The position numbers and the translations under genes are program-made. From contig JAUWGS010000004.1 of assembly GCA_030606285.1 (NCBI GenBank), positions 9,713 to 73,712 of the forward strand: a stretch of DNA of 64,000 bases, written 5' to 3'. Under the pieces are notes generated by a model. It saw only the letters and a program-made list of their open reading frames with translations. It had not been told where the DNA came from and made no database searches. The number at the start of each line of letters is the position of its first letter. The stretch's first letter is position 1. Positions 1 to 64,000 of this stretch are shown one piece after another. The DNA is from Planctomycetales bacterium (GTDB taxonomy: Bacteria > 4484-113).

Positions 1-1336
1 AGAAATCGTCGGGCGTGCGCCGGAAGCGCGGTTTGCGGCCGGCTTCCACGGCGCGCAGCAATTCGTATATGTTGCCGCAGTCGCTGATGGTAAGCTCTTC
101 CCGCGCCAGCGCGTAGAGTTCGTCCGAAACTACATCCCGCAATGCCAGCAGGAACAGGCAGATGCAGCGCTCACAGGCCTGCGCGTAGAGCGGGCCGACG
201 CGGATGCGCGTGTCGGCGATGCGGGCAAAGATGGATCGTGCAAGTTCCTTCCCCCGGCGGTGGCGGCTGAGGGCTTCAGCGGTCTCGTCGGCGTCGACTC
301 CCATTACTTGCAGCACGTCGCCTGGCTGGTCGTGGCGCATGTGCGCGGCGCATAGCAGTTCGGTGCGCGGCAGCTCGGCGTGCCACAGGGAAGGAGCGGC
401 CCAAGCCTCGCCGGGGAAGTCGCCGGCGTACCAGCCGTGTGCCAGTGCCAGCAGGGGCTCATACTGCTCGTCGGCGCTTCCGCCAGTAGGCAATCCGGTC
501 GCGGAGGCGAGGAACGCGTGCACGGTGAAGGAATCAGGTGCGGAGTAGTTCTCCGGCGCAGTGGGCGGCAGGTCACGCGGGGTTAGCTTCCCCCCGCCCG
601 CGAAGTGCACCAGCGCTTTCGCTAGCGTGGCCTCGGGCGAGGATTCGCCTCCGAAGGCTTCCGGCGCATCCCGCACCATAGCGAACGCCGCGGCGGGGCC
701 TTCGATGAGGGCTTCTACGAATACGCGCGCGATATACAGCCTGCGGTCTCCACGCGCCCGGGCGCGTACTTCTTCAAACGCGCGCATAGCTTCTGTTATC
801 TCGCCAGCCGCCTGATGATGCAGCATCAGAAACGTGCCAGCGCGGATAGCGGAGTCGCGCAGCGAGTCCCGCTCGGCTTCCTGCTTCGTATGGCGGGATA
901 TGAGTTCCTCCAGGGCTTTCCGCTGCGCTCTTACTGCGGCCTGAGCTTCCTTGTAGCCCCCGGTGGAACGGGCCAGTGCAGCTTCGAGCGCCGCGCGCCG
1001 CTTCTCGTAATCCCGCAATTCCGGTGTGCGCACGGTGAAAAGCCCAAGGAGTTTGCTGGGCTCGGGCTGGGGCGTGTCACTTACGAATATTCTCAGGTCG
1101 GCATCGTCCCGTTCGCGGGGGCGCTTGGCCTTGTCCAGGCGGCCCTGTGCGATGCGCAGCTCTTCAGCTGCAACGCTGCGCGCCTTCAGAAGCTCGGTTG
1201 TTCGTACCGCTGCCAGGTCGCTGCGCCGGGCGAGTACCAAGTAGTCCTCCGGCTGCATTCCAGCGCCGTAGACGTGCGCCAGGACCGACCGCAGGAATCC
1301 TGCGTAATGCAGCCGTGGCGCGAGCGGCAGAGCCAT
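1..1336 (-). CDS. hypothetical protein, N-terminal 445 aa (C-terminus lies beyond the window edge)
   Basis: The reverse-strand frame, translated by hand, is open from the ATG (complement of 1334-1336) to position 2. It is absent from the ORF track because there is no stop in the window. The translation is protein-like (MALPLAPRLHYAGFLRSVLAHVYG...) with no family motif I recognise. The plus-strand ORFs here (204-1399) look like antisense artefacts. Confidence 0.55.
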   Translation of the reverse strand, partial: MALPLAPRLHYAGFLRSVLAHVYGAGMQPEDYLVLARRSDLAAVRTTELLKARSVAAEELRIAQGRLDKAKRPRERDDADLRIFVSDTPQPEPSKLLGLFTVRTPELRDYEKRRAALEAALARSTGGYKEAQAAVRAQRKALEELISRHTKQEAERDSLRDSAIRAGTFLMLHHQAAGEITEAMRAFEEVRARARGDRRLYIARVFVEALIEGPAAAFAMVRDAPEAFGGESSPEATLAKALVHFAGGGKLTPRDLPPTAPENYSAPDSFTVHAFLASATGLPTGGSADEQYEPLLALAHGWYAGDFPGEAWAAPSLWHAELPRTELLCAAHMRHDQPGDVLQVMGVDADETAEALSRHRRGKELARSIFARIADTRIRVGPLYAQACERCICLFLLALRDVVSDELYALAREELTISDCGNIYELLRAVEAGRKPRFRRTPDDF

Positions 1337-1343
1337 TGGGGAG

Positions 1344-1352
1344 ATTCTAGCA
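1344..1352 (-). promoter_or_regulatory. extended -10 box TGCTAGAAT, 7 nt upstream of the ATG at 1336 (leaderless-type promoter)
   Basis: The reverse complement of 1344-1352 reads TGCTAGAAT. Its spacing to the start codon leaves essentially no 5' UTR. Confidence 0.4.
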
Positions 1353-1380
1353 TCAGCGCGTTCAAGCAGCCGCTGTGCTG

Positions 1381-1389
1381 TGGTATTAT
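1381..1389 (+). promoter_or_regulatory. extended -10 box TGGTATTAT upstream of rsmG
   Basis: TGGTATTAT at 1381-1389, with an in-frame GTG at 1396 six nt downstream. It is divergent to the promoter at 1344-1352. Confidence 0.4.
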
Positions 1390-1395
1390 CGGGCT

Positions 1396-2046
1396 GTGAA
1401 TGCTTGCGAGGCCGGCACCACGCCCACCACAATCGACGTGGAATCCATCTGGAACGCGCTTGACGGTGCTGCTCGCGCACGGCTTGAACGCTACACGCAG
1501 CTAATCGTGTCCTACCGCGATGCAGCAAGGCTCACCGGCATTGATTCGCTCGCTGAGATTCGCGATGTGCTCGTGCGCGAGTCCCTGGCGCTGACGCCAT
1601 TTATCAGCGATCTGGCACCCGGTGAGGTTGCTGACCTGGGCTCAGGCGCGGGAGTGCCGGGGATTCCGCTGGCGGTGGCGCTGCCGGAGATCGGTTTCAC
1701 GCTGTATGAGCGTTCCGAGCGCAAGGCGAGCTTCCTGGAAATCGTCGTGAGTACTATCGGATTAGCCAACGTGAAGGTGATGGCGCGCGACCCTCTGGCG
1801 GAGCGGGAACCACGACGGTTTTCCTGCGTCACTATACGGTCGGTTGTGCCGGTGGACGGGCTGGCGGACATTGCCGAGAAGCTGCTGGCTCCCGGCGGGC
1901 GGCTGATGGGTTTCGTCTCGACGGAGACCGGGGAGCGGCTGGCTGAAGAGGTTGCGCCGACGCTGCGGGTTGAGCGTCTCGGTGCGTATCAAGGGGCTGG
2001 CGGGACGAGATTCGTGTATTCACTCGCTGTGGGGGAGCAGCGCTGA
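1396..2046 (+). CDS. rsmG: 16S rRNA (guanine527-N7)-methyltransferase RsmG (GidB)
   Basis: ORF 1375-2046. SAM-binding motif [14 protein letters not shown] and typical RsmG context directly upstream of parA. The start was moved to the in-frame GTG at 1396 because the -10 box lies inside the longest ORF, so the start is uncertain. Confidence 0.8.
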
Positions 2047-2047
2047 T

Positions 2048-2827
2048 ATGACGGTAATCGCAGTGGCCAACGAGAAGGGCGGGGTGGGCAAGACTACGAC
2101 CTGCATCAACCTCGCCTCGGCGCTGGCGTCGCTGGGAAAGAACGTCCTACTCATCGACATGGATCCCCAGGCCCACGCGTCCAACGGCCTGGGGATACCC
2201 GAAAACGACCGGGCGTTCACCATCGCAGAGCTGATGATGGAGCAGTGCGATCCGGGTGAAGCGATACGCGTGACATCCCAACCCGAGCTGAGCGCTGTTC
2301 CCGCAGGACAGAAGCTTGTTGGCTTCGAGCTGTCGCCGCCGGCCGGCGCGGAGAGCCGCAATCTGCTCAAGCGTGTCACTGACGGTTGCCGGCGCAACTA
2401 CGACTTGATACTGCTGGACGCGCCGCCATCGCTGTCGCTGTTGACCATCAACTGCCTCGTCGCAGCAGATAGCCTGATAATCCCCGTGCAGGCCGAGTAC
2501 TTCGCCATGGCTGCGCTCGTGAGGATGGTGCAGCTGGTGGAGATGATGCGCCGCAACTACAATCCCGACCTGAAGGTGCTGGGCGTGCTGATAACGATGT
2601 TTGACCGTCGCACCCGCCTGGCGCACGAAGTCGAGAGCGAGATCCGGAACAACTTCCAGGGGCCGGTCTTCCGCACGCGCATACCACGAAGCGTTCGCGT
2701 CGCCGAGGCGCCATCGTTTGGTATGCCGGTATCACAGTACGCGGTGGGCTCACCTGCGGCGCTGGCGTACCAGTTGCTGGCGAGGGAAGTCGCGCAGGCC
2801 ATTAAAAGTGGACGCAGCGAAGCTTAA
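2048..2827 (+). CDS. parA: ParA/Soj-family chromosome partitioning ATPase
   Basis: [27 protein letters not shown] contains the deviant Walker A motif. The ATG at 2048 follows the rsmG stop (2044-2046) by 1 nt. The ORF-track start at 1952 is an upstream extension overlapping rsmG. Confidence 0.9.
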
Positions 2828-2843
2828 TGAGTAGTCCGAGCTG

Positions 2844-3728
2844 CTAGCTCAGCCGACGGTCAAGTGCCCGTGCCAGAGCTCCGATATCGTTCATCATTGC
2901 GCTGAACTCGTCGGGCGACAGTGACTGAGCGCCGTCGGACAGCGCTTCTTCGGGATGCGGGTGAATTTCCACGATTACGCCGTCGGCTCCGACTGCCAGC
3001 GCTGCGCGAATCGCCGCAGGAATGAAGCGCGGTGTGCCCACAGAATGGCTGGGGTCGAGGATGACGGGCAGGTGGGTCGTGCTCTGGAGGATGGGCACTG
3101 CCATCACATCGAGCGTGTTGCGCTGGGAGGAGTCGAAGGTGCGGATGCCGCGTTCGCAGAGGATGACCTGCGGATTGCCAGCCTTCATTATGTACTCGGC
3201 CGCCATCAGCAGTTCGCGCAGAGTGTTGCCGAAGCCGCGCTTGAGCAGCACCGGTTTGCCGATTCCGCCCACGGCACGAAGCAGGGGGAAATTCTGCATG
3301 TTCCGGCTGCCGACCTGAACGATGTCCGCGACGGGCACCACCGCGCCAATGTCCTCGGTGCTCATCAGCTCGGTCACGCTGAGCACGCTGGTTTCTTTCT
3401 TGACGCGGGCGATGATGTCCAGCCCTTCCTGCCGGAGGCCGTCGAAGGAGTAGGGGGAGGTGCGGGGCTTGAACGCGCCGCCGCGCATGAGTTTCAGGCC
3501 ATGCTTGATAATGAGATGCGCGGTTTCGGAGTACTGCTCGTAGCTCTCGACCGCGCAGGGGCCTGCGATGAGGGTGAAGCCGCCGTCGCCCAGGCTTGCG
3601 CCTTTCAGTTCAATGAGCGTTTTTTGCCCGCCAGCGCTGCGGCCGGCGAGAGGGTAGGCGTCCGGGCTGAGCAGTTCTGCGAGCGGGAACTCCCGGTCTG
3701 CGGTTTCGCCCTGACTACGACTCATCAT
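2844..3728 (-). CDS. 3-deoxy-7-phosphoheptulonate (DAHP) synthase, type I-beta (KDO8PS-like) class
   Basis: GPCAVES, GGAFKPRTSPYSF, VGSRNMQNF and DPSHS motifs. It overlaps the aroB stop by 14 nt within an aro operon. Confidence 0.88.
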   Translation of the reverse strand: MMSRSQGETADREFPLAELLSPDAYPLAGRSAGGQKTLIELKGASLGDGGFTLIAGPCAVESYEQYSETAHLIIKHGLKLMRGGAFKPRTSPYSFDGLRQEGLDIIARVKKETSVLSVTELMSTEDIGAVVPVADIVQVGSRNMQNFPLLRAVGGIGKPVLLKRGFGNTLRELLMAAEYIMKAGNPQVILCERGIRTFDSSQRNTLDVMAVPILQSTTHLPVILDPSHSVGTPRFIPAAIRAALAVGADGVIVEIHPHPEEALSDGAQSLSPDEFSAMMNDIGALARALDRRLS

Positions 3729-4890
3729 CGTCGAGCGGCGATTCTACCGCAGGCGGTGGCTGCTGAAACACGCGCACGGCAGCCTCGGAGAACGTCTCCA
3801 TTTCTACCTGTGCCAGTTCCGCCTTGCCCGGAGCCAGTGGCAGGACAAACGTGCACTGGCCTCCGGTGACCTTCTTATCGATGCCCACTGAACCCCAGAG
3901 CAGGCGTGAAAGGTGTTTCGCGTCCTGCACCATCAGGGGTGTGAACGCGCAAGCTGTGAGCATTTCGTCAATGAGGGCAGGTGTGCGCTTGGCCAGCTTG
4001 CCCATGCCACGCGCAAGCTCCATCGCAACGAGGATCCCGTTGCCCACGGCGTTGCCGTGACTCATCCGGCCGCCGTAAACGGCTTCGAGGGCATATCCGG
4101 TTGTGTGGCCCAGGTTGAGGAGCGCGCGCTTGCCCCGGTCAAGCATATCGTCGCGCACGTACACTGACTTATTGCGTAAGGCTGCGAGGACCAGCCGGCT
4201 GGCGGCTTCCTGGTCGCCATCGAGCACCTTGGCCGCGTTGTGGGTGGCGGCGTCCAGATCACGCGTGCTCGACAGGAATGCCATTTTCACGGATTCTATC
4301 AGGCCGTCGCGCAGGTGCTCTTCCGTGAGTGTGGAGAGGAAGTCAAGACTCAGCAGCGTGAGCACGGGCAGATGGAATGTCCCAATCTGGTTCTTGCTGC
4401 CGAGGAAGTTGACGGCGGTCTTGCCCCCGAGTGTGGCGTCCACCATCGCAAGCAACGTTGTGGGGACATGCACGATCGGTAGGCCCCGGTGGTAAAGGCT
4501 CGCGATGAATCCGGCGGCATCGAGCAAAGCTCCCCCGCCAACCGCGATGATGTAGTGGTCGTTGCGGGTGGCGCGTAACTTCGACAGCGAGCGCAGCGTG
4601 GTCTCCGTCGTCGGCAGCGTCTTGGCTTTCTCGCCGACCGGCAGCAGTAGCATTGCGGCGTCCTTAAGGATGGGCGCTGATTCCAGCTGCTCCGCCCAAA
4701 GCGAGTGCACCCGCTTGTCGACGAGCACCACGGCCTGATGGTCGCTGAGCAACTTGGCAGCGGGAGAGGCTTGTGCCAGCGCCTTTGGCGTGAGCTTGGC
4801 CAGGTTGCAGAAGTGCACTTCCTGGGTGCTTTTCAGAGATGTGTTCACGCTCAGAGCGGATGTTGGTTTTGTGTTAGTTCTTGAAGACAT
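3715..4890 (-). CDS. aroB: 3-dehydroquinate synthase
   Basis: GGGALLDAAGF, VPTTLLAMVDATLGGKTAVN and NLGHTTGYALE motifs. Lies between aroK and the DAHP synthase gene. Confidence 0.9.
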   Translation of the reverse strand: MSSRTNTKPTSALSVNTSLKSTQEVHFCNLAKLTPKALAQASPAAKLLSDHQAVVLVDKRVHSLWAEQLESAPILKDAAMLLLPVGEKAKTLPTTETTLRSLSKLRATRNDHYIIAVGGGALLDAAGFIASLYHRGLPIVHVPTTLLAMVDATLGGKTAVNFLGSKNQIGTFHLPVLTLLSLDFLSTLTEEHLRDGLIESVKMAFLSSTRDLDAATHNAAKVLDGDQEAASRLVLAALRNKSVYVRDDMLDRGKRALLNLGHTTGYALEAVYGGRMSHGNAVGNGILVAMELARGMGKLAKRTPALIDEMLTACAFTPLMVQDAKHLSRLLWGSVGIDKKVTGGQCTFVLPLAPGKAELAQVEMETFSEAAVRVFQQPPPAVESPLDDDES

Positions 4891-5413
4891 GATTAATTAC
4901 CTTCGCAATTGTAGCAGGCGGATAATCGCCGGCACAGACTTCGACGTGTGCTTGACGGTAACGCGGCTCGCGATCGGCCAGTAGTCCTCTCAGTCCTTCC
5001 TTTCCATAACGCTCTACGAGTGGACGGTGCTTTCCGCTCTGCCTGATACGTTCGTACAACATCTCGAACGGCCATCGCAGATAGGCCGTGAACCCGAAGA
5101 CGTTGAGATCATTGAATACCCGGTCGTTCATTAGCGTGCCCCCGCCGGTGGCCACCACGAGATTGCGGAGCATTGCGAACTCCAACGCGATCTCCGCTTC
5201 CCATTCGCGGAAGCGATCCTCACCGTAGCGGGTAAAGACGGTTGCGATGCTCAAGCCGTGCCGGCGGACGACTTCTTCGTCCGTGTCTACCAGCTGGCGG
5301 TCCAGCATGAGCGCAAGTTCCCGGCCGACAGTGGTCTTGCCGGAACCCATAAAGCCCGCAAGGATTATGTTGCGGGCAGTGCCTGCATTCTCCGCTGGCT
5401 GAAGCATAGCCAA
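4874..5413 (-). CDS. aroK: shikimate kinase
   Basis: P-loop GFMGSGKTTVGRELA followed by DTDEEV. About 180 aa, overlapping the aroB start. Confidence 0.9.
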   Translation of the reverse strand: MAMLQPAENAGTARNIILAGFMGSGKTTVGRELALMLDRQLVDTDEEVVRRHGLSIATVFTRYGEDRFREWEAEIALEFAMLRNLVVATGGGTLMNDRVFNDLNVFGFTAYLRWPFEMLYERIRQSGKHRPLVERYGKEGLRGLLADREPRYRQAHVEVCAGDYPPATIAKVINHVFKN

Positions 5414-5510
5414 CGCATATTATATACGCTACGCCAATTTCCTGGAAGTCCTGGAAAGCAAAAACCAAGAAACGAGCCGGCACCCGTCGGGTAAGCGCGA
5501 GTCGCAGGCG

Positions 5511-6728
5511 TTAACTCTGGAACTCGCGGCGCTTCTCACAGAGCTCGAGTAGTCCATGGAACTGCTTCCGGCGGCTGGGATGCTTCAGTTTCTTGATCGC
5601 CTTCATCTCAATCTGCCGGATGCGTTCGCGGGTCACGTTGAATTGCCTGCCGACCTCTTCTAATGTTCTGGGGTGCCCGTCGTCAAGGCCGTAGCGCAAC
5701 CGGATGACCGCTTCCTCGCGCTTGGAGAGTGTCTGGAGTATTTTATCAATCTTCCCGCAGGTGAGGCCGAACAGAGTCTCACTCTCGGGATTGGGGACCT
5801 TCTTGTTCTCCTGGAAGTCCTGGAACTGGCTGTCCTTGTCGTTGCCAATGGGCTTCTCGAGGGATATCGGCTTCTGAGCCACGCGGAGGATGTCGCGCAC
5901 CTTGTCCTCTGATATCTCCAGTTCGCCAGCGATCTCCGGGTTGGTTGGCTCGCGCCCCTCGCGCTGCTGGATGATTTTGCTGGCCCGGGAGAGCTTGGTT
6001 ATCGTCTCCACCATATGCACCGGCTTGCGGATGAGTTCCGCCTGGTCTGCCAGCGCCCGGGAGATGGCCTGCCGAATCCACCATGTGGCGTACGTTGACA
6101 GCTTGAACCCGCGCTCCAGGTCGAACTTCTCGACTGCGCGGATCAGACCCATGTTTCCTTCCTGGATGAGGTCCAGAAAGCCCATACCCCGGTTCAGGTA
6201 TTTCTTTGCGATGCTGACGACAAGGCGAAGGTTGGCCTCTATCAGATGCTGTTTTGAGCCGTCTATGCCGTCGCGGTACTGCCTTGCGTAGTACTGCTCC
6301 TCCTCTCTGGTGAGCAGCGGGATCTGCCCGATGGTCTTGAGATACATCTTCACGGAATCGTCAAGCCGCATGGTCTCGGCCGCACCGATCTCTTCTTTTG
6401 TGAAGCCGCCGTCGGCCTGGAGCAATTCCCGGTGGTTGTCGATGACCTTGCCGGCTTCGTCTATAACCGGAATGTTCTTGCTCTGCAGGTCGTCGAGAAG
6501 CACTTCTATGTCCTCGTCGGTTAGCTGTTCGTCGCGCGCCACCAGGTCACCGAGCTCCTTGGTGGAGATCATACCCTTGCGGAACGCAATGTCGTATACC
6601 TGCTCGTAGATCTCCTCCGAGAAATGCGTATCGGTTTTCGGTTTGGGCCGCGCCTTGCGAATGTCAAAGGGGATCCTCGCAGGCGGTAACTTCTTGTTTG
6701 GTTTCGACTCAGTGGGTTTGGTTGCCAT
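5511..6728 (-). CDS. rpoD: primary RNA polymerase sigma-70 factor
   Basis: Region 2 reads [54 protein letters not shown]. Region 4 reads [20 protein letters not shown]. Confidence 0.95.
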
Positions 6729-6955
6729 AGGCTGCCTTTTTATCTCCGCGACTCCGGGCGGACAGAATACGCCTGCCGCAAATGGCAGGCCTTAGAGTAT
6801 ACCCGCGAAATCGGGGCTTTTCAACATAATCCGCCGGATTGATTACCTTACACATTCACGGGTTATCGTCTTATTCCAATGGCTGAAGCCAGTATCGCAT
6901 GGATACAACCGCGTAGCGTTGCTCGGCGAGACATGCTAGCATTCCAGATGTACCA

Positions 6956-8113
6956 GTGAAGAAGTGGCACAAGCTGGCCGTTCTTATTCTCGTGCTGGCG
7001 GCGGCAGCGGCGGTATTGCTGACCGTCACCCGTCCGGAGCGCGCGGGTCGAGAAACGGCGTTGCAGCGCGAAACTACAGGCTACGACCCCGAAGTGCGGC
7101 GGTGGCTGCAATGTCTGGTGGAGCTGAAGTCGGACGGCATGGCATTGCTTGCCTGGGAGGAGCGGGAGGAGCTGAGAGCAATTGTAGGCCGGCCCGACCT
7201 GACGACCGACCAGCGCGCATCACTCGTCTTTTGGATGATCATCCGCCGCGTGATGGTGCCGGACACCGTATTAGACGCGCTGCTGACTGATGGTGAATTC
7301 CGGCGGCAGTCCGGTGACCGCTGGCTGTTTACTCTGGCGCGCATCTCGCTTTTCCGCGCGCAGCCGTATTCGCCGCACGAACAAACGGAACGGCGCTTAC
7401 TCGCGGCCGGAGAGCTGCTGGAGCGTGCCTGCGAGAAGAACGCTGGACCCGCCGTTTACTGGCTGTATCGTGCCGCAGTTCTGCATTACCTGCGGAACAT
7501 ACAGCGCCGAAGGGGCGATGAAACGGTCGCAGCCGAGACGTTAAGCGCAATTGTGATCACGGTTGACGCTTTCATCAAAGCCGACGAGAAGCGGATGCTG
7601 CTTCCGCCGCCCTACCTGGAATTCGCGGGAAGCGTCGCCGTGATGCCGCTCGAGCTGCCTATTGGCGACGGCTCCGATTTGCCCTGGGCGGCCCGGCTGC
7701 CGTTTGCACTACTCATCGGCTCGGACCTGCGCGAAGACCTGCGCCAGGACTCAGGGGATGGGCTCCCCTCGCAGAAGCTCACCCGGCTTCTGCGTTTCTA
7801 CCGGCAGATGCTATCGCTGGAGCCGCCAAACGCGCAGATGTTTGACTTCACCGCGGCCGAGCTTGTGGCATTTCTGGAGGAGGATGTTCCTGAAGTGACG
7901 CCGGAGTTTGCGCGTGAGATCACCGGTGAGACTGCTATTGCTGCACAGTTGCTGGAGGAGTTGCAGGATGTTCTGGGATACGCTGAGGCGAATCCCATTT
8001 ACGTGGGCACCGATCTGGCTATTTACCACGAGAACAGGCGGCTGGGCCTTCGCGGCGACTTCCGCGCTACGATAGACACGATACTGCGAAAACTCGCTGA
8101 GATGAAGGGGTAG
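6956..8113 (+). CDS. hypothetical membrane-anchored protein
   Basis: GTG start and an N-terminal hydrophobic helix (KLAVLILVLAAAAAVLLTV). No recognisable family motif. Confidence 0.6.
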   Translation: MKKWHKLAVLILVLAAAAAVLLTVTRPERAGRETALQRETTGYDPEVRRWLQCLVELKSDGMALLAWEEREELRAIVGRPDLTTDQRASLVFWMIIRRVMVPDTVLDALLTDGEFRRQSGDRWLFTLARISLFRAQPYSPHEQTERRLLAAGELLERACEKNAGPAVYWLYRAAVLHYLRNIQRRRGDETVAAETLSAIVITVDAFIKADEKRMLLPPPYLEFAGSVAVMPLELPIGDGSDLPWAARLPFALLIGSDLREDLRQDSGDGLPSQKLTRLLRFYRQMLSLEPPNAQMFDFTAAELVAFLEEDVPEVTPEFAREITGETAIAAQLLEELQDVLGYAEANPIYVGTDLAIYHENRRLGLRGDFRATIDTILRKLAEMKG

Positions 8114-8283
8114 AGCCGTCTGATGGTTGCGCGAATCGCGCTGCGCACGTGCTGTCTGGGGCGATGCGCGAGTTTATTGCGCAGCTAAAGCCGGAGGACT
8201 TGAATCCCGACGCTCCGCCCGCGCCGTGGTAGGGGCGGGTTCGCTCTGTAAGAGTACATATCGCTTCTATACCAGTTGCCGGT

Positions 8284-9192
8284 CTATCCTGTATCTTCCT
8301 CCGGCACGAGCACTAAGATTATACTATCCCGGATGCCGTTGGGATTGCCGTAGTCCATGACGCCGTGGTCGTTAAGCCCAAACGGCGAGACTTCGTTTTC
8401 GCCCGTCGGATCGGGGCCGAAGATATCGCGCCCCTTCGTGCGTATGCTTCCGTAACCGCCAAGCATGTAGTCCTGAACCTCCTCTGTAATTAACTGCTGG
8501 TCATCTTCGTCGCGGGTGGAAACAAGGACTGAGCGGCTGCGGTAGAAGAACTCGCCGGGGAGGAAGGGCCGGGGTTTGTTCGTTTCCCACATGTCGTAAA
8601 AGGAATAGCCAAAGTCAGCGTAGGTGCCGGGATAGCGATTATCCGCAATCACGCTGCCCATAAGTGTGCAGTTTGCGCCAAAGCGGGTGCCATGGAGCTT
8701 TGCTGATTCGGTGCCGTTTAGCAGCGGGTCTCCTTGCTCTTCCTGGAAGCGGTGAAACGCTGGGCCGTTGGTGGCGAATGGGTTTTTGGGATAAGCCCGA
8801 AGGTAGCCTTTGCGCAGCAAGGGATCAGCGAGAAGCGTCTGATCGGCGCAGTCTTCGATGTTGATGAAGGTATTTGCGCTCTCCTCCACGAAGACTGAGT
8901 GTCTTCCCTCCCCGCCGATTAGATATGGCGGGTAAGTGCCACCGGTGTCTATTGCGTACTGCTCTAGTGTGAGCTGAATGTCGTGGAGATTGCTCTTAAT
9001 CTCGGCCTCTTTGACCTTATCACGGTTTCCGTATCCACAGAGGGGTGGCCCTCCGATAGCCCAGAGCACGAATAGCACAAGAGCGATAATCACCCAGTCG
9101 GACCATCTGGGAGTGAGCCGCTTGGTCATGCATCCTTTACGGGTTTCGCCGACCGGGGTGTCTCCAGTACGCTCAGAATCTGTCTTTTCCAT
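8284..9192 (-). CDS. membrane-anchored pilin-like / pseudopilin-like hypothetical protein
   Basis: ORF 8284-9444 trimmed to the ATG at 9192, which has GGGGAG five nt upstream. A TM helix is followed by KVKEAEIKSNLHDIQLTLEQYAIDTGG, resembling the N-terminal helix of type IV pilin-like proteins. The canonical G/FTLIE prepilin cleavage motif is absent. Confidence 0.55.
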   Translation of the reverse strand: MEKTDSERTGDTPVGETRKGCMTKRLTPRWSDWVIIALVLFVLWAIGGPPLCGYGNRDKVKEAEIKSNLHDIQLTLEQYAIDTGGTYPPYLIGGEGRHSVFVEESANTFINIEDCADQTLLADPLLRKGYLRAYPKNPFATNGPAFHRFQEEQGDPLLNGTESAKLHGTRFGANCTLMGSVIADNRYPGTYADFGYSFYDMWETNKPRPFLPGEFFYRSRSVLVSTRDEDDQQLITEEVQDYMLGGYGSIRTKGRDIFGPDPTGENEVSPFGLNDHGVMDYGNPNGIRDSIILVLVPEEDTG

Positions 9193-9444
9193 ATCGTCTC
9201 CCCAAATTAGTTGTGCGACAGCTATACATGAATGTTCGCGGGAAGCCGGCTGGCTTATGTTCCCCTCGGGCGCTCGTCGCGCCCCCTGCAATGATAGACC
9301 AGCGTGCGGCGGTTTGGTTCCGGATTCGGGGCGGAGTCCACCGACTATCCGGTAAAACACGCTATAATCGTGCGACTTCATCGCGCCGGGGCGCGAGACT
9401 GATAAAACGTCAGTGTTTCTGCATTTACTGATGGAGGATGGCAA

Positions 9445-12129
9445 ATGAGAAGCTGTAAATCCCTGTGGGTCATTGCGCTGCTGCTGATACTCCTGTTTTC
9501 CACATCCGCGTTCGCCCAGGAGCAGGAGACGCCGGAGGATGCGCCGGAAGCCGTAGTGGCCGTGGAGCCTGAAGCGCCGGTCGAAGAACCCGCGCCGGCG
9601 CCCGCCGAGGAAGAGGAGGAGAAGTGCGCCTTCGACAAAGCCATTGAGGACTTCGAGTGCATTCCCGGCCTGTTCACGCTCTATTTCAAAGAGGATGAGC
9701 TAAAAGTGCTGCTGGAGCTTGCGCCGGAGCAGCTCGATGAAATCTACCTGTGCAACATCACCGTTGAAGCGGGCGACGGGTATTTTCTGGATTCGGGCGC
9801 GATGCTGGGCAACTTCCCATTTGCTTTCAAGCAGGTGGGTAAAAAGGTGCAGTTCATTCAGAAGAATGTTTCGTACCGCGCCGATCCGGAGTCGCCGCTT
9901 GCGCGCGCGATACCCCGGGGCGTGACGGATTCCGTGCTGGCGTCGTCGCCTATTGTGGGCGAGCCGCACCCGGAGACGAAGCACATACTCGTCGACGCGG
10001 GAGCGTTTTTCCTGCAGGACATCATCGGTGTGGGCATCTGGCTGGGCGAAGCCGCAGGATACGGATTCGACCCATCGGAGACCTACTTCGGGTTTGTTAA
10101 GTCCTTCCCGCTGAACACGGAGATTGAGGTCGTCGCGCACTTCACGGGAATGGGCTTGGAGTCTACGGGACGCGCGATTCCCGACAGCCGCAGCCTGCAG
10201 CACCGCTACCGCTACAGCCTGTGCGCCCTGCCGGACGATGGTTACATGCCGCGCCTGGGTGACGACCGCATCGGCTACTTCATGACGTATTACAGGGATT
10301 ACGACGCGCTGGCGGCAGACCTGCCGTACAAGTACTACATTGAGCGCTGGCGGCTGGAAAAGAAGTTTCCACACCAGGACGTGAGCCCGCCCAAGAAGCC
10401 CATCGTCTACTGGCTGGAGAACACGATTCCCTATGAATACCGCGATGCGGTGCGCGCGGGGATTCTGGAATGGAACACCGCGTTTGAAAAAATCGGCTTC
10501 AAGAACGCGGTTGAGGTAAAACAGATGCCGGACGACGCGGACTGGGATCCGGCGGACATCCGCTACAACGTCATCCGCTGGATTGTCATGCCCGGCTCGG
10601 GATACTGCGTGGGGCCGTCAACGGCGGACCCGTTTACCGGCGAGATTTTCGGGGCGGATGTCCGCATGTGCGCCGATATTGTGCGGTGGATTACCGCTGA
10701 GTTTATAGAGACGGTTGAGCCGCTGTTGGAGCCTTCGACTACCGCGCAAAAGCCGCCGCAGTTTTTAGGCAACAGACAGATTCCGTACGCCGACAACTAC
10801 GCCGAAGGCAAGATGCACGAGGCGGCGTTTGGGTTGAGCCTGCTGAGTGCCCGAAGCGGAATGAGCCTTGATTCGCCGGAGGGGAAGCAGTTCGTCTTTG
10901 ACGCCATTAAAGATCTGGCCACGCACGAGGTCGGGCACACGCTGGGCCTGCGGCACAACTTCAAAGCCAGCACAGTGCACACGTTGCGCGAGATGCACGA
11001 TCGGAGTGTCACCGATGTTGAAGGTGTCTCCGGCTCGGTGATGGACTACAACACGGTTAACATCGCGCCTGTAGGCGAGCCGCAGGGCGAGTACTGGCAG
11101 ACTACGCTTGGCACGTGGGACTACTTCGTGATTGAGTACGGATATAAGGCGATTGACGCCGATTCGCCGGAGGATGAGCTGGCGGAGCTGGAGAAGATAG
11201 CCGAGCGCTCGGGCCTGCCCAAGCTGGTTTTCGGCACGGACGAAGACGCGGCCGGTGGGTCGCCCGTGAGCACCGATCCGCTGTGCAGTATGTGGGATAT
11301 GGGCTCCGACCCGATAGCCTTTTTCCGGCAGCGCATAGAGCTGGGAGAGGAGCTGCTCAGCGTGCTGGAGGAGAAATTCGAGAAGGAAGGCGAGCGCTAC
11401 CAGAAGCTGCGCTGGGCATTCGGCAGCGTTATCTATCCTTACTGGGCGGGCGCATACACCGTTCCCAAATATATCGGCGGCGTTTATCAGGACCGCGCGC
11501 ACATCGGCGATCCCAGCGGCAAGCTGCCGTTTACGCCGGTTCCGGCCGCCAAGCAGCGCGAAGCGATGAGCTTCCTGACGGAGCACGTTTTCGGCTCGGA
11601 CGCGTTTGACTTCCCGCCGGAGCTGATGCGGAAGCTGGTCGCCGAGCGCTACCCGGATTTTGAAGGCACGGTCTACGAGCGCGAGCGCGTAGATTACCCG
11701 CTGCACTCGATGGTGCTGCGCATCCAGAGTTTCGCGCTCCAGCGGCTGTATCATCCGCTTACGCTCAACCGCATGGTTGACCTGCCGCTGCACTATGAGA
11801 AGGGCGAGGACACGTTCACGATGCCGGAGATGTTCCAGGAGCTGCGGTTCGCCATCTGGTCGGAAGTGTATAGCCAAAGCGACGTAGACAGCTTCCGGCG
11901 CAACCTGCAGCGTGAACACCTGGGGATTCTTACCGGCATTGTGCTGGGCATGATGGACGTCCCGCCGGACGCGACGAGCCTGGCGCGGGCGGACATGGTT
12001 GCGCTGCGCGGCGGCATCGCGGCATCGCTACGAAAGGGCGGCCTGGACGCTGCAACATCGGCCCATCTCGACGAATGCCTGGCACGCATAGACGCCGCGC
12101 TGGAAGCGTCCATGCTGCGTGGGTTCTGA
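9445..12129 (+). CDS. secreted zinc-dependent metalloprotease (metzincin-like HEXXHXXGXXH; DUF4953/DUF5117-type architecture)
   Basis: GGAGG RBS and a signal peptide (MRSCKSLWVIALLLILLFSTSAFA), then an acidic linker. Zinc-binding motif HEVGHTLGLRHNF followed by GSVMDYN. Confidence 0.85.
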   Translation: MRSCKSLWVIALLLILLFSTSAFAQEQETPEDAPEAVVAVEPEAPVEEPAPAPAEEEEEKCAFDKAIEDFECIPGLFTLYFKEDELKVLLELAPEQLDEIYLCNITVEAGDGYFLDSGAMLGNFPFAFKQVGKKVQFIQKNVSYRADPESPLARAIPRGVTDSVLASSPIVGEPHPETKHILVDAGAFFLQDIIGVGIWLGEAAGYGFDPSETYFGFVKSFPLNTEIEVVAHFTGMGLESTGRAIPDSRSLQHRYRYSLCALPDDGYMPRLGDDRIGYFMTYYRDYDALAADLPYKYYIERWRLEKKFPHQDVSPPKKPIVYWLENTIPYEYRDAVRAGILEWNTAFEKIGFKNAVEVKQMPDDADWDPADIRYNVIRWIVMPGSGYCVGPSTADPFTGEIFGADVRMCADIVRWITAEFIETVEPLLEPSTTAQKPPQFLGNRQIPYADNYAEGKMHEAAFGLSLLSARSGMSLDSPEGKQFVFDAIKDLATHEVGHTLGLRHNFKASTVHTLREMHDRSVTDVEGVSGSVMDYNTVNIAPVGEPQGEYWQTTLGTWDYFVIEYGYKAIDADSPEDELAELEKIAERSGLPKLVFGTDEDAAGGSPVSTDPLCSMWDMGSDPIAFFRQRIELGEELLSVLEEKFEKEGERYQKLRWAFGSVIYPYWAGAYTVPKYIGGVYQDRAHIGDPSGKLPFTPVPAAKQREAMSFLTEHVFGSDAFDFPPELMRKLVAERYPDFEGTVYERERVDYPLHSMVLRIQSFALQRLYHPLTLNRMVDLPLHYEKGEDTFTMPEMFQELRFAIWSEVYSQSDVDSFRRNLQREHLGILTGIVLGMMDVPPDATSLARADMVALRGGIAASLRKGGLDAATSAHLDECLARIDAALEASMLRGF

Positions 12130-12177
12130 TAGCAGCGCGCTGCAATCTCAAGAGAGAGGACGGCACGGGGACGGACA

Positions 12178-13077
12178 ATGCTCACGGGCATACACTTCTT
12201 GCTGACGTACACCTGCAACTGGGAGTGCGACCACTGCTTTTTATTCTGCGGGCCGTCGTCCGAGGGCACGTTCACTATCAGGCAGGTGCGTGAGGTGCTC
12301 GACGAAGCGGCGAAGCTGGGAAGTGTCGAGACCATTTACTTTGAGGGCGGCGAAGCGTTTTTGTATTACCCGCTGATGGTCGAGGGCATCAGGCTGGCGC
12401 GCGAGAAGGGCTTTCAGGCCGGCATCGTCACGAATTCCTACTGGGCGACCTCGGAAGAGGACGCGGAACTGTGGCTCAAGCCGCTGGTTGGCTTAGGGAT
12501 ATCGGACCTCAGCATTAGCGACGATGAATACCACTATGCTAAAAACGGCGTGAGTCCGGCACAACATGCGCTGGCCGCGGCCAAGAAGCTGGGATTGCCG
12601 GTGGGATCAATATGCATCGAGAAGCCGCGCGTTGAGGACACGAGCAAGGCGAAGGAGAAGGGCGCGCCGGTAGTGGAGGGCGGCGCGATGCTGAAGGGCA
12701 GGGCGGTGGAAAAGCTCATAGAAGGCCTGCCCCGGCGTCCCTGGGACGAGTTCACCGATTGTCCGTTTGAGGATCTGGAGAGCCCGGGACGTGTACACGT
12801 GGATCCGTTCGGGCACGTGCATCTGTGCCAGGGGCTGAGTATGGGGAATATGCGGGAGATGCCGCTTGCGGAACTGGTGAGTAACTACGATGCGGCCAAG
12901 CATCCCGTGTGCGCAGCGCTTGTTCGCGGTGGGCCGGCGGAGCTGGCAAGGCAGTACGAGCTGGAGCACGAAGACGCCTACGTTGACGCCTGCCACTTCT
13001 GCTATCTGATGCGTAAAGCGCTGGTGGATAAGTTCCCCGAATATCTAGCGCCCAGGCAGGTATACGGACTGGAGTGA
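12178..13077 (+). CDS. radical SAM domain protein
   Basis: CNWECDHC (CX3CX2C) near the N-terminus, then GGEAF, with a Cys-containing C-terminal part (CHFCY). Confidence 0.8.
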   Translation: MLTGIHFLLTYTCNWECDHCFLFCGPSSEGTFTIRQVREVLDEAAKLGSVETIYFEGGEAFLYYPLMVEGIRLAREKGFQAGIVTNSYWATSEEDAELWLKPLVGLGISDLSISDDEYHYAKNGVSPAQHALAAAKKLGLPVGSICIEKPRVEDTSKAKEKGAPVVEGGAMLKGRAVEKLIEGLPRRPWDEFTDCPFEDLESPGRVHVDPFGHVHLCQGLSMGNMREMPLAELVSNYDAAKHPVCAALVRGGPAELARQYELEHEDAYVDACHFCYLMRKALVDKFPEYLAPRQVYGLE

Positions 13078-13102
13078 CATCTTAAAGAAGCAAGGACAGA
13101 AG

Positions 13103-14026
13103 GTGAGTGCGGTGGATTCTGAACTGAGCATCGTAACCGGCGCGTTTTCCTACACGGGCAGTTACATCGCACGGGAGCTTCTGGCGCGCGGGATGCGTGT
13201 GCGCACACTCACTAACCATCGGGAGCGGGCCGGCATGTTTGAGGGCCAGGTGGAGGTCAGGCCGCTAGAGTTTTCCCATCCGGCGCAGCTCGTAGAGAGC
13301 ATGAGGGGCGCATCCGTCCTCTACAATACGTTCTGGATCCGCTTCGCCCGCAAATCAATGACCTTCGAACGGGCCGTGGAGAACACGAAAGCCCTGCTGG
13401 ACGCGTCTGTGGAAGCGGGCGTGCAGCGTGTCGTGCACGTAAGCGTCACCAATCCCGATATAGAATCGGACCTGCCGTATTTCCGGGGCAAAGCAGAAGC
13501 GGAGCTCGCGGTGGCGAATTCGGGGCTTTCGCACGCAATCCTGCGTCCGGCGGTGCTCTACGGGGCGGACGGCGTTCTTATCAACAATCTGGCGTGGCTG
13601 ATGCGCCTGTTTCCCGTGTTTCCGGTGCCGGGGGATGGGAAGTACCGGATGCAGCCGGCTTTCGTCGAAGACTTCGCGAAGCTTGCGGTGTCGTGCGGCG
13701 GTGAGACGATGAGCTACACGCTTGACGCAGTGGGGCCGGAGACATTTAGCTTCAACGAGTTGCTCAGGCTCATCGCCGGTAGCGTGAACCGGCGCGCGCT
13801 GCTCATTCACCTACCGCCGGAAATGGCGGTGTGGCTTTCGCGCGTGCCCGGGCTGGTGCTGAGAGACGTGCTGATGACGCCTGATGAGGTGAAGGGGTTA
13901 AGCCGGAATCTGCTTGCCTCTTCGAGCATACCCACCTGCTCGACGCGGCTTAGCGACTGGATGAAGGAGAACGCCGGGCGCTTCGGACGGCGCTATATAA
14001 ACGACTTCGCGCGGCACTACCGGTAA
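13103..14026 (+). CDS. NAD(P)-binding epimerase/dehydratase (NmrA/atypical SDR-like) protein
   Basis: The N-terminal Rossmann motif IVTGAFSYTGSYIARELLARG and a size of about 300 aa. Confidence 0.7.
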   Translation: MSAVDSELSIVTGAFSYTGSYIARELLARGMRVRTLTNHRERAGMFEGQVEVRPLEFSHPAQLVESMRGASVLYNTFWIRFARKSMTFERAVENTKALLDASVEAGVQRVVHVSVTNPDIESDLPYFRGKAEAELAVANSGLSHAILRPAVLYGADGVLINNLAWLMRLFPVFPVPGDGKYRMQPAFVEDFAKLAVSCGGETMSYTLDAVGPETFSFNELLRLIAGSVNRRALLIHLPPEMAVWLSRVPGLVLRDVLMTPDEVKGLSRNLLASSSIPTCSTRLSDWMKENAGRFGRRYINDFARHYR

Positions 14027-14119
14027 GTCATTACGGGCAGTGCTCGTTGAGCACGTGCTGGGAAGTGTATCATTTTTGTGTTTTGCGGGGTATATCGAGT
14101 CTAACTGTGGCAGGAGGTT

Positions 14120-14530
14120 GTGACTGTGTATATAAAGTGGTCAGAGGATCTGTCGGTGGGTGTGGAGCTAATCGATGAGCAGCACAAAGAGATGTTCAAC
14201 CGGATAAACCGGTTGCTGCGGGCAATCGGCGAGATTGGAGGTGCGGAGCAGGTGGTTGCCACGGCTGATTTTCTGCAGGATTACGTTGTTCAGCACTTCG
14301 CTGCAGAGGAAGAGCAGATGGTGTTGCACGAGTACCCGGGATTGGCGAGCCACAAGGAGCATCACGAGTACTTCCGGGGCCAGGTGGAGGATCTCCGCCA
14401 GAGACTGGCGGAGCAGGGCCCTGATGAGAAGCTGCTCATCGAGGCGCAGGAGTTGCTCGTCAACTACCTCCGCGACCATATTCTCCAGGTGGATATGCTC
14501 CTGGGAAGATTCCTCAAGGAGAAGATGTAG
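14120..14530 (+). CDS. bacteriohemerythrin (hemerythrin-like metal-binding protein)
   Basis: WSEDLSVGVELIDEQHKEMF, HFAAEEEQM, HKEHHEYF and RDHILQVD match the H-HxxxE-H-HxxxxD iron ligand pattern. AGGAGG RBS present. Confidence 0.9.
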   Translation: MTVYIKWSEDLSVGVELIDEQHKEMFNRINRLLRAIGEIGGAEQVVATADFLQDYVVQHFAAEEEQMVLHEYPGLASHKEHHEYFRGQVEDLRQRLAEQGPDEKLLIEAQELLVNYLRDHILQVDMLLGRFLKEKM

Positions 14531-14673
14531 CGGTTTCGGGCGGTATCCAGAAACCGCCCGGCACGCGTCGCCCCTTACTAGCTGGCATCGGACTTGTCGT
14601 CTGCTGCGCCCGCTACGCACAGACTAGCAGCGTGCCCCGTATGCGTTTCCACATCCGGTAAGCGTTCCCCCTG

Positions 14674-14682
14674 TGCTAGAAT
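14674..14682 (+). promoter_or_regulatory. extended -10 box TGCTAGAAT upstream of the GT4-family phosphotransferase gene
   Basis: Sequence match only. It lies inside the longest ORF (14594-), which argues for a downstream start. Confidence 0.35.
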
Positions 14683-14728
14683 CAGCGCGCTGGAGGGAGC
14701 GGGAGATACCATTCTCTGCGGCAGGGGT

Positions 14729-15766
14729 ATGTGGGCTGGCACGATGACTACTCTCATTATCGCCACAGGCACGGGGGCTTTCGTTGTAGCGCTACTGGTA
14801 ACTCCGCTGCTTCTCGCGCTGTGCCGAAGATTCAGGCTCTATGACGTCTCAAACGCCCGGAAGGTCCATCATGGGGAAAAACCCCGGCTCGGTGGAGTCT
14901 CGATATTCATTGCGACGCTGGTCAGCATAGGCTACATTGCTATAGTAATGGATCCCAACCTTATTCCGCTGTCGCGCACCCAGCTGTTTGCCCTGATGGG
15001 CGGAGCGGTGCTGTTTTTCGCCCTGGGGCTGGCGGACGACCTGTGGCACCTTTCGGCGCGGGTGAAGTTCAGTCTCCAGATCGTCTTCGCGCTCGCGGTC
15101 GCTTGGGCGGGAATTAATGTCGGCACTCTGTTTGGCACGGTGATGCTGCCCACCTGGTTCAGCTATGTGCTCACAGTTTTCTGGATCGTCGGTATCGTCA
15201 ACACCATCAACTTCGTAGACGGACTGGACGGGCTTTCTGCAGGTATCAGCTCGGTAGCGTTTCTGGCGATTCTGGTGCTGTCGCTTGCCCGTGGGGATTA
15301 CTTTTTCTCGCTCGTGAGCCTGGCGGTGCTGGGAGCGCTGCTCGGGTTTCTGCCCTACAACTTTTATCCCGCGCGCATCTTCCTGGGCGATGGCGGAGCG
15401 CTGCTGATTGGCTACTATCTCGCCACAATCGCGCTTCTGGGCTTTTTCAAGCAGACGACGGTGATCGCGTTCCTGCTGCCGTTGCTTATCCTGCTGGTGC
15501 CCATTGCGGACACGACGTTTGCCATTCTGCGGCGATTGGTGGCGGGAAGGCCCATCACGTCGCCCGACAAGAAGCACATACACCATCGGCTGCTTTTCTT
15601 TGTGAACCGCCGGCGGCGGCAGCAGATGCTCCGTAACGGCGAGATTATTGACGATACCGCCCGGAGTTTCATAGAAGGCCTGGCGCATCGCAATACCGTG
15701 CTGATTTTATATCTTGTGTCATTCGCATTCGCGGCGGTCGCCGTGTGGCTCGGGCTGCGGACATAG
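14729..15766 (+). CDS. undecaprenyl-phosphate sugar-1-phosphate transferase (MraY/WecA/TagO glycosyltransferase family 4)
   Basis: VNTINFVDGLDGLSAGIS and FLGDGGALLIGY motifs plus about 10 TM segments. The start is ATG 14729 or 14744; the ORF-track start at 14594 is probably an extension. Confidence 0.85.
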   Translation: MWAGTMTTLIIATGTGAFVVALLVTPLLLALCRRFRLYDVSNARKVHHGEKPRLGGVSIFIATLVSIGYIAIVMDPNLIPLSRTQLFALMGGAVLFFALGLADDLWHLSARVKFSLQIVFALAVAWAGINVGTLFGTVMLPTWFSYVLTVFWIVGIVNTINFVDGLDGLSAGISSVAFLAILVLSLARGDYFFSLVSLAVLGALLGFLPYNFYPARIFLGDGGALLIGYYLATIALLGFFKQTTVIAFLLPLLILLVPIADTTFAILRRLVAGRPITSPDKKHIHHRLLFFVNRRRRQQMLRNGEIIDDTARSFIEGLAHRNTVLILYLVSFAFAAVAVWLGLRT

Positions 15767-15962
15767 CCAGTGGGGATATGCGTGAAGACTGCATGAAGCG
15801 GCTTTTCACGTCTCGGTGGACGGGCATGGGGCACTCCTCCACCTGTACCGGCCGCGTAGTGGTTCGTTACGCCACCATGCTCTCAGCCGGAGTTGCGAAA
15901 CCGAGGCACTTCCGGTAGATTATGCGGAACTTCGGGTGACAACGGTACCCGACTCAGAACTT

Positions 15963-17612
15963 ATGCATCGGCCAAAGGGCAGTAACGCAAACGAACATAT
16001 CCGCGTCACTCCGCGCGAGGCTACGGTCATTCTTGCGCCGTACATTGGCAGCAAGTTCTGGGAGCAGTTCAGCCTGGTAATTCCCATCGTCGCCTATCTG
16101 GTGCTGTTCCAGGTGATAGTGCTGCGAGAGAGCGTGGAGCAAGCCCTCCAGATAGGCTGGGGCGTATTTTGCGTGATAATCGGCCTCATGTTCTTCATGG
16201 AAGGCTTGCGGTTGGGCCTGATGCCCTTCAGCGAACGGATTGGCGCAGGGCTTCCGCAGAGCGCGACGCTTCCTGTCGTCCTGGGATTCGCCTTTCTCGT
16301 GGGGATCGGGGCGACGCTCGCTGAACCCTCCATTGGTGTCCTGAGGTCAGCCGGCGCCTGGATTGATCCTGAGAGGGCACCGCTGCTTCACCATATTCTG
16401 AACCATCAGAGCACGCTTCTTGTTGTTTGCATCGGCATCGGTGTCGGCATAGCCGCGCTTCTTGGAATCCTGCGCATCATCCGCGACTGGCGGCTGGGCG
16501 TATTGATAGTGCCCACAGTCATTGCCGCGCTTGCGCTCACGGTGATTGCTTCCCTGAACGAGACGACCGCGTCGATAGTGGGTCTGGCCTGGGACAGCGG
16601 TGCGGTAACCACGGGGCCGGTTACGGTTCCGCTGGTGCTTGCGCTGGGCATCGGCCTCGCTGCCGCTGTCGGGCGTGCTGATACCGGAAAAGCGGGATTT
16701 GGAATCGTTACGCTCGCTTCGCTTTTCCCGATAATCGCGGTGCTTCTTCTGGGGCTTTCACTATATCATTTCGGCGGTTCCGACCTTTCAGCCGTGGGGG
16801 ATATCGCGGGAGTGGTGGGGGCTGAGGGTGCAGCCCCGGTGAGCATAGGCAGCGCGCTCCTTTCATCGCTCGTTTCGGCGTTCCAGGCGATTGTACCCTT
16901 GGTCATTTTCCTGTATCTGGTGCTGGCGTTTCTCGTGCGGATACCACTGGAGCATCCCCGGGAAGTGTGGCTGGGGATCGCTTTCACCGTTGTGGGCATG
17001 TTCATTTTCAACCTCGGCCTGAATACAGGCCTTTCTCCACTCGGCGCGCAGGTGGGAATCACACTGCCGTTTGCGTTCAATCCGCCTGGCGAAGCGCTTA
17101 TCGGTGAAGTGGTCGGGCGAATAGTGACTGTTATCTTCGGCTTCCTGATGGGCTACGGAGCGACGCTTGCCGAGCCGGCGCTCAACGCGCTGGCAATCAA
17201 GGTCGAGGAGATAACCGTTGGTGCGTTCAAACGAAGCCTCCTGATGCATACGGTCGCCTTCGGAGTAGGCATCGGCATTGCGCTCGGCGTTACGAAGCTG
17301 CTGTTTGGGATTTCACTCGTCTGGTTCCTGCTCCCGCTTTATATTCTGCTTCTCCCGATAACGGCGATTTCCAGCGAGGCGTTTGTCAACATTGGATGGG
17401 ACAGCGCGGGCGTCACTACAGGCCCGATCACGGTTCCGCTGGTGATTGCGCTGGGCCTGGGGCTTGGCAGCGCGATGAACGTCGTGGAGGGTTTTGGAAT
17501 CCTGGCGATGGCGTCGGTATGTCCGATCATTGCAGTGCTAACAATGGGGCTTCTTGCCGGGAGAAGGAGGGAGAGGCAGGAAGAGCCCGTGGAAGATGAG
17601 GAGGATATCTGA
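15963..17612 (+). CDS. fused double DUF1538-domain integral membrane protein (putative transporter)
   Basis: Two homologous halves each carry the signature (A/G)WDS(G/A)(A/G)VTTGP(V/I)TVPLV(L/I)ALG(I/L)GL (about 16588-16632 and 17395-17440). Many TM helices. The start was set at ATG 15963. Confidence 0.75.
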   Translation: MHRPKGSNANEHIRVTPREATVILAPYIGSKFWEQFSLVIPIVAYLVLFQVIVLRESVEQALQIGWGVFCVIIGLMFFMEGLRLGLMPFSERIGAGLPQSATLPVVLGFAFLVGIGATLAEPSIGVLRSAGAWIDPERAPLLHHILNHQSTLLVVCIGIGVGIAALLGILRIIRDWRLGVLIVPTVIAALALTVIASLNETTASIVGLAWDSGAVTTGPVTVPLVLALGIGLAAAVGRADTGKAGFGIVTLASLFPIIAVLLLGLSLYHFGGSDLSAVGDIAGVVGAEGAAPVSIGSALLSSLVSAFQAIVPLVIFLYLVLAFLVRIPLEHPREVWLGIAFTVVGMFIFNLGLNTGLSPLGAQVGITLPFAFNPPGEALIGEVVGRIVTVIFGFLMGYGATLAEPALNALAIKVEEITVGAFKRSLLMHTVAFGVGIGIALGVTKLLFGISLVWFLLPLYILLLPITAISSEAFVNIGWDSAGVTTGPITVPLVIALGLGLGSAMNVVEGFGILAMASVCPIIAVLTMGLLAGRRRERQEEPVEDEEDI

Positions 17613-17614
17613 AG

Positions 17615-18025
17615 ATGACTAATGAAACGGTAGAGAAGGAGACCGCTTCTCAGGTGAAGAGGGGTATCATGACGGGCAAACTCGACCTCATATTTTGCAT
17701 CGTCCAGCGGGGCCGGGCGGATAAGATTATCAAGAAAGCTTTGAAAGCCGGTGCCGGTGGCGCAACCACATGGTTCGCACGCGGCTCAGGCATCCGTGAG
17801 AAGCTGGGACTTCTCGGCATCGCCATATCGCCGGAGAAGGAAGTCATTATGGTGGTCACACCGCCCGAGCTGACGGAGAACGTCTTTGCGGCGATTGTCT
17901 CTGCGGGGAAGCTTGACGTGCCGGGCCAGGGGCTGGCGTTCGTCACCGAGATCAAGCAGCTTGCGGGCATCTTCGGCGGACCGGATGCTATTGAAGAGGA
18001 AGATACGCCCGAACATAAGACGTAA
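17615..18025 (+). CDS. PII-like (GlnB-superfamily) signal transduction protein
   Basis: The ferredoxin-like pattern LDLIFCIVQRGRADKIIKKALKAGAGGATTWFARGSG...EVIMVV...GQGLAFVTEI. The T-loop is non-canonical, with no Tyr51-type site. It starts 2 nt after the DUF1538 gene. Confidence 0.7.
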   Translation: MTNETVEKETASQVKRGIMTGKLDLIFCIVQRGRADKIIKKALKAGAGGATTWFARGSGIREKLGLLGIAISPEKEVIMVVTPPELTENVFAAIVSAGKLDVPGQGLAFVTEIKQLAGIFGGPDAIEEEDTPEHKT

Positions 18026-18063
18026 CGCCGCCGGACGCTGAAAGCACGCCAGTGCGTGTCGCT

Positions 18064-18723
18064 TTACTCGGCTGTGCACGCTAAAACACTGCTCACCAGC
18101 GGGCTGTCGCCGTCGAACGTGACCTGCACGATATAGCGTCCGGGAAAGACGTCCGGCAAAGGGCCTTTGCTGCGGGAGAATTCCCAATCGTAGCGCTCCT
18201 CGCTGCGATTCACACCGCACCATCCCTTCGTGTGCGGTACGCCCAGATGGTCGCCGATGTCCTGCCGCCTGAGCGCAGTGATGCGCTTGCTTAAGAATCC
18301 GATGCGCTGTGCCGGGTCGTCGTAGCGCCGCCGCACGTAAAGGCTTATGACCCGTCCGCGGTCGCCAAGCACGATGAGGTCGAAGCTGGTCAGGCGCGGG
18401 TCAGTGACCGGGAAACGGCGCCCGAATTCCTCTGAATCGATACTCTCAGTGGGAGGCTCTCCGCCGCCCTCATAGTAGAGATGGTCGCTGCCTCGGGAGC
18501 GCACGATGATGCCCGGCGTACCGAATGTCGCCTGGACTTTGGCGGTGTTCCATGCCAGCACCTCGGCGAAGCTAAACTCCGGTGGTTTCGCCGGTTCGCC
18601 GCCCTTGATGATGTCGCAGGACGCAAGAACGGCTAGGGCGACAAGCAGGCAAACGGCTTTACGCGACACTATCACGCTCCCATTATAGTAAGGAGCGCGC
18701 CCACCGAAGCGGACGCGCTCCAT
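18064..18723 (-). CDS. hypothetical lipoprotein
   Basis: A signal peptide with lipobox LLVALAVLASC. It lies 23 nt downstream of the giant lipoprotein gene. Confidence 0.6.
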   Translation of the reverse strand: MERVRFGGRAPYYNGSVIVSRKAVCLLVALAVLASCDIIKGGEPAKPPEFSFAEVLAWNTAKVQATFGTPGIIVRSRGSDHLYYEGGGEPPTESIDSEEFGRRFPVTDPRLTSFDLIVLGDRGRVISLYVRRRYDDPAQRIGFLSKRITALRRQDIGDHLGVPHTKGWCGVNRSEERYDWEFSRSKGPLPDVFPGRYIVQVTFDGDSPLVSSVLACTAE

Positions 18724-18746
18724 TCCTCTTAATTAAGGCTTCGAAA

Positions 18747-21659
18747 CTAGTACAGCACCGGCCAGCCAACTGCGAGGTCAATGGGGCCGGGTTGGTCCAG
18801 GGAGGCTATTAGAGGCTTGCCCTCAAATTCTCGCAAGCACACATCCCAGGTACCCGGATCCCAATCAACAGCGATAAGATGCTTCCACCACTCGGTCTCA
18901 TCAGCGGGAGCATTGTTTATCGCGCGGGCCAGCCAGAACTCGTCAGCAGTGCTATTAACGTAGAGAACCATCGGTTCGCCGCTATACCAGATTACCGAAC
19001 TGCTTCGGCCGACCGTATCCGTGCCGCCATCCTCAAGCGTGTAGGTAACCCAGTCACCTGCTCCGGGGTAGGCGACGGTTGCCCGAGCGAACTTGAGGTC
19101 GTTGTTGGTGTCATCGTAGTAGGTTACCAAGGGGAATCTCTCACCCCCTAAGCCGCCGGCGCTTGAATAAGGGTTCATGGCGGTGTGTCGGCCTACGTAA
19201 TTCACGCCTCCGCCATCGTCTATAACATCCAAGGACCAGCTTGTCGGCGGCCAGGCGTCGGAAAGCGCCCATCGCAGGTTGCCGTTTGTAGCGTCGTGGT
19301 GGCATATACCCACCCGATAATCTCCGCCGAACATTCCGTTCCAAATAGCGGTAATCGAAATGTCCATACCTACGGCAGCGGTGTTATCAATGGTTTCTAA
19401 GGTCCAGTTGCCGGGGACGGTGGGGATTCCAGTCGCGCGCGCGATTTTGAGCGCGGTGTTGGTCTGGTCGTAATAAGCTATCACCGTGTGGCGTGTACTG
19501 GGGAAAAAGCCCTCGGTGAAACTCGTCATTGACGGGTAGTTGCCCACAGTCCCGGTGTTGTCAACCACGTGGATGTCCCAGTGGCTTGAGCTAGACGGAT
19601 GGGTCCTATCAGCCCGAGCAAACTTCAGGTCGCCGTTGGTGAGGTCGTAGTAGGCGATGGCGGGACGACCGCCCACAACGTACAAAGACAGACGGTAGCC
19701 GACATTGACGCCTCCGGGACCGTCCCCGCCGTCGTCAACGGTATGCGTTTCCCAACACTCTGCCGACATGGCGGGAAGAGACGTCGCATAGCTATAGAGA
19801 AGGAGGTCGTCGCTGTTGTCGAAGTGGGCTACCGCCGGCAGTCCCCCAACGATTGCCAGGGATGACGAGTCACCGACCATGTTTGGTGACGCGCACGCGG
19901 CAAAGAGCTCGAACCGGTAGAGGTTGACTTGGCAGGTGGCCTCGGTGATAGCTCCACCTTCGTCCTGAACTCGCACAGCCGAAGTGATGACTCGCGCATT
20001 TCCCGAAACGGCATAGTCGTATGTGGCATCAGGGCCGAAGCCGCCAAAATAGCCGTTGCCGTCAGGATCCCAAGCATATTGTAGCGTGGTTCCTTCCGGG
20101 TCGTAGCTTTCCGAAGCGTCCAGTGTCACGTGCTCATAGTCACCAGACAAGCCCCTGAACACTGTGTCTTCGTCCACGCTGAGGAACGCCACCGGCGGCA
20201 TGTTCGCCGGGTCTGCCAGGACTTGCACGCTCACCGTGTCCACGGCCCAGGCGCCGTCGTTGTCGGTGACGCGGAACTTGGCGTTGTAGAGGCCGGCATC
20301 GGGATAACTGTGCGCCAGCGGGCTGGGATTGGTGGGCGAGGAGTCGTCAAACGTTCCGTCGCCGTCAAAGTCCCACGCATAGTCCGCAATAGTCCCGTCG
20401 TCGTCTTCAGCGACAAGCGTGAACTCAACCGCAAGCGGCGGTGGGCCGCTCGATATGTCAACCGTTGCCAGCACCACCGGGCGGAAATTCCCCGTGATGA
20501 ACAGGCTAATGGCGGAGAGCGAGAAGCCACCCTCGGACGTGTGCGCCCTGATCGCCGGACGGATGACGCCGAGATCGTTCGTGTCAGCCTCCGCCATGCC
20601 AGTCGCGTCATCGGTGAAGTCCCACACGCCGTCGCCGTCAAGGTCCCAGTCGTAGGTCTCAGCGCCGGTGGCGGTAAGCTCGATCACGTCGTTGCGCACG
20701 CCTGACGCGGCGGTCGCGGTAAGCTCCACGGATGGCATATCACCCGCAAGCGGAGTCTCCGTCACAGGATCTGAGAGTTCAGATTCGTTGCCGCTAATAT
20801 CCACCGCTGTAAGCGTCACTTCGACTTCATCCGCGCACGGAATCACAATGGTTGTTCCGCCCTCGATGTAGTCGAGCACTTCCACGCCGTTCGCGTATAT
20901 CCTGTATCCCGCGAGATCGCCCGCTGCGACGTTGTTCCATTCCGCGAACACGCCGCCTGCAATCTGTGTCAATGTCGGCGCGTCGGGAATCGGCGGCGCT
21001 TCGGTGTCGGCTGAATCGCGCACATTGGTGCCCAATGCGACGACGTCAAAGCTCGCCCCGTCGTACGCCACGACCGCAAGCATCAAGCTGCCTATTACCG
21101 ATGTGTATTCCGCATCAGGCACATTGAACCGCACGTGCGTGGCTGCAAACGGCCCGCGCCAGTGCCACGTGTTCACCGAATAATCGCCCACGCCGATGTA
21201 ATATGCGCTGCCGTTGTGCAGATTCACGTCGGCGGTGATCGTCCCCGGCTGCTCAGTTCCCATCGGCAGGCGGTATATGGCGTAGGAAACAAGTTCTTCG
21301 CCGGCCGCGCCGCTGGCAAACGACGAAGCCTCGCCGAAGTCGGTCACGTCACCGGCTTCAAGATACCGCTCGATGCCGGAGGCGAAGATGCTGTCGAAGT
21401 TGAGATTGCTGGAAGCCTTCGGCGGCACTATATGCCCGTTCGCATCCAGCTCCTCCCACGGCTGCAGCTGATCTTCCGGTAGGCCCGAAGGCCAGGTGAT
21501 CTGCTGTTCCATCGCCACAGGCTCGACGGCCTGCTGCGACCCGACGCCTAAAATCGTCGGCACGCGTTTTGATCCCTGCCCGCAGGCAAGCAGCCCCAAA
21601 AGAAGAACCGCCAGCAGTGCTGTTATGGCAATCTTCAGATTAATCCTCATCATGTTCAC
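18747..21659 (-). CDS. 970-aa surface lipoprotein: Fn3-like + 3 PKD-like domains + C-terminal 7-repeat beta-propeller-like region
   Basis: Lipobox LLGLLAC. PKD-type motifs YDWDLDGDGVWDF, YAWDFDGDGTFDD and YAWDPDGNGYF. Seven repeats of the type (I/V)AYYD.TN..LKFARA. Confidence 0.75.
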   Translation of the reverse strand: MNMMRINLKIAITALLAVLLLGLLACGQGSKRVPTILGVGSQQAVEPVAMEQQITWPSGLPEDQLQPWEELDANGHIVPPKASSNLNFDSIFASGIERYLEAGDVTDFGEASSFASGAAGEELVSYAIYRLPMGTEQPGTITADVNLHNGSAYYIGVGDYSVNTWHWRGPFAATHVRFNVPDAEYTSVIGSLMLAVVAYDGASFDVVALGTNVRDSADTEAPPIPDAPTLTQIAGGVFAEWNNVAAGDLAGYRIYANGVEVLDYIEGGTTIVIPCADEVEVTLTAVDISGNESELSDPVTETPLAGDMPSVELTATAASGVRNDVIELTATGAETYDWDLDGDGVWDFTDDATGMAEADTNDLGVIRPAIRAHTSEGGFSLSAISLFITGNFRPVVLATVDISSGPPPLAVEFTLVAEDDDGTIADYAWDFDGDGTFDDSSPTNPSPLAHSYPDAGLYNAKFRVTDNDGAWAVDTVSVQVLADPANMPPVAFLSVDEDTVFRGLSGDYEHVTLDASESYDPEGTTLQYAWDPDGNGYFGGFGPDATYDYAVSGNARVITSAVRVQDEGGAITEATCQVNLYRFELFAACASPNMVGDSSSLAIVGGLPAVAHFDNSDDLLLYSYATSLPAMSAECWETHTVDDGGDGPGGVNVGYRLSLYVVGGRPAIAYYDLTNGDLKFARADRTHPSSSSHWDIHVVDNTGTVGNYPSMTSFTEGFFPSTRHTVIAYYDQTNTALKIARATGIPTVPGNWTLETIDNTAAVGMDISITAIWNGMFGGDYRVGICHHDATNGNLRWALSDAWPPTSWSLDVIDDGGGVNYVGRHTAMNPYSSAGGLGGERFPLVTYYDDTNNDLKFARATVAYPGAGDWVTYTLEDGGTDTVGRSSSVIWYSGEPMVLYVNSTADEFWLARAINNAPADETEWWKHLIAVDWDPGTWDVCLREFEGKPLIASLDQPGPIDLAVGWPVLY

Positions 21660-21735
21660 CTCGTTTCAGTTAATACTATGGTGTTGCTCTTATCGGGGCA
21701 GCTCAAGCCGTACCCCAAACAGTGTTCGCAATCGG

Positions 21736-22797
21736 TTACGGTGGCGGCAGTCCTTCCACACGGAAGTACAGCCGGTTGCTCACCAGATCTTCTTCCGCCG
21801 TCGCGTACACGTCGAAGTCGCCGATCAGGTCGCCCGACGGCGTTACAGTGTAAGGCACCGTGTCGGTCACATCGCCAACGAACGGCGGGTCCAGATGGAG
21901 CACGATGTCTTCCGTAAACGGGTCGCCCTGCTCGTCCTCCACGCCTATCTCGTAGGACGTGTCTGCCAGCACGACGTATGGCAGATCAGGCGTGCCTTCG
22001 CCGCTCTCGGCTGCGGTCACCAGATAGATGACCAGGCCGCCGCCGCCGCCGGGCACAATGTGCACAGGCACGCCTTCAATGCCTTCCACGGAGTCGGCAT
22101 CAAGCGGCACCACTCGGTACCACTCATAGGCCGGAGCCTCGCCCAGATCGTAGGTGAACCGCAGCCCGCCGATAGCCTCTACAGCATCCGTCTCGATGGA
22201 GGCCGTGCCTACTTCAGCGTAGCCGGTCTCCATGTCCGCGGACCCCTCAACCCGGTACTCGGCCACGTCAACGCCATAGTTCACGGCAATGGGCGTGATG
22301 TCAGCGATGTCAACTGCGCCGTTCAGGCTGCCGTCAATGTGCGTGGCTTCGGGATAGGTGATAATGTCCTTGCCGTAGTGCACGGCAATGGGCGTGATGT
22401 CCGCTATCCCCACTTTGCCACTGAGGTCGTAGTCGCCAAGGCTGCGATACAGCCAGGTGAGGAAATAGTGGTCCGCACCTTCTACATCCTCAATGTAGTA
22501 ATTTAGCGGGTCCACACGGTTGTTGTCACCGGTCGGTGGAGTGCTGACAGTGCGGTCGATTCCCCGCGCAAGCAGCGCCTCTTCAAGCGCGTCCTTCAGC
22601 TCCTCAAACAGCGCAGGATCAACGCCATCGGGCGTTTCGAGCGCGTCAAGTTCGGATGAGAATGCGCTCTGGTCGGCGGAAAAGCCGGAAGCAGGTCCTG
22701 TTGTCTTCGCCCCGGAACAGCTGATGAGTGACACCGCGAATGCGGCGGTCACAAACATGATAAACGCACGCAATGCGAAAGCTGAGTTTGTTCTCAC
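21736..22797 (-). CDS. dockerin-like repeat lipoprotein (paralog family member a)
   Basis: GTG at 22797 with GGGAGG five nt upstream, and lipobox SLISC. Shared N-module (LDALETPDGVDPALFEELKDALEEAL, STPPTGDNNRV). Two F-hand repeats: DYDLSGKVGIADITPIAVHYG and DGSLNGAVDIADITPIAVNYG. Confidence 0.75.
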   Translation of the reverse strand: MRTNSAFALRAFIMFVTAAFAVSLISCSGAKTTGPASGFSADQSAFSSELDALETPDGVDPALFEELKDALEEALLARGIDRTVSTPPTGDNNRVDPLNYYIEDVEGADHYFLTWLYRSLGDYDLSGKVGIADITPIAVHYGKDIITYPEATHIDGSLNGAVDIADITPIAVNYGVDVAEYRVEGSADMETGYAEVGTASIETDAVEAIGGLRFTYDLGEAPAYEWYRVVPLDADSVEGIEGVPVHIVPGGGGGLVIYLVTAAESGEGTPDLPYVVLADTSYEIGVEDEQGDPFTEDIVLHLDPPFVGDVTDTVPYTVTPSGDLIGDFDVYATAEEDLVSNRLYFRVEGLPPP

Positions 22798-22851
22798 TTC
22801 ATCCTCCCGAGAATGGCAGGCATTATAGCAGGTTTGCCAGGAGCGGCGGGC

Positions 22852-22879
22852 TTGACATCGACAATAGAGTGCGTATAAT
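22852..22879 (+). promoter_or_regulatory. sigma-70 consensus promoter of the 5S rRNA gene (TTGACA - 16 nt - TATAAT)
   Basis: TTGACA at 22852-22857 and TATAAT at 22874-22879. The 5S 5' end lies about 7 nt downstream. Confidence 0.7.
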
Positions 22880-22885
22880 GCACCG

Positions 22886-23004
22886 TCCTGGTGCCCATAG
22901 CGGAGAGGCCACACCCGTTCCCATCCCGAACACGGCAGTTAAGCTCTCCAGCGCCGATGATACTGCGGAGGGTAACCCCGTGGGAAAGTAGGTCGGTGCC
23001 GGGG
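22886..23004 (+). rRNA. rrf: 5S ribosomal RNA (stand-alone copy)
   Basis: CCUGGUGCCCAUAGCGGAGAGGCCACACCCGUUCCCAUCCCGAACACGGCAGUUAAGCUCUCCAGCGCCGAUGAUACUGCGGAGGGUAACCCCGUGGGAAAGUAGGUCGGUGCCGGG aligns by eye with bacterial 5S (CCGAAC, GCGCCGAUG and AGUAGG blocks; terminal helix CCUGGUGCC/GGUGCCGGG). The ends are accurate to a few nt. Confidence 0.95.
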
Positions 23005-23012
23005 TTTTTTTT
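23005..23012 (+). terminator. T8 run directly after 5S helix I (intrinsic-terminator-like)
   Basis: TTTTTTTT at 23005-23012 follows the GC-rich terminal helix of the 5S RNA. Confidence 0.5.
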
Positions 23013-23111
23013 ATCCTGCAGCAGACCAATCCACGCGAGATTCCCCGCGTTTGGTTTGAGCTATCCCCCCGAAGGGAATAATCCTTTACCAGGAATTCAT
23101 GGAGGGGAGTG

Positions 23112-23465
23112 ATGGCGAACTCAATCTGTCATGTGGAGATTCCTACGACGGATCTCAGTGAATCCAAGCGATTCTATGAGGAGGCTTTCGGCTGGAGCGT
23201 GACAGTCGAGCCGGACGGAAACTACGCAATGTTCAGTCCGGGCGAAGGCGAACTCGGTGGAGGCTTAGACCCGAGCATCCCTGTAGGCGAGGGCGGCGTG
23301 GTGGCTTACATCAAAGTTGAGGACATACCGGCAGCTCTCGCGAGCATCGCCGAGTGCGGCGGCTTGGTCGTCAAGGAGAAGACCCAGATTTCGCCCGAAT
23401 ACGGGTTCTACGCCCTGTTCAAGGACTGCTGCGGCAACAAGCTGGGGCTTTGGTCAAGCACGTAG
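23112..23465 (+). CDS. VOC-family (glyoxalase/bleomycin-resistance fold) protein
   Basis: ICHVEIPTTDLSESKRFYEEAFGW and a C-terminal FKDCCGNKLGLW. GGAGGGGAG RBS present. Confidence 0.75.
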   Translation: MANSICHVEIPTTDLSESKRFYEEAFGWSVTVEPDGNYAMFSPGEGELGGGLDPSIPVGEGGVVAYIKVEDIPAALASIAECGGLVVKEKTQISPEYGFYALFKDCCGNKLGLWSST

Positions 23466-23547
23466 CGCAGGCTGCCACACATCCGGCGATTCCTGCGGTA
23501 TAATCACAGGGAAGGAATCTTCTTCAGGAGAAGGCAGGGAGGGATTA

Positions 23548-26049
23548 ATGGTGGCCCAGTCCAAGAAACTTTTGTTGTGCGCATTGATTCTGGCGAGCGC
23601 AGCGGTCATCTTCTCAAGCTGCGCAGGGGATTCGCGCGGCGCGTACATGCCGTCACTGGAAGGGATGGATGCAGCTCGTGACGGCGGTTTGCAGGAGTGC
23701 CTGTACGGTGACCCAGTTTCGCTTGATAACGCGCTGGTAGAGCTTGGCGCTCTAGAGGCTCCAGATGGTGTCGATCCTGCGCTGTTTGGGGAGCTAAAGG
23801 ATGCGCTGCGAGAGGCGCTTGTGGCTCGCAAAGTCGGTAAGCTCATCTCCAGTCCGCCGGTCGGCAGCGACAACCAGGTTACTGACATTAAGTCCCGCGA
23901 TAATGGCAACGGCACGTACGATCTGACCTGGTACTACCGAAACCTCGGCGACTACGACCAGGACGGAGCCGTGGGCATCAGCGACATAACGCCTTTGGCC
24001 ATGCACTACAATGAACCCGTCGAGCTATGGGACTCGATTCAGGACATCGTTGACGGGAGCCGCAATCTGGTAGTTGATATCAGTGACATCACGCCCATCG
24101 CGATGTACTACGGTGTTGAGATGGCGGAATACGTGGTGGAGCACGCGCCTGCGGCCGGCGGCGCCTGGACCCCGATTGACAGCGTGGGGATTGACGAGGG
24201 ACAGGGAGAAGGCCGCCTGGAGTTTACAGCCACGATTACACCCGAACCCGGCAATCTTTTCTTCCACGTTGTTCCCTGCGACAGCGAGGAGAATCGGGGG
24301 ATTGAGTCGCAGGTGCTTGATCTTTCGAGCGACTCGCCTAACATCCTCGCTGTTGAGCCCCAGACCGGTGAAGTCAGTGAAGTCGTGGAATTCACCGCCA
24401 CTGTCGCAGGTAAAACGCCGTTTGAATACTCGTGGGATTTCGGCGGCGGCGCGACACCCAACACGTCGGAAGAAGCTGCGCCTTCGGTGGAGCTTGGACC
24501 GGCGGGCGACTTCGAGGCTTCACTCACCGTTGCCAATTCTCTCGGCGAAGACGTCTACGACTTCACACTGTCCGTTGAGAGCACTGTGGAATACGACGAA
24601 GAGGAGAACAACGACGGCACCGGTGAAGCCAACGAGCTGCCGGGATTCGACTTCGCGGGATTCATCTGCAATCTGGGTGTAGGTGGCTACGACGGCGATA
24701 GCAGCGACTACTTCGAGTTCACAGTCACCGAAGCAGGGACGGTTGAGCTGACGATGACGCTGGATTCCGCTACGGGCGACCTGGAGATTCAATTGCTGGA
24801 CACCGACGGCACGACGGTTCTCGATTATTCAAACACGGCGGGCGACACGGAGTTCGTCAGCTACGTGTTACCCGTCGCTGGCACCTATTACCTGCATTGC
24901 CTGGCGCACAGCGGGAACTCGGATTACACGATAGACGGCACGTTTGAGATCACTGTGGAATACGATGAGTCCGAGAATAACGACGACGTTGGCGAGGCCA
25001 ATGAACTTCCGGAGTTTGATTTCGCGGATTTTACCGGCAATCTGGGCACCGGCGGCTATGACGGCGACAATAGCGACTACTTCCAGTTCACGGTTGACGA
25101 GGAGGGAGCGGTTGAACTGACGATGACGCTGGATTCCGCTACGGGCGACCTGGAGATTCAGTTGCTGGACACCGACGGCACGACGGTTCTTGATTACTCG
25201 GATACAGCCGGTGACACGGAATTCATCAGCTACGAGCTACCCGGCGCCGGCACCTATTACCTGCACTGCCTGGCGCACAGCGGATACTCCGACTATACGA
25301 TAGACGGCACGTTCGAGGGGCATGGGCCTGCAGTGCCGCACGTGCTTTTCGTATCCCCGCAGGTCGTTGAGCAGAACGTAGAGACCGAGCTTACACCTGT
25401 AACTACCGGCCAGCCGACTTCTTACTTATGGTCCTTCGGTCCGGGAGGGCTTCCACCCATCAGCACGGACGAACAGCCGCTTGTGACGTTCGGCATACCC
25501 GGTGAATGCGATTGCAGCCTGACCGTGACCAATGCACTGGGTGACGACACCTGCAACTTCGTCGTGCTCGTGCCTGAGGCGACTGATACCAACATGATAA
25601 TCCTGATGCCGGCCAGAATACAGGCGGATGTCGGAGATATTGTAGGTGTGACCGTCTATGCGTGGGACATCGCGTTTCCTCTTGCCTATCTGGACGGCTG
25701 CGAGTTCACGTACAGCGCTGAGCTTTTGCCCGTGGGTGATAGCGAGAATCTCGGGGCGCCGGGCGGTGAACAGGACGATAAGGACGGTTTCTGGACTGCC
25801 ATGCCTGACAATGTGCTGTGGGGGGTTATGATGGCGCCGAACATCAGCGCGAATGTGTCGTCAATAGGCTTCCCGCCTACAGGAGTGCCGGCTGGAACTT
25901 CAGGAGCGCTGTTCAACCTGCAGTTCACGGCTGAATATGTGGGTACAGCCAGCCTCCAGTTTGAGCACGAGGATACGCACTATGCCGAACCTGATTTCAC
26001 CCAGCACTTCTTCGATGTGGAGGTTGACTGCGACGTGGATATCATCTGA
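23548..26049 (+). CDS. 833-aa lipoprotein (paralog b): dockerin-like double F-hand, Ig/Fn3-like, PKD, 2 x PPC-type domains, PKD, C-terminal cohesin-like module
   Basis: ATG 23548 with lipobox VIFSSC (the ORF-track start 23317 overlaps the VOC gene). F-hands DYDQDGAVGISDITPLAMHY and DGSRNLVVDISDITPIAMYYG. PKD motif YSWDFGGGATPN. Two 123-aa repeats with NNDG.GEAN...DYF.F. C-terminal IQADVGDIVGVTVYAWDI...CEFTYSAELL...GALFNLQFTAEYVGTASLQF. Confidence 0.75.
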   Translation: MVAQSKKLLLCALILASAAVIFSSCAGDSRGAYMPSLEGMDAARDGGLQECLYGDPVSLDNALVELGALEAPDGVDPALFGELKDALREALVARKVGKLISSPPVGSDNQVTDIKSRDNGNGTYDLTWYYRNLGDYDQDGAVGISDITPLAMHYNEPVELWDSIQDIVDGSRNLVVDISDITPIAMYYGVEMAEYVVEHAPAAGGAWTPIDSVGIDEGQGEGRLEFTATITPEPGNLFFHVVPCDSEENRGIESQVLDLSSDSPNILAVEPQTGEVSEVVEFTATVAGKTPFEYSWDFGGGATPNTSEEAAPSVELGPAGDFEASLTVANSLGEDVYDFTLSVESTVEYDEEENNDGTGEANELPGFDFAGFICNLGVGGYDGDSSDYFEFTVTEAGTVELTMTLDSATGDLEIQLLDTDGTTVLDYSNTAGDTEFVSYVLPVAGTYYLHCLAHSGNSDYTIDGTFEITVEYDESENNDDVGEANELPEFDFADFTGNLGTGGYDGDNSDYFQFTVDEEGAVELTMTLDSATGDLEIQLLDTDGTTVLDYSDTAGDTEFISYELPGAGTYYLHCLAHSGYSDYTIDGTFEGHGPAVPHVLFVSPQVVEQNVETELTPVTTGQPTSYLWSFGPGGLPPISTDEQPLVTFGIPGECDCSLTVTNALGDDTCNFVVLVPEATDTNMIILMPARIQADVGDIVGVTVYAWDIAFPLAYLDGCEFTYSAELLPVGDSENLGAPGGEQDDKDGFWTAMPDNVLWGVMMAPNISANVSSIGFPPTGVPAGTSGALFNLQFTAEYVGTASLQFEHEDTHYAEPDFTQHFFDVEVDCDVDII
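24583..25320 (+). repeat. tandem 2 x 369-bp intragenic duplication (two PPC-like domains)
   Basis: Both units start ACTGTGGAATACGA (24583 and 24952). The central ~80 bp (GACGATGACGCTGGATTCCGCTACGGGCGACCTGGAGATTCA.TTGCTGGACACCGACGGCACGACGGTTCT) is nearly identical. Confidence 0.9.
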
Positions 26050-26105
26050 CGCGGGCGGCAAATTGCCCGGAGCAGCTTTGACGGAGGCCGTGTTATCATT
26101 GGCTT

Positions 26106-27632
26106 ATGAAGCGACTGAGACAGGTTTGCTCGCTGAGCTTAGCAGTTATACTCGCCATTATCGTTTCTGCCTCCACTCAATCATCACAGCCACATTCAGC
26201 CTCCAATACAAGCACCACCGTTCCTGTTGAAAATGCTGCTGACTACTCAGAGCTGGAGCTTCCGGTAGAGTGGGAGATTCCGTTGTGCGAAATACTCGGC
26301 GGAGACTACTACGCCTGGGATATTACTCCCGACGGAAGATTCGTTGCCGGTATGACAAACAAGGTTGTTTCTCCCGGGAGAACCCACGCCTTTCTCTTCC
26401 GATACGACCGGGAAACGGGAGACCTGCGCGAGTTCGATCTTACGCGCTTTAACAAGTGGTTAAGACCCGGGCGTACAACTGACCGGTGGAATAGCCAGCC
26501 TACAAGCCGCCTCTACCACTGGTATTTCGACGGTTGGATAACGCTGCTCAGGCCGGACGGACGCCAACTGCTTCTTGGCGGCGCAAGCGGTTATCGCTAT
26601 GTGTGGGCGTTCGACCTTGAGAAGATACGCCCGCAATGGTATCAGAAGCTGGGTGGCATCTCCAGTTGCGCGTTGTGGATTCCTGAAAAGCGCTGGTGGC
26701 TGCACGGGGACACCAATGGGGATTTGCGCGTTTTCACCGAGGAGGGACGGCTGTTATATGCCAAGCGCCTATCGTATGTCACTACTGCGATTGCCAGGGG
26801 CTTCGACAGTGACACTGTATTCGTATTCGGCCATGAATCTTACGTTCGCGAACTCAATTTGCGCGATTTCGCTGTATCAGAGCATCCATCTCCATACCCG
26901 ACGGGCATCCCCGGTGGATTCGCCATCGCGCCAAGCGGGCACTTCGCTTCAACGGGATCGCGCAGGCAAACCTATCCTCCGTATCCCTACATTTTCTATC
27001 GCAGGGGCGAATCCGGACAGGACTGGCGGATTACTCTGTTTCCCGCTGACGCAGGGAGTGTGTTCGCCTTTCCAGGCGGATTCGCGTTTTGCGGCATCTG
27101 GCTCAGTGGCGCGCCGGTGAAAGGGCTGAGCAGCAGCGACGATGTTGACCGATGGATTTGTGAATGCGGAGACGATTACTATTTGAAAGAGCCTATATCC
27201 CGCTACTACAACGAAGTTCCGATTCGGCCAACCGAGGGAGTTATTGCGCGAGACTATGAAGGAAACGTATTGTGGGAGCTAATCGACCCCAATCCAGACG
27301 ACGATAACTTCTGGGCGTTCGAAAGCCTGGCGAATCCGGGCTCCCAACTCATAGGCAGGACCTATCTGATCTGGCGCCAAAAGCAGCGACGGGAGGATGC
27401 TGATGGGTATGAAGACTGGTTGTTAGACCGGTTCTATGAGATGACCGGAGATAAGCCGGTTGACACGGGAGCAGAATTCGTTTGGCAATACAGTTCCAAG
27501 GAGAACGATTCGCGCACTTACTTCCATCACGCTTACATTCGGGACGGGCGCTTGCGGCTCGTGGCACGGCAGAAAGAATTGGTAGCCTACCGGATGCCGG
27601 AGGAGCTATTTGCCGACGAGAAGTCGCGCTAG
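26106..27632 (+). CDS. hypothetical secreted protein
   Basis: A signal peptide (MKRLRQVCSLSLAVILAIIVSAS), 508 aa, rich in aromatic residues. No motif recognised. Confidence 0.6.
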   Translation: MKRLRQVCSLSLAVILAIIVSASTQSSQPHSASNTSTTVPVENAADYSELELPVEWEIPLCEILGGDYYAWDITPDGRFVAGMTNKVVSPGRTHAFLFRYDRETGDLREFDLTRFNKWLRPGRTTDRWNSQPTSRLYHWYFDGWITLLRPDGRQLLLGGASGYRYVWAFDLEKIRPQWYQKLGGISSCALWIPEKRWWLHGDTNGDLRVFTEEGRLLYAKRLSYVTTAIARGFDSDTVFVFGHESYVRELNLRDFAVSEHPSPYPTGIPGGFAIAPSGHFASTGSRRQTYPPYPYIFYRRGESGQDWRITLFPADAGSVFAFPGGFAFCGIWLSGAPVKGLSSSDDVDRWICECGDDYYLKEPISRYYNEVPIRPTEGVIARDYEGNVLWELIDPNPDDDNFWAFESLANPGSQLIGRTYLIWRQKQRREDADGYEDWLLDRFYEMTGDKPVDTGAEFVWQYSSKENDSRTYFHHAYIRDGRLRLVARQKELVAYRMPEELFADEKSR

Positions 27633-27635
27633 CCT

Positions 27636-28313
27636 CTAAATCCCCCAGCCGTCGAGGTGGGCGATGCCGCAAAGGCACCATTCGCGCTCCGGGCGTTCTG
27701 CTTTCGTATTGAAGATGAGGAACCAGAACTGGTTGTCGTGGGGTATCTGGGGGTCGCGGTCTTCACCGGCGTAGAAGTACTGCACGAAGTGGTAGCTGTC
27801 CTGCCAGTAGAAGGTCATGTTCGCTAGCGGGTAGGTGAAAGCGTCGAGCTCGTGGCCATCGTTTTCCTGCATGATTTCAGATAGGGAAATCTTATCTATG
27901 AGATTAGGGAATCGGCGTAGCCCGTCGGCGTCGGACGGCTCAAGTACATCATGTATCTGCCAACGTCCTTCCCAGATAATCTCAGGCGTGCGTCCGTAAA
28001 CAGGATTGCCTGAGCCGTCGGCATTACCGATGAAATAGAGCCATTTGTTCCGCATCATGCTGGGTATCTGTTCCCAGCCATAGTGGATTGAGAGGCCGAA
28101 GCCGGCCTCAATCATCAAGCCTGCATACGGGTCGCACAGGTTTTGCAGCGCCACGAGGTCTTTTTCAATTATCGCCTGTTCGACCTGCTCTGTGAGCGCG
28201 AGTATCTCCGCTCTGTCCTCGTTGCTGAGAGTTCCCAGAGCGCTCGCGGGTGCGGCCACGAACGAGGCTGCAATGGTGAGCAGCGCGATGACACTGATAG
28301 TTCTTTTTCTCAT
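27636..28313 (-). CDS. hypothetical secreted protein
   Basis: A signal peptide (MRKRTISVIALLTIAASFVAAPASA). Convergent with the preceding gene. Confidence 0.6.
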   Translation of the reverse strand: MRKRTISVIALLTIAASFVAAPASALGTLSNEDRAEILALTEQVEQAIIEKDLVALQNLCDPYAGLMIEAGFGLSIHYGWEQIPSMMRNKWLYFIGNADGSGNPVYGRTPEIIWEGRWQIHDVLEPSDADGLRRFPNLIDKISLSEIMQENDGHELDAFTYPLANMTFYWQDSYHFVQYFYAGEDRDPQIPHDNQFWFLIFNTKAERPEREWCLCGIAHLDGWGI

Positions 28314-28360
28314 ACTGGCCCCGCGACCATTCTAGCGCACCGTGATAATATGTTTGCCCG

Positions 28361-29242
28361 ATGAGCGACACAGGTGTGCAGACTACGCGCGGCGTTCGCT
28401 GGCTGCGGGTTTTATTCTGGGTGCTGGCGGTGATAATCACGCTGGCCTTAGTTGTATATCAGCGGGTCACCGGCCCAACTTACCCGCTGAAAGGCGAAAT
28501 CTTCGTTGCGGGACAGACGGTGCGCTACAAACTCCCGCGCAGCGCCGTGACCACAGAAGACGCGCGGATCTTCGTTTCGGTGCCCGGGACGGTGAGCGGT
28601 AAGGTCATCTGGAAGCGCTACAAGACTGATGACGCGCTGACCGAAACGCCAATGGTGCGCGAGGGTGACCGGCTCACGGCGTTCCTTCCGTCACAACCCC
28701 TCGCAGGCAAGCTACAGTACCACCTGGTGCTGAATGATGGTCAGCGGGAAGTGAAGTTGCCCGAGGGCGGCGAGACGGTCATCCGCTTTCGGGGGCCGGT
28801 TCCCGCCTGGGCGATGATTCCCCACATTCTATTTATGTTCGTTGCCATGCTTGTTGCCACACGTACCGGACTGGAAGCCATCTGGCAGACGGGCCAGCTT
28901 CGCTGCCACGCCTGGTGGACGGTGGGTTTCCTGCTCGTCGGCGGGTTCGTGTTCGGCCCGCTCGTGGAGTGGTATGCATTCGGCATGCCCTGGAGCGGGA
29001 TACCGTTGGGATGGGACCTCACAGATAACAAGACGCTGATTGCGCTGGTGGCGTACGTAATCGCGTTGATAATCCTCGGTATGCGCCGGCCCATACGCGC
29101 CCGCGAGCGCTGGGCGGTGTTTATAGCGACAATCGTTATGCTGGGCATCTTTATGATCCCCCACAGCATGTACGGTTCGGAACTTGATTACTCCAAGCTG
29201 GAATCGGGCGTGAGCGTCACCGAAGCTATCGGCCAGGGCTAG
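28361..29242 (+). CDS. hypothetical integral membrane protein
   Basis: An N-terminal TM helix, a soluble beta-rich segment, then about 5 TM helices. Confidence 0.6.
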   Translation: MSDTGVQTTRGVRWLRVLFWVLAVIITLALVVYQRVTGPTYPLKGEIFVAGQTVRYKLPRSAVTTEDARIFVSVPGTVSGKVIWKRYKTDDALTETPMVREGDRLTAFLPSQPLAGKLQYHLVLNDGQREVKLPEGGETVIRFRGPVPAWAMIPHILFMFVAMLVATRTGLEAIWQTGQLRCHAWWTVGFLLVGGFVFGPLVEWYAFGMPWSGIPLGWDLTDNKTLIALVAYVIALIILGMRRPIRARERWAVFIATIVMLGIFMIPHSMYGSELDYSKLESGVSVTEAIGQG

Positions 29243-29302
29243 CAAGGCAGGCTCAGTCGGGCTAAGATAGTTGCGTCTCGAAGAAACGCCAGGGGGAAAC
29301 CT

Positions 29303-31693
29303 ATGAGAACTCTCGTCGTCACTGCAGTGGCATTGATCTCCGCACTATCGTTTGCAGCTTCAGCCGCCGAGCACGTGTACCTGGGAATGCGGATGACGGT
29401 GGTAGCGGAGCCGCCGGGCATTCAGCTGGACGTGGTGCAGGATTCGCCAGCGGAACGCGGCGGACTGCGCACCGGCGACATCATCATTGCCATTGAAGGC
29501 GAGAAGCTAGAGGGCGACACAGCTACATTCCTTGAGCTTCTTGAAGAGGTGCTACAGGGAAAGCGGGTGGGTGATCCGCTGGTGCTAGAGGTGTATCGTG
29601 CAGGCCCGCAGGTTGACATATCGGTGGATGGCGCGCCGTACGTCAGCGAAGACCCGCTGCGTGAAATAGTGCAGCTCGTTGAGGATGCGGAGCCGGGGCA
29701 GAGCGTGACGCTTCAGTCGGTGAACGAGCCGATGACGCTGAGTCTGACCATAATTCTCGGCGCGCGACCGGAAGCGGGCGCAGGAGTCCTGCCGCCGAAC
29801 GACTTGCTCTTCCGCAACTTCGCGGATACGAACCCACAAGTGCGCACGCTGATGGACACGATGATTGACGCGCTTGGCGTCCGTGCGGACTGCAATGATC
29901 TATGGCTGCGATTGTACAACCGTGCCACGCCCGACGATGGATACCGGCTCAAGCGCGTCACGTATCTGCTTCGCGACGGGCTGAAGACCGAGGCGATGGC
30001 ACGGGACATCTCGGGGCGCGTTCTTAGCAGCGCTTCGCGTGGGGTTGACGGGTGCTCCGGCCTGGTGGATTGCGCGCGCGAACTGCTCGACCTGCCGGTG
30101 ACGAAAGGTGTCTATGAGCCGTTGGGCACAGGCATATCTGCGGAAGCGCATCTCGACCAGCTCTACGAGGTGCTCGACCAGGCTGCGACACACGTGCACG
30201 CCGCGTTCGCCGATTTCAGCGACGAGGAGAAGGCCTTTCTCGCTTCACAGCGCGAAGAACTCACGGACGTGTATTGCTGGATGACCTATATCCACGAGGA
30301 CGACAACCGCTCGCGTATGCGCGGCAATCTCAGGCTCGTGGATATGGCGAAGCGCATTGACTACCGCCATCTCGTTCTGGCGCAGGCGCAACTTGCGCGC
30401 ATCGCCGATGCGAATTACCTTGTTGCGCTGCGAAAGGACCTGACGAAGGAGTTCGCCGACCGCCTGGATGAAGACAACCTGCTGGTTCGTGACACGCCGC
30501 TGGGCAAGCTCATCATCTCCGGCGCGGGACATACCTGGCGGCAGCGCGAATTTGCTGCGCTGGTCATAGACCTTGGCGGTGACGATTTCTACACCACCAA
30601 CGCCGGTTCAGGCATCTCGCTTCAGAATCCCGTCGGCGTGCTCATCGAATTCGGCGGGAACGACGCTTACGAGTCCACGCTGCGCTATTCGCAGGGCTCG
30701 GGCTCGATGGGCGCGGGGCTGCTGATTGACTTTGCCGGCGACGACGAGTACATCGGCCTGCAATGGTGCCAGGGAACGGGCTTTATGGGAACGGGCGTGC
30801 TCATCGACCTGCTGGGCGACGACGTGTACCGGGGCGAAGAACTGATGCAGGGCGCGGGCGTGTTCGGCTTTGGCATTAAGCTGGATCTTACCGGCGACGA
30901 CCGCACCGAAGCGCAGTGCAAGTCGCAGGGCTTCGGCGGGGCGCGCGCGGTGGGCTTGCACATCGATCTCGCCGGTGACGATTACTGCTACGCGAAGGGC
31001 AAGTACCCGACGAACTACGGCGACCCCGGCATCTTCGACAGCTGGTCGCAGGGCTGTGCGCAGGGATTTCGCAGCTACGCCTCCGGCGGCATCGCGGCGA
31101 TGCTGGATCTGGCTGGCCGTGACTACTACGAGGCGGGTAACTTCTCGCAGGGCGGCGGGTATTACTTTGGATTCGGTTTCATGCAGGACGCAAGCGGCGA
31201 CGACCACTATGTCGGTTCGCGCTATAACCAGGGCTTCTGCGCGCATCAGGCTGTCGGCTGCTTTTTGGAAGATGCAGGCGACGACTGGTACCAGACACGC
31301 CAGGCGGTAGCACAGGGACTGGCGTGGGACGAGTGCGTGACGATGTTTGTGGAAGCGGAGGGCGATGACATCTATGAGGGTGGCACCGGTTTCTCGCAGG
31401 GGGCATCGGCGCACAACGCGCTCTGCGTCTTCTGGGACCAGGAAGGGCGCGACAGCTATGTCTACTCTCCGGGTCAGGCGCGCGCTGGTGGCAACAACTA
31501 TCACGGTGGCACGTCGCTATCGCTGTTCATTGACGAGGGTGGGGCGGAGGACTTCTATACTTCGGAACGCGGCGCGAACAATCTGATCACCGGCTGGCCC
31601 GAACACGGCATCTTTTGCGACCTGCCGGGGAGCATCGAGGACGCGCTCCGGGACACCCGCTGGAGGACGCTGGTTGTTGCTGGCGATGAGTAG
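29303..31693 (+). CDS. secreted PDZ-domain protein with a C-terminal ~12-repeat GDD.Y beta-helix-like region
   Basis: Signal peptide and a PDZ motif (VVQDSPAERGGLRTGDIIIAIEGEKL). About 12 repeats of 26-27 aa of the type LIDL.GDD.Y......QG.G..G (about 30560-31600). Confidence 0.75.
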   Translation: MRTLVVTAVALISALSFAASAAEHVYLGMRMTVVAEPPGIQLDVVQDSPAERGGLRTGDIIIAIEGEKLEGDTATFLELLEEVLQGKRVGDPLVLEVYRAGPQVDISVDGAPYVSEDPLREIVQLVEDAEPGQSVTLQSVNEPMTLSLTIILGARPEAGAGVLPPNDLLFRNFADTNPQVRTLMDTMIDALGVRADCNDLWLRLYNRATPDDGYRLKRVTYLLRDGLKTEAMARDISGRVLSSASRGVDGCSGLVDCARELLDLPVTKGVYEPLGTGISAEAHLDQLYEVLDQAATHVHAAFADFSDEEKAFLASQREELTDVYCWMTYIHEDDNRSRMRGNLRLVDMAKRIDYRHLVLAQAQLARIADANYLVALRKDLTKEFADRLDEDNLLVRDTPLGKLIISGAGHTWRQREFAALVIDLGGDDFYTTNAGSGISLQNPVGVLIEFGGNDAYESTLRYSQGSGSMGAGLLIDFAGDDEYIGLQWCQGTGFMGTGVLIDLLGDDVYRGEELMQGAGVFGFGIKLDLTGDDRTEAQCKSQGFGGARAVGLHIDLAGDDYCYAKGKYPTNYGDPGIFDSWSQGCAQGFRSYASGGIAAMLDLAGRDYYEAGNFSQGGGYYFGFGFMQDASGDDHYVGSRYNQGFCAHQAVGCFLEDAGDDWYQTRQAVAQGLAWDECVTMFVEAEGDDIYEGGTGFSQGASAHNALCVFWDQEGRDSYVYSPGQARAGGNNYHGGTSLSLFIDEGGAEDFYTSERGANNLITGWPEHGIFCDLPGSIEDALRDTRWRTLVVAGDE

Positions 31694-31723
31694 CCTGCGA
31701 GGTCACGCTCCGGACTACGGTGT

Positions 31724-31729
31724 TATACT
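31724..31729 (+). promoter_or_regulatory. -10-like box TATACT 8 nt upstream of the antitoxin ATG
   Basis: Sequence match only. It implies a leaderless TA transcript. Confidence 0.3.
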
Positions 31730-31737
31730 ATGGATGT

Positions 31738-31971
31738 ATGAGAGTGGCCGACATGACGCTTGAAGAGCTGCGCAAGCTCATCGCCGAAACCGTTCGACAG
31801 GAACTGCAATTGCTTGTTGGCGACCCCGACGAAGGATTGGAGCTTTCGGACGAGATACGGGAGCGCTTGCTCGCGGTCGCTGGGGAGATTGAGAAGGGTG
31901 ACTACTATAAAACGGTGAAGGATTCCGGAGTGCAGCTTGAAGATGCGGCGCAGATGCTGGGAATCGAGTGA
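31738..31971 (+). CDS. putative type II antitoxin (partner of the RelE/ParE toxin)
   Basis: A small acidic ORF whose stop overlaps the toxin start by 4 nt (ATGA at 31968-31971). The family is not recognised, and the start (31720/31738/31753) is uncertain. Confidence 0.6.
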   Translation: MRVADMTLEELRKLIAETVRQELQLLVGDPDEGLELSDEIRERLLAVAGEIEKGDYYKTVKDSGVQLEDAAQMLGIE

Positions 31972-32243
31972 TGTCCGCGTGCAAGCTGTACTTCGTCGCT
32001 CAAGCATTAGCTGACCTTAAGGGGCTGGATAAATCTTCACAGAGGCGGGTGCTCGAGAAGCTCAGATGGCTCGCGCAGAACGCCGAGCTGACGAAGCACG
32101 AGAGGCTAAAAGGCGGTCTGGCCTGTTTCTACAAGTTGCGTATCGGGGACTACCGGGCAATCTACAGCTTCTCGTTGGAGGAACGCGTCGTGGTTGTGCA
32201 GGCCGTAGGCCACCGCACGAAGATCTACCGGCAGCTTCTGTGA
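31968..32243 (+). CDS. RelE/ParE-family type II toxin (mRNA interferase)
   Basis: LKGGLACFYKLRIGDYRAIYSFSLEERVVVVQAVGHRTKIY is the classic RelE/StbE C-terminal pattern. The ORF is 91 aa. Confidence 0.85.
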   Translation: MMSACKLYFVAQALADLKGLDKSSQRRVLEKLRWLAQNAELTKHERLKGGLACFYKLRIGDYRAIYSFSLEERVVVVQAVGHRTKIYRQLL

Positions 32244-32252
32244 CCGCAACTA

Positions 32253-33644
32253 CTACGCGCCCTTTCTTACCGGAGGAATTCCTTTTCCTTTTTCCTGACT
32301 GCCGATGCGGCATCTGACGTGCCAGATCCAGATGGCGGTCACTATAAACGCTAAAACGTCCGAGACTGGCTGTGCTGCCCAGATACCTGACAGCTTGAAG
32401 TAGCGTGAGAACAGCCACATCAGCGGGACCAGAAATACTACCTGCCGCAGTACTGAAATAATCAGGGCATCGCGCCCGCGGCCCATTCCCTGTAGCGTCG
32501 TGATCCACATGAACTGCGCACCGACGAATATCAGCGCCAGTGAATACACGCGGATACCGTAGGTGGTTGTCGCCAGCAAGTCGGGCGAACGCGAGAAGAC
32601 CGCCGCCACCGGCGTGGCGAGTGTAAGCAGCAACACTTGCGCAGTTCCCGTCACCACTGTGGCGTACAGGGTCGCTATCCTCACCCCGGCCCACATGCGC
32701 CGCAGGTTCCTCGCGCCGAAGTTGTAGCCGACAATCGGCATCAGCCCCTGTGACATCCCCACAATCGGCATCATGAACAACTGGACTATGCGAAAAAGCA
32801 AACCGTAGGCGGCGATGGCAATGGTGCCGAACGGGCGGAGGAACTGGTTGTAGAAAATGATGACGATGCTCCCGATGAGCATCATCAGGATGGAGGGGAG
32901 GCCCACCCGGTAGATGTCGTAGATGATACGCCAGCACGGGACCATTGCGCTGAGCTTGATGCGGTACGGGGAGCGCTTGCCGGAGAGGTAGAACAAGTAG
33001 AAACCCGCACCAGCGGTTTGCAGGATGATGGTCGCCAGCGCTGCGCCTCCAACGCCCATTTCCGGAAAAGGTCCCCAGCCGAATATCAGAAATGGATCGA
33101 GCACGACGTTGAGAATCGAGGTCGTTAGCGCGATGTACATCGGGGTCAGCGCGTCGCCGCTTCCGCGCACCAGGTTGTTGCTCATCATCCAGAAGTAGCG
33201 CATGGGCGCGCCGAAGGCGACGATGAAGAGGTAGATGTGCGCGAGCTTGAGGAAATCGGGCCGCGCGCCGAAGAGCCGAAGCACCGGATCAGTGAGGAAA
33301 ACGCCGACTGCGAGCGTGATTAGCCCCAGCACTGTTGCGAGAAAGTAGACCTGCCCCGCGACGAGGTTCGCGCCTTTCGCATCCTTTGCGCCGAACAGCC
33401 GTGAAACCAGCGACGATACTCCGATGCCGGAGCCCGCGCCGATGGCGACGTTTATCATCTGGTAGGGGAAGACGACCGTGAGTGCGGCAATCGCCGGGGC
33501 GCCCAGACGCGATACCCAGAAGGTGTCGACGATGTTGTAGAGCATCATCGCCAGGAACGAAATCATTCCCGGAATGCTGAGCTTGATCAGGAGCGACCCC
33601 AGCGGCTTGGTGCCGAGGTCTAGCGTGTGCTGGCGCAGTGACAT
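32253..33644 (-). CDS. MATE-family efflux transporter
   Basis: 12-TM protein starting LIKLSIPGMISFLAMMLYNIVDTFWVSRLG, with an internal duplication typical of MATE/NorM. Confidence 0.85.
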   Translation of the reverse strand: MSLRQHTLDLGTKPLGSLLIKLSIPGMISFLAMMLYNIVDTFWVSRLGAPAIAALTVVFPYQMINVAIGAGSGIGVSSLVSRLFGAKDAKGANLVAGQVYFLATVLGLITLAVGVFLTDPVLRLFGARPDFLKLAHIYLFIVAFGAPMRYFWMMSNNLVRGSGDALTPMYIALTTSILNVVLDPFLIFGWGPFPEMGVGGAALATIILQTAGAGFYLFYLSGKRSPYRIKLSAMVPCWRIIYDIYRVGLPSILMMLIGSIVIIFYNQFLRPFGTIAIAAYGLLFRIVQLFMMPIVGMSQGLMPIVGYNFGARNLRRMWAGVRIATLYATVVTGTAQVLLLTLATPVAAVFSRSPDLLATTTYGIRVYSLALIFVGAQFMWITTLQGMGRGRDALIISVLRQVVFLVPLMWLFSRYFKLSGIWAAQPVSDVLAFIVTAIWIWHVRCRIGSQEKGKGIPPVRKGA

Positions 33645-33744
33645 GGGAAGGCGCGATTATACACCTCATTGTGCGCGAGCAGCGCGGCGCGTCTGTGCGG
33701 GGCGGGGGAAGTGACCTGCCGAGCTGTTTCTTGCTTACCGCATG

Positions 33745-34188
33745 CTAGTTGCCGCTGAGACTCTCCCAGAATGTGGGCCAGCGGAACCACAGGCCGGTCA
33801 CCTTCGACTCCTCGTTCAGGACGAGAATGAGCTTGAGCTTCCCTTTTTCCATCTGGACGCGCCATTCATGGGCTCTTTCGTCCAGTCCCAGATAAGTCTC
33901 TGACTTCCAGTCGCCGTACTTGTGCTTGAGTTCGCGGACCACGTCAAGGTACGCGTCCTCGGTGAAGCCTTTGGTGAACATGATGTCGGCGAAATCGGCG
34001 CAGAACTTCTGTTTGTCCTCAGCGTTGTAGCCGGCCTTGATGCCCTCCATAACACGCACGGCGCTTTCGGGCGGAGGCTCCTTTGAAGCACGCTCGCAAG
34101 ATACGAGGAGAAGCATCGCAACAAGCGCGGCTGTATATGCAGCAACAAGCGCCGCAGTCCCCCGATGCTGTCTGGCCCTTTTCCGCAT
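33745..34188 (-). CDS. hypothetical lipoprotein
   Basis: Lipobox MLLLVSC. The start was taken at ATG 34188; the ORF track gives 34212. Confidence 0.55.
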   Translation of the reverse strand: MRKRARQHRGTAALVAAYTAALVAMLLLVSCERASKEPPPESAVRVMEGIKAGYNAEDKQKFCADFADIMFTKGFTEDAYLDVVRELKHKYGDWKSETYLGLDERAHEWRVQMEKGKLKLILVLNEESKVTGLWFRWPTFWESLSGN

Positions 34189-34289
34189 AATGAGGTCCCG
34201 AAATCTTAGCACAGGCTCTTGTCCGGCGGGGTAGGCTCTGCTAGAATTGGCGCGACCTCGCCGAGGTGGCGCAATGGAGGGCTTGTGAT

Positions 34290-35405
34290 ATGAGGAGGTT
34301 CCTTCAGAGGTTCATCCAACTCACCACTAGTGATGCTTTTGCGCAGTACGAGAAGGAGTTTGGCGGGAGAATCGTTTCTTCGCTTGCTCAAGGGTACTCT
34401 TCGGGTCTACATGAGGTGCCGCTAGTTCATATCGTCGAGAATGTCGTCAATAGCGTTAATGACTTTACGATGAGGGATAAGCGGCCCTACGTCGACTTAT
34501 CAACTAGGTCCGTTTTCATTCACGGAAACAAGGCGCAAGTTGAGTTTGATTACTACGGAGACGATGAAAGAGTAGAGTTGGGGGACCTAATATTCATTGT
34601 TTCGGTCGTTCTGGATGGTACTAAGTATTTCGAGAAGCTTACCATCAATCAGTTCAAGAGAGACAAAACCAGAGACAAAACCAGAGACAAAACCCAAACG
34701 AGTAGCACGACCTGGGATATTAGCAATAAGAAGCAGCTTTATTTGCTGTCTAGGTTTCCAGTCTTCAGAGGGGTCAAGGGCTCCATTGTCCCCCATAAGA
34801 CATACGCTTTGGTAGATTATTCAGGGTGCCTAGGGTCCTATGGATTGCTTTACCATCCAGGGGACTTCGCTCTTGTGAGCGCTACCAGACTGGATTCATT
34901 TCTGGGCCACAGGAACAAACTTAAGATGAACGAATTGCACAAGCTCACTTGGGAACAGCCCGGGAAGTGGGGATTTCGCCCTTACCCACGGGTTTTCCCA
35001 ATTGACCATCCCTTTATCGATGAGTTGATCCATCTAACCGAAGGGATATATCCTCCCTATGGAATCGACTGGTATCTGTACGATGTGATCTGGGGTAATT
35101 GCCATCACGCACACAATGTTTTTGACTTCTCACACAAGTACCTAAGACTGTGTATTGGTGAGCCAGTATTTATGAAAGTGGGATTGGATAACCCGCAAGC
35201 CCTAGTATTTCTCCACGAGTTGCTGTCGGCTCTAAGAGCCAAGGCAGAAAGGGATAAGTCTCCAGAGTTACGAGCTTTCTTGAAAGGATTTTTCGAATAT
35301 GACTATGCAGGGAATGAAGGAGGCGGAGCAAAACAAAACGTCGACTTTGACTTTGAGGGCGGAGGGATAGGGATAATTCATACAACGATAAACCTGGGTG
35401 AGTAA
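34290..35405 (+). CDS. orphan hypothetical protein in an AT-richer segment
   Basis: ATG 34290 with GGAGGG nine nt upstream. Composition is visibly AT-richer than the flanks. Contains an in-frame RDKT x3 repeat. No family recognised. Confidence 0.6.
   Translation: MRRFLQRFIQLTTSDAFAQYEKEFGGRIVSSLAQGYSSGLHEVPLVHIVENVVNSVNDFTMRDKRPYVDLSTRSVFIHGNKAQVEFDYYGDDERVELGDLIFIVSVVLDGTKYFEKLTINQFKRDKTRDKTRDKTQTSSTTWDISNKKQLYLLSRFPVFRGVKGSIVPHKTYALVDYSGCLGSYGLLYHPGDFALVSATRLDSFLGHRNKLKMNELHKLTWEQPGKWGFRPYPRVFPIDHPFIDELIHLTEGIYPPYGIDWYLYDVIWGNCHHAHNVFDFSHKYLRLCIGEPVFMKVGLDNPQALVFLHELLSALRAKAERDKSPELRAFLKGFFEYDYAGNEGGGAKQNVDFDFEGGGIGIIHTTINLGE
34659..34694 (+). repeat. perfect 12-bp x 3 tandem repeat (AGAGACAAAACC) inside the orphan CDS
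   Basis: Direct reading of 34659-34694. It encodes RDKTRDKTRDKT. Confidence 0.95.
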
Positions 35406-35638
35406 GGGGTGGTAACGTCATTATGAACTTCTCAAAAGTTCAACCAACATTGGTTTTGGGGATGCGGAATCCGTATCGCTTATCCTAGCACGCTCGGAGG
35501 TGCTGTTCTCTACTTGACGTGAGCGTCAAAGAAGTCAGTTATGCGCTGCGAAAGTTCCTGCTAGTCGAGACCTGTGCTGTGCTCGCGGTCATCTGGGGTA
35601 TAATGCGGATGCCCTGCTAGGAGGGAGGTACGCAAGTT

Positions 35639-37300
35639 ATGGGAAAAACAGTGGCAAGAGCGCGAGCGCTGGTCCTGCTCTCATCAGCAATCGTTCTTAT
35701 GGGCTCGCTGATTGCGCCCGCGCAGGATAGTATCCCTGCTGTCGTCGCTAAAGCGAAGCCTGCTGTGGTAATGATAGTCACTAAGGATGCTTCGGATGAA
35801 CTGCTCAAGCAGGGCACCGGTTTCTTCATCAGTGCTGACGGCCAGCTTGTAACCAGTCGCCATGTCATCATTGGCGCGCACTCAGCCGAGGTCAAGACCG
35901 CGGATGGCAAGACCTATGCGGTTACTGAAGTGCTCGCTGAGGACGAGGAGGCTGACATCATCAAGCTAATGATTGAGGATGGCGGCCGGTCTTCCAACGG
36001 CTTCCCCTTTCTTACGCTGGCACCGAGGTTGCCTGTAGAGGGCGAACAGGTAGTGGTCATTGGCAGCCCGCTCGCGCTGGAAGGTACGGTCTCCGACGGG
36101 CTAGTCTCTGCTGTGCGCGAAATTCCCGCCATAGGACATATCATCCAGATAACCGCGCCTATCTCTCCCGGCTCTAGCGGAAGTCCGGTGCTTAACCTGC
36201 GGGGCGAAGTCGTCGGAATCGCATCGTTCCTCATTGAGGAAGGCCAGAGCTTGAACTTCGCTATTCCTGCTGAGAAGATTCGCGCGCTCGTTCCGGGCGC
36301 ACCGAGAAGCCTTAACGAGTGGCGATTCGGGACCCGGGATGTGCTCGCTTCAGTCGAAGGTTTGTCGCAGGGCCTTTCTAGACTGTCGGAGGAGGACTAC
36401 GCAGGTGCACTTAGCTTTTTCTTGAAGGCGCTAGAAGCTGACCCGAGAAATCCGTTTGTATGGTTGTTGGCCGGCTACTGCTACGGCGAGCTTGGCCACT
36501 ATCAGGAGGCGATGGAGGAATTCAAGCAGGCGATACGGATAAAGCCTGATTATGCCGAGGCGCACTATAACCTGGGCGTCACCTACGGCGAGCTCGGCCG
36601 CCATCAGGAAGCGATAGAGGCATTCAAGCAGGCGATACGGATAAAGCCTGATGATGCCGAGGCGCACTATAACCTGGGCGTCACCTACGGCGAGCTTGGC
36701 CACTATCAGGAGGCGATGGAGGCATACAAGCAGGCGATACGGATAAAGCCTGATTATGCCGACGCGCACTATAACCTAGGCGTCACCTACGGCGAGCTCG
36801 GCCGCCACAGCGAGGCGATGGAGGCATACAAGCAGGCGATACGGATAAAGCCTGATGATGCCGAGGCGCACAATAACCTGGGCGTCGCCTATGGCAGGCT
36901 CGGCCGCCATCAGGAAGCGATAGAGGCATTCAAGCAGGCGATAAAGATAACGCCTGATTATGCTAATGCGCACAATAACCTTGGAATCGTCTACGGCGAG
37001 CTTGGCCGCCAGCACGAGGCGATAGGGGCATTCAAGCAGGCGATACGGATAAAGCCTGATAATGCCGAGGCGCATCGTAACTTGGGGGTGGCATACACCA
37101 AGCTTGGCAGCTATGACGAGGCGATAGAGGCATATAAGCAGGCGATACGGATAAAGCCTGATTTCGCAGAGGCGCACTTGAGTTTGGGAGCGGCATATCT
37201 AATGGTTGGCAACCGGGGCGCAGCACTTGACGAGTATGCGATCCTGAAGGAGCTGAATGAGGAGCTCGCCAGTATACTGTTCGATCTTCTCTATCCATGA
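35639..37300 (+). CDS. secreted trypsin-like (S1C/Trypsin_2) serine protease fused to ~8-9 TPR repeats
   Basis: Signal peptide; catalytic context TSRHVI, ADIIKL and GSSGSPV; then TPR units such as EAIEAFKQAIRIKPDDAEAHYNLGVTYGELGRHQ. TATAAT plus GGAGGGAGG lie upstream. Confidence 0.85.
   Translation: MGKTVARARALVLLSSAIVLMGSLIAPAQDSIPAVVAKAKPAVVMIVTKDASDELLKQGTGFFISADGQLVTSRHVIIGAHSAEVKTADGKTYAVTEVLAEDEEADIIKLMIEDGGRSSNGFPFLTLAPRLPVEGEQVVVIGSPLALEGTVSDGLVSAVREIPAIGHIIQITAPISPGSSGSPVLNLRGEVVGIASFLIEEGQSLNFAIPAEKIRALVPGAPRSLNEWRFGTRDVLASVEGLSQGLSRLSEEDYAGALSFFLKALEADPRNPFVWLLAGYCYGELGHYQEAMEEFKQAIRIKPDYAEAHYNLGVTYGELGRHQEAIEAFKQAIRIKPDDAEAHYNLGVTYGELGHYQEAMEAYKQAIRIKPDYADAHYNLGVTYGELGRHSEAMEAYKQAIRIKPDDAEAHNNLGVAYGRLGRHQEAIEAFKQAIKITPDYANAHNNLGIVYGELGRQHEAIGAFKQAIRIKPDNAEAHRNLGVAYTKLGSYDEAIEAYKQAIRIKPDFAEAHLSLGAAYLMVGNRGAALDEYAILKELNEELASILFDLLYP
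36440..37210 (+). repeat. 102-bp tandem periodicity (about 7-8 units) encoding highly similar TPRs
   Basis: GCGATACGGATAAAGCCTGAT recurs at 36530, 36632, 36734, 36836, (36938 variant), 37040 and 37142. Confidence 0.9.
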
Positions 37301-37405
37301 GGATGAGGCAGTCGAGAGGGCCAGCTACCCCAGCCAATCCACAATCCCTTCGAACGCGCGGTCGATGCGAGCCACTGGTGCACAAGTGCCGAAGAGGTGA
37401 GGGTG

Positions 37406-37648
37406 TTACCAGAAATGTCGCTTGGCGAATGCTCGGCCTGAACCGGTTTTCAAGTACTCCTCGAATCTGTCCGCTGATGACGCGCTGGTAAACGCGATGT
37501 AGGCAACGAGTTCCCAAGGGGCGTGCTTGGCTGTATGTGGAGATTGCCTATAGTTGTGTTCTTGCAGTCTGCGTTGAACGTCAGTGCTTATGCCAGTGTA
37601 GGTCTTTCTTGGGTTCTTCTTGCTACGCAACAGGTAGACATACTTCAT
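37406..37648 (-). CDS. GIY-YIG nuclease-family protein (small, UPF0213/Slx1-like)
   Basis: KYVYLLRS...TYTGISTDVQRRLQEHN carries the GIY/YIG, Arg and Glu motifs. ATG 37648 has GGGAGAA upstream. AT-richer than the surroundings. Confidence 0.8.
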   Translation of the reverse strand: MKYVYLLRSKKNPRKTYTGISTDVQRRLQEHNYRQSPHTAKHAPWELVAYIAFTSASSADRFEEYLKTGSGRAFAKRHFW

Positions 37649-37796
37649 TGGTTTCTCCCTGCCAGAAATGTTAACGTCCGACTTCGCCAAGGCTATGTCG
37701 GACATTCGCCTTCGCTACGTAGCCTCTAATCTCTTGTGTTCTCATGATGGATGGTAATCAGAAGCCACGGGATTCGCCGAAGCCTTTGGCGAAGGC

Positions 37797-37884
<88 letters not shown>

Positions 37885-37975
37885 GTTGCGATGTGCAGCG
37901 GGAATGATTCTAACACCGCCCTTCGCGCCGGGCAAGGGGAGGGGAGCTGGGAAGCGACCAGCACGGCGGTCTCAG

Positions 37976-39370
37976 CTAGCTGGCGCTCTCGGCGGGCTCT
38001 TCGGGTGCATCCTCCTCATCACGGCCTGCCATTACGTATCTGAGCCAGATGGGAGTCACGAGCGTCGTGACTAGAACCATCAAGATCATTATCGAGAAGA
38101 CCTGCGCGTCGATGACTCCCGCGGTAAGGCCTACGGATGCCATGATCAAGCCGACCTCGCCCCGGCTTATCATCCCGACGCCGACCCGGAATGCCTGCTT
38201 GCGCGTGAACCCGGCGCACATCGCGCCAAACATGCAGCCCCAGGCTTTTGTAACAATCGCAACAACCACAATCAGCAGCGCAAACGTCACAACGAGCCAT
38301 TCCTCGCGAGTCATGCTCAGCATGTGCGCGAGCGGCGCTAAGATTGTGCGCGCGTCGGCCTCCAGACCGATGCTGATGAAGAATATGGAGACGAACAGCC
38401 CGTAGGTCAGCATCTGCACCCGGTGCTCAATCTGGTCACGCAGATGCGTTTGTGCTATCAGCACACCGGCCAAGTAGCTGCCGGTAATCGCGGCGAGATT
38501 GCCGATGAACTCCGCCATCCAGGCAAACAGCAGCCCGATAACAATCGCTCCGGCGAGAAGGCCGCCGGTAATGGGCTGCCGGCCCATATATCTGATGTAG
38601 CGGAATGCGAACTTGAAGCCAAACCAGGCGATAAACACGAACAGCACCATCAGCAGCAGGAGAACCAGAATTCTTATGGGCCCTGCATGGGCTTCCACAA
38701 CCGGGCTTGTGCGCAACCAGACCATAATGTGGTCAAGCAGCCGTTCTCTGGCGTGTTCTACGCCCGCCCCCGGCCGGAATGCAATGACGACGGAGAGCAG
38801 GAAGATGCCCAGTATGTCGTCGATTACCGCTGCGCCGAGAATGGTCATTCCCTCGCGGCTCTTGATGGCCCCCAGCTCCATGAGTGTCTGGGCGGAGATG
38901 GAGACCGAAGTCGCCGTGAGGATCGTGCCTATGAAGAGAACCTCGTAGAACCCGTAACCCAGGCCGAGATAGGCGAACGTGGCCGCTACGGCTATACCGG
39001 CAAAGAGCGGAAGCAATGCGCCCCCGGTCGCTGCGGCGAGAGCTGCTTTGCCGACGGTTCTCATCCTGTTCAGGTCGGTTTCCAGGCCTGCCAGGAACAT
39101 CAGCAGAATAACGCCTATTACCGCCATATCCTTGATGGTGGCGAAGACCGGCGAGACGTGCGCCGCACCGGTTTCAACGGCGTCGATTGTGGCGGGGTCG
39201 AGGAATATGGGCCAGCCCAGGATGTTGAGGAGCGTGGGGCCGAGGATAAGGCCGATGAGTATCTTGCCGAAGACCGCCGGCTGACCCCACCGCAGGGAAA
39301 GCGAACCGGCCCACTTCGCACAGGCGATAATGATTACCAGCAGCAACAGCAGTTGAAGCGTGTGAGACAT
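37976..39370 (-). CDS. cation:proton antiporter (CPA2 / Kef-NapA type Na+/H+ exchanger family)
   Basis: About 12 TM helices with an N-terminus typical of Na_H_Exchanger proteins (AGSLSLRWGQPAVFGKILIGLILGP) and an acidic C-terminal tail. Confidence 0.8.
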   Translation of the reverse strand: MSHTLQLLLLLVIIIACAKWAGSLSLRWGQPAVFGKILIGLILGPTLLNILGWPIFLDPATIDAVETGAAHVSPVFATIKDMAVIGVILLMFLAGLETDLNRMRTVGKAALAAATGGALLPLFAGIAVAATFAYLGLGYGFYEVLFIGTILTATSVSISAQTLMELGAIKSREGMTILGAAVIDDILGIFLLSVVIAFRPGAGVEHARERLLDHIMVWLRTSPVVEAHAGPIRILVLLLLMVLFVFIAWFGFKFAFRYIRYMGRQPITGGLLAGAIVIGLLFAWMAEFIGNLAAITGSYLAGVLIAQTHLRDQIEHRVQMLTYGLFVSIFFISIGLEADARTILAPLAHMLSMTREEWLVVTFALLIVVVAIVTKAWGCMFGAMCAGFTRKQAFRVGVGMISRGEVGLIMASVGLTAGVIDAQVFSIMILMVLVTTLVTPIWLRYVMAGRDEEDAPEEPAESAS

Positions 39371-39515
39371 GGCGGTCTGTGCGACGCCATATCATCCTAC
39401 ACATATAACCTGTAGTCAACAGCATTATGGCCGGATTTGGGGCAGTTGCGGTGAGCTTTCAGCCGGCAGGCGCTCACGCGGGATGCGGCAGAGGGCGGGC
39501 GGCCGCCGATTCGGC

Positions 39516-39521
39516 TATAAT
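39516..39521 (+). promoter_or_regulatory. TATAAT box 9 nt upstream of the glycosyltransferase ATG (leaderless-type)
   Basis: TATAAT at 39516-39521 and ATG at 39531. Confidence 0.4.
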
Positions 39522-39530
39522 CGTCTGCGA

Positions 39531-40730
39531 ATGAGTAAGGTGAAGATTCTGGAAGTCGCCGGCCTGGACCATTTCTTCAAGTACTTCCTGAAGCGGCTGA
39601 TCGAGGGAATGTCCCGCGAGGGCTGGGAAGTGGTCTGCGCGTGCGGCGAATCCGGCTATTCGGACGTGCTGCGCGCGGACGGCTTGGACGTGAGAACCGT
39701 GCCGTACAGGCGCACGGTTAATCCCCTGGCGCACGTGCCCACTGTGCTTTCGCTGAGTTCACTCATACGGCGGGAGCGGTTTAACGTGGTGCACGTCCAC
39801 AACCCGCTGATGTCACTAATCGGCCGGATGGCAACTGTCCTTGCACGCCCTCCACTGGTTATTTACACCTCACACGGGTTCTATTTCCACGAGCATATGC
39901 CCGCCTGGAAGCGTCTTGTGGGCTTGAGCCTGGAGCGGCTGGCCAGCCCCGTCACCGACTTCCTGCTCACCGTGAACTCTGAGGACGCAGAGCTTGCGGT
40001 GCGGCTGGGCCTATTCCGCAAAGAGCAGGTCCTGGTAATCGGCAATGGCGTTGACTTGCAGGTATTCGACCCCGCAAAAGTTCCCGATGCCAAGCGGGAA
40101 TTCCTGCTGAGGGAGTTTCGTATCCCACCCCACCGCCGCATCGTCGGCATGGTTGCCCGCTACACCCGCGAAAAGGGGCTATTGGAGTTCCTGGATGCAG
40201 CCGCTTCGCTGCGCGCGGTGATGAATGATGTCTCGTTTATCGTGGTGGGAGGTCCTGCAAGTGGCGACCGCCATCCGCTGACGCTCACCGAGATGGAACG
40301 TATAGCGGGCTTCTACGGGGTTTCCGACCGGGTCGTGTTCACGGGTGTGCGTGATGATGTCCCTGACATCCTCTCGCTGTTTGATGTCTTCGTGTTGCCG
40401 TCGTACCGCGAGGGCATGCCGTGCTCGGTGCTCGAAGCGATGGCGATGGAAGTCCCTGTCGTGGTGACGGACATTCGCGGCTGCCGAGAGGAAGTCACGG
40501 AGGGCGTCGAAGGCTGCTTTGTGCCCGTGCGCGACGTTGACACGCTCACCGACCGCATCTTTGCCATCCTGAACAGCCCGCAGATGGCGGCGGAGATGGG
40601 CCGGCGCGGGCGAGAGCGAGTCCAGCGGGAGTTCGATGAGAAAGCCGTCGTGCGGCTGCAGATAGAGACCATTCAGCGGCTGCTGGAAGAGCGGCGCAAT
40701 GGGACCGAGCACCGGCGCGCCGAGGGTTGA
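39531..40730 (+). CDS. glycosyltransferase family 4 (GT-B fold)
   Basis: VLPSYREGMPCSVLEAMAMEVPVVVTDIRGCREEV is the EX7E-type motif. The start was moved from the ORF-track 39369 to ATG 39531 (MSKVKILEVAG). Confidence 0.8.
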   Translation: MSKVKILEVAGLDHFFKYFLKRLIEGMSREGWEVVCACGESGYSDVLRADGLDVRTVPYRRTVNPLAHVPTVLSLSSLIRRERFNVVHVHNPLMSLIGRMATVLARPPLVIYTSHGFYFHEHMPAWKRLVGLSLERLASPVTDFLLTVNSEDAELAVRLGLFRKEQVLVIGNGVDLQVFDPAKVPDAKREFLLREFRIPPHRRIVGMVARYTREKGLLEFLDAAASLRAVMNDVSFIVVGGPASGDRHPLTLTEMERIAGFYGVSDRVVFTGVRDDVPDILSLFDVFVLPSYREGMPCSVLEAMAMEVPVVVTDIRGCREEVTEGVEGCFVPVRDVDTLTDRIFAILNSPQMAAEMGRRGRERVQREFDEKAVVRLQIETIQRLLEERRNGTEHRRAEG

Positions 40731-40794
40731 GCCGCGCATCTTGTATCATCCATCGCAGAGGGCTAGAATGCTAGTGTCTCAGGAGGTTTGCTGA

Positions 40795-41547
40795 ATGTCA
40801 GGGCATAACAAGTGGGCCAACATCCGTGTCCGCAAAGGGTCGCAGGACGCCAAACGCGGGAAGCTGTTTTCAAAGCTCATCCGCGAGCTCACCGTCGCCG
40901 CACGCGAAGGCGGAGCAGACATCGAGACCAATGCGGCGCTCAAAGTCGCGATTTCGCGCGCCCGGGATGCTAACGTGCCCAAGGACACCATCGAGAAAGC
41001 TATCGCTCGGGCTTCCGGTGCTGCAGGCGGGGCCAGCTTTGAACGGGTCATGTACGAAGGCTACGGGCCGCTGGGCATTGCCGTGATGGTCGAAGCGGTG
41101 ACGGACAACAAGAACCGCACGGTGGCGTATGTTCGCAGCATTTTCACGCGCTCCGGCGGCAATCTCGGCGAAACCGGCTGCGTGTCCTGGCTCTTCAAGC
41201 GCAAGGGGCAGTTCACGATTCACCGCGAGGGTCGCAGCGAAGACGACCTGCTGGAGCTTGTGGTGGAATCCGGCGCGGAGGATTTCAAAGAAGAGGAGGA
41301 CGTCTATTACGTGTACTGCGAACCGTCCGAGTTTTCGCTCGTGCGGGATTACCTGCATGAGCACAACGTGGAGGTCACGTCTTCCGACATCGTGATGATG
41401 CCTAACACGACAATCGAGGTGACATCCGAGAAGGACGCGGACAAGCTGCTGCGCCTGCTGGAGGCGCTGGAAGACAGCGACGACGTGCAGAAGGTGCACG
41501 CCAACTGGGAGATGGCTGACGCGCTGGTGGAGAAAGTCGTCTCGTGA
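40795..41547 (+). CDS. yebC: YebC/PmpR-family DNA-binding transcriptional regulator
   Basis: MSGHNKWANIRVRKGSQDAKRGKLFSKLIRELTVAAREGG. AGGAGG RBS. Typical linkage to ruvC-ruvA. Confidence 0.92.
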   Translation: MSGHNKWANIRVRKGSQDAKRGKLFSKLIRELTVAAREGGADIETNAALKVAISRARDANVPKDTIEKAIARASGAAGGASFERVMYEGYGPLGIAVMVEAVTDNKNRTVAYVRSIFTRSGGNLGETGCVSWLFKRKGQFTIHREGRSEDDLLELVVESGAEDFKEEEDVYYVYCEPSEFSLVRDYLHEHNVEVTSSDIVMMPNTTIEVTSEKDADKLLRLLEALEDSDDVQKVHANWEMADALVEKVVS

Positions 41548-42026
41548 GGATCCTCGGCATCGACCCGGGCTACCAGCGCATTGGATACGCCGTACTGGAA
41601 GCATACCGCGACCGCAAGCCGGTACTGGCCGAGAGCGGGGTCTTTGAGACCTCCGCCGACGACCCGTTCCCCGTAAGACTCGTGCAGATGCGCGACGCGC
41701 TGCGTGAGGTTATCGAGCGCCTGGACCCGACGGAGCTTTCGCTGGAGGAGCTTTACTGGTCAAAGAACGTGAAGACCGCCATTGCCGTCGCGCAGGCTCG
41801 CGGCGTGCTGATGCTGACTGCCAGCGAGCAGGGGCTTGAAGTCGCAGAGTATTCGCCCACCACGCTAAAGCTCGGCCTTACGGGCAGCGGCAATGCGGAC
41901 AAGGGCCAGGTGAAGTATATGGTGGAGCAGATGCTGAAGCTGCCCCAGGCCAAACGCCTGGACGACGAGTACGACGCCATCGCGCTTGCGCTGTTGCACG
42001 CAATCCAAAAAGGACTTATGCTCTAG
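41544..42026 (+). CDS. ruvC: crossover junction endodeoxyribonuclease RuvC
   Basis: MRILGIDPGYQRIGYAVLE. The GTGA overlaps the yebC stop. Confidence 0.92.
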   Translation: MRILGIDPGYQRIGYAVLEAYRDRKPVLAESGVFETSADDPFPVRLVQMRDALREVIERLDPTELSLEELYWSKNVKTAIAVAQARGVLMLTASEQGLEVAEYSPTTLKLGLTGSGNADKGQVKYMVEQMLKLPQAKRLDDEYDAIALALLHAIQKGLML

Positions 42027-42028
42027 CC

Positions 42029-42628
42029 GTGCTCGCGTTCATCGAAGGAGTCGTGGCGCATCATCCGGGGGAGGGCCGGGTAGTTGTTAAGGTCGGCGAT
42101 TTCGGCATCCTCGTGGATATGGTCCCCCGCGATGCAAACTCGCTGCGCTACGGCGAGCGCGTAAAGCTGCATACCAAGCTCATCCTCAACGTCCAGGACG
42201 GCAAGTTCACCTGCTACGGCTTCCTCGACGCGAATACGCGCGACGTATTCAGGCTGCTGCTGAAGGGGCATGGCGTCGGCCCGAAGGTGGCGCTGTCGCT
42301 GCTGGATATGGGCACCGCGCGGCTGGTGCGCGCCATTGAGGAGGAGCAGGCGGCGATTCTGACGGGCGTGTCCGGCGTGGGCGCAAAAACGGCGCGGCGC
42401 CTGGTGGTTGACCTGAAAGGCCAGTTTGCCGAGGTGATGGATATGCTCCCCGAAGTCGAGGTCGCGGTGGGCCCGCAGGCCGAAGTCCTGCAGGCGCTGG
42501 TGGGCCTGGGATTCAGGGAAAGCGAGGTACATTCGGTGCTGGCGAACCTGAGCGCTGAAGGCACGGATATTGCCGAGACCCCGCTGGAAGAACTCCTGCG
42601 CGTCGCCCTGGAGAGACTGCGGAGGTAG
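42029..42628 (+). CDS. ruvA: Holliday junction branch migration complex subunit RuvA
   Basis: MLAFIEGVV..., helix-hairpin-helix GVGPKVALSLL and GVGAKTARRLV. GTG start. No ruvB follows. Confidence 0.9.
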   Translation: MLAFIEGVVAHHPGEGRVVVKVGDFGILVDMVPRDANSLRYGERVKLHTKLILNVQDGKFTCYGFLDANTRDVFRLLLKGHGVGPKVALSLLDMGTARLVRAIEEEQAAILTGVSGVGAKTARRLVVDLKGQFAEVMDMLPEVEVAVGPQAEVLQALVGLGFRESEVHSVLANLSAEGTDIAETPLEELLRVALERLRR

Positions 42629-42640
42629 GGCAAGGGCCGG

Positions 42641-42748
42641 CTAAAGGCTAACCGTTGCTCCGCTCACTTTGCTGTTGCCGCAGGAGCCGGTGAAGATGAA
42701 TAGTAACGCCAGCAGCGTTACCGCCGTAATAATGACTTTCTTTTTCAT
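42641..42748 (-). CDS. 35-aa putative micro-lipoprotein (not in the ORF track)
   Basis: AGGAGGAAGGACG precedes the ATG at 42748. Translation is MKKKVIITAVTLLALLFIFTGSCGNSKVSGATVSL, i.e. a signal peptide plus Cys23 and a 13-aa mature part. It lies downstream of the two paralog genes on the same strand. Confidence 0.45.
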   Translation of the reverse strand: MKKKVIITAVTLLALLFIFTGSCGNSKVSGATVSL

Positions 42749-42832
42749 CGTCCTTCCTCCTAAAACACTGATTCTTGTTTTACACTACAAATATATATGT
42801 CCCGCAGCCGGAGGTGTCCCTCCAGCCGCGCG

Positions 42833-45115
42833 TTATCGAGGGAAGTTCTTCAGGACAAGCACATCTCCGCCGCCGCCGCCTATATCTTCCGTGCCGTCCG
42901 GTTGGCATTCAGTCCCTGACGCTACATTAACACTGCCAATAAGCTCAACGGATGAGGGGGATATTGCCGTGAACTCGAACTCGATGGGCTCGGTCACGGC
43001 ACCAATGCTTCCCCAAACTCCAGTGACGGACCGACAATGTCCGGCTAAGACAACGTTCCCATCGTAATCCAAGGCTAGTTCGTACGTAGCAGCAGAAAGG
43101 CTTTCTCCTCCCCAACCGTACGCGTAGATTACACTACCGGCGGCATCATACTTAGCGACCGCCGCAAGTTTCGAATCGTCCACTATCTCAGAACCAGCAG
43201 CCCATAGAGCTTCGCTCTCGTCTATGACGAGCGAGCTGGAAACAGGAGCCGAAAATGCCAGATCCGGACTTCCCACTACAGGACGCTTGACAATGTAGGA
43301 GTCCGCTGTCATTGAATGCGGATCCCACACTGTACCGCTGCAGAAAACGACCTCGCCCTGACTCAGTACAATCTTGCCTATGCTCTCGTTAAGGCCAGAG
43401 TCTCCCTGAAGCGCCGATATCAGTGCACCATCCTGTGAGAATTCTAGCAGCACACAGTCTACTTGCAGGGCAGTGTCATTGCCGGTCCTGCCCCCAGAAT
43501 AGACATCGCCGGCGATGTTAACCGCGACAGAGCCTCCTCTATCTTCATCGGTGACATCCCATTTGATGGCCCACAGGGCATCGACGTCACATGTAAACTT
43601 CACGACGATGCCGTCCCTGTTGCTACCCCCGAATGTCGTCCAGTAGCCGGCGAAGTAGATGTTGTCTTCTTCGTCAACAGCCATATCCGCCACCCGCTCG
43701 TAGTCCGCCGTGCCCCAGGTTTTCTGCATCAGCAGGTTCCCCTCCGGGTCATACTTGAGGATGAAAATATCGTCGGCGCCCGCGCCGAAGCTCGTTGTAT
43801 GCCCTCCCACAATGATGTTACCGCCATTAAGCACTGCAATACCGCACGGATACTCGAAGTACTGCCCACCCCAAGTCCTGGCCCACAAGAGCTGCCCCTC
43901 AGGCGAATACTTCAAAACCAGCGAATCCTGGGTTCCCGCACCGAAGCTCTCCGTGTAGCCAAGAACGTATATGTTGCCTTCTTCGTCCACAGCCACGCCT
44001 TCCGCTTCTTCGCTGCTGCCGCCACCCCATGTATGGGCCCACATGTCGCGTTCCGAGACGGTGAGCGTGAAGGGGAAGGAGGCGTCGCCGTAGGCGTTGG
44101 TGACGGTGAGGGTGGCGGCGTATTCGCCCGCGTCGGTGAGCGTGACGGTTGGCGAGGAATCGCTGGAAGTGTCGGGTTCTGCTCCGCCGCCGAAGTCCCA
44201 CGCGTATTCAAGAGTCTCTGCGCCGGTGACTGTAGCGCTAAACGTGTATTCCTCGTGCTGATAGCCCTCAGTTGGGCTGACCTCGTAGATTATCGGCTCA
44301 TTGCTTGGCCGCAGCACCGCGTTTGACGGCTCGCCCGGCGCGCCTTCGCTGTCTATCGGCACCACCCGATGCCACAGCGCCGCGGGCGATTCGATGATTG
44401 CGCTGTATTCCAGCCGACCTTCGCCCGTTCCCGCATCCTGCGCGATTTCGCTGACTAGCTCATAGGCTCCCGCTTCTTCCGCTGCGCCTTCGATTGCGTA
44501 GTGATGCACCTCCACTGCGAAGTTCATCGCAATCGGCGTGATGTCTTCTATGCCGATGCGCCCATTGCCGCTTCCGTCAATTACGGCAAGCAGGCAGTTA
44601 ACATCGGTCGGCTCATAGCTCTCGCCATAATGCATAGCCAAAGGCGTGATATCAGAGATACCCACAGTGCCGTTCTGGTCGTAATCGCCGAGATTCCTGT
44701 AGTGCCAGGAAAGCGTGAATGTCCCGTCGCCATTGTCGCGGATGGCGAGGTCATTCACCCTGTTGGCTTCGCCGGTTGGCGGAGTGGAGATGAGTTTGCC
44801 CATTCCCCGGGGACTGTCGGTCTCCAGACCGGGCGACCCAACGAATTCGCACGAAACGCCCGACCTAGAGGTCGACGCTCCCCATTGTTCGTGAAGCGCC
44901 TCCCCCAGCGCATCCTTCAGCGCCACCCACAGCGCTTCATCCATGCCATCGGGCGTTTCCAGCGCGTCGAGCTCGGCTAGTGCGTCGTCGAGGGAAACGT
45001 CGGACGCCGTCTGGATAGACGGCGCTACCCGGTGGCTGCCGCATCCGGCCAGCAGCATAACCGTCGCGAGTGCGGCTACCAGAGCCAGCAAAACTTTGCG
45101 GCTTCGCATATTCAT
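42833..45115 (-). CDS. 760-aa lipoprotein (paralog c): dockerin-like double F-hand, Ig/Fn3-like, PKD, SBBP-type beta-propeller repeats
   Basis: Lipobox MLLAGC and the shared N-module. F-hands DYDQNGTVGISDITPLAMHYG and DGSGNGRIGIEDITPIAMNF. PKD motif YAWDFGGGAEPD. Repeats such as AEGVAVDEEGNIYVLGYTESFGAGTQDSLVLKYSPEGQLLW. Confidence 0.8.
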   Translation of the reverse strand: MNMRSRKVLLALVAALATVMLLAGCGSHRVAPSIQTASDVSLDDALAELDALETPDGMDEALWVALKDALGEALHEQWGASTSRSGVSCEFVGSPGLETDSPRGMGKLISTPPTGEANRVNDLAIRDNGDGTFTLSWHYRNLGDYDQNGTVGISDITPLAMHYGESYEPTDVNCLLAVIDGSGNGRIGIEDITPIAMNFAVEVHHYAIEGAAEEAGAYELVSEIAQDAGTGEGRLEYSAIIESPAALWHRVVPIDSEGAPGEPSNAVLRPSNEPIIYEVSPTEGYQHEEYTFSATVTGAETLEYAWDFGGGAEPDTSSDSSPTVTLTDAGEYAATLTVTNAYGDASFPFTLTVSERDMWAHTWGGGSSEEAEGVAVDEEGNIYVLGYTESFGAGTQDSLVLKYSPEGQLLWARTWGGQYFEYPCGIAVLNGGNIIVGGHTTSFGAGADDIFILKYDPEGNLLMQKTWGTADYERVADMAVDEEDNIYFAGYWTTFGGSNRDGIVVKFTCDVDALWAIKWDVTDEDRGGSVAVNIAGDVYSGGRTGNDTALQVDCVLLEFSQDGALISALQGDSGLNESIGKIVLSQGEVVFCSGTVWDPHSMTADSYIVKRPVVGSPDLAFSAPVSSSLVIDESEALWAAGSEIVDDSKLAAVAKYDAAGSVIYAYGWGGESLSAATYELALDYDGNVVLAGHCRSVTGVWGSIGAVTEPIEFEFTAISPSSVELIGSVNVASGTECQPDGTEDIGGGGGDVLVLKNFPR

Positions 45116-45139
45116 CTCGTTTCTCGCCGTGCAGGGCGC

Positions 45140-47482
45140 TTACGGGAACGGGCTGCTGGTTTCGCGCCAGTAATAAATGCTTCCCTCGGGCGCAGTGCCG
45201 CCCAGAAGCTCTTCCAGGTCCACCGAGTCTACCTGCACGTATGCCATCTGCGCGCCGTTGCCGGTGGGTGCTGTGCTTTGGGCAATGCCCCCCGGCGGTT
45301 CGCCCTCGAGCGGCGAAACCGACCAAGCCGCTCCCGTCGTCCAGGCGTCCCGCCATTCGGCACTGACAGTGCCGCCGGTAATCTCGAGCGGATCCAGGTT
45401 GACCTCAAGCTCGCCCTCCAGCTTCACGAATATCATCCGCGCCAGCAGCTCACCTGTCCAGACCGGATAGGTCGCCCAATCAAGGGTTATCTTCGGCGGT
45501 GGCGGGAAGGGGTTCAGTCCGGTCACGCCGCGCTGAAGCGTCATCCAATTCGGATTGCTGGTGAAATCTGTGGGCTCGGAAGCCAGAAGGTCGCCGTGAG
45601 GGATGTCATAGGTAATTATAGTTTTATAGCGCACGACTCCGGTGGCTGCAAGTAAGTACGGAGCCGAGTCCGTTCGCAGCGATACGCTCAACGGGTAGCG
45701 GTCGTTATCATAGTCGTCTGGCGGAAGCGCGTAGTCGTGGACCGTCCAGCCGCTCGTTGCGAAGTCAAAGCGCAAGTACTGGAGTGTGGAGTCGAGCGCA
45801 AGCTCTTCCGCTGTAGCTGTGCCGTGTGAAACCAGCGCGTCTACAGTTTCGCTTCCCGGGCGGCTGACAGCATCGAAGCTGAATATCGTGTCGGAGATGT
45901 CCGGGCTGGTGTCCACGCTCCAGATGCCACCGGACGCGTCCCTACTGGCGATATAGAAGTATGCCGGGACTTCGCCAATGGTAAACACCACACAGAGCCG
46001 TTCGGCTTCGCCTGACGCATCCCGCTGAACGAGGAGTTTCAGAGCTGACGGAGTTGCCTCGCAGGCCTGCTCCATATTCCAGGCGGTCAGCAGCGTGTCG
46101 GCGGTGTGCAGTTCGATGAAACCAGTGCTGGAATTCACCGCTGCAATCGCGGGCGCGCCGTCAACGAGCGCCAGGGAGCAGGCGATGTGCTCGCCCTCGC
46201 TCACCGTGCTGGTCTGCCAGCCTGCTGAGTAGCGGGCGAACATAAGCGGTCGGTCGGTCGCGCCGTTTATTGCGATGTAGGCCAGTGCCGGTGCGAAGTC
46301 CTCGTAGAGCGCGCTCGGCGGATGCTCGTCGGGATTGAACGCGGCCAGGCCTGGTGAAATGCCGTTACCGCTGGAAGCCTGTTCCGTACCGGCAGGCGGC
46401 ATACGGTAGAGAATCCCGGAGGGCGTCGCCAGAGCGCTGTCCAGCCATGCGGTGTAGTTTGACGGGTTTGCGCTGTCGCGGAACCGGCAGGCGAACTCGT
46501 ACTCCACGCCGTTCTCCAGGTCGGTCGCCATGTACTCTTGAGCGCTCGCGTTCATCGTGTGGGAATACTGCGAATCGTGGGGATCAATCAGAGGCGCGGG
46601 TTCCCACGCCAGCTCGATAACAACCGGCGGGCTTATGTCGTCCACCCATTCGCCCCAGGTGAGCATGACGCAGCCGTTGCCTGCTTCGGCGTCCAGCCCT
46701 TCAATGCCGCTCACGTAGTACGGCGGCTCGGTGTCAGATACGGTGCTCAAGTCAAACGGATCAGTTTCGTACATAGCGCCGTCGGTTTCGCCGTCCGTTG
46801 CCGCGATGCGCAGCGCCGCGAAGCCCTCAAAGCCCGCTGGCGGCTCGAATGTAAACTCGTATCGCTGAACCTCGCCTTCGGCTCTGCTGCCCTCAAATGG
46901 CACGCTGGCGACAGCCTCGGGGCTTCCCGCAGGCTTGAGAAAATCCGCAGGCCAGGTCATCTCCGTTTCGCCTGTCGCCTGCAGTCCCAGATAGATTCTG
47001 TAGCCGTCGCACGTCTGGCCGTAATGCATCGCGATAGGCGTGATGTCGGAGATACCGACTTTCCCGCTGTCATCGCCGTCAACGACCGCCAGGTACTCGT
47101 TATCCCCGTCCGGAACCGGCATGCCGTCGGCGTACTGTACGCTTTCGCCGTAGTGCACTGCAATAGGCGTGATATCCGCGATGGACACGGTGCCGCCCAG
47201 GTCGTAGTCGCCCCGCGCGCGCCCGCGCCAGGTGACCGTTACATCTGAAACGCCTACTGCGACCTGGACGTTCCACGGCAGGTTATCATCGCCTGTGGGG
47301 GGAGTGGCGACAGATCTAAAAGCGGCATCCTCGGTCACTATGTAGTCAGCGCTGCCGGCAGGGCGCTGAATCGTCGGGACGGAGCTGTTTTTGCTGCACC
47401 CCAGCGTCGCGAGCGTTATGGCGAATGCTATGAATAGGGCTATGCAGAGCCAAACAAGTTGGCGGATAGATTTGCCGCGCAT
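45140..47482 (-). CDS. 780-aa lipoprotein (paralog d): dockerin-like double F-hand plus C-terminal propeller-like region
   Basis: ATG 47482 and lipobox LATLGC. ATPPTGDDN. F-hands DYDLGGTVSIADITPIAVHYG and DGDDSGKVGISDITPIAMHYG. It sits 24 nt upstream of paralog c. Confidence 0.75.
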   Translation of the reverse strand: MRGKSIRQLVWLCIALFIAFAITLATLGCSKNSSVPTIQRPAGSADYIVTEDAAFRSVATPPTGDDNLPWNVQVAVGVSDVTVTWRGRARGDYDLGGTVSIADITPIAVHYGESVQYADGMPVPDGDNEYLAVVDGDDSGKVGISDITPIAMHYGQTCDGYRIYLGLQATGETEMTWPADFLKPAGSPEAVASVPFEGSRAEGEVQRYEFTFEPPAGFEGFAALRIAATDGETDGAMYETDPFDLSTVSDTEPPYYVSGIEGLDAEAGNGCVMLTWGEWVDDISPPVVIELAWEPAPLIDPHDSQYSHTMNASAQEYMATDLENGVEYEFACRFRDSANPSNYTAWLDSALATPSGILYRMPPAGTEQASSGNGISPGLAAFNPDEHPPSALYEDFAPALAYIAINGATDRPLMFARYSAGWQTSTVSEGEHIACSLALVDGAPAIAAVNSSTGFIELHTADTLLTAWNMEQACEATPSALKLLVQRDASGEAERLCVVFTIGEVPAYFYIASRDASGGIWSVDTSPDISDTIFSFDAVSRPGSETVDALVSHGTATAEELALDSTLQYLRFDFATSGWTVHDYALPPDDYDNDRYPLSVSLRTDSAPYLLAATGVVRYKTIITYDIPHGDLLASEPTDFTSNPNWMTLQRGVTGLNPFPPPPKITLDWATYPVWTGELLARMIFVKLEGELEVNLDPLEITGGTVSAEWRDAWTTGAAWSVSPLEGEPPGGIAQSTAPTGNGAQMAYVQVDSVDLEELLGGTAPEGSIYYWRETSSPFP

Positions 47483-47571
47483 GTTCACTTTTCCCCGATG
47501 GCTTGTGCCGTTTAGATTATACGGCATTGCAGGACACTGCGCAGCGCAGCATTAGTGTGTCGAAACCGCAA

Positions 47572-47580
47572 TGATAGAAT
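47572..47580 (+). promoter_or_regulatory. extended -10 box TGATAGAAT, 11 nt upstream of ATG 47592
   Basis: Sequence match only. It lies within the longest ORF (47571-), which argues for the 47592 start. Confidence 0.35.
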
Positions 47581-47591
47581 GCTTATTCACT

Positions 47592-48416
47592 ATGACATAC
47601 GCCGCAGGGAATCCGTCGAGCACCAATCGCCCGCTTGCGCTCATAACCGGAGCGACGAGCGGCATTGGCGCGGCGTTCGCCCGCCGGCTGGCGGCTGACG
47701 GGCACGACCTGGTGCTGCATGGGCGCAGGAAAGAGCGGCTTGATGCGTTTGCGGAAGAGTTGCGGAGCGCGCACGGCGTATCCGTTGAAGTGCTGATAGC
47801 GGATCTGGCGGAAGAAGTGGGGATTCAGGCGGTGGAGGAGCGGTTAAAGCGCGCGCAGAATCTGGAACTGCTGGTGAACAACGCGGGATTCGGGATTCAC
47901 GGGTTGTTTCACGAAACCGGCGTGCAGGACTTAGAAGAGATGATAACCGTTCACGTGCGTGCCAGCGTGCGCCTGGCGCGTACGGCACTTCCCGCGATGC
48001 TTGCACGCAGTCGCGGCGCAGTCATTAACGTGTCTTCCGTGGCAGCGTTCATACCCTCAGCGGGCAGCGTCAACTACGGCGCGGTGAAAGCTTATCTGAA
48101 AGCCTTCTCCGAGGGACTGCATATGGAGCTTAGAGGCACAGGCGTTCGCGTGCAGGCGCTCTGCCCGGGTTTCACCCGCACCGAGTTCCACGGCAGGCGC
48201 GGGATTGACACTTCGCGGATTCCTGACGGACTCTGGATGTCGGCGGAAAGTGTGGTTGACGAATCACTGAATTGCCTGAAGCGGGGCAGAGTCATTTGCA
48301 TTCCGGGAAGGAAGTACCGGTTCTTTGTGTGGCTGGCCAAATGGCTTCCGCAGTCCTGGTTCCGCAAGCTGCGATCCGCGAGGATGAAGAGAACCAAAGG
48401 GCAGAGCCAGGATTAG
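47592..48416 (+). CDS. short-chain dehydrogenase/reductase (classical SDR)
   Basis: TGATSGIGAAFARRLA, NNAG and YGAVKAY (YxxxK) motifs. Confidence 0.85.
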   Translation: MTYAAGNPSSTNRPLALITGATSGIGAAFARRLAADGHDLVLHGRRKERLDAFAEELRSAHGVSVEVLIADLAEEVGIQAVEERLKRAQNLELLVNNAGFGIHGLFHETGVQDLEEMITVHVRASVRLARTALPAMLARSRGAVINVSSVAAFIPSAGSVNYGAVKAYLKAFSEGLHMELRGTGVRVQALCPGFTRTEFHGRRGIDTSRIPDGLWMSAESVVDESLNCLKRGRVICIPGRKYRFFVWLAKWLPQSWFRKLRSARMKRTKGQSQD

Positions 48417-48449
48417 AGCTTGACGAAAGAGAATGCTCTAATGCCGTCC

Positions 48450-49930
48450 CGCGCGTGGTAGGGGCAACCAAGTTCTTCTCTTGTAGGGGCACGGCACGCC
48501 GTGCCCTCTGTAGGGCGGGGACCTTTACCCGCCACGCCGCAGGTGCCGGAGGGTGTGCCCCGCCATCTTCACAACGCGAAATCAGGGGACGGCGGCCATA
48601 AATGACCGCCCTACAGGTAAAATCCAAAATTCCCCCCGAATCAGTGTCCGCTTTTTGCCAGAAAGTGCTATAATAGTAAGTGGAGGGTAGGAATCAGCCC
48701 TTTCAAGTATGTGTGATGGTTCAGAAATGCGAGAATCCCCTGTAGGGCGGGGGTTTACCCCCGCCGCCTCTTCAGATAATGAAATCCCGGCGGCCATAAA
48801 TGACCGCCCTACAGAATCTTCTCGCTACTCGCTACCCGCTACTCGCTGCTCAGCATCCTTTGATGCTGAAAAACTCCACGCGCAACTCGCAGACCTGCTC
48901 CAAATCTACTTAAAACGCGCATCCGATCCCGACGCGGTGGCAAAATGCTCCGCCAAAGACGCAATCGCGTGCGCCAAGACGCTTACGGGAATGATGTCGG
49001 ACTTCCAGTCCGGCAAACTAAAGAGCCGGAGTGGTGACCTCCAGGTCGCCACACCTTTAATCTCGCGGCCTGGAGACCGCGCGTCCGCCATTACTGGTGG
49101 CGCGGGCGCTTGCCCGCCACGCCGAAGGTACCGGAGGGTCCCGCCCGTGATTCCGCCACGGCGCGGTACAAGTTTACCCGCCACGCCGAAGGTGCCGGAG
49201 GGTCCCCGCCCTACAGGCCATCCTCTAACCCCTAGTCCCCAACCCCCTGTTTCCATCCTCGCCGACGCGCTCTCCGTCGTCCTCGCGTCCACCGAAGAAT
49301 CCCCCATCCCCGAACCCTATAAACGCCTCATCGCCCGCATCCAGAAACTCTGCATCGAGACCCAGAAGCGATTGGACGCGTCGCAAAACAACGATTCCCC
49401 TGTAGGGGTTTACCCGCCTGGGCGGGCACGGCACGCCGTGCCCTCCGATGATGGTGACGGTGAAGATTCGGTAGTCCAGCCCCGCCCGGGCGGGCAAGCC
49501 TTTAGGGCTGGCTCTTCGGATGACAAGACCAGGGCTAAAGCCCTGGACTACCGGGATAGGCGCCAAAGAAGCCGGGCTAGTGAGTCGCCGACGCGCCAAG
49601 GAACTCCGCCGAAGCGGCTACGTCCCTCTCGCGAAGGCGGAAGCGGCTATGGCGACGGCGCGCCCGGCCTACCCAATATGGATGCGAAGCGTCGGGGTAC
49701 GAGTCCCCGCCCTACAGAAGAATCCCCCGTAACCTCACCAACCCCTAACCCCTCACCCCTAACCTCTGGCAGCGCGCCCCCCAAGGCGCCCAAAAAACGC
49801 CGCCGCACTCTGTACACCCTCGGCGCCTCTCTCCGGTCCAACAACCAAAACTCGCCCGCCATAGCTTCAGCGAAGGCGGGACTAGAAACCAACAACCGCG
49901 CGGGCCGCGTGCGCGCTCGCAGCCCATAAG
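48450..49930. repeat. cluster of GC-rich hairpin / MITE- or REP-like repeat units bounded by CTGTAGGG...CCCTACAG
   Basis: An identical 26-mer GGCGGCCATAAATGACCGCCCTACAG at 48591-48616 and 48789-48814. Three copies of (T)TACCCGCCACGCCG(C/A)AGGT(G/A)CCGGAGGGT (48524-, 49108-, 49171-). The 9-bp-stem hairpin GGGCACGGC-AC-GCCGTGCCC at 48487-48506 and 49424-49443. GGCGGGGG-TTTA-CCCCCGCC at about 48747-48766. CCAGGGCT-AA-AGCCCTGG at about 49530-49547. Confidence 0.8.
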
Positions 49931-50186
49931 TGCAGCGCCGCTTCAACCGAGCGGCATCCGCGCTAGCGATACGAGTTGCGGCTGGGACTTGTGCTCGATG
50001 GCGCTGGCGAGAGTCAGGTCGCTTACGTTCACCGTTAGTCCGCCCATCTGGTCTTCGACCCGGCCGGTGACGACGAACGGCTCCGGGCGTGTGGCGCCGA
50101 GCAGATTGCGCAGGCTTGCAGCCGGATTAGACACCACCGCGATTGTATCAGGCGTGCTTGGCCGTGCAAAGCCGCGCGATATCCGA

Positions 50187-50192
50187 TATTAT
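50187..50192 (+). promoter_or_regulatory. TATTAT box 9 nt upstream of the rtcB ATG (leaderless-type)
   Basis: TATTAT at 50187-50192 and ATG at 50202. Confidence 0.4.
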
Positions 50193-50201
50193 GTAAGCAG
50201 T

Positions 50202-51650
50202 ATGAGCCTGGAAGGGGTCAACAGGTCCGCCGAGCGCTTCGTCACCACGCTTGCCCGCGAGGGCGGGATGAAGCTTGCGCCGCGCATCTTCAGCCATCCG
50301 CGCATCCCGCTGGAAAAGGACGCGGTGCGCCAGCTTCGGGATGCGGCGCAGCTTCCCGGCGTGCTGGACGTGGTCGGAATGCCCGACATCCACGTGGGTT
50401 ACGGTGTGCCCATCGGCTGCGTAATCGCGGCGCTGGATATCGTCTGCCCCGCCGCAGTGGGTTACGACGTGAACTGCGGAATGCGCCTGCTAACCTCCCC
50501 GCTGAGAGCTGGAGAAGTGAACCCCAAACGGGTTGCCGACGAAATCGCCAAGCGCATTCCGCTGGGCGAGGGCAAGAACAACTACGCGCTGGATAAGAAG
50601 TCCTTCCGGCGGCTGGTCAATAAAGGCGTGCCCGGCCTGGCGGATGTGGACATCCCGCAACTGGCAAAGGATCTGCGCCATGACTGGGAGCTGGTCTCGG
50701 AGATCGATAACATTGAGGATCGCGGATCCCTGCCCGCGAACGCCAACGCCTGCTCGGACGGCGCATTGAAACGCGGACGCACGCAACTCGCGACTCTCGG
50801 CGGCGGCAACCACTTCATCGAATTGCAGGCCGTTGACCGTATCGAGGATGAAGCCGTCGCTCGCGAGTTCGGGCTGTTCAAGGGGCAGTTCGTGATAATG
50901 CTGCACAGCGGCAGTCGCGGCATAGGCCATCAAGTCGGCGACGACTATATGGCGCTGGGACGCCAGATTGCGGACAAGGACCGGCGCGAGATGGTGAACC
51001 GCGAGCTGCCGTACTTCCGGCTTTCGGAAAAGCACGCCGACGATTACCTTGGCGCGATGAACGCCGCCGCAAACTTCGCGTTTATCAACCGCCACCTGAT
51101 GGCGCTGCTGGTGAAGGACGCCTTCCTGACGAGCTATCCCGGCGTGCGGCTGAAACTTCTGTGGGATCTCGCGCACAACATCGCCAAGTTCGAGGAGCAT
51201 CTGGGCAACCGCATACTGGTGCATCGCAAGGGCGCGGCGCGCGCTTTCGGGCCCGAGCGTATGAAAGGCACGCGGTTTGCGCACACCGGCCAGCCGGTGC
51301 TCGTTCCCGGCAGCATGGGCACTGCGAGCTATGTGATGATCGGCACTGAAAAAAACGCCGACACGTACGCGTCCATCAACCACGGCGCAGGGCGCGTGAT
51401 GAGCCGCATCGCTGCCAGCGGGCGCAGCCGGCGGGGCAGGGACCTCCGCGGTCGCAGAGCAGCTATCAGCGACGAGGATTTTGCGCGCGCGATGGAAGGC
51501 ATCTACCTCATTTCGGAAAATATCCGCACGGTGAAGGAAGAAGCGCCGCAGGCCTACAAGGACATTGACCTCATCACCGAAGCCGTCGTCGGCGCCGGTT
51601 TAGCGCGCACCGTGGCGCGGCTGAAGCCCCTGGCTGTGCTGAAAGGATAA
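50202..51650 (+). CDS. rtcB: RNA-splicing ligase RtcB (3'-phosphate/5'-hydroxyl RNA ligase)
   Basis: GMPDIHVGYGVPIG, GGGNHFIELQ and HSGSRGIGHQ motifs. The start was moved from the ORF-track 49989 to ATG 50202; ATG 50268 is also possible. Confidence 0.9.
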   Translation: MSLEGVNRSAERFVTTLAREGGMKLAPRIFSHPRIPLEKDAVRQLRDAAQLPGVLDVVGMPDIHVGYGVPIGCVIAALDIVCPAAVGYDVNCGMRLLTSPLRAGEVNPKRVADEIAKRIPLGEGKNNYALDKKSFRRLVNKGVPGLADVDIPQLAKDLRHDWELVSEIDNIEDRGSLPANANACSDGALKRGRTQLATLGGGNHFIELQAVDRIEDEAVAREFGLFKGQFVIMLHSGSRGIGHQVGDDYMALGRQIADKDRREMVNRELPYFRLSEKHADDYLGAMNAAANFAFINRHLMALLVKDAFLTSYPGVRLKLLWDLAHNIAKFEEHLGNRILVHRKGAARAFGPERMKGTRFAHTGQPVLVPGSMGTASYVMIGTEKNADTYASINHGAGRVMSRIAASGRSRRGRDLRGRRAAISDEDFARAMEGIYLISENIRTVKEEAPQAYKDIDLITEAVVGAGLARTVARLKPLAVLKG

Positions 51651-51674
51651 GCGAGACAAGAGCGTGCTTGCGGC

Positions 51675-51683
51675 TGCTATAAT
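51675..51683 (+). promoter_or_regulatory. extended -10 box TGCTATAAT 9 nt upstream of ATG 51693 (leaderless-type)
   Basis: Direct sequence reading. Confidence 0.45.
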
Positions 51684-51692
51684 CCCCGAGCT

Positions 51693-52640
51693 ATGCTCGT
51701 GCTTGCCGAAAAGCCCGAAAAGCTCATTGACGCGGTCATTGATGACGCGGGACTAAAACAGTTGGCGCGCAACACGTGGAAGCTGCCCTGGATGGAGCGG
51801 TACGAGAGCGACAGGAAGCTAAGACGGAAGATCAAGGACTACATCAGGGCTGACACGAGAATTTTCACCAACGAAGGAAGCACCAAGCGAATTATCGCTG
51901 TGCAAACGGGTGCGGATTTTTTCATCTATGCGCGCAGCGACAGTGCATACAGGCACACGATGAAAGACCTCTACGCGCCGTGCGTCGAGCCCGGCATTCG
52001 TTTCCCCGACAGGGGCATGCACAGGTACTGGGATAAGTGGAACAAAGGGCGGCCGTACATCTTCGTGCACGGGCCGTTCGGCGCGTGGAAGCGTGGGCTG
52101 GAAGCAGGATTCAAAGCCTGGTGGCCCCGGCGGTATCCCGAAGAGAAGAAGCGGCGCAAGATGCGGCGCGGCGATGCGCGGACGTGGTACGTGACGGGCA
52201 AGCCAAGGTTCGGCAGGCGTGTCAAGCACAAATGCCGTGCTATCGAGGGCAGCGACGAGTTTTTGCCGCTCATCGTCCAGGGCGTGGAGTACGGCCGGGA
52301 GGCGAAGGACTACCTGCGCGATTGCCTGCTGCTGGGGCCGAGCTTCGTCTGCGAGGTGAAGGGCGAGCCGGTCTGCTGGGCGGGTACGCACATCAACGGT
52401 ACGATGGGCATGATTTACACGCCGTCGGAGCACCGCCGCAAGGGCTATGCACTGTCGCTGGCGGCGTTTCAGATGGACTACATGCTGCGGCGCGACGGGA
52501 CGGCCGTGGCGCACGTTATACTCGGCAACAAGGTCAGCGAGAAGTTGCTGGCGGTGTTCGGCGCGAAGCACTCGCCGGGCACGATGACCTGGCGCTCCCT
52601 CGTCTGGCCCCGCTGGAAACACAAGAAGCTGAAGGAGTAG
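51693..52640 (+). CDS. hypothetical protein with a C-terminal GNAT (FR47-like) acetyltransferase-type domain
   Basis: The C-terminal GMIYTPSEHRRKGYALSLAAFQMDYML fits the GNAT acetyl-CoA-binding region. The N-terminal ~200 aa are unrecognised. Confidence 0.6.
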   Translation: MLVLAEKPEKLIDAVIDDAGLKQLARNTWKLPWMERYESDRKLRRKIKDYIRADTRIFTNEGSTKRIIAVQTGADFFIYARSDSAYRHTMKDLYAPCVEPGIRFPDRGMHRYWDKWNKGRPYIFVHGPFGAWKRGLEAGFKAWWPRRYPEEKKRRKMRRGDARTWYVTGKPRFGRRVKHKCRAIEGSDEFLPLIVQGVEYGREAKDYLRDCLLLGPSFVCEVKGEPVCWAGTHINGTMGMIYTPSEHRRKGYALSLAAFQMDYMLRRDGTAVAHVILGNKVSEKLLAVFGAKHSPGTMTWRSLVWPRWKHKKLKE

Positions 52641-52705
52641 GGGGACAGCGAGATTTAGGCGTTCTCGCAGGGAATCGGGTAGAATACTAGTGGAGATATC
52701 GCACG

Positions 52706-52945
52706 ATGGCCAATGATGAATATAAAGGAATGATAGTCTCCGACCCGTCGGTGATGATGGGTAAGCCGGTTGTCGCAGGAACGCGCATAACCGTTGAGGA
52801 AATACTGGAGAAGCTGGCGGCCGGAGAGACCTTCGAGCAGATACTCGCAGCGCATCCGAGGCTGACCCAAGAAGCGATCCGGGCCGCGCTGTCGTTTGCC
52901 GCCGATGCACTGAAAGCTGACGTAGTCTACCCGCACGCAGGTTAG
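52706..52945 (+). CDS. DUF433-family protein (antitoxin-like partner of a PIN-like/DUF5615 protein)
   Basis: DPSVMMGKPVVAGTRITVEEILEKLAAGET matches the DUF433 core G.P.I.GTRI.V. The ORF is 79 aa. Confidence 0.75.
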   Translation: MANDEYKGMIVSDPSVMMGKPVVAGTRITVEEILEKLAAGETFEQILAAHPRLTQEAIRAALSFAADALKADVVYPHAG

Positions 52946-52950
52946 CGGCA

Positions 52951-53310
52951 GTGAAGTTCGTTGCCGACGAGAATGTAGATACAGGTATAGTCGACTCACT
53001 TCGTGTTTCAGGGCACGATGTTCTCTATATACCTGAGTTCGCAAAAGCGCTCTCTGACGATGAAGTGTTAACTCTCGCTCGAAGTGAGCGCGCTGTGCTA
53101 ATTACTGCTGATAAGGACTTCGGTGAGTTGGTCTTTCGGCGCCGGTCTTGCGCGCACCGTGGCGCGGCTGAGACCGTTGGCTGTGCTGAAGGGGTAGGGG
53201 CCTCCGACCTCGCCGGGCACGATGACCTGGCGCTCCCTCATCTGGCCCCGCTGGAAGCGCAAGAAGCTGAAGGGGTAGGGGCTTGGGCGCTACAGGCTTC
53301 GGCAATTTGA
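52951..53310 (+). pseudogene. truncated/chimeric DUF5615 (PIN-like, Mut7-C-type) toxin gene
   Basis: The first ~62 aa (MKFVADENVDTGIVDSLRVSGHDVLYIPEF...LITADKDFGELVFRR) are typical. From about 53138 the ORF runs out-of-frame through remnants of rtcB and GNAT 3' ends. Confidence 0.7.
53138..53281 (+). repeat. diverged remnants of a second rtcB 3' end (53138-53197) and GNAT-gene 3' end (53209-53281)
   Basis: Hand alignment gives 51/60 nt identical to 51591-51650 and 69/73 nt identical to 52571-52643. In the original frames they still read GAGLARTVARLRPLAVLKG* and SPGTMTWRSLIWPRWKRKKLKG*. The 17-mer GCTGAAGGGGTAGGGGC occurs at both remnant ends. Confidence 0.85.
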
Positions 53311-53355
53311 CTGCCATATGAATAGGCGCCGGCTCCATCGAGTTTAGCTTACTTC

Positions 53356-54027
53356 CTAGTAGTATGGGTATCCAGAAGTTTCTGCGGCCTCCATTGAGAG
53401 CCCGATGGCTATAGACACCAATGCCACAGCCGCCACTATGATTGTGAGGACAATCGCGAGAGACAAGTCCTTTCTTTGCTCGACCACCACACGTGTTTGA
53501 GCTATAGAGTCATGCCATGCCTGTCGTTTCTTATCGAAAGCAACCCACCAGAAGCCTAATCCAAAGAGAAGAGAAGAGATTAGGTAAGCAGCAGAGCGGC
53601 CAAGCGCTCTGCCGAATCCAAGGTCTCCATCTGTTTCAGCATGCAGGACCTTCAGGCCATAAAGCTTTTTTCCGGGAGTACTAGACCACACCGAAAGAAA
53701 CAGCGTGTGGTAGAGAACCAGTCCAGCGATGCCCAGTAATTGGGCAGAAGCATCGTCCTCGAAGACTGATGGGAACACTAAGCCTATTATCAATAACAGC
53801 AAAAACAGTACCCCATAGTCGAAGATAAAAGCTCCAGCCCGGAAACCGAAAGAGGCTAGTTTGCGGTCATGGCTTCCAGGTGGCTCAAGTGATTCCTCTC
53901 CAACGGCAGTGTCTCCAGAGTCAACTTGTGTCTTATCAACATCTACGGTAGCAGTAAGTTTGGCCCCGCAGGAAAAACAGAACGAAGCACCTGGTGGTTG
54001 TTCTTTGCCACATGACGGACAGAACAT
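53356..54027 (-). CDS. zinc-ribbon + RDD-family membrane protein
   Basis: MFCPSCGKEQPPGASFCFSCGAKL forms two CxxC pairs. It has 3 TM helices and the C-terminal RDD signature RQAWHDSIAQTRVV. AT-richer than the flanks. Confidence 0.75.
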   Translation of the reverse strand: MFCPSCGKEQPPGASFCFSCGAKLTATVDVDKTQVDSGDTAVGEESLEPPGSHDRKLASFGFRAGAFIFDYGVLFLLLLIIGLVFPSVFEDDASAQLLGIAGLVLYHTLFLSVWSSTPGKKLYGLKVLHAETDGDLGFGRALGRSAAYLISSLLFGLGFWWVAFDKKRQAWHDSIAQTRVVVEQRKDLSLAIVLTIIVAAVALVSIAIGLSMEAAETSGYPYY

Positions 54028-54189
54028 GGCAGTCTACCTCCCCGTGTATACTAAGCATTGTCACTGTAGCATCCCATGTATTAGGAGTCAATCAAACGAA
54101 AACTCAGCTTTCAAGTTGGGTACAGGCAGAGCCTAATCCTCAGAGTCATAGACCTCCGACCGCGCCGCGCACAGGCAAACAATGGCTCG

Positions 54190-55140
54190 TCATTTTGAGC
54201 TTGAGTTCATGTAAGGAGCGAGGATGTCCATCGCCGAACGATACGCTGCATTAACACTGTTGGTGGGGAATGACAGCTTGCTAAAGTATCTTGCATGAGA
54301 GGCTATAGCCATGAAATAAGTCATCTCAGCTACAGACTGAAGCATCTGTCCCATTAAGGTATCCCTATTAGCAGGAGTGAACATCAGCGCGAAATAGCTC
54401 GTATGGTGGTAGGTCGACAAGAACTTATACAGTGGTCCACTTGGACTATCTTTAACCTTGGGGAGAGTAGCCTTTAAATACCTATCAACATCTCTATCCC
54501 CGCGAGATATTAATCCTTTTTGTTTTACCGTGAAAACGTCCAAATCTTCTAGTAGTCTCTCACTCTTCAAGTATTCATCGCGCAACAACTCGAAATTCGA
54601 ATATAGCCATTGAGCTAGCTGCGTAATCTTAGGATTCGGAGTAATACGCTCTTGAACAATGAAGCTTGGACAGCGTTTCTTCAATGAGAGAGTGTGCTTT
54701 TCAGCATTTTCTTTGAAAATATTGCGTTCTTGAACAAGGAGCTTGTCTTCACCAGGTTGTGTTTCTTTATGGATATAGAATGCCTTCATCAAGCCATGAA
54801 TGATGAAGACTTGATGGTGCGCATAACGTAGATTATTAGTACGTGGAAGTACAAGGTAAAAAAAGTTGTGGTGAAATCCAAGTATCGTTCTCATCAATAG
54901 AGCCATGCTATAGAGGTCATTATGACCGCAAGCGTCTACCGCATATCTACTACAAAGAAATGATTGATGTAGCAAGACTACTACTGAATGCCTTGGTTCT
55001 TCTTCCTTGCAGCCCGTAGTAAGCCAGTCCTTTGGCAACGAAGATACGCTGTCAAGTAGCCTTGTAGTTGCGTCAACACACGATTGTAGTTCCGAAGAAA
55101 CCACTTGATTAAAGCACGGAGGCTCTACCGGCATCGACAT
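54190..55140 (-). CDS. orphan hypothetical protein (most AT-rich gene of the window)
   Basis: A 316-aa ORF with no signal peptide or TM helix. The only motif noticed is an R-x5-H (MRTILGFHH). Family unknown. Confidence 0.55.
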   Translation of the reverse strand: MSMPVEPPCFNQVVSSELQSCVDATTRLLDSVSSLPKDWLTTGCKEEEPRHSVVVLLHQSFLCSRYAVDACGHNDLYSMALLMRTILGFHHNFFYLVLPRTNNLRYAHHQVFIIHGLMKAFYIHKETQPGEDKLLVQERNIFKENAEKHTLSLKKRCPSFIVQERITPNPKITQLAQWLYSNFELLRDEYLKSERLLEDLDVFTVKQKGLISRGDRDVDRYLKATLPKVKDSPSGPLYKFLSTYHHTSYFALMFTPANRDTLMGQMLQSVAEMTYFMAIASHARYFSKLSFPTNSVNAAYRSAMDILAPYMNSSSK

Positions 55141-55227
55141 GCGAGATACTCCTTTTCAGCCCTCGCGTAGATCATTAGCTCTCGATCAGAAATGGGATAC
55201 TGGCTCGATCAGCAACGAACATCGCTG

Positions 55228-56613
55228 TCACTCCCCCTTCCCCCATCGTTTCTCCAGCAGGTCTTTAATCTTCTTCTCGGCGGCGATGGGTTTGGGCTCG
55301 TAGAATTTCGCGCCCTTAAGCTCATCCGGTAGGTAGCCTTCGGCGACGAAGCCGCCGGTAACGTCCTCCGCGCCGTCTTCAGCATGCTCGGCTTTGCCGT
55401 GCGCGTAGCGGTAGTCCTTGCCGTAGCCAAGTTCCTTCATCAGCCGCGTCGGTGCATTGCGGACTTTCAGCGGCACCGGCACCGCGCCGTGCTCCTCCAC
55501 TGCCGCACGCGCCGCGCTGTTTGCCTCGTACACGCTGTTTGACTTCGGCGCGGCAGAAAGGTATATCGCCAGCTCCGCCAGCGCGTTGTCGCACTCGGGC
55601 ATCCCCACCGTCTCCACCGTTCGGAACACCGCCTGCGCCAGCACCAGCGCGAACGGGTCGGCCAGACCGATGTCCTCGCTCGCCATTCGGGTCATCCGCC
55701 GCGCGAGGTACTTGGGATCCTCGCCCGCCGCCAGCATCCGGTTGAGGTAGTAAAGCGCCGCGTCCGGGTCGCTGCCGCGCACGGCTTTGTGCAGCGCGGA
55801 GATGAGGTTGTAGTGCTCCTCGCCCGTCTTGTCGTAGAGCAGCTCGCGGCGCGTGAGAACTTCCTGCGCGAATTCAAGCGTGATGAGCTTCTCGTGCTTT
55901 TCCTTCGCCAGCAGGTCAACGGCGAGTTCCAGCGCGTTGAGCGCGAACCGCGCATCGCCGTCCGCCGCGCGCGCGAGATAAATCAGCGCATCGTCGTCAA
56001 TGGCAACACCAGACTTGCCCAGCCCGCGCTCTTTGTCCGCAAGCGCCTGGCGCGTAAGCGTGGCGACGTTGTCGTCACTCAGGCGTTCCAGCACGAGCAC
56101 TTTGCTGCGCGAAAGCAGCGGCGAGATAACCTCGAAGCTTGGGTTCTCCGTCGTCGCGCCGAGCAGCACGATAGTGCCGCGCTCCACGTGCGGCAAAAAC
56201 GCGTCCTGTTGCGCCTTGTTGAAGCGGTGGATTTCGTCGATGAACAGAATCGTCGGGCGGCTGAACATCCGGCGCGAGCGGTTGGCGAACTCGATGACCT
56301 CGCGCACCTGCGGGATGCCGCTCGTTACCGCGCTCATGCGCACGAACTCGTAGTGTTCGAGCGAGCCGAGGATGTAGGCGAGCGTGGTCTTGCCGCTGCC
56401 CGGCGGGCCCCAGAATATGAGCGACGGGACTTTTCCCGAATCCAGGATGCGCTTGAGCAGGCCGGTTTCGCCGGTGAGGTGCTCCTGGCCCGCGAATTCG
56501 CCTAAGTCGCGCGGGCGCATCCGGTCGGCGAGCGGGGCTGCGGTCAGTTCTGAGGAATCAGTGTCAGGCTTGTGGGAGCGCTTTTCTGATCCTGCTGGTT
56601 TCCCTTCCGCCAT
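55228..56613 (-). CDS. rarA: replication-associated recombination protein A (RarA/MgsA AAA+ ATPase)
   Basis: LIFWGPPGSGKTTLA (Walker A), ILFIDEIHRFNK (Walker B), and a C-terminal MgsA-type region (ALHKAVRGSDPDAALYYL). Confidence 0.92.
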   Translation of the reverse strand: MAEGKPAGSEKRSHKPDTDSSELTAAPLADRMRPRDLGEFAGQEHLTGETGLLKRILDSGKVPSLIFWGPPGSGKTTLAYILGSLEHYEFVRMSAVTSGIPQVREVIEFANRSRRMFSRPTILFIDEIHRFNKAQQDAFLPHVERGTIVLLGATTENPSFEVISPLLSRSKVLVLERLSDDNVATLTRQALADKERGLGKSGVAIDDDALIYLARAADGDARFALNALELAVDLLAKEKHEKLITLEFAQEVLTRRELLYDKTGEEHYNLISALHKAVRGSDPDAALYYLNRMLAAGEDPKYLARRMTRMASEDIGLADPFALVLAQAVFRTVETVGMPECDNALAELAIYLSAAPKSNSVYEANSAARAAVEEHGAVPVPLKVRNAPTRLMKELGYGKDYRYAHGKAEHAEDGAEDVTGGFVAEGYLPDELKGAKFYEPKPIAAEKKIKDLLEKRWGKGE

Positions 56614-56649
56614 CGGACTTATTCTATCAGAAAGCGCGTACTCGCACTG

Positions 56650-57357
56650 TCAGCTTCCCGCGTGTATGAAGCGGCCGAACCAGATGAGCAGGTAAGCGTT
56701 AGCGCCGGCGTGAAATGCCCAGGGAACTAGCAGACCGCGGCTGAGCAGCGCGGTCGCGCCGAGGATAAATCCTGCTGCAAGGACAACCAGCGCGGGAAGC
56801 CATAACGCGGAGAACATAAACGTAATCGGCATCACGTGGAAACCCGCGAAGATTATCGCGTGCAGCAAGTTGGGTGTAGCACTTCGCGCATCAGCGAGTA
56901 TCGGTAGTACACGCCCGCGCCAGAGCGCTTCTTCCGCCAGCGGGTTCATCAATCCGAAATAGACGGCGATGGGCAGGTAGCTCCGGGCGTTTAGCCCCAG
57001 CGCATCTAACGGGCGTGTTGTCACGTCGGGGAGCGCCTGAGCCGGAAGCAGCGGAAGGATGTACTCCATCACAATCCACGTGAGCACGAAGCCGGTAATG
57101 AGCGCGAAAACGGCAACGCCGCTTTGCGTTATGTTGAATCGCAGGGGGCGTCTTGAGCGCAGCAATAGCCATCCGCCGCCGCAGAGCGCGACGTGGTAGA
57201 CAATCATTGTGAGCAGCGCGCTCTTGAACCAGAAGAGCCCCAGCGCTACCCACAGGTAGATCGCTATACACCAGAAAACTAGCCGAAGAAGTGAAGGGCG
57301 CCCGGTCACGCCACTATCATAGCGCGAGTGGGGCAACATAATAACCGTCGTCCGCAA
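56650..57357 (-). CDS. CPBP-family intramembrane glutamic endopeptidase (CAAX protease/Abi family)
   Basis: NPLAEEALWRGRV (EExxxR), IIFAGFHV (FxxxH) and WAFHAGANA (HxxxN), with multiple TM helices. Confidence 0.8.
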   Translation of the reverse strand: MRTTVIMLPHSRYDSGVTGRPSLLRLVFWCIAIYLWVALGLFWFKSALLTMIVYHVALCGGGWLLLRSRRPLRFNITQSGVAVFALITGFVLTWIVMEYILPLLPAQALPDVTTRPLDALGLNARSYLPIAVYFGLMNPLAEEALWRGRVLPILADARSATPNLLHAIIFAGFHVMPITFMFSALWLPALVVLAAGFILGATALLSRGLLVPWAFHAGANAYLLIWFGRFIHAGS

Positions 57358-57419
57358 TCAGCAAGGCGTGCGTGCGCCGGTAGAAGCCGCCACGCGGGAA
57401 CGTGTGTAGCGCCGAGTGT

Positions 57420-60400
57420 CTACTTGGCGGGAAGCTGCCGGCTGATCTCTCCCTGGTACCATTGCGGCCAGCCGGCGGGAGGCTTCAGGCCAAGGTTCAG
57501 CGCTTCTGACATCTTCGCCTTTGCCTCGTCCACCTGCTTCAGCGCGTAAAGCGACAGGCCCCAGTAGTAGTAGTTGGAAGCGTTTTGAGGGGAGGCCTTG
57601 GCGCAGGATTCGTACTTCTCCACCGCCAGCTCGTGTTTCTTGAGGGTCGCCAGCACCGTGCCCCAGGCGTACAGCGCGCTGCCGTAGTCAGGCCGGATCT
57701 CTACAGCCCGGTGGTAAGCCTTCTCAGCTTCATCGAACTGCTTCTTTGCAGACCGCGCGTGTCCCAGATTATGGAAGAACCGCGAATCCTCCGCGTTGAG
57801 TTCGACAGCCTTGTTATATTTCTTTATAGCGTCGTCAATCTTCTTGAGCATGTAGAAGCAGTTGCCCCAGTAGTAGTATGTGTCAGGATCATCAATTCCC
57901 AGCTTTCCCGCCTCCACGAACTGCTTCAGCGCGTCTTCATATTTGCGCAGCCGGAAGAGTGCGATTCCACGGTACGAGTATGCCTCGGCCAGCTTGTTGT
58001 CAAGCACTGTCGCCTTCTTCAGCAGCTCAAGTCCTTCTCTGATCTTGCCAAGCACGACGAGAGCTTTGCCCTGCCCGAGGTGCGCTATGGCGTTGTCCGG
58101 AGCCAGCTCTACAGCCTTCGCGAACTTCTGTTGGGCTTCTTTGAAACGCTTGAGTTTGGTGAGCGCTTCGCCCCACAGGAGAAAAACATCAGCGTCCTCC
58201 GGACGGAGTTCGGAGGCGACCTGCGCCTTGTGCCGGGATTCCTCGTATCTGCCAAGGTCGTTCAGCGTTCGCAGCCAGTGCATATAGGAATCTGCGTACG
58301 TATCGTTTGGTTTCACCGCTTCTTCGTACTTGTCGACCGCTTCCTCGCACCGCCCAAGCGCCATCAGCGCATCGCCCCAGTTGAAGTAAAGCGCGGGGTG
58401 CTTTGCCAGGTCCCCCTTGGCGGCCAGTTTCTCCACGAGCTCCAGGGCGCGCGTCGCTTCGTTCTTCGCCAGCGCCTCGATCACTTTATTGAGTGCCCGC
58501 GACGGGTCCGCCTGGGTGGCCTCTGTGTGCATTTTGGCGAGCCGCTCGTTCAGGTTCTTTACCGTGTTTTCCTGTACCTCTGCCAGGCTTTCGAGTTCGG
58601 TGATTTTCGCCGTGCTCTCACCCAGTTTTTTCTCCAGCTCCTGGACCTGTGAGGAATCAGCTTCGGCTTTTTCTTTCTGAGACTTGATTTCGGCAATGGC
58701 GGCATCGCGCTCCGCCAGTTGTTTTTCCAGCTCAGCAGTCTTCTGTGACGCTTCGCCGAGCTTAGTCTCAACTTCGCTTGCCTTCTTGCCGGCGGCATCT
58801 GCCTGAGCAAGTCTTGCCTGCGACTCCTCGAGTTGCTTCTTTAACGCCTTAAACTGCGTGTCCCGTTCCTGGAGCTTTTTCTGGAGCTCAGTCAGCTCCA
58901 TCGAGTTTTCATACGCTTTGCTTTCGATCTCGCCCGCGCGGGCTTCTGCCGCTGCCAGCTTCGCAGCGAGCTCCTTGCCGCCCGTGTGGGCTTCACGAGC
59001 CGCAGTTTCGCGCTCATCCAGTTGCGATTTCAGCTTGGCGGCGGCATCTTCGTGCTCCTTCAGTTTCTTTTCAAGTTCAGTGGTACCGGCGCTCTTTTTC
59101 TTCAGCTCGTTATCGAGTTCGGTTGCGCGCTGTTGAGCTTTCTTGAGCTGCTCCGATGACTGAGCAGCGACCTGGTCGCGTTTCTTCAGTTCAGCGTCGA
59201 GTTCGGCGATGCTGGCGCTTTTCTTTTTCAATTCGTTATCAAGCTCGGTTGCGCGCTGTTCAGCATTTTTAGTCTGCTCCGATGATTGCGCAGCGACCTG
59301 GTCGCGTTTTTTCAGTTCAGCGTCAAGCTCACTGATGCGCTGTTCAGCGTTTTTGAGTTGCTGCGATGACTGCGTAGCGACCTGGTCGCGTTTCTTCAGT
59401 TCAGCGTCGAGTTCGCCAATGCGCTGTTGAGCTTTTTTAAGCTGCTCCGATGACTGCGCACCAGCTTGGTCGCGCTTCTTCAGGCTTTCCTCTTGCTCGC
59501 GTACTTTCGCTTCCCATTGAGCCGCTTTTGCCTCCTGGGCTTTCACGCTGTCCGAGCTGGATGACAGGCGTGTTTCAAGTTCATCAGCCTTGTGTTTCCA
59601 TTCGTTCGTCGAAGCCAGCAATTCATCGGACTTGTGCTTCAGCTCATCGGAGGTAGTCAGAAGCTCCTCGACCTGCTTGTCACGCTCATCCAGCCGTGCC
59701 TGCGCGTCCTCCAGGCTGGCCTCCCGTTCGCTGACGGTAGCAGACAGCTCATCTGCCTGTTTGGATTGCTCCGCGAGCTGATGCTTCAACTCCGCGTTTT
59801 CGGTGAGGGACTCCTTGAGCTGCGTCTGGGCTTCATTGAGCGCAGCCTGCAGCTTCCGCACGGAGTCGACGGTCTCCTGAGCCTGTGTGCCGATTTCCTT
59901 GAGTTTCGCCTCCCTGCCTGCAAGCTTCGATTCGGCATCCTTGATTCGCGTGTCGAACTCGCCGAGGGATTTCTCCAGCTTGCTCATCTGCACAGTTTCC
60001 TCTTCTTTTTCAGCTTCGCGCTCCTGTATCTTGGCCTCAAGGCCTCTGATGTGCGCCGCTTTCTCTTCAAGCTGCGCTTCCAGGACTTTTACGTGCGCCT
60101 CGCGCTCTTCAACACGCGCTTTGAATTGCTCTACCGAGGCGCTTGCCTCGTGCGCTGTGTGTTCACGCTTCTTCACCGCTTCCCGGGCTTCGTTGAGCTG
60201 CGTTGTCAGCTCCTTGAGCTTACTGCCACTTGCGGCCGCTGACTTCTCAGCTAAAGCCGTGCGCTTCTCCACACCGGCAGTGAGTTCAGTACTCTTGCGC
60301 AGTTTAGCTTCCAGCTCACGGTTAGCGGCCTGGAGCGTACGCAGCTTCTCGTCTTTTTGCGCCAGCAGTTTATCTAGCTGCGCGGTTTTTTCTTTGCCGC

Positions 60401-61820
60401 CCTTGGCGAGCTTGTCGCGTTCCTTGAAGTCGCTTTCCAGGTCGGCAATGCGTCCGTCACGGTCAGCCACCTGGGCACGGAGTTCTTCGATCTCCTTCTC
60501 ACGGGAGGCAATAGTCTGGGTATGTGCTTTGGCCTTCTCGCCGTGTTCTTCGACCTCCGACTGCAGGCTGCGATGTCTGTCTTTGTATTGCGCCAGCTCG
60601 GCCTGGAGCTGGTCTCGCGCAGCTTCGCGCTCCTTGACGCCAGCCTCAAGGTCACGCGTCTTTGCCATATGTTCTTGCAGTTGCGCCTCGAGTGCTTTTG
60701 CCTGTGCCTCCTTCTCCTGAACCGTGTTCTGAAGCTTTTTCACAAGTGCGTCGCGCTTCGCCGCCGCCTTAGCCCGTGCCCCGGCTCCAGCCTTGGATGT
60801 GAGTTCCTTCAGGCTGACATTCTGCTCGGACACCTTGGCCTCGAGTTCTTTCAGACTCCCGTCGCGCTCGGTCAGTTGCTTTTCGAGATCCTTCAGCCTG
60901 GCGTCCCGGTCGGCAAGCTTCTTGTCTCTGGTTGCATCGGCCTGCTTTGCCGTTTCCGCCTCTGCCTTCGCAACCTGCTGTTCGAGTTCGGCGATCTGGC
61001 TGTCGCGCTCTGCAATCGCTTTCTCGGCATCTTTAAGTTTACCCGCAAGGGCTGTGTCGTCTGCAGCAGGGGCTACGCCTTCGGGTGCGGGCTTGGCGCC
61101 GGATATCTCATAGCGGCCGAGCTTCGCGGACAGCTCCTTGACCTTTCGATTGCGCTGGAGCAGTTTCTGCTCAAGGTCGCGCACGCGGCGCTCCAGCGCT
61201 TCCTTGTCTGCACCCTCATCCACCGGCTCAGCCTCGTCCTCCTCCTCGACTTCCGGTTTGGCCGCCCGCTTCGGTTCGGGAGGTTTCTCGCCGCGCGTGG
61301 CCTCGAATTCCTCCAGCAGCTTTGGCAGCGACTTCAGCGACTTGGAAGCTTGACCACCGCTCACCTCCATCGCTGTCAGCAATTCCTGCCAGCCTTTTTC
61401 TCCCGTGACCTCAATCTTGACCGCCTGCAGCAGGACAGCTGGCAGGCTGCCGGGTTCGAAGAGCACTGCGAGCGCGGCGGTCTGAGGGAATGCGCGATGG
61501 TAAGTATTCAGTTCGTGAACGCAGTTGAGCGAGCGTGTCCAGGATCGTGAGACGACGATGACCAGATGCTTGCTGACGAGCGCAGCTTCGTCCGCGGCGC
61601 GCTCGGACTCCTCGTCCTCACCGTGGACTTCGTCGAACCATACACGGAGACCAGCACCGGACAAGAGTTTGTTGAGCAGCTTCCCCTCAGCCAGTGCAGT
61701 CCCCGGATGGTAGCTGACAAAAACGTCGTACTTATAGTCCAATTCAGCCGTTACCTCGTACCCCGGGCTGCCAGTCACTATTCTAACAGATGGCTCACCT
61801 TGCCCGGTCGTTTCAGTCAA
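57420..61820 (-). CDS. 1,466-aa TIR-domain / long coiled-coil / TPR-repeat protein
   Basis: TIR-like N-terminus (aa ~30-150, nt about 61371-61733): YDVFVSYH, LRVWFDE and VVSRSWTRSLNCVHEL. About 900 aa of E/K/A/L/Q-rich heptad-like sequence (about 58420-61250). About 10 TPRs at the C-terminus (about 57480-58420). No signal peptide, TM helix or P-loop. Confidence 0.8.
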   Translation of the reverse strand: MTETTGQGEPSVRIVTGSPGYEVTAELDYKYDVFVSYHPGTALAEGKLLNKLLSGAGLRVWFDEVHGEDEESERAADEAALVSKHLVIVVSRSWTRSLNCVHELNTYHRAFPQTAALAVLFEPGSLPAVLLQAVKIEVTGEKGWQELLTAMEVSGGQASKSLKSLPKLLEEFEATRGEKPPEPKRAAKPEVEEEDEAEPVDEGADKEALERRVRDLEQKLLQRNRKVKELSAKLGRYEISGAKPAPEGVAPAADDTALAGKLKDAEKAIAERDSQIAELEQQVAKAEAETAKQADATRDKKLADRDARLKDLEKQLTERDGSLKELEAKVSEQNVSLKELTSKAGAGARAKAAAKRDALVKKLQNTVQEKEAQAKALEAQLQEHMAKTRDLEAGVKEREAARDQLQAELAQYKDRHRSLQSEVEEHGEKAKAHTQTIASREKEIEELRAQVADRDGRIADLESDFKERDKLAKGGKEKTAQLDKLLAQKDEKLRTLQAANRELEAKLRKSTELTAGVEKRTALAEKSAAASGSKLKELTTQLNEAREAVKKREHTAHEASASVEQFKARVEEREAHVKVLEAQLEEKAAHIRGLEAKIQEREAEKEEETVQMSKLEKSLGEFDTRIKDAESKLAGREAKLKEIGTQAQETVDSVRKLQAALNEAQTQLKESLTENAELKHQLAEQSKQADELSATVSEREASLEDAQARLDERDKQVEELLTTSDELKHKSDELLASTNEWKHKADELETRLSSSSDSVKAQEAKAAQWEAKVREQEESLKKRDQAGAQSSEQLKKAQQRIGELDAELKKRDQVATQSSQQLKNAEQRISELDAELKKRDQVAAQSSEQTKNAEQRATELDNELKKKSASIAELDAELKKRDQVAAQSSEQLKKAQQRATELDNELKKKSAGTTELEKKLKEHEDAAAKLKSQLDERETAAREAHTGGKELAAKLAAAEARAGEIESKAYENSMELTELQKKLQERDTQFKALKKQLEESQARLAQADAAGKKASEVETKLGEASQKTAELEKQLAERDAAIAEIKSQKEKAEADSSQVQELEKKLGESTAKITELESLAEVQENTVKNLNERLAKMHTEATQADPSRALNKVIEALAKNEATRALELVEKLAAKGDLAKHPALYFNWGDALMALGRCEEAVDKYEEAVKPNDTYADSYMHWLRTLNDLGRYEESRHKAQVASELRPEDADVFLLWGEALTKLKRFKEAQQKFAKAVELAPDNAIAHLGQGKALVVLGKIREGLELLKKATVLDNKLAEAYSYRGIALFRLRKYEDALKQFVEAGKLGIDDPDTYYYWGNCFYMLKKIDDAIKKYNKAVELNAEDSRFFHNLGHARSAKKQFDEAEKAYHRAVEIRPDYGSALYAWGTVLATLKKHELAVEKYESCAKASPQNASNYYYWGLSLYALKQVDEAKAKMSEALNLGLKPPAGWPQWYQGEISRQLPAK
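59090..59490 (-). repeat. about 4 near-identical intragenic repeats in the coiled-coil region
   Basis: GACCTGGTCGCGTTTCTTCAGTTCAGCGTC(G/A)AG recurs at about 59170, 59295, 59380 and (variant) 59462. It encodes ELDAELKKRDQVA(A/T)QSS(E/Q)QLK.A(E/Q)QR. Confidence 0.85.
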
Positions 61821-61855
61821 CCTTGATGATTCTATGTCAGAATGGCTGCGTAAAC

Positions 61856-62743
61856 TCAGCCATGCGGATGTGCCTTAGAGTAGACTTGGCGCAGCCTGCT
61901 CATTACCACCCGGGTGTAGAACTCCACCGTGGAAATCCGGGAATGGCCGAGGAGTTCCTGGACAACGCGAATATCCGCGCCGTTCTCAAGCAGGTGCGTC
62001 GCGAAGCTGTGGCGGAGCGTGTGCGGTGTGACCCTCGCGGTAATGCCCGCGCCCGCGGCGTATTTGCGCACCAATCTGAAGACCTGCACGCGTGAAAGCT
62101 CCCCCCGGCGGCTCAGGAAAACCTTTGCGCTGCGCGAGCTGGCTGGCAGCCCCGGCCTGACATCGCTCAAGTACCGATCCAGCCACTCAACAGCGAAATC
62201 GCCCAGCGGGCAGATGCGGACCTTTCCGCCTTTGCCGTGCACGCGCGCAAATCCGGCGTTGAGGTCCAGGTCGGTCAGCTGGAGGCCGCAGCATTCGCTC
62301 ACTCTCATCCCTGACGCGTACAGCGTTTCCAGCAGCGCACGGTCGCGGATACCGAGCTGCGTCTGCGTGTCGGGCGACGCAAGCAACCGCCTTATTTCGT
62401 CGTAAGTTATTGCGTGGGGCAGGGGGACTGCCCTGGGAGCTCTCAATCGTCGGGGAAAAACCTCCTTGTCAAGCAGGTTGCGCGCGAGCAGGAATCGACT
62501 GAAGCGCCGCAACGCGGCGATGCGCCGACGGATAGTGGCAGGCGAGTAATCCCCGCGCGTATTGAGTTCGCCTATATAGGAGGTGAAACGCTCTGGTGCA
62601 AGGTCGCGTAGCCTGCGTATCTGAGACCAGGCCTGAAAAGCCTGGAGGTCGCGGGCGTATGCTGTGACGGTATTTGGCGACAGTCCTCGCTCGACACGGC
62701 AATGTGTCAGGAAGGCATCGATGGCTTCATCGAGCAGCATCAT
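61856..62743 (-). CDS. XerC/XerD-family tyrosine site-specific recombinase
   Basis: HTLRHSFATHLLENGADIRVVQELLGHSRISTVEFYTRV carries the HxxR, His and Tyr residues. N-terminal SAM-like domain present. The start overlaps the dnaJ stop by 4 nt. Confidence 0.88.
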   Translation of the reverse strand: MMLLDEAIDAFLTHCRVERGLSPNTVTAYARDLQAFQAWSQIRRLRDLAPERFTSYIGELNTRGDYSPATIRRRIAALRRFSRFLLARNLLDKEVFPRRLRAPRAVPLPHAITYDEIRRLLASPDTQTQLGIRDRALLETLYASGMRVSECCGLQLTDLDLNAGFARVHGKGGKVRICPLGDFAVEWLDRYLSDVRPGLPASSRSAKVFLSRRGELSRVQVFRLVRKYAAGAGITARVTPHTLRHSFATHLLENGADIRVVQELLGHSRISTVEFYTRVVMSRLRQVYSKAHPHG

Positions 62744-63867
62744 ATAATCTGCGGCTTGCGGAGCTTACGCGGCTTGCCCGCGTGCGCGCCCTTCTTGCCG
62801 TTTAGCTCAAGGAGCGACGTGAGGAGCTGTTTCTCGTTTCGGCTGAGCTTACGCGGCATATCAAGCTCCACCTGAAGATGAAGATCACCCGAACCTGCTC
62901 CGGTCAGCCTGGGAAGGCCCTGGCTGCGAAGGGTTATCACATCCCCCGGCTGCGTCCCCCGTGGCACCTTGACGCGCACGTTGTCACCCGAGAGGTGCTT
63001 CACTACCACATCCGCACCGAGCACGAGTTCGGGGTATGCCATCGGCAGTTTTGCCAGCAGGTCGGGCCCGTCCACTTCGAACACAGGATCGGGACTGACG
63101 CGCACTCGTAGGAGCATGTCGCCGTTGCGCCCGCCTCCTGTTCCGGCGTTCCCGCTGCCTGCAAGACGCATGACCGTACCATTACCGACTCCTGCGGGTA
63201 TTGTCACGTCGACCACACGGTCCCGGGCTGTGACCCCAGTCCCGCGACACGCTTTGCAGGGCGATTCGATCATCTGACCGCTGCCCCTGCACACAGGACA
63301 AGGTGCAGCGGTCGAGAAGACTCCCAGGAATGTCTGGCGGGTGGATGAGACCATCCCGCTGCCCCGGCACTGCTGGCACGTTGTTGGCTGAGTGCCCGGC
63401 TCGGCCCGCGAGCCATGACATTCAGGACACGGCTCGAGTCGTCGTGCCTTGATCGTCACCTGTTGCTCTGTGAGCACGTCTTTCAGCCCGAAGGTTATCG
63501 TCTCAACGATGTCCTCGCCCTCAGAGTAGGCCGGGTCGCGGGGACGATGCCGGGATGACGCAAAGGGTCCTCCGCCGAAGCCGCCCCCGAAAAAGAACTC
63601 AAAGATGTCAGCTACACTGCCAAACCGGTCAAATCCCACGCCGCCTGGCCGTACAGTTCCGAACTGGTCGTACTGCGCACGTTTGGACGGGTCGGAGAGT
63701 ATCTCGTAAGCCATAGTTACGTGCTTGAAACGCTCTTCGAGCTCGGCGTTGCCCGGGTTGTGGTCGGGATGGCACTTGTGGGCGAGACGCCTGTACGCGC
63801 CCTTGATGTCCTCCTGCGATGCATTCGGGCTTACTTCGAGGATTTTGTAAAGGTCAACTGTCATCAT
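62740..63867 (-). CDS. dnaJ: molecular chaperone DnaJ
   Basis: J-domain DLYKILEV...AYRRLAHKCHPDHNPG, a G/F region, and four CxxCxGxG zinc-finger repeats. Confidence 0.95.
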   Translation of the reverse strand: MMTVDLYKILEVSPNASQEDIKGAYRRLAHKCHPDHNPGNAELEERFKHVTMAYEILSDPSKRAQYDQFGTVRPGGVGFDRFGSVADIFEFFFGGGFGGGPFASSRHRPRDPAYSEGEDIVETITFGLKDVLTEQQVTIKARRLEPCPECHGSRAEPGTQPTTCQQCRGSGMVSSTRQTFLGVFSTAAPCPVCRGSGQMIESPCKACRGTGVTARDRVVDVTIPAGVGNGTVMRLAGSGNAGTGGGRNGDMLLRVRVSPDPVFEVDGPDLLAKLPMAYPELVLGADVVVKHLSGDNVRVKVPRGTQPGDVITLRSQGLPRLTGAGSGDLHLQVELDMPRKLSRNEKQLLTSLLELNGKKGAHAGKPRKLRKPQII

Positions 63868-64000
63868 CGTCCGATCCCTGTCGCCACTCGTCGATGACCT
63901 GGCTCATCGCCCGCGCGACCCGCAGAACCAGCGGCAGCGCCCGCGAATAGTACAACCTAGTGGGGCCCACGACTCCCACTCGGCCGCCGGTGCCCTCACC
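63854..64000 (-). CDS. hrcA: heat-inducible transcription repressor HrcA, C-terminal 48 aa (partial at window edge)
   Basis: The hand-translated reverse frame reads GEGTGGRVGVVGPTRLYYSRALPLVLRVARAMSQVIDEWRQGSDDDDS*. G(V/I)IGPTR(M/L).Y is the conserved HrcA C-terminal block. The stop (63854-63856) overlaps the dnaJ start. Confidence 0.7.
   Translation of the reverse strand, partial: GEGTGGRVGVVGPTRLYYSRALPLVLRVARAMSQVIDEWRQGSDDDDS

Follow-up and report, generated by a model that had tools for sequence, protein, structure and literature searches.

A gene on the minus strand of the 64,000-nucleotide stretch of DNA analyzed here (the window) encodes a new, long-rod variant among TIR-TPR proteins, in which a divergent TIR domain precedes a coiled-coil rod of roughly 860 residues and a C-terminal array of TPRs. 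Judging from its sequence and that of its relatives, the giant protein is probably a regulated NAD-cleaving protein built on a scaffold. On the same comparative basis, its gene behaves as a conserved core gene rather than as a mobile phage-defense gene, a status that is drawn from five genomes of one clade. Our preferred reading, which we hold tentatively, is that this gene and the adjacent CPBP protease gene constitute a fixed two-gene unit that is inherited vertically in one small clade, made up of uncultured bacteria, and that the TIR domain serves as a regulated NAD+-cleaving module on the scaffold.

Gene model and domain architecture

The minus-strand open reading frame (ORF) at positions 57420-61820 reported in an earlier, sequence-only reading of this DNA is present, and it comprises 1,466 amino acids when counted from the first TTG. 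However, the 26 additional codons of this longest ORF are not conserved among orthologues. In all orthologues the start is the codon equivalent to the window TTG at 61742, and a separate gene call in contig L025 likewise begins at the equivalent TTG, 114 nt past the xerD stop codon. Because the orthologues and the L025 call share this start, translation almost certainly begins at TTG 61742, which yields a protein of 1,440 residues with the TIR domain from residue 2. The coordinates of the resulting features are listed in Table 1.

Table 1. Features of the TIR-rod-TPR and CPBP genes (positions in the window; residues in the 1,440-aa numbering unless stated).
Feature	Coordinates	Strand	Basis
TGTTAGAAT, extended -10-like promoter motif, 38 nt upstream of giant-gene start	61780..61788	-	invariant intergenic block, 4 genomes
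TIR-rod-TPR gene, 1,440 aa	57420..61742	-	conserved TTG to stop codon
TIR domain, residues 1-150 (27-176 in 1,466-aa numbering)	61293..61742	-	Pfam, profile matches
Conserved Glu codon, E77 (E103 in ORF numbering)	61512..61514	-	RUN1 alignment
Acidic proline-rich linker, residues 151-204	61131..61292	-	composition
Coiled-coil rod, residues about 205-1065	58548..61130	-	heptad periodicity, no proline
Tandem repeats within rod	59088..59483	-	TRF
Nine TPRs, residues 1113-1418, helical cap before them	57483..58406	-	Pfam TPR families, register listing
Trp-rich C-terminal tail PPAGWPQWYQGEISRQLPAK, conserved	57423..57482	-	orthologue alignment
CPBP (Rce1-like, 'Abi' PF02517) intramembrane glutamic protease, 219 aa	56650..57309	-	Pfam, orthologue alignment
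TGATAGAAT promoter motif, 8 nt upstream of rarA start	56621..56629	-	motif count, locus comparison

The architecture described earlier holds in its order and its domains, although the rod is about 860 rather than about 900 residues long and the TPRs number nine rather than about ten. The linker that follows the TIR domain is 30% Glu and 17% Pro over residues 151-180. Thereafter the rod is free of proline from residue 226 to 1079, with strong 3.5-residue hydrophobic periodicity from about 230 to 1065, and its length computed for full extension is about 124 nm. TRF identifies repeat units of 84 nt and 126 nt within the rod, equivalent to 28 or 42 amino acids (4 or 6 heptads), whose copy number varies among orthologues, as is evident from the gaps in alignment A1. 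The sequence of the rod drifts while the length of the whole protein stays between 1,368 and 1,484 aa among orthologues. Many Pfam TPR families match residues ~1140-1440, and the nine repeats keep an exact 34-residue register; an AlphaFold model of this region made from single-sequence input has a pLDDT of 50. The Trp-rich tail is common to the giant protein and to a 267-aa relative, P0003. As stated previously, the protein has no P-loop or transmembrane helix: no Walker A/B motif, NTPase Pfam match or TM-like segment is found in it. The GC content of the region also agrees with the earlier claim of a host-like composition.

Several matches to the rod and the TPRs prove to be compositional. 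The SMC, Rad50, JetC, LmuB and crescentin models match solely through their coiled-coil parts. Similarly, the PADLOC matches to JetC, LmuB and DruC, and the NCBIfam matches to SMC, Rad50 and MamA, involve only coiled-coil or TPR segments, and the NCBIfam scores are far below the curated cut-offs. We reject an SMC/Rad50/MukB-like identity (SMC, 124.9 bits versus a cut-off of 567; no ATPase heads or Walker motifs), an SMC-like hairpin (no ATPase heads, no hinge, and heptad periodicity that peaks in mid-rod) and a crescentin-type cytoskeletal identity (Rod_CreS, 30.6 bits versus a gathering score of 100). A STAND/Avs/NLR-like TIR-NTPase-TPR identity is likewise rejected on finding neither a P-loop NTPase (NB-ARC or NACHT) nor Walker A/B motifs. 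TIR-STAND proteins encoded in loci L010 and L012 are distant TIR relatives only, and L003 and L004 contain TPR look-alikes rather than members of the family.

Identity and active-site residues of the TIR domain

By sequence criteria, the N-terminal domain is a real but divergent TIR. The Pfam TIR_2 model (PF13676) matches residues 33-139 of the 1,466-aa ORF with 29.3 bits (E=1.3e-6), a marginal pass over the gathering score of 28 bits. The assignment is nevertheless confirmed because matches are reciprocal and the family profile finds RUN1 and Roq1. Specifically, an exhaustive HMMER search through 1.84e9 representative proteins returned 12 matches, all of which carry TIR_2, and the profile also matches SNC1, SARM1 and AbTIR, whereas a phmmer search of PDB sequences with the window TIR alone gave no match. 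A low-confidence AlphaFold model of the domain, made from a single sequence, shows the correct beta-alpha-beta-alpha order. The TIR domains of BtpA, RPS4/RRS1, AbTir, PdTIR and L6 are its top Foldseek matches in the PDB, but the model has a pLDDT of 52 and the TM-scores are 0.4-0.5.

Box 1 (YDVFVSY), the betaB strand (LRVWFDE) and the alphaC motif (SLNCVHEL) are recognizable, and the motifs quoted earlier, including the E103 codon, sit exactly where they had been placed. The claim that this Glu occupies the catalytic position is borne out, in that it aligns with catalytic E100 of RUN1 and is invariant in the five of five family members aligned, as well as in L009 by inspection. The adjacent Cys is also kept, even in relatives that are about 27% identical. 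In contrast, the Trp of the S.W(C)...EL block is not the canonical TIR Trp. This residue, the Trp of 'SRSW', aligns in RUN1 with a Tyr, that of the plant 'NYA' motif, and not with the WxxxE Trp. Four residues before the Glu, where the latter would stand, the window clade has Asn, the 586-aa relative P0002 has Arg and P0003 has Ala. In RUN1, E100 is catalytic and the mutations W96A and W96T impair NAD+ cleavage (bioRxiv 10.1101/2021.10.02.462850). Moreover, the Trp is strongly conserved in cADPR-producing TIRs, and AbTir requires it to make 2'cADPR (PMC11374754). Given that the WxxxE Trp is absent, competence as a NADase or cyclase is less certain than had been implied, and the domain could, from its residues, be catalytically weak or non-enzymatic.

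Conservation and genomic context

This is a very rare gene, with orthologues found in four MAG species (L001, L002, L009 and L020/L021). One of these MAGs is labeled Planctomycetales by its submitter, and a fragment that shares 90% or more identity with the window RarA carries a Chloroflexi label; all taxonomy here follows the submitters' labels. The order hrcA-dnaJ-xerD-giant-CPBP-rarA is the same in the orthologous loci, in agreement with the earlier remark that the neighbors are housekeeping genes. XerD was considered as the integrase of an island boundary and rejected, as its gene overlaps dnaJ by 4 nt and is syntenic in all genomes. The protein passes the NCBIfam tyrosine-recombinase model and falls just under the XerD equivalog cut-off.

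Identities between the window and L001, L002 and L009, respectively, are 91, 82 and 63% for the TIR domain, 91, 88 and 51% for the TPRs and 78, 65 and 31% for the rod, compared with 90, 80 and 62% for DnaJ and 93, 84 and 68% for XerD. Values of dN/dS against L001 and L002 are 0.08 and 0.12 for the TIR domain, 0.07 in both comparisons for the TPRs, and 0.07 and 0.09 for DnaJ. By these sequence measures, the TIR and TPR regions change at the slow pace of DnaJ and XerD, and the TPRs together with the Trp-rich tail equal housekeeping proteins in conservation. The short relatives P0002 and P0003 are collinear with the giant protein at the TIR domain and at the TPR/tail end, such that the spacer between TIR and TPRs within the family is about 90, 130 or 900 aa. 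A NadA gene adjoins that of P0003, which is suggestive for NAD metabolism, but this is a single locus and we give it no weight.

The sequence-only reading had proposed the locus as a candidate undescribed TIR-based system. PADLOC version 2.0.0, which predates the TIR-II system, gave no match for the CPBP gene or for 12 neighboring genes over about 22 kb, and for the TIR domain alone it returned the TIR-SAVED model only, weakly (20.6 bits). Relatives were sought in plasmids and phages by tblastn and in an IMG/VR scan, and none were found. Thoeris (ThsB plus ThsA) was rejected, there being no PADLOC Thoeris match in the protein or in its neighbors (XerD, DnaJ, CPBP and RarA). A gene in a conserved housekeeping block that evolves like dnaJ and xerD, with no PADLOC neighbors and no mobile relatives, speaks against a defense role, which we consider possible but unsupported. 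The evidence does agree with the caveat in the sequence-only reading, which gave a structural or stress role equal standing. The statement that no described system has this architecture survives in part: beyond domain-level or compositional matches, no curated PADLOC or NCBIfam family covers the giant protein past its cut-off, but a TIR plus TPR antiphage system, TIR-II, has been described in E. coli (PMC11350192).

The CPBP gene and a predicted transcription unit

The second gene encodes a clear member of the CPBP/Rce1-like PF02517 proteases (47.5 bits versus a gathering score of 22.4, E=2e-12). All three catalytic motifs are intact (EEALWR, 56917-56934; FAGFH, 56836-56850; HAGAN, 56698-56712), and there are several hydrophobic 19-residue segments. 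No NCBIfam subfamily matches it above cut-off, the best being MrtJ (24.5 versus 75 bits). The gene lies downstream of the giant gene on the same strand with the motifs described previously, whereas the reported gap of 62 nt becomes 110 nt because the CPBP gene probably starts at the conserved GTG 57309. Its 'Abi' name, as Kjos et al. are said to have explained in 2010, reflects bacteriocin self-immunity and not phage defense. We know of no described pairing of a CPBP protease with a TIR protein.

A scan for generic sigma-70 promoters and terminators was uninformative, but an organism-specific motif, TGNTAGAAT, proved informative, with 9 occurrences in the window versus 0.83 expected. Wherever a locus includes the site, this motif precedes the giant gene and rarA but not the CPBP gene. 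The TGTTAGAAT instance ahead of the giant gene occupies the corresponding position in L001, L002 and L009, and is followed by a conserved ribosome-binding-like block, GAGGTAAC. The TGATAGAAT instance marks the predicted downstream end of the unit. This arrangement supports the assignment of the giant and CPBP genes to one predicted transcription unit, and the pairing is thereby supported because the conserved motif brackets both genes.

Discussion

If the preferred reading of a regulated NAD+-cleaving module is correct, the giant protein would be cytoplasmic and its rod would form a coiled coil of two or more strands, about 120 nm long, that sets the stoichiometry of the end domains and the distance between them. 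A protein partner or ligand may bind to the TPR/tail end, perhaps at the membrane beside the CPBP protease. By analogy with other TIR enzymes, the TIR domains would cleave NAD+ only once brought together. Because the WxxxE Trp is missing, the domain would more likely be a hydrolase than a cyclase producing a cADPR isomer. Given the core-like behavior of the giant gene, we favor as trigger a cell-intrinsic or stress signal, or fixed innate immunity, over a mobile anti-phage cassette.

Why should a CPBP protease accompany such a protein? It is quite conceivable, if doubtful, that the adjacency is incidental, inherited with the whole block, and that the TIR-rod-TPR protein acts by itself. Synteny in the clade extends equally to all flanking genes, and the CPBP gene evolves faster (dN/dS 0.19-0.26). 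The co-occurrence anticipated by the sequence-only reading is observed in five of five clade genomes, but not at the P0003 locus, the sole distant relative examined, where about 5 kb of upstream and about 10 kb of downstream sequence contain no CPBP gene. Against coincidence stand the promoter motif that brackets the two genes, a gap of merely 9 nt in L009, and the persistence of the pair where synteny breaks down just beyond rarA. An unlikely alternative retains the CPBP protein as an accessory or effector of an anti-phage abortive-infection system, a functional long-rod cousin of TIR-II, in which the TPRs recognize a phage protein, the rod drives oligomerization and the TIR domain depletes NAD+ or signals. 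Single TIR plus TPR proteins do protect E. coli from phages, and TIR active-site mutants lose defense (PMC11350192). The invariant Glu, the very sparse distribution of the family and the presence of conflict-type proteins (TIR-WD40, TIR-NACHT, TIR-SAVED and TIR-Death) among the other nearest TIR matches point the same way. However, the gene has a fixed place in the groESL/hrcA-dnaJ-xerD...rarA block in five of five genomes, and the DnaJ-like dN/dS of the TPRs gives no sign of diversification. The PADLOC results and the lack of relatives in the phage, plasmid and IMG/VR collections also weigh against it, as does the absence of an NTPase or a known signal-sensing partner.

Less likely again is a solely structural role as a coiled-coil-rich, cytoskeleton-like scaffold or tether, in which the TIR domain and TPRs are non-enzymatic interaction modules at the two ends of a ~120-nm spacer, with the TPR/tail end perhaps anchored to the membrane near the CPBP protein. 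Such a scaffold would accord with a rod whose length is held while its sequence drifts, with indels in multiples of heptads, and with a conserved Trp-rich tail. An evolutionary rate, synteny and a conserved promoter of its own that resemble those of housekeeping genes, and loss of the Trp that RUN1 needs for NADase activity, likewise favor it. Yet the Glu and adjacent Cys are invariant even at about 27% identity, as catalysis would predict, and the crescentin rod model scores far under its cut-off. The 267- and 586-aa members, moreover, have no long rod; therefore the rod is an add-on to the TIR-TPR function and not its core. The least probable possibility that we weigh makes the protein a core, cytoskeleton-like 'TIR on a stick': the CPBP protease in the membrane would anchor or process the TPR/Trp-rich tail, and distal TIR domains on the ~120-nm tether would cleave NAD+ or signal at a set distance from the membrane. 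If true, this would be the first bacterial TIR protein with a constitutive role in cell architecture or stress signaling.

Compared by architecture only, the giant protein resembles E. coli TIR-II, an antiphage system of one or two proteins, in that a single protein can unite a TIR domain with TPRs and no NTPase is obligatory (PMC11350192). TIR-II requires its TIR active-site residues for function. It lacks the ~860-aa coiled coil, and it is widespread and also found in phages, whereas the giant family is extremely rare, chromosomally fixed and paired with CPBP. The best solved-structure matches, RUN1, Roq1 and SNC1, share box 1 (YDVF.S.), the Ser..Cys..Glu-Leu alphaC motif and the position of the catalytic Glu. 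They differ in an overall identity of about 25-30% and in the replacement of RUN1 W96 by Asn, Arg or Ala, and the giant family has neither the plant AE-interface context nor NB-ARC/LRR domains. SARM1, an ARM-SAM-TIR NADase, offers an analogous logic of a helical-repeat sensor, an oligomerizer and a TIR domain that is active only when assembled. There is no homology to SARM1 outside the TIR domain, the domain order is reversed, a SAM ring takes the place of the long coiled coil, and SARM1 retains its WxxxE Trp (W638). AbTir, BtpA/TcpB, PdTIR and TcpC, top Foldseek matches, also fuse a TIR domain to a coiled-coil dimerization region, but their coiled coils are about 100-150 aa, lie N-terminal to the TIR domain and are not accompanied by TPRs.

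To our knowledge, every bacterial TIR protein characterized so far either belongs to a mobile anti-phage system or acts as a pathogen effector. A TIR protein with the behavior of a conserved core gene would add to the settings in which TIR enzymology is known. The retention of the Glu with loss of the WxxxE Trp provides a natural test of which residues are needed for NAD+ cleavage versus cyclization, and the series of spacers of about 90, 130 and 900 aa makes the control of TIR activation by geometry directly testable.

Gene models of the giant and CPBP genes

Both open reading frames (ORFs) proposed by the sequence-only reading, that for the giant TIR-rod-TPR protein and that for the CPBP protease downstream, are present in the ORF list, and the motifs and E103 codon quoted from the former are positioned as described. 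The start of the giant gene is revised to the codon for Leu27. Three orthologues open at the matching codon (TTG, GTG and TTG), alignment of the xerD-giant gene intergenic regions places a conserved, ribosome-binding-like GAGGTAAC block directly upstream of it, and an independent gene call on a Logan contig (L025) begins there, 114 nt past the xerD stop codon. We therefore take the protein to be 1,440 residues long, with its TIR domain beginning at residue 2. The conserved start of the CPBP gene is a GTG at 57309, yielding 219 aa and thus an intergenic gap of 110 nt in the window; in the orthologous locus L009 this gap is only 9 nt. The GC content of the two-gene locus resembles that of the remainder of the window.

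Coordinates of features in the window, the giant protein (1,440-aa numbering) and related loci
Feature	Location	Strand	Remarks
Giant ORF	57420-61820	-	1,466 aa from first TTG
Giant gene, revised	61742-57420	-	1,440 aa
E103 codon	61512-61514	-	E77 in 1,440-aa numbering
CPBP ORF	56650-57357	-	
TGNTAGAAT copy	61780-61788	-	38 nt upstream of giant gene start; block invariant across four genomes
TGNTAGAAT copy	56621-56629	-	next on that strand; 8 nt upstream of rarA start
TGNTAGAAT, all starts in window	1344, 4293, 14674, 34239, 37907, 43441, 47572, 56621, 61780		
Acidic, proline-rich linker	residues 151-204		from composition
Nine TPRs	residues 1113-1418		exact 34-residue register
Conserved tail PPAGWPQWYQ...	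directly after nine TPRs		
316-aa ORF	54190-55140	-	lower GC (0.52)
Trypsin-like peptidase-TPR gene	35639-37300	+	
5S rRNA gene	22887-23004	+	112.8 bits
Direct repeat pair	51589-51649 / 53136-53196		87% identity
Direct repeat pair	52546-52643 / 53184-53281		84% identity
Truncated DUF5615/PIN-like ORF	52951-53310		
Giant gene in L025	4302-6656		contig ends inside gene
Giant gene in L020	1495-5493		several ORFs
P0003 gene, L005	5582-6385	+	
NadA gene, L005	6910-7926	+	
Caspase-like/TIR gene, L010	6630-7880	+	
918-aa TIR gene, L010	7968-10724	+	

A divergent TIR domain that retains its glutamate

Pfam TIR_2 matches aa 33-139 (E=1.3e-6) with 29.3 bits, barely above its gathering threshold (28). 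When 1.84 billion representative proteins were searched exhaustively with HMMER, only 12 matches were returned at E<=1e-3 (best 3.5e-9), which makes this domain an outlier among TIRs. The assignment is reciprocal, because all 10 of these matches that were scanned carry TIR_2. A profile built from five family members and run against solved structures matched the plant proteins Roq1, RUN1 and SNC1 (E about 4e-6 to 7e-6), SARM1 (about 4e-4) and AbTIR (about 1e-3). A single-sequence AlphaFold model is poor (pLDDT 52), though it has the correct beta-alpha order; its best Foldseek matches in the PDB are TIR domains, with TM scores of 0.4-0.5. The TIR fold is accordingly supported as a prediction.

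In the profile-structure alignments, the family C-x-x-E-L block falls on C-L-D-E-L of RUN1, whose catalytic glutamate is E100 (bioRxiv 10.1101/2021.10.02.462850). One departure from the sequence-only reading is that the tryptophan of the WxxxE motif (RUN1 W96) is replaced: by Asn in the window clade, and by Arg and Ala in the short TIR-TPR relatives P0002 and P0003. The tryptophan of 'SRSW' aligns with the tyrosine of the plant 'NYA' motif. NAD+ cleavage by RUN1 is impaired in W96A and W96T (bioRxiv 10.1101/2021.10.02.462850), and this tryptophan is reported to be strongly conserved in cADPR-making TIRs and less so in others (PMC11374754). Since the family glutamate and the cysteine three residues ahead of it are invariant, NAD+ hydrolysis by the giant TIR stays plausible, whereas cyclase chemistry appears less likely.

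A heptad rod joined to a TPR array

The rod has no proline from residue 226 to 1079 and shows strong hydrophobic periodicity of 3.5 residues from about 230 to 1065. This periodicity peaks near the middle of the rod, which argues against an SMC-like hinge. A sequence scan of the giant protein found neither a Walker A/B motif nor a TM-like segment, and its Pfam matches to the rod models crescentin and tropomyosin are weak and appear compositional. Fully extended, the rod would measure about 124 nm. Within it, tandem repeats have units of 84 and 126 nt, equal to 28 or 42 aa (4 or 6 heptads), and vary in copy number among orthologues. Dense Pfam TPR family matches occupy aa ~1140-1440 of the 1,466-aa ORF.

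Public assemblies carry split or frameshifted copies of the giant gene (L020 and L025), and the repetitive rod is the likely cause. As a result, automated gene catalogues may miss or truncate members of this family.

Relatives and evolutionary behavior

Among 185,579 species-representative genomes, the giant gene was found in four metagenome-assembled species: AUK046 (L001; 79% identity over the best segment), GMC4.metabat2.94 (L002; 64%), 'Planctomycetales bacterium' QNS170220_bin_166 (L009) and MFD04716.bin.2.297 (L020/L021), the last close to L009 by inspection. All four share the order xerD-giant gene-CPBP-rarA, with groESL, hrcA and dnaJ ahead of xerD wherever the contig extends upstream. 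P0002 (586 aa) has a TIR domain, a helical spacer of about 130 aa and TPRs, and P0003 (267 aa) has a TIR domain, a spacer of about 90 aa, one TPR and the GWPxW tail of the giant protein. Because both are collinear with the giant protein at its two ends, the family architecture is TIR-spacer-TPR, and, judged from these sequences, the spacer is expanded about tenfold in the window clade.

TIR matches at L010 and L012 were rejected as family members, being ordinary TIR-STAND proteins. L010 belongs to a Pseudanabaenaceae MAG, in which a 918-aa TIR protein that, judged by sequence, appears STAND-like with helical repeats has as its neighbor a protein that combines caspase-like His/Cys motifs with a TIR at the C-terminus; this looks like a typical conflict-system pair unrelated to the TIR-spacer-TPR family.

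Amino acid identity and dN/dS of window genes relative to orthologues (dN/dS against L001 and L002)
Region	Identity L001	Identity L002	Identity L009	dN/dS L001	dN/dS L002
TIR	91%	82%	63%	0.08	0.12
TPR	91%	88%	51%	0.07	0.07
Rod	78%	65%	31%	0.16	dS saturated, no value
DnaJ	90%	80%	62%	0.07	0.09
XerD	93%	84%	68%	0.11	0.07
RarA				0.10	0.11
CPBP	77%	73%	64%	0.19	0.26

These values indicate purifying selection at housekeeping level on the TIR and TPR ends, and dN/dS against L001 and L002 reveals no TPR diversification. Total length ranges from 1,368 to 1,484 aa among orthologues. Synteny is lost just past rarA, where the 316-aa ORF and the RDD gene of the window are missing from the other loci, yet the xerD-giant gene-CPBP-rarA block itself is retained. 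The 316-aa ORF, at which synteny ends, has no match in Pfam, NCBIfam or PADLOC.

A probable transcription unit of the giant and CPBP genes

The downstream gene encodes an Rce1-like CPBP protease, as proposed (PF02517, 47.5 bits versus a Pfam gathering score of 22.4), with the motifs EEALWR, FAGFH and HAGAN and several hydrophobic segments. The window contains nine copies of the TGNTAGAAT motif where 0.83 would be expected, an excess of about 10-fold; none of 100 shuffles reached nine. It often lies directly upstream of gene starts, and is for this reason probably the extended -10 promoter element of the lineage. The stretch between the giant and CPBP genes has no copy. The same layout recurs in L001, L002 and L009, and in the CPBP-rarA part spanned by L021. 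This bracketing is the best evidence, beyond plain synteny, that the two genes would form one transcription unit. In the window, L001, L002 and L021, a distance of just 8 nt separates the rarA ATG from the copy ahead of it, which suggests leaderless transcripts.

The locus that encodes P0003 speaks against a necessary partnership: its genes are those for ClpX, a 144-aa protein, the mini TIR-TPR protein and NadA, with no CPBP gene among them. There, the P0003 gene adjoins ClpX and lies directly upstream of the gene for NadA, the quinolinate synthase of NAD biosynthesis, an adjacency that, seen at a single locus, may be chance.

Other features of the window

The 5S rRNA gene appears unlinked, as no 23S or 16S rRNA was found anywhere in the 64 kb. 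Two direct repeats duplicate the 3' ends of an RtcB gene and an acetyltransferase-like gene, with both copies side by side just after the truncated DUF5615/PIN-like ORF; the arrangement looks like a scar of duplication or insertion. GC content is lowest (0.50) at 34001-36000, the part of the window in which a gene for a trypsin-like peptidase with a fused, long TPR array is located.

Possible functions of the locus

Could this locus be a bona fide anti-phage system? The bare TIR-TPR architecture has a precedent in TIR-II, a TIR and TPR antiphage system of E. coli said to be widespread (PMC11350192), to which the giant protein is likened by architecture alone. Against this, PADLOC gave no match for the CPBP gene and 12 neighboring genes, and for the giant protein only compositional coiled-coil/TPR matches and one weak TIR-SAVED domain match (20.6 bits). 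No relatives were found in phage, plasmid or IMG/VR collections, and the window at large codes for ordinary chromosomal functions. What the sequence-only reading observed holds, with the corrections given above, and its interpretation is supported in part; this is not yet evidence for a new defense system, and we regard an anti-phage role as rather unlikely. That the protein is a non-enzymatic structural tether, its TIR glutamate and cysteine being invariant, seems improbable.

We tentatively prefer the reading that the protein is a resident one that cleaves NAD under regulation and is built on a scaffold, which is possible rather than established. The rod would form a coiled-coil dimer or oligomer, the TPR and tail end would bind a partner, perhaps together with the CPBP protease at the membrane, and TIR activity would require that the TIR domains be brought together. 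The TIR would more likely be a hydrolase than a cyclase. The analysis shows a divergent TIR, with the catalytic glutamate retained, that is followed by an extended heptad rod and then by nine TPRs with their conserved tail. It also shows operon-like linkage to an intact CPBP gene and core-gene-like evolution within one small clade. What is new here is a long-rod variant of the TIR-TPR protein together with a new CPBP pairing.
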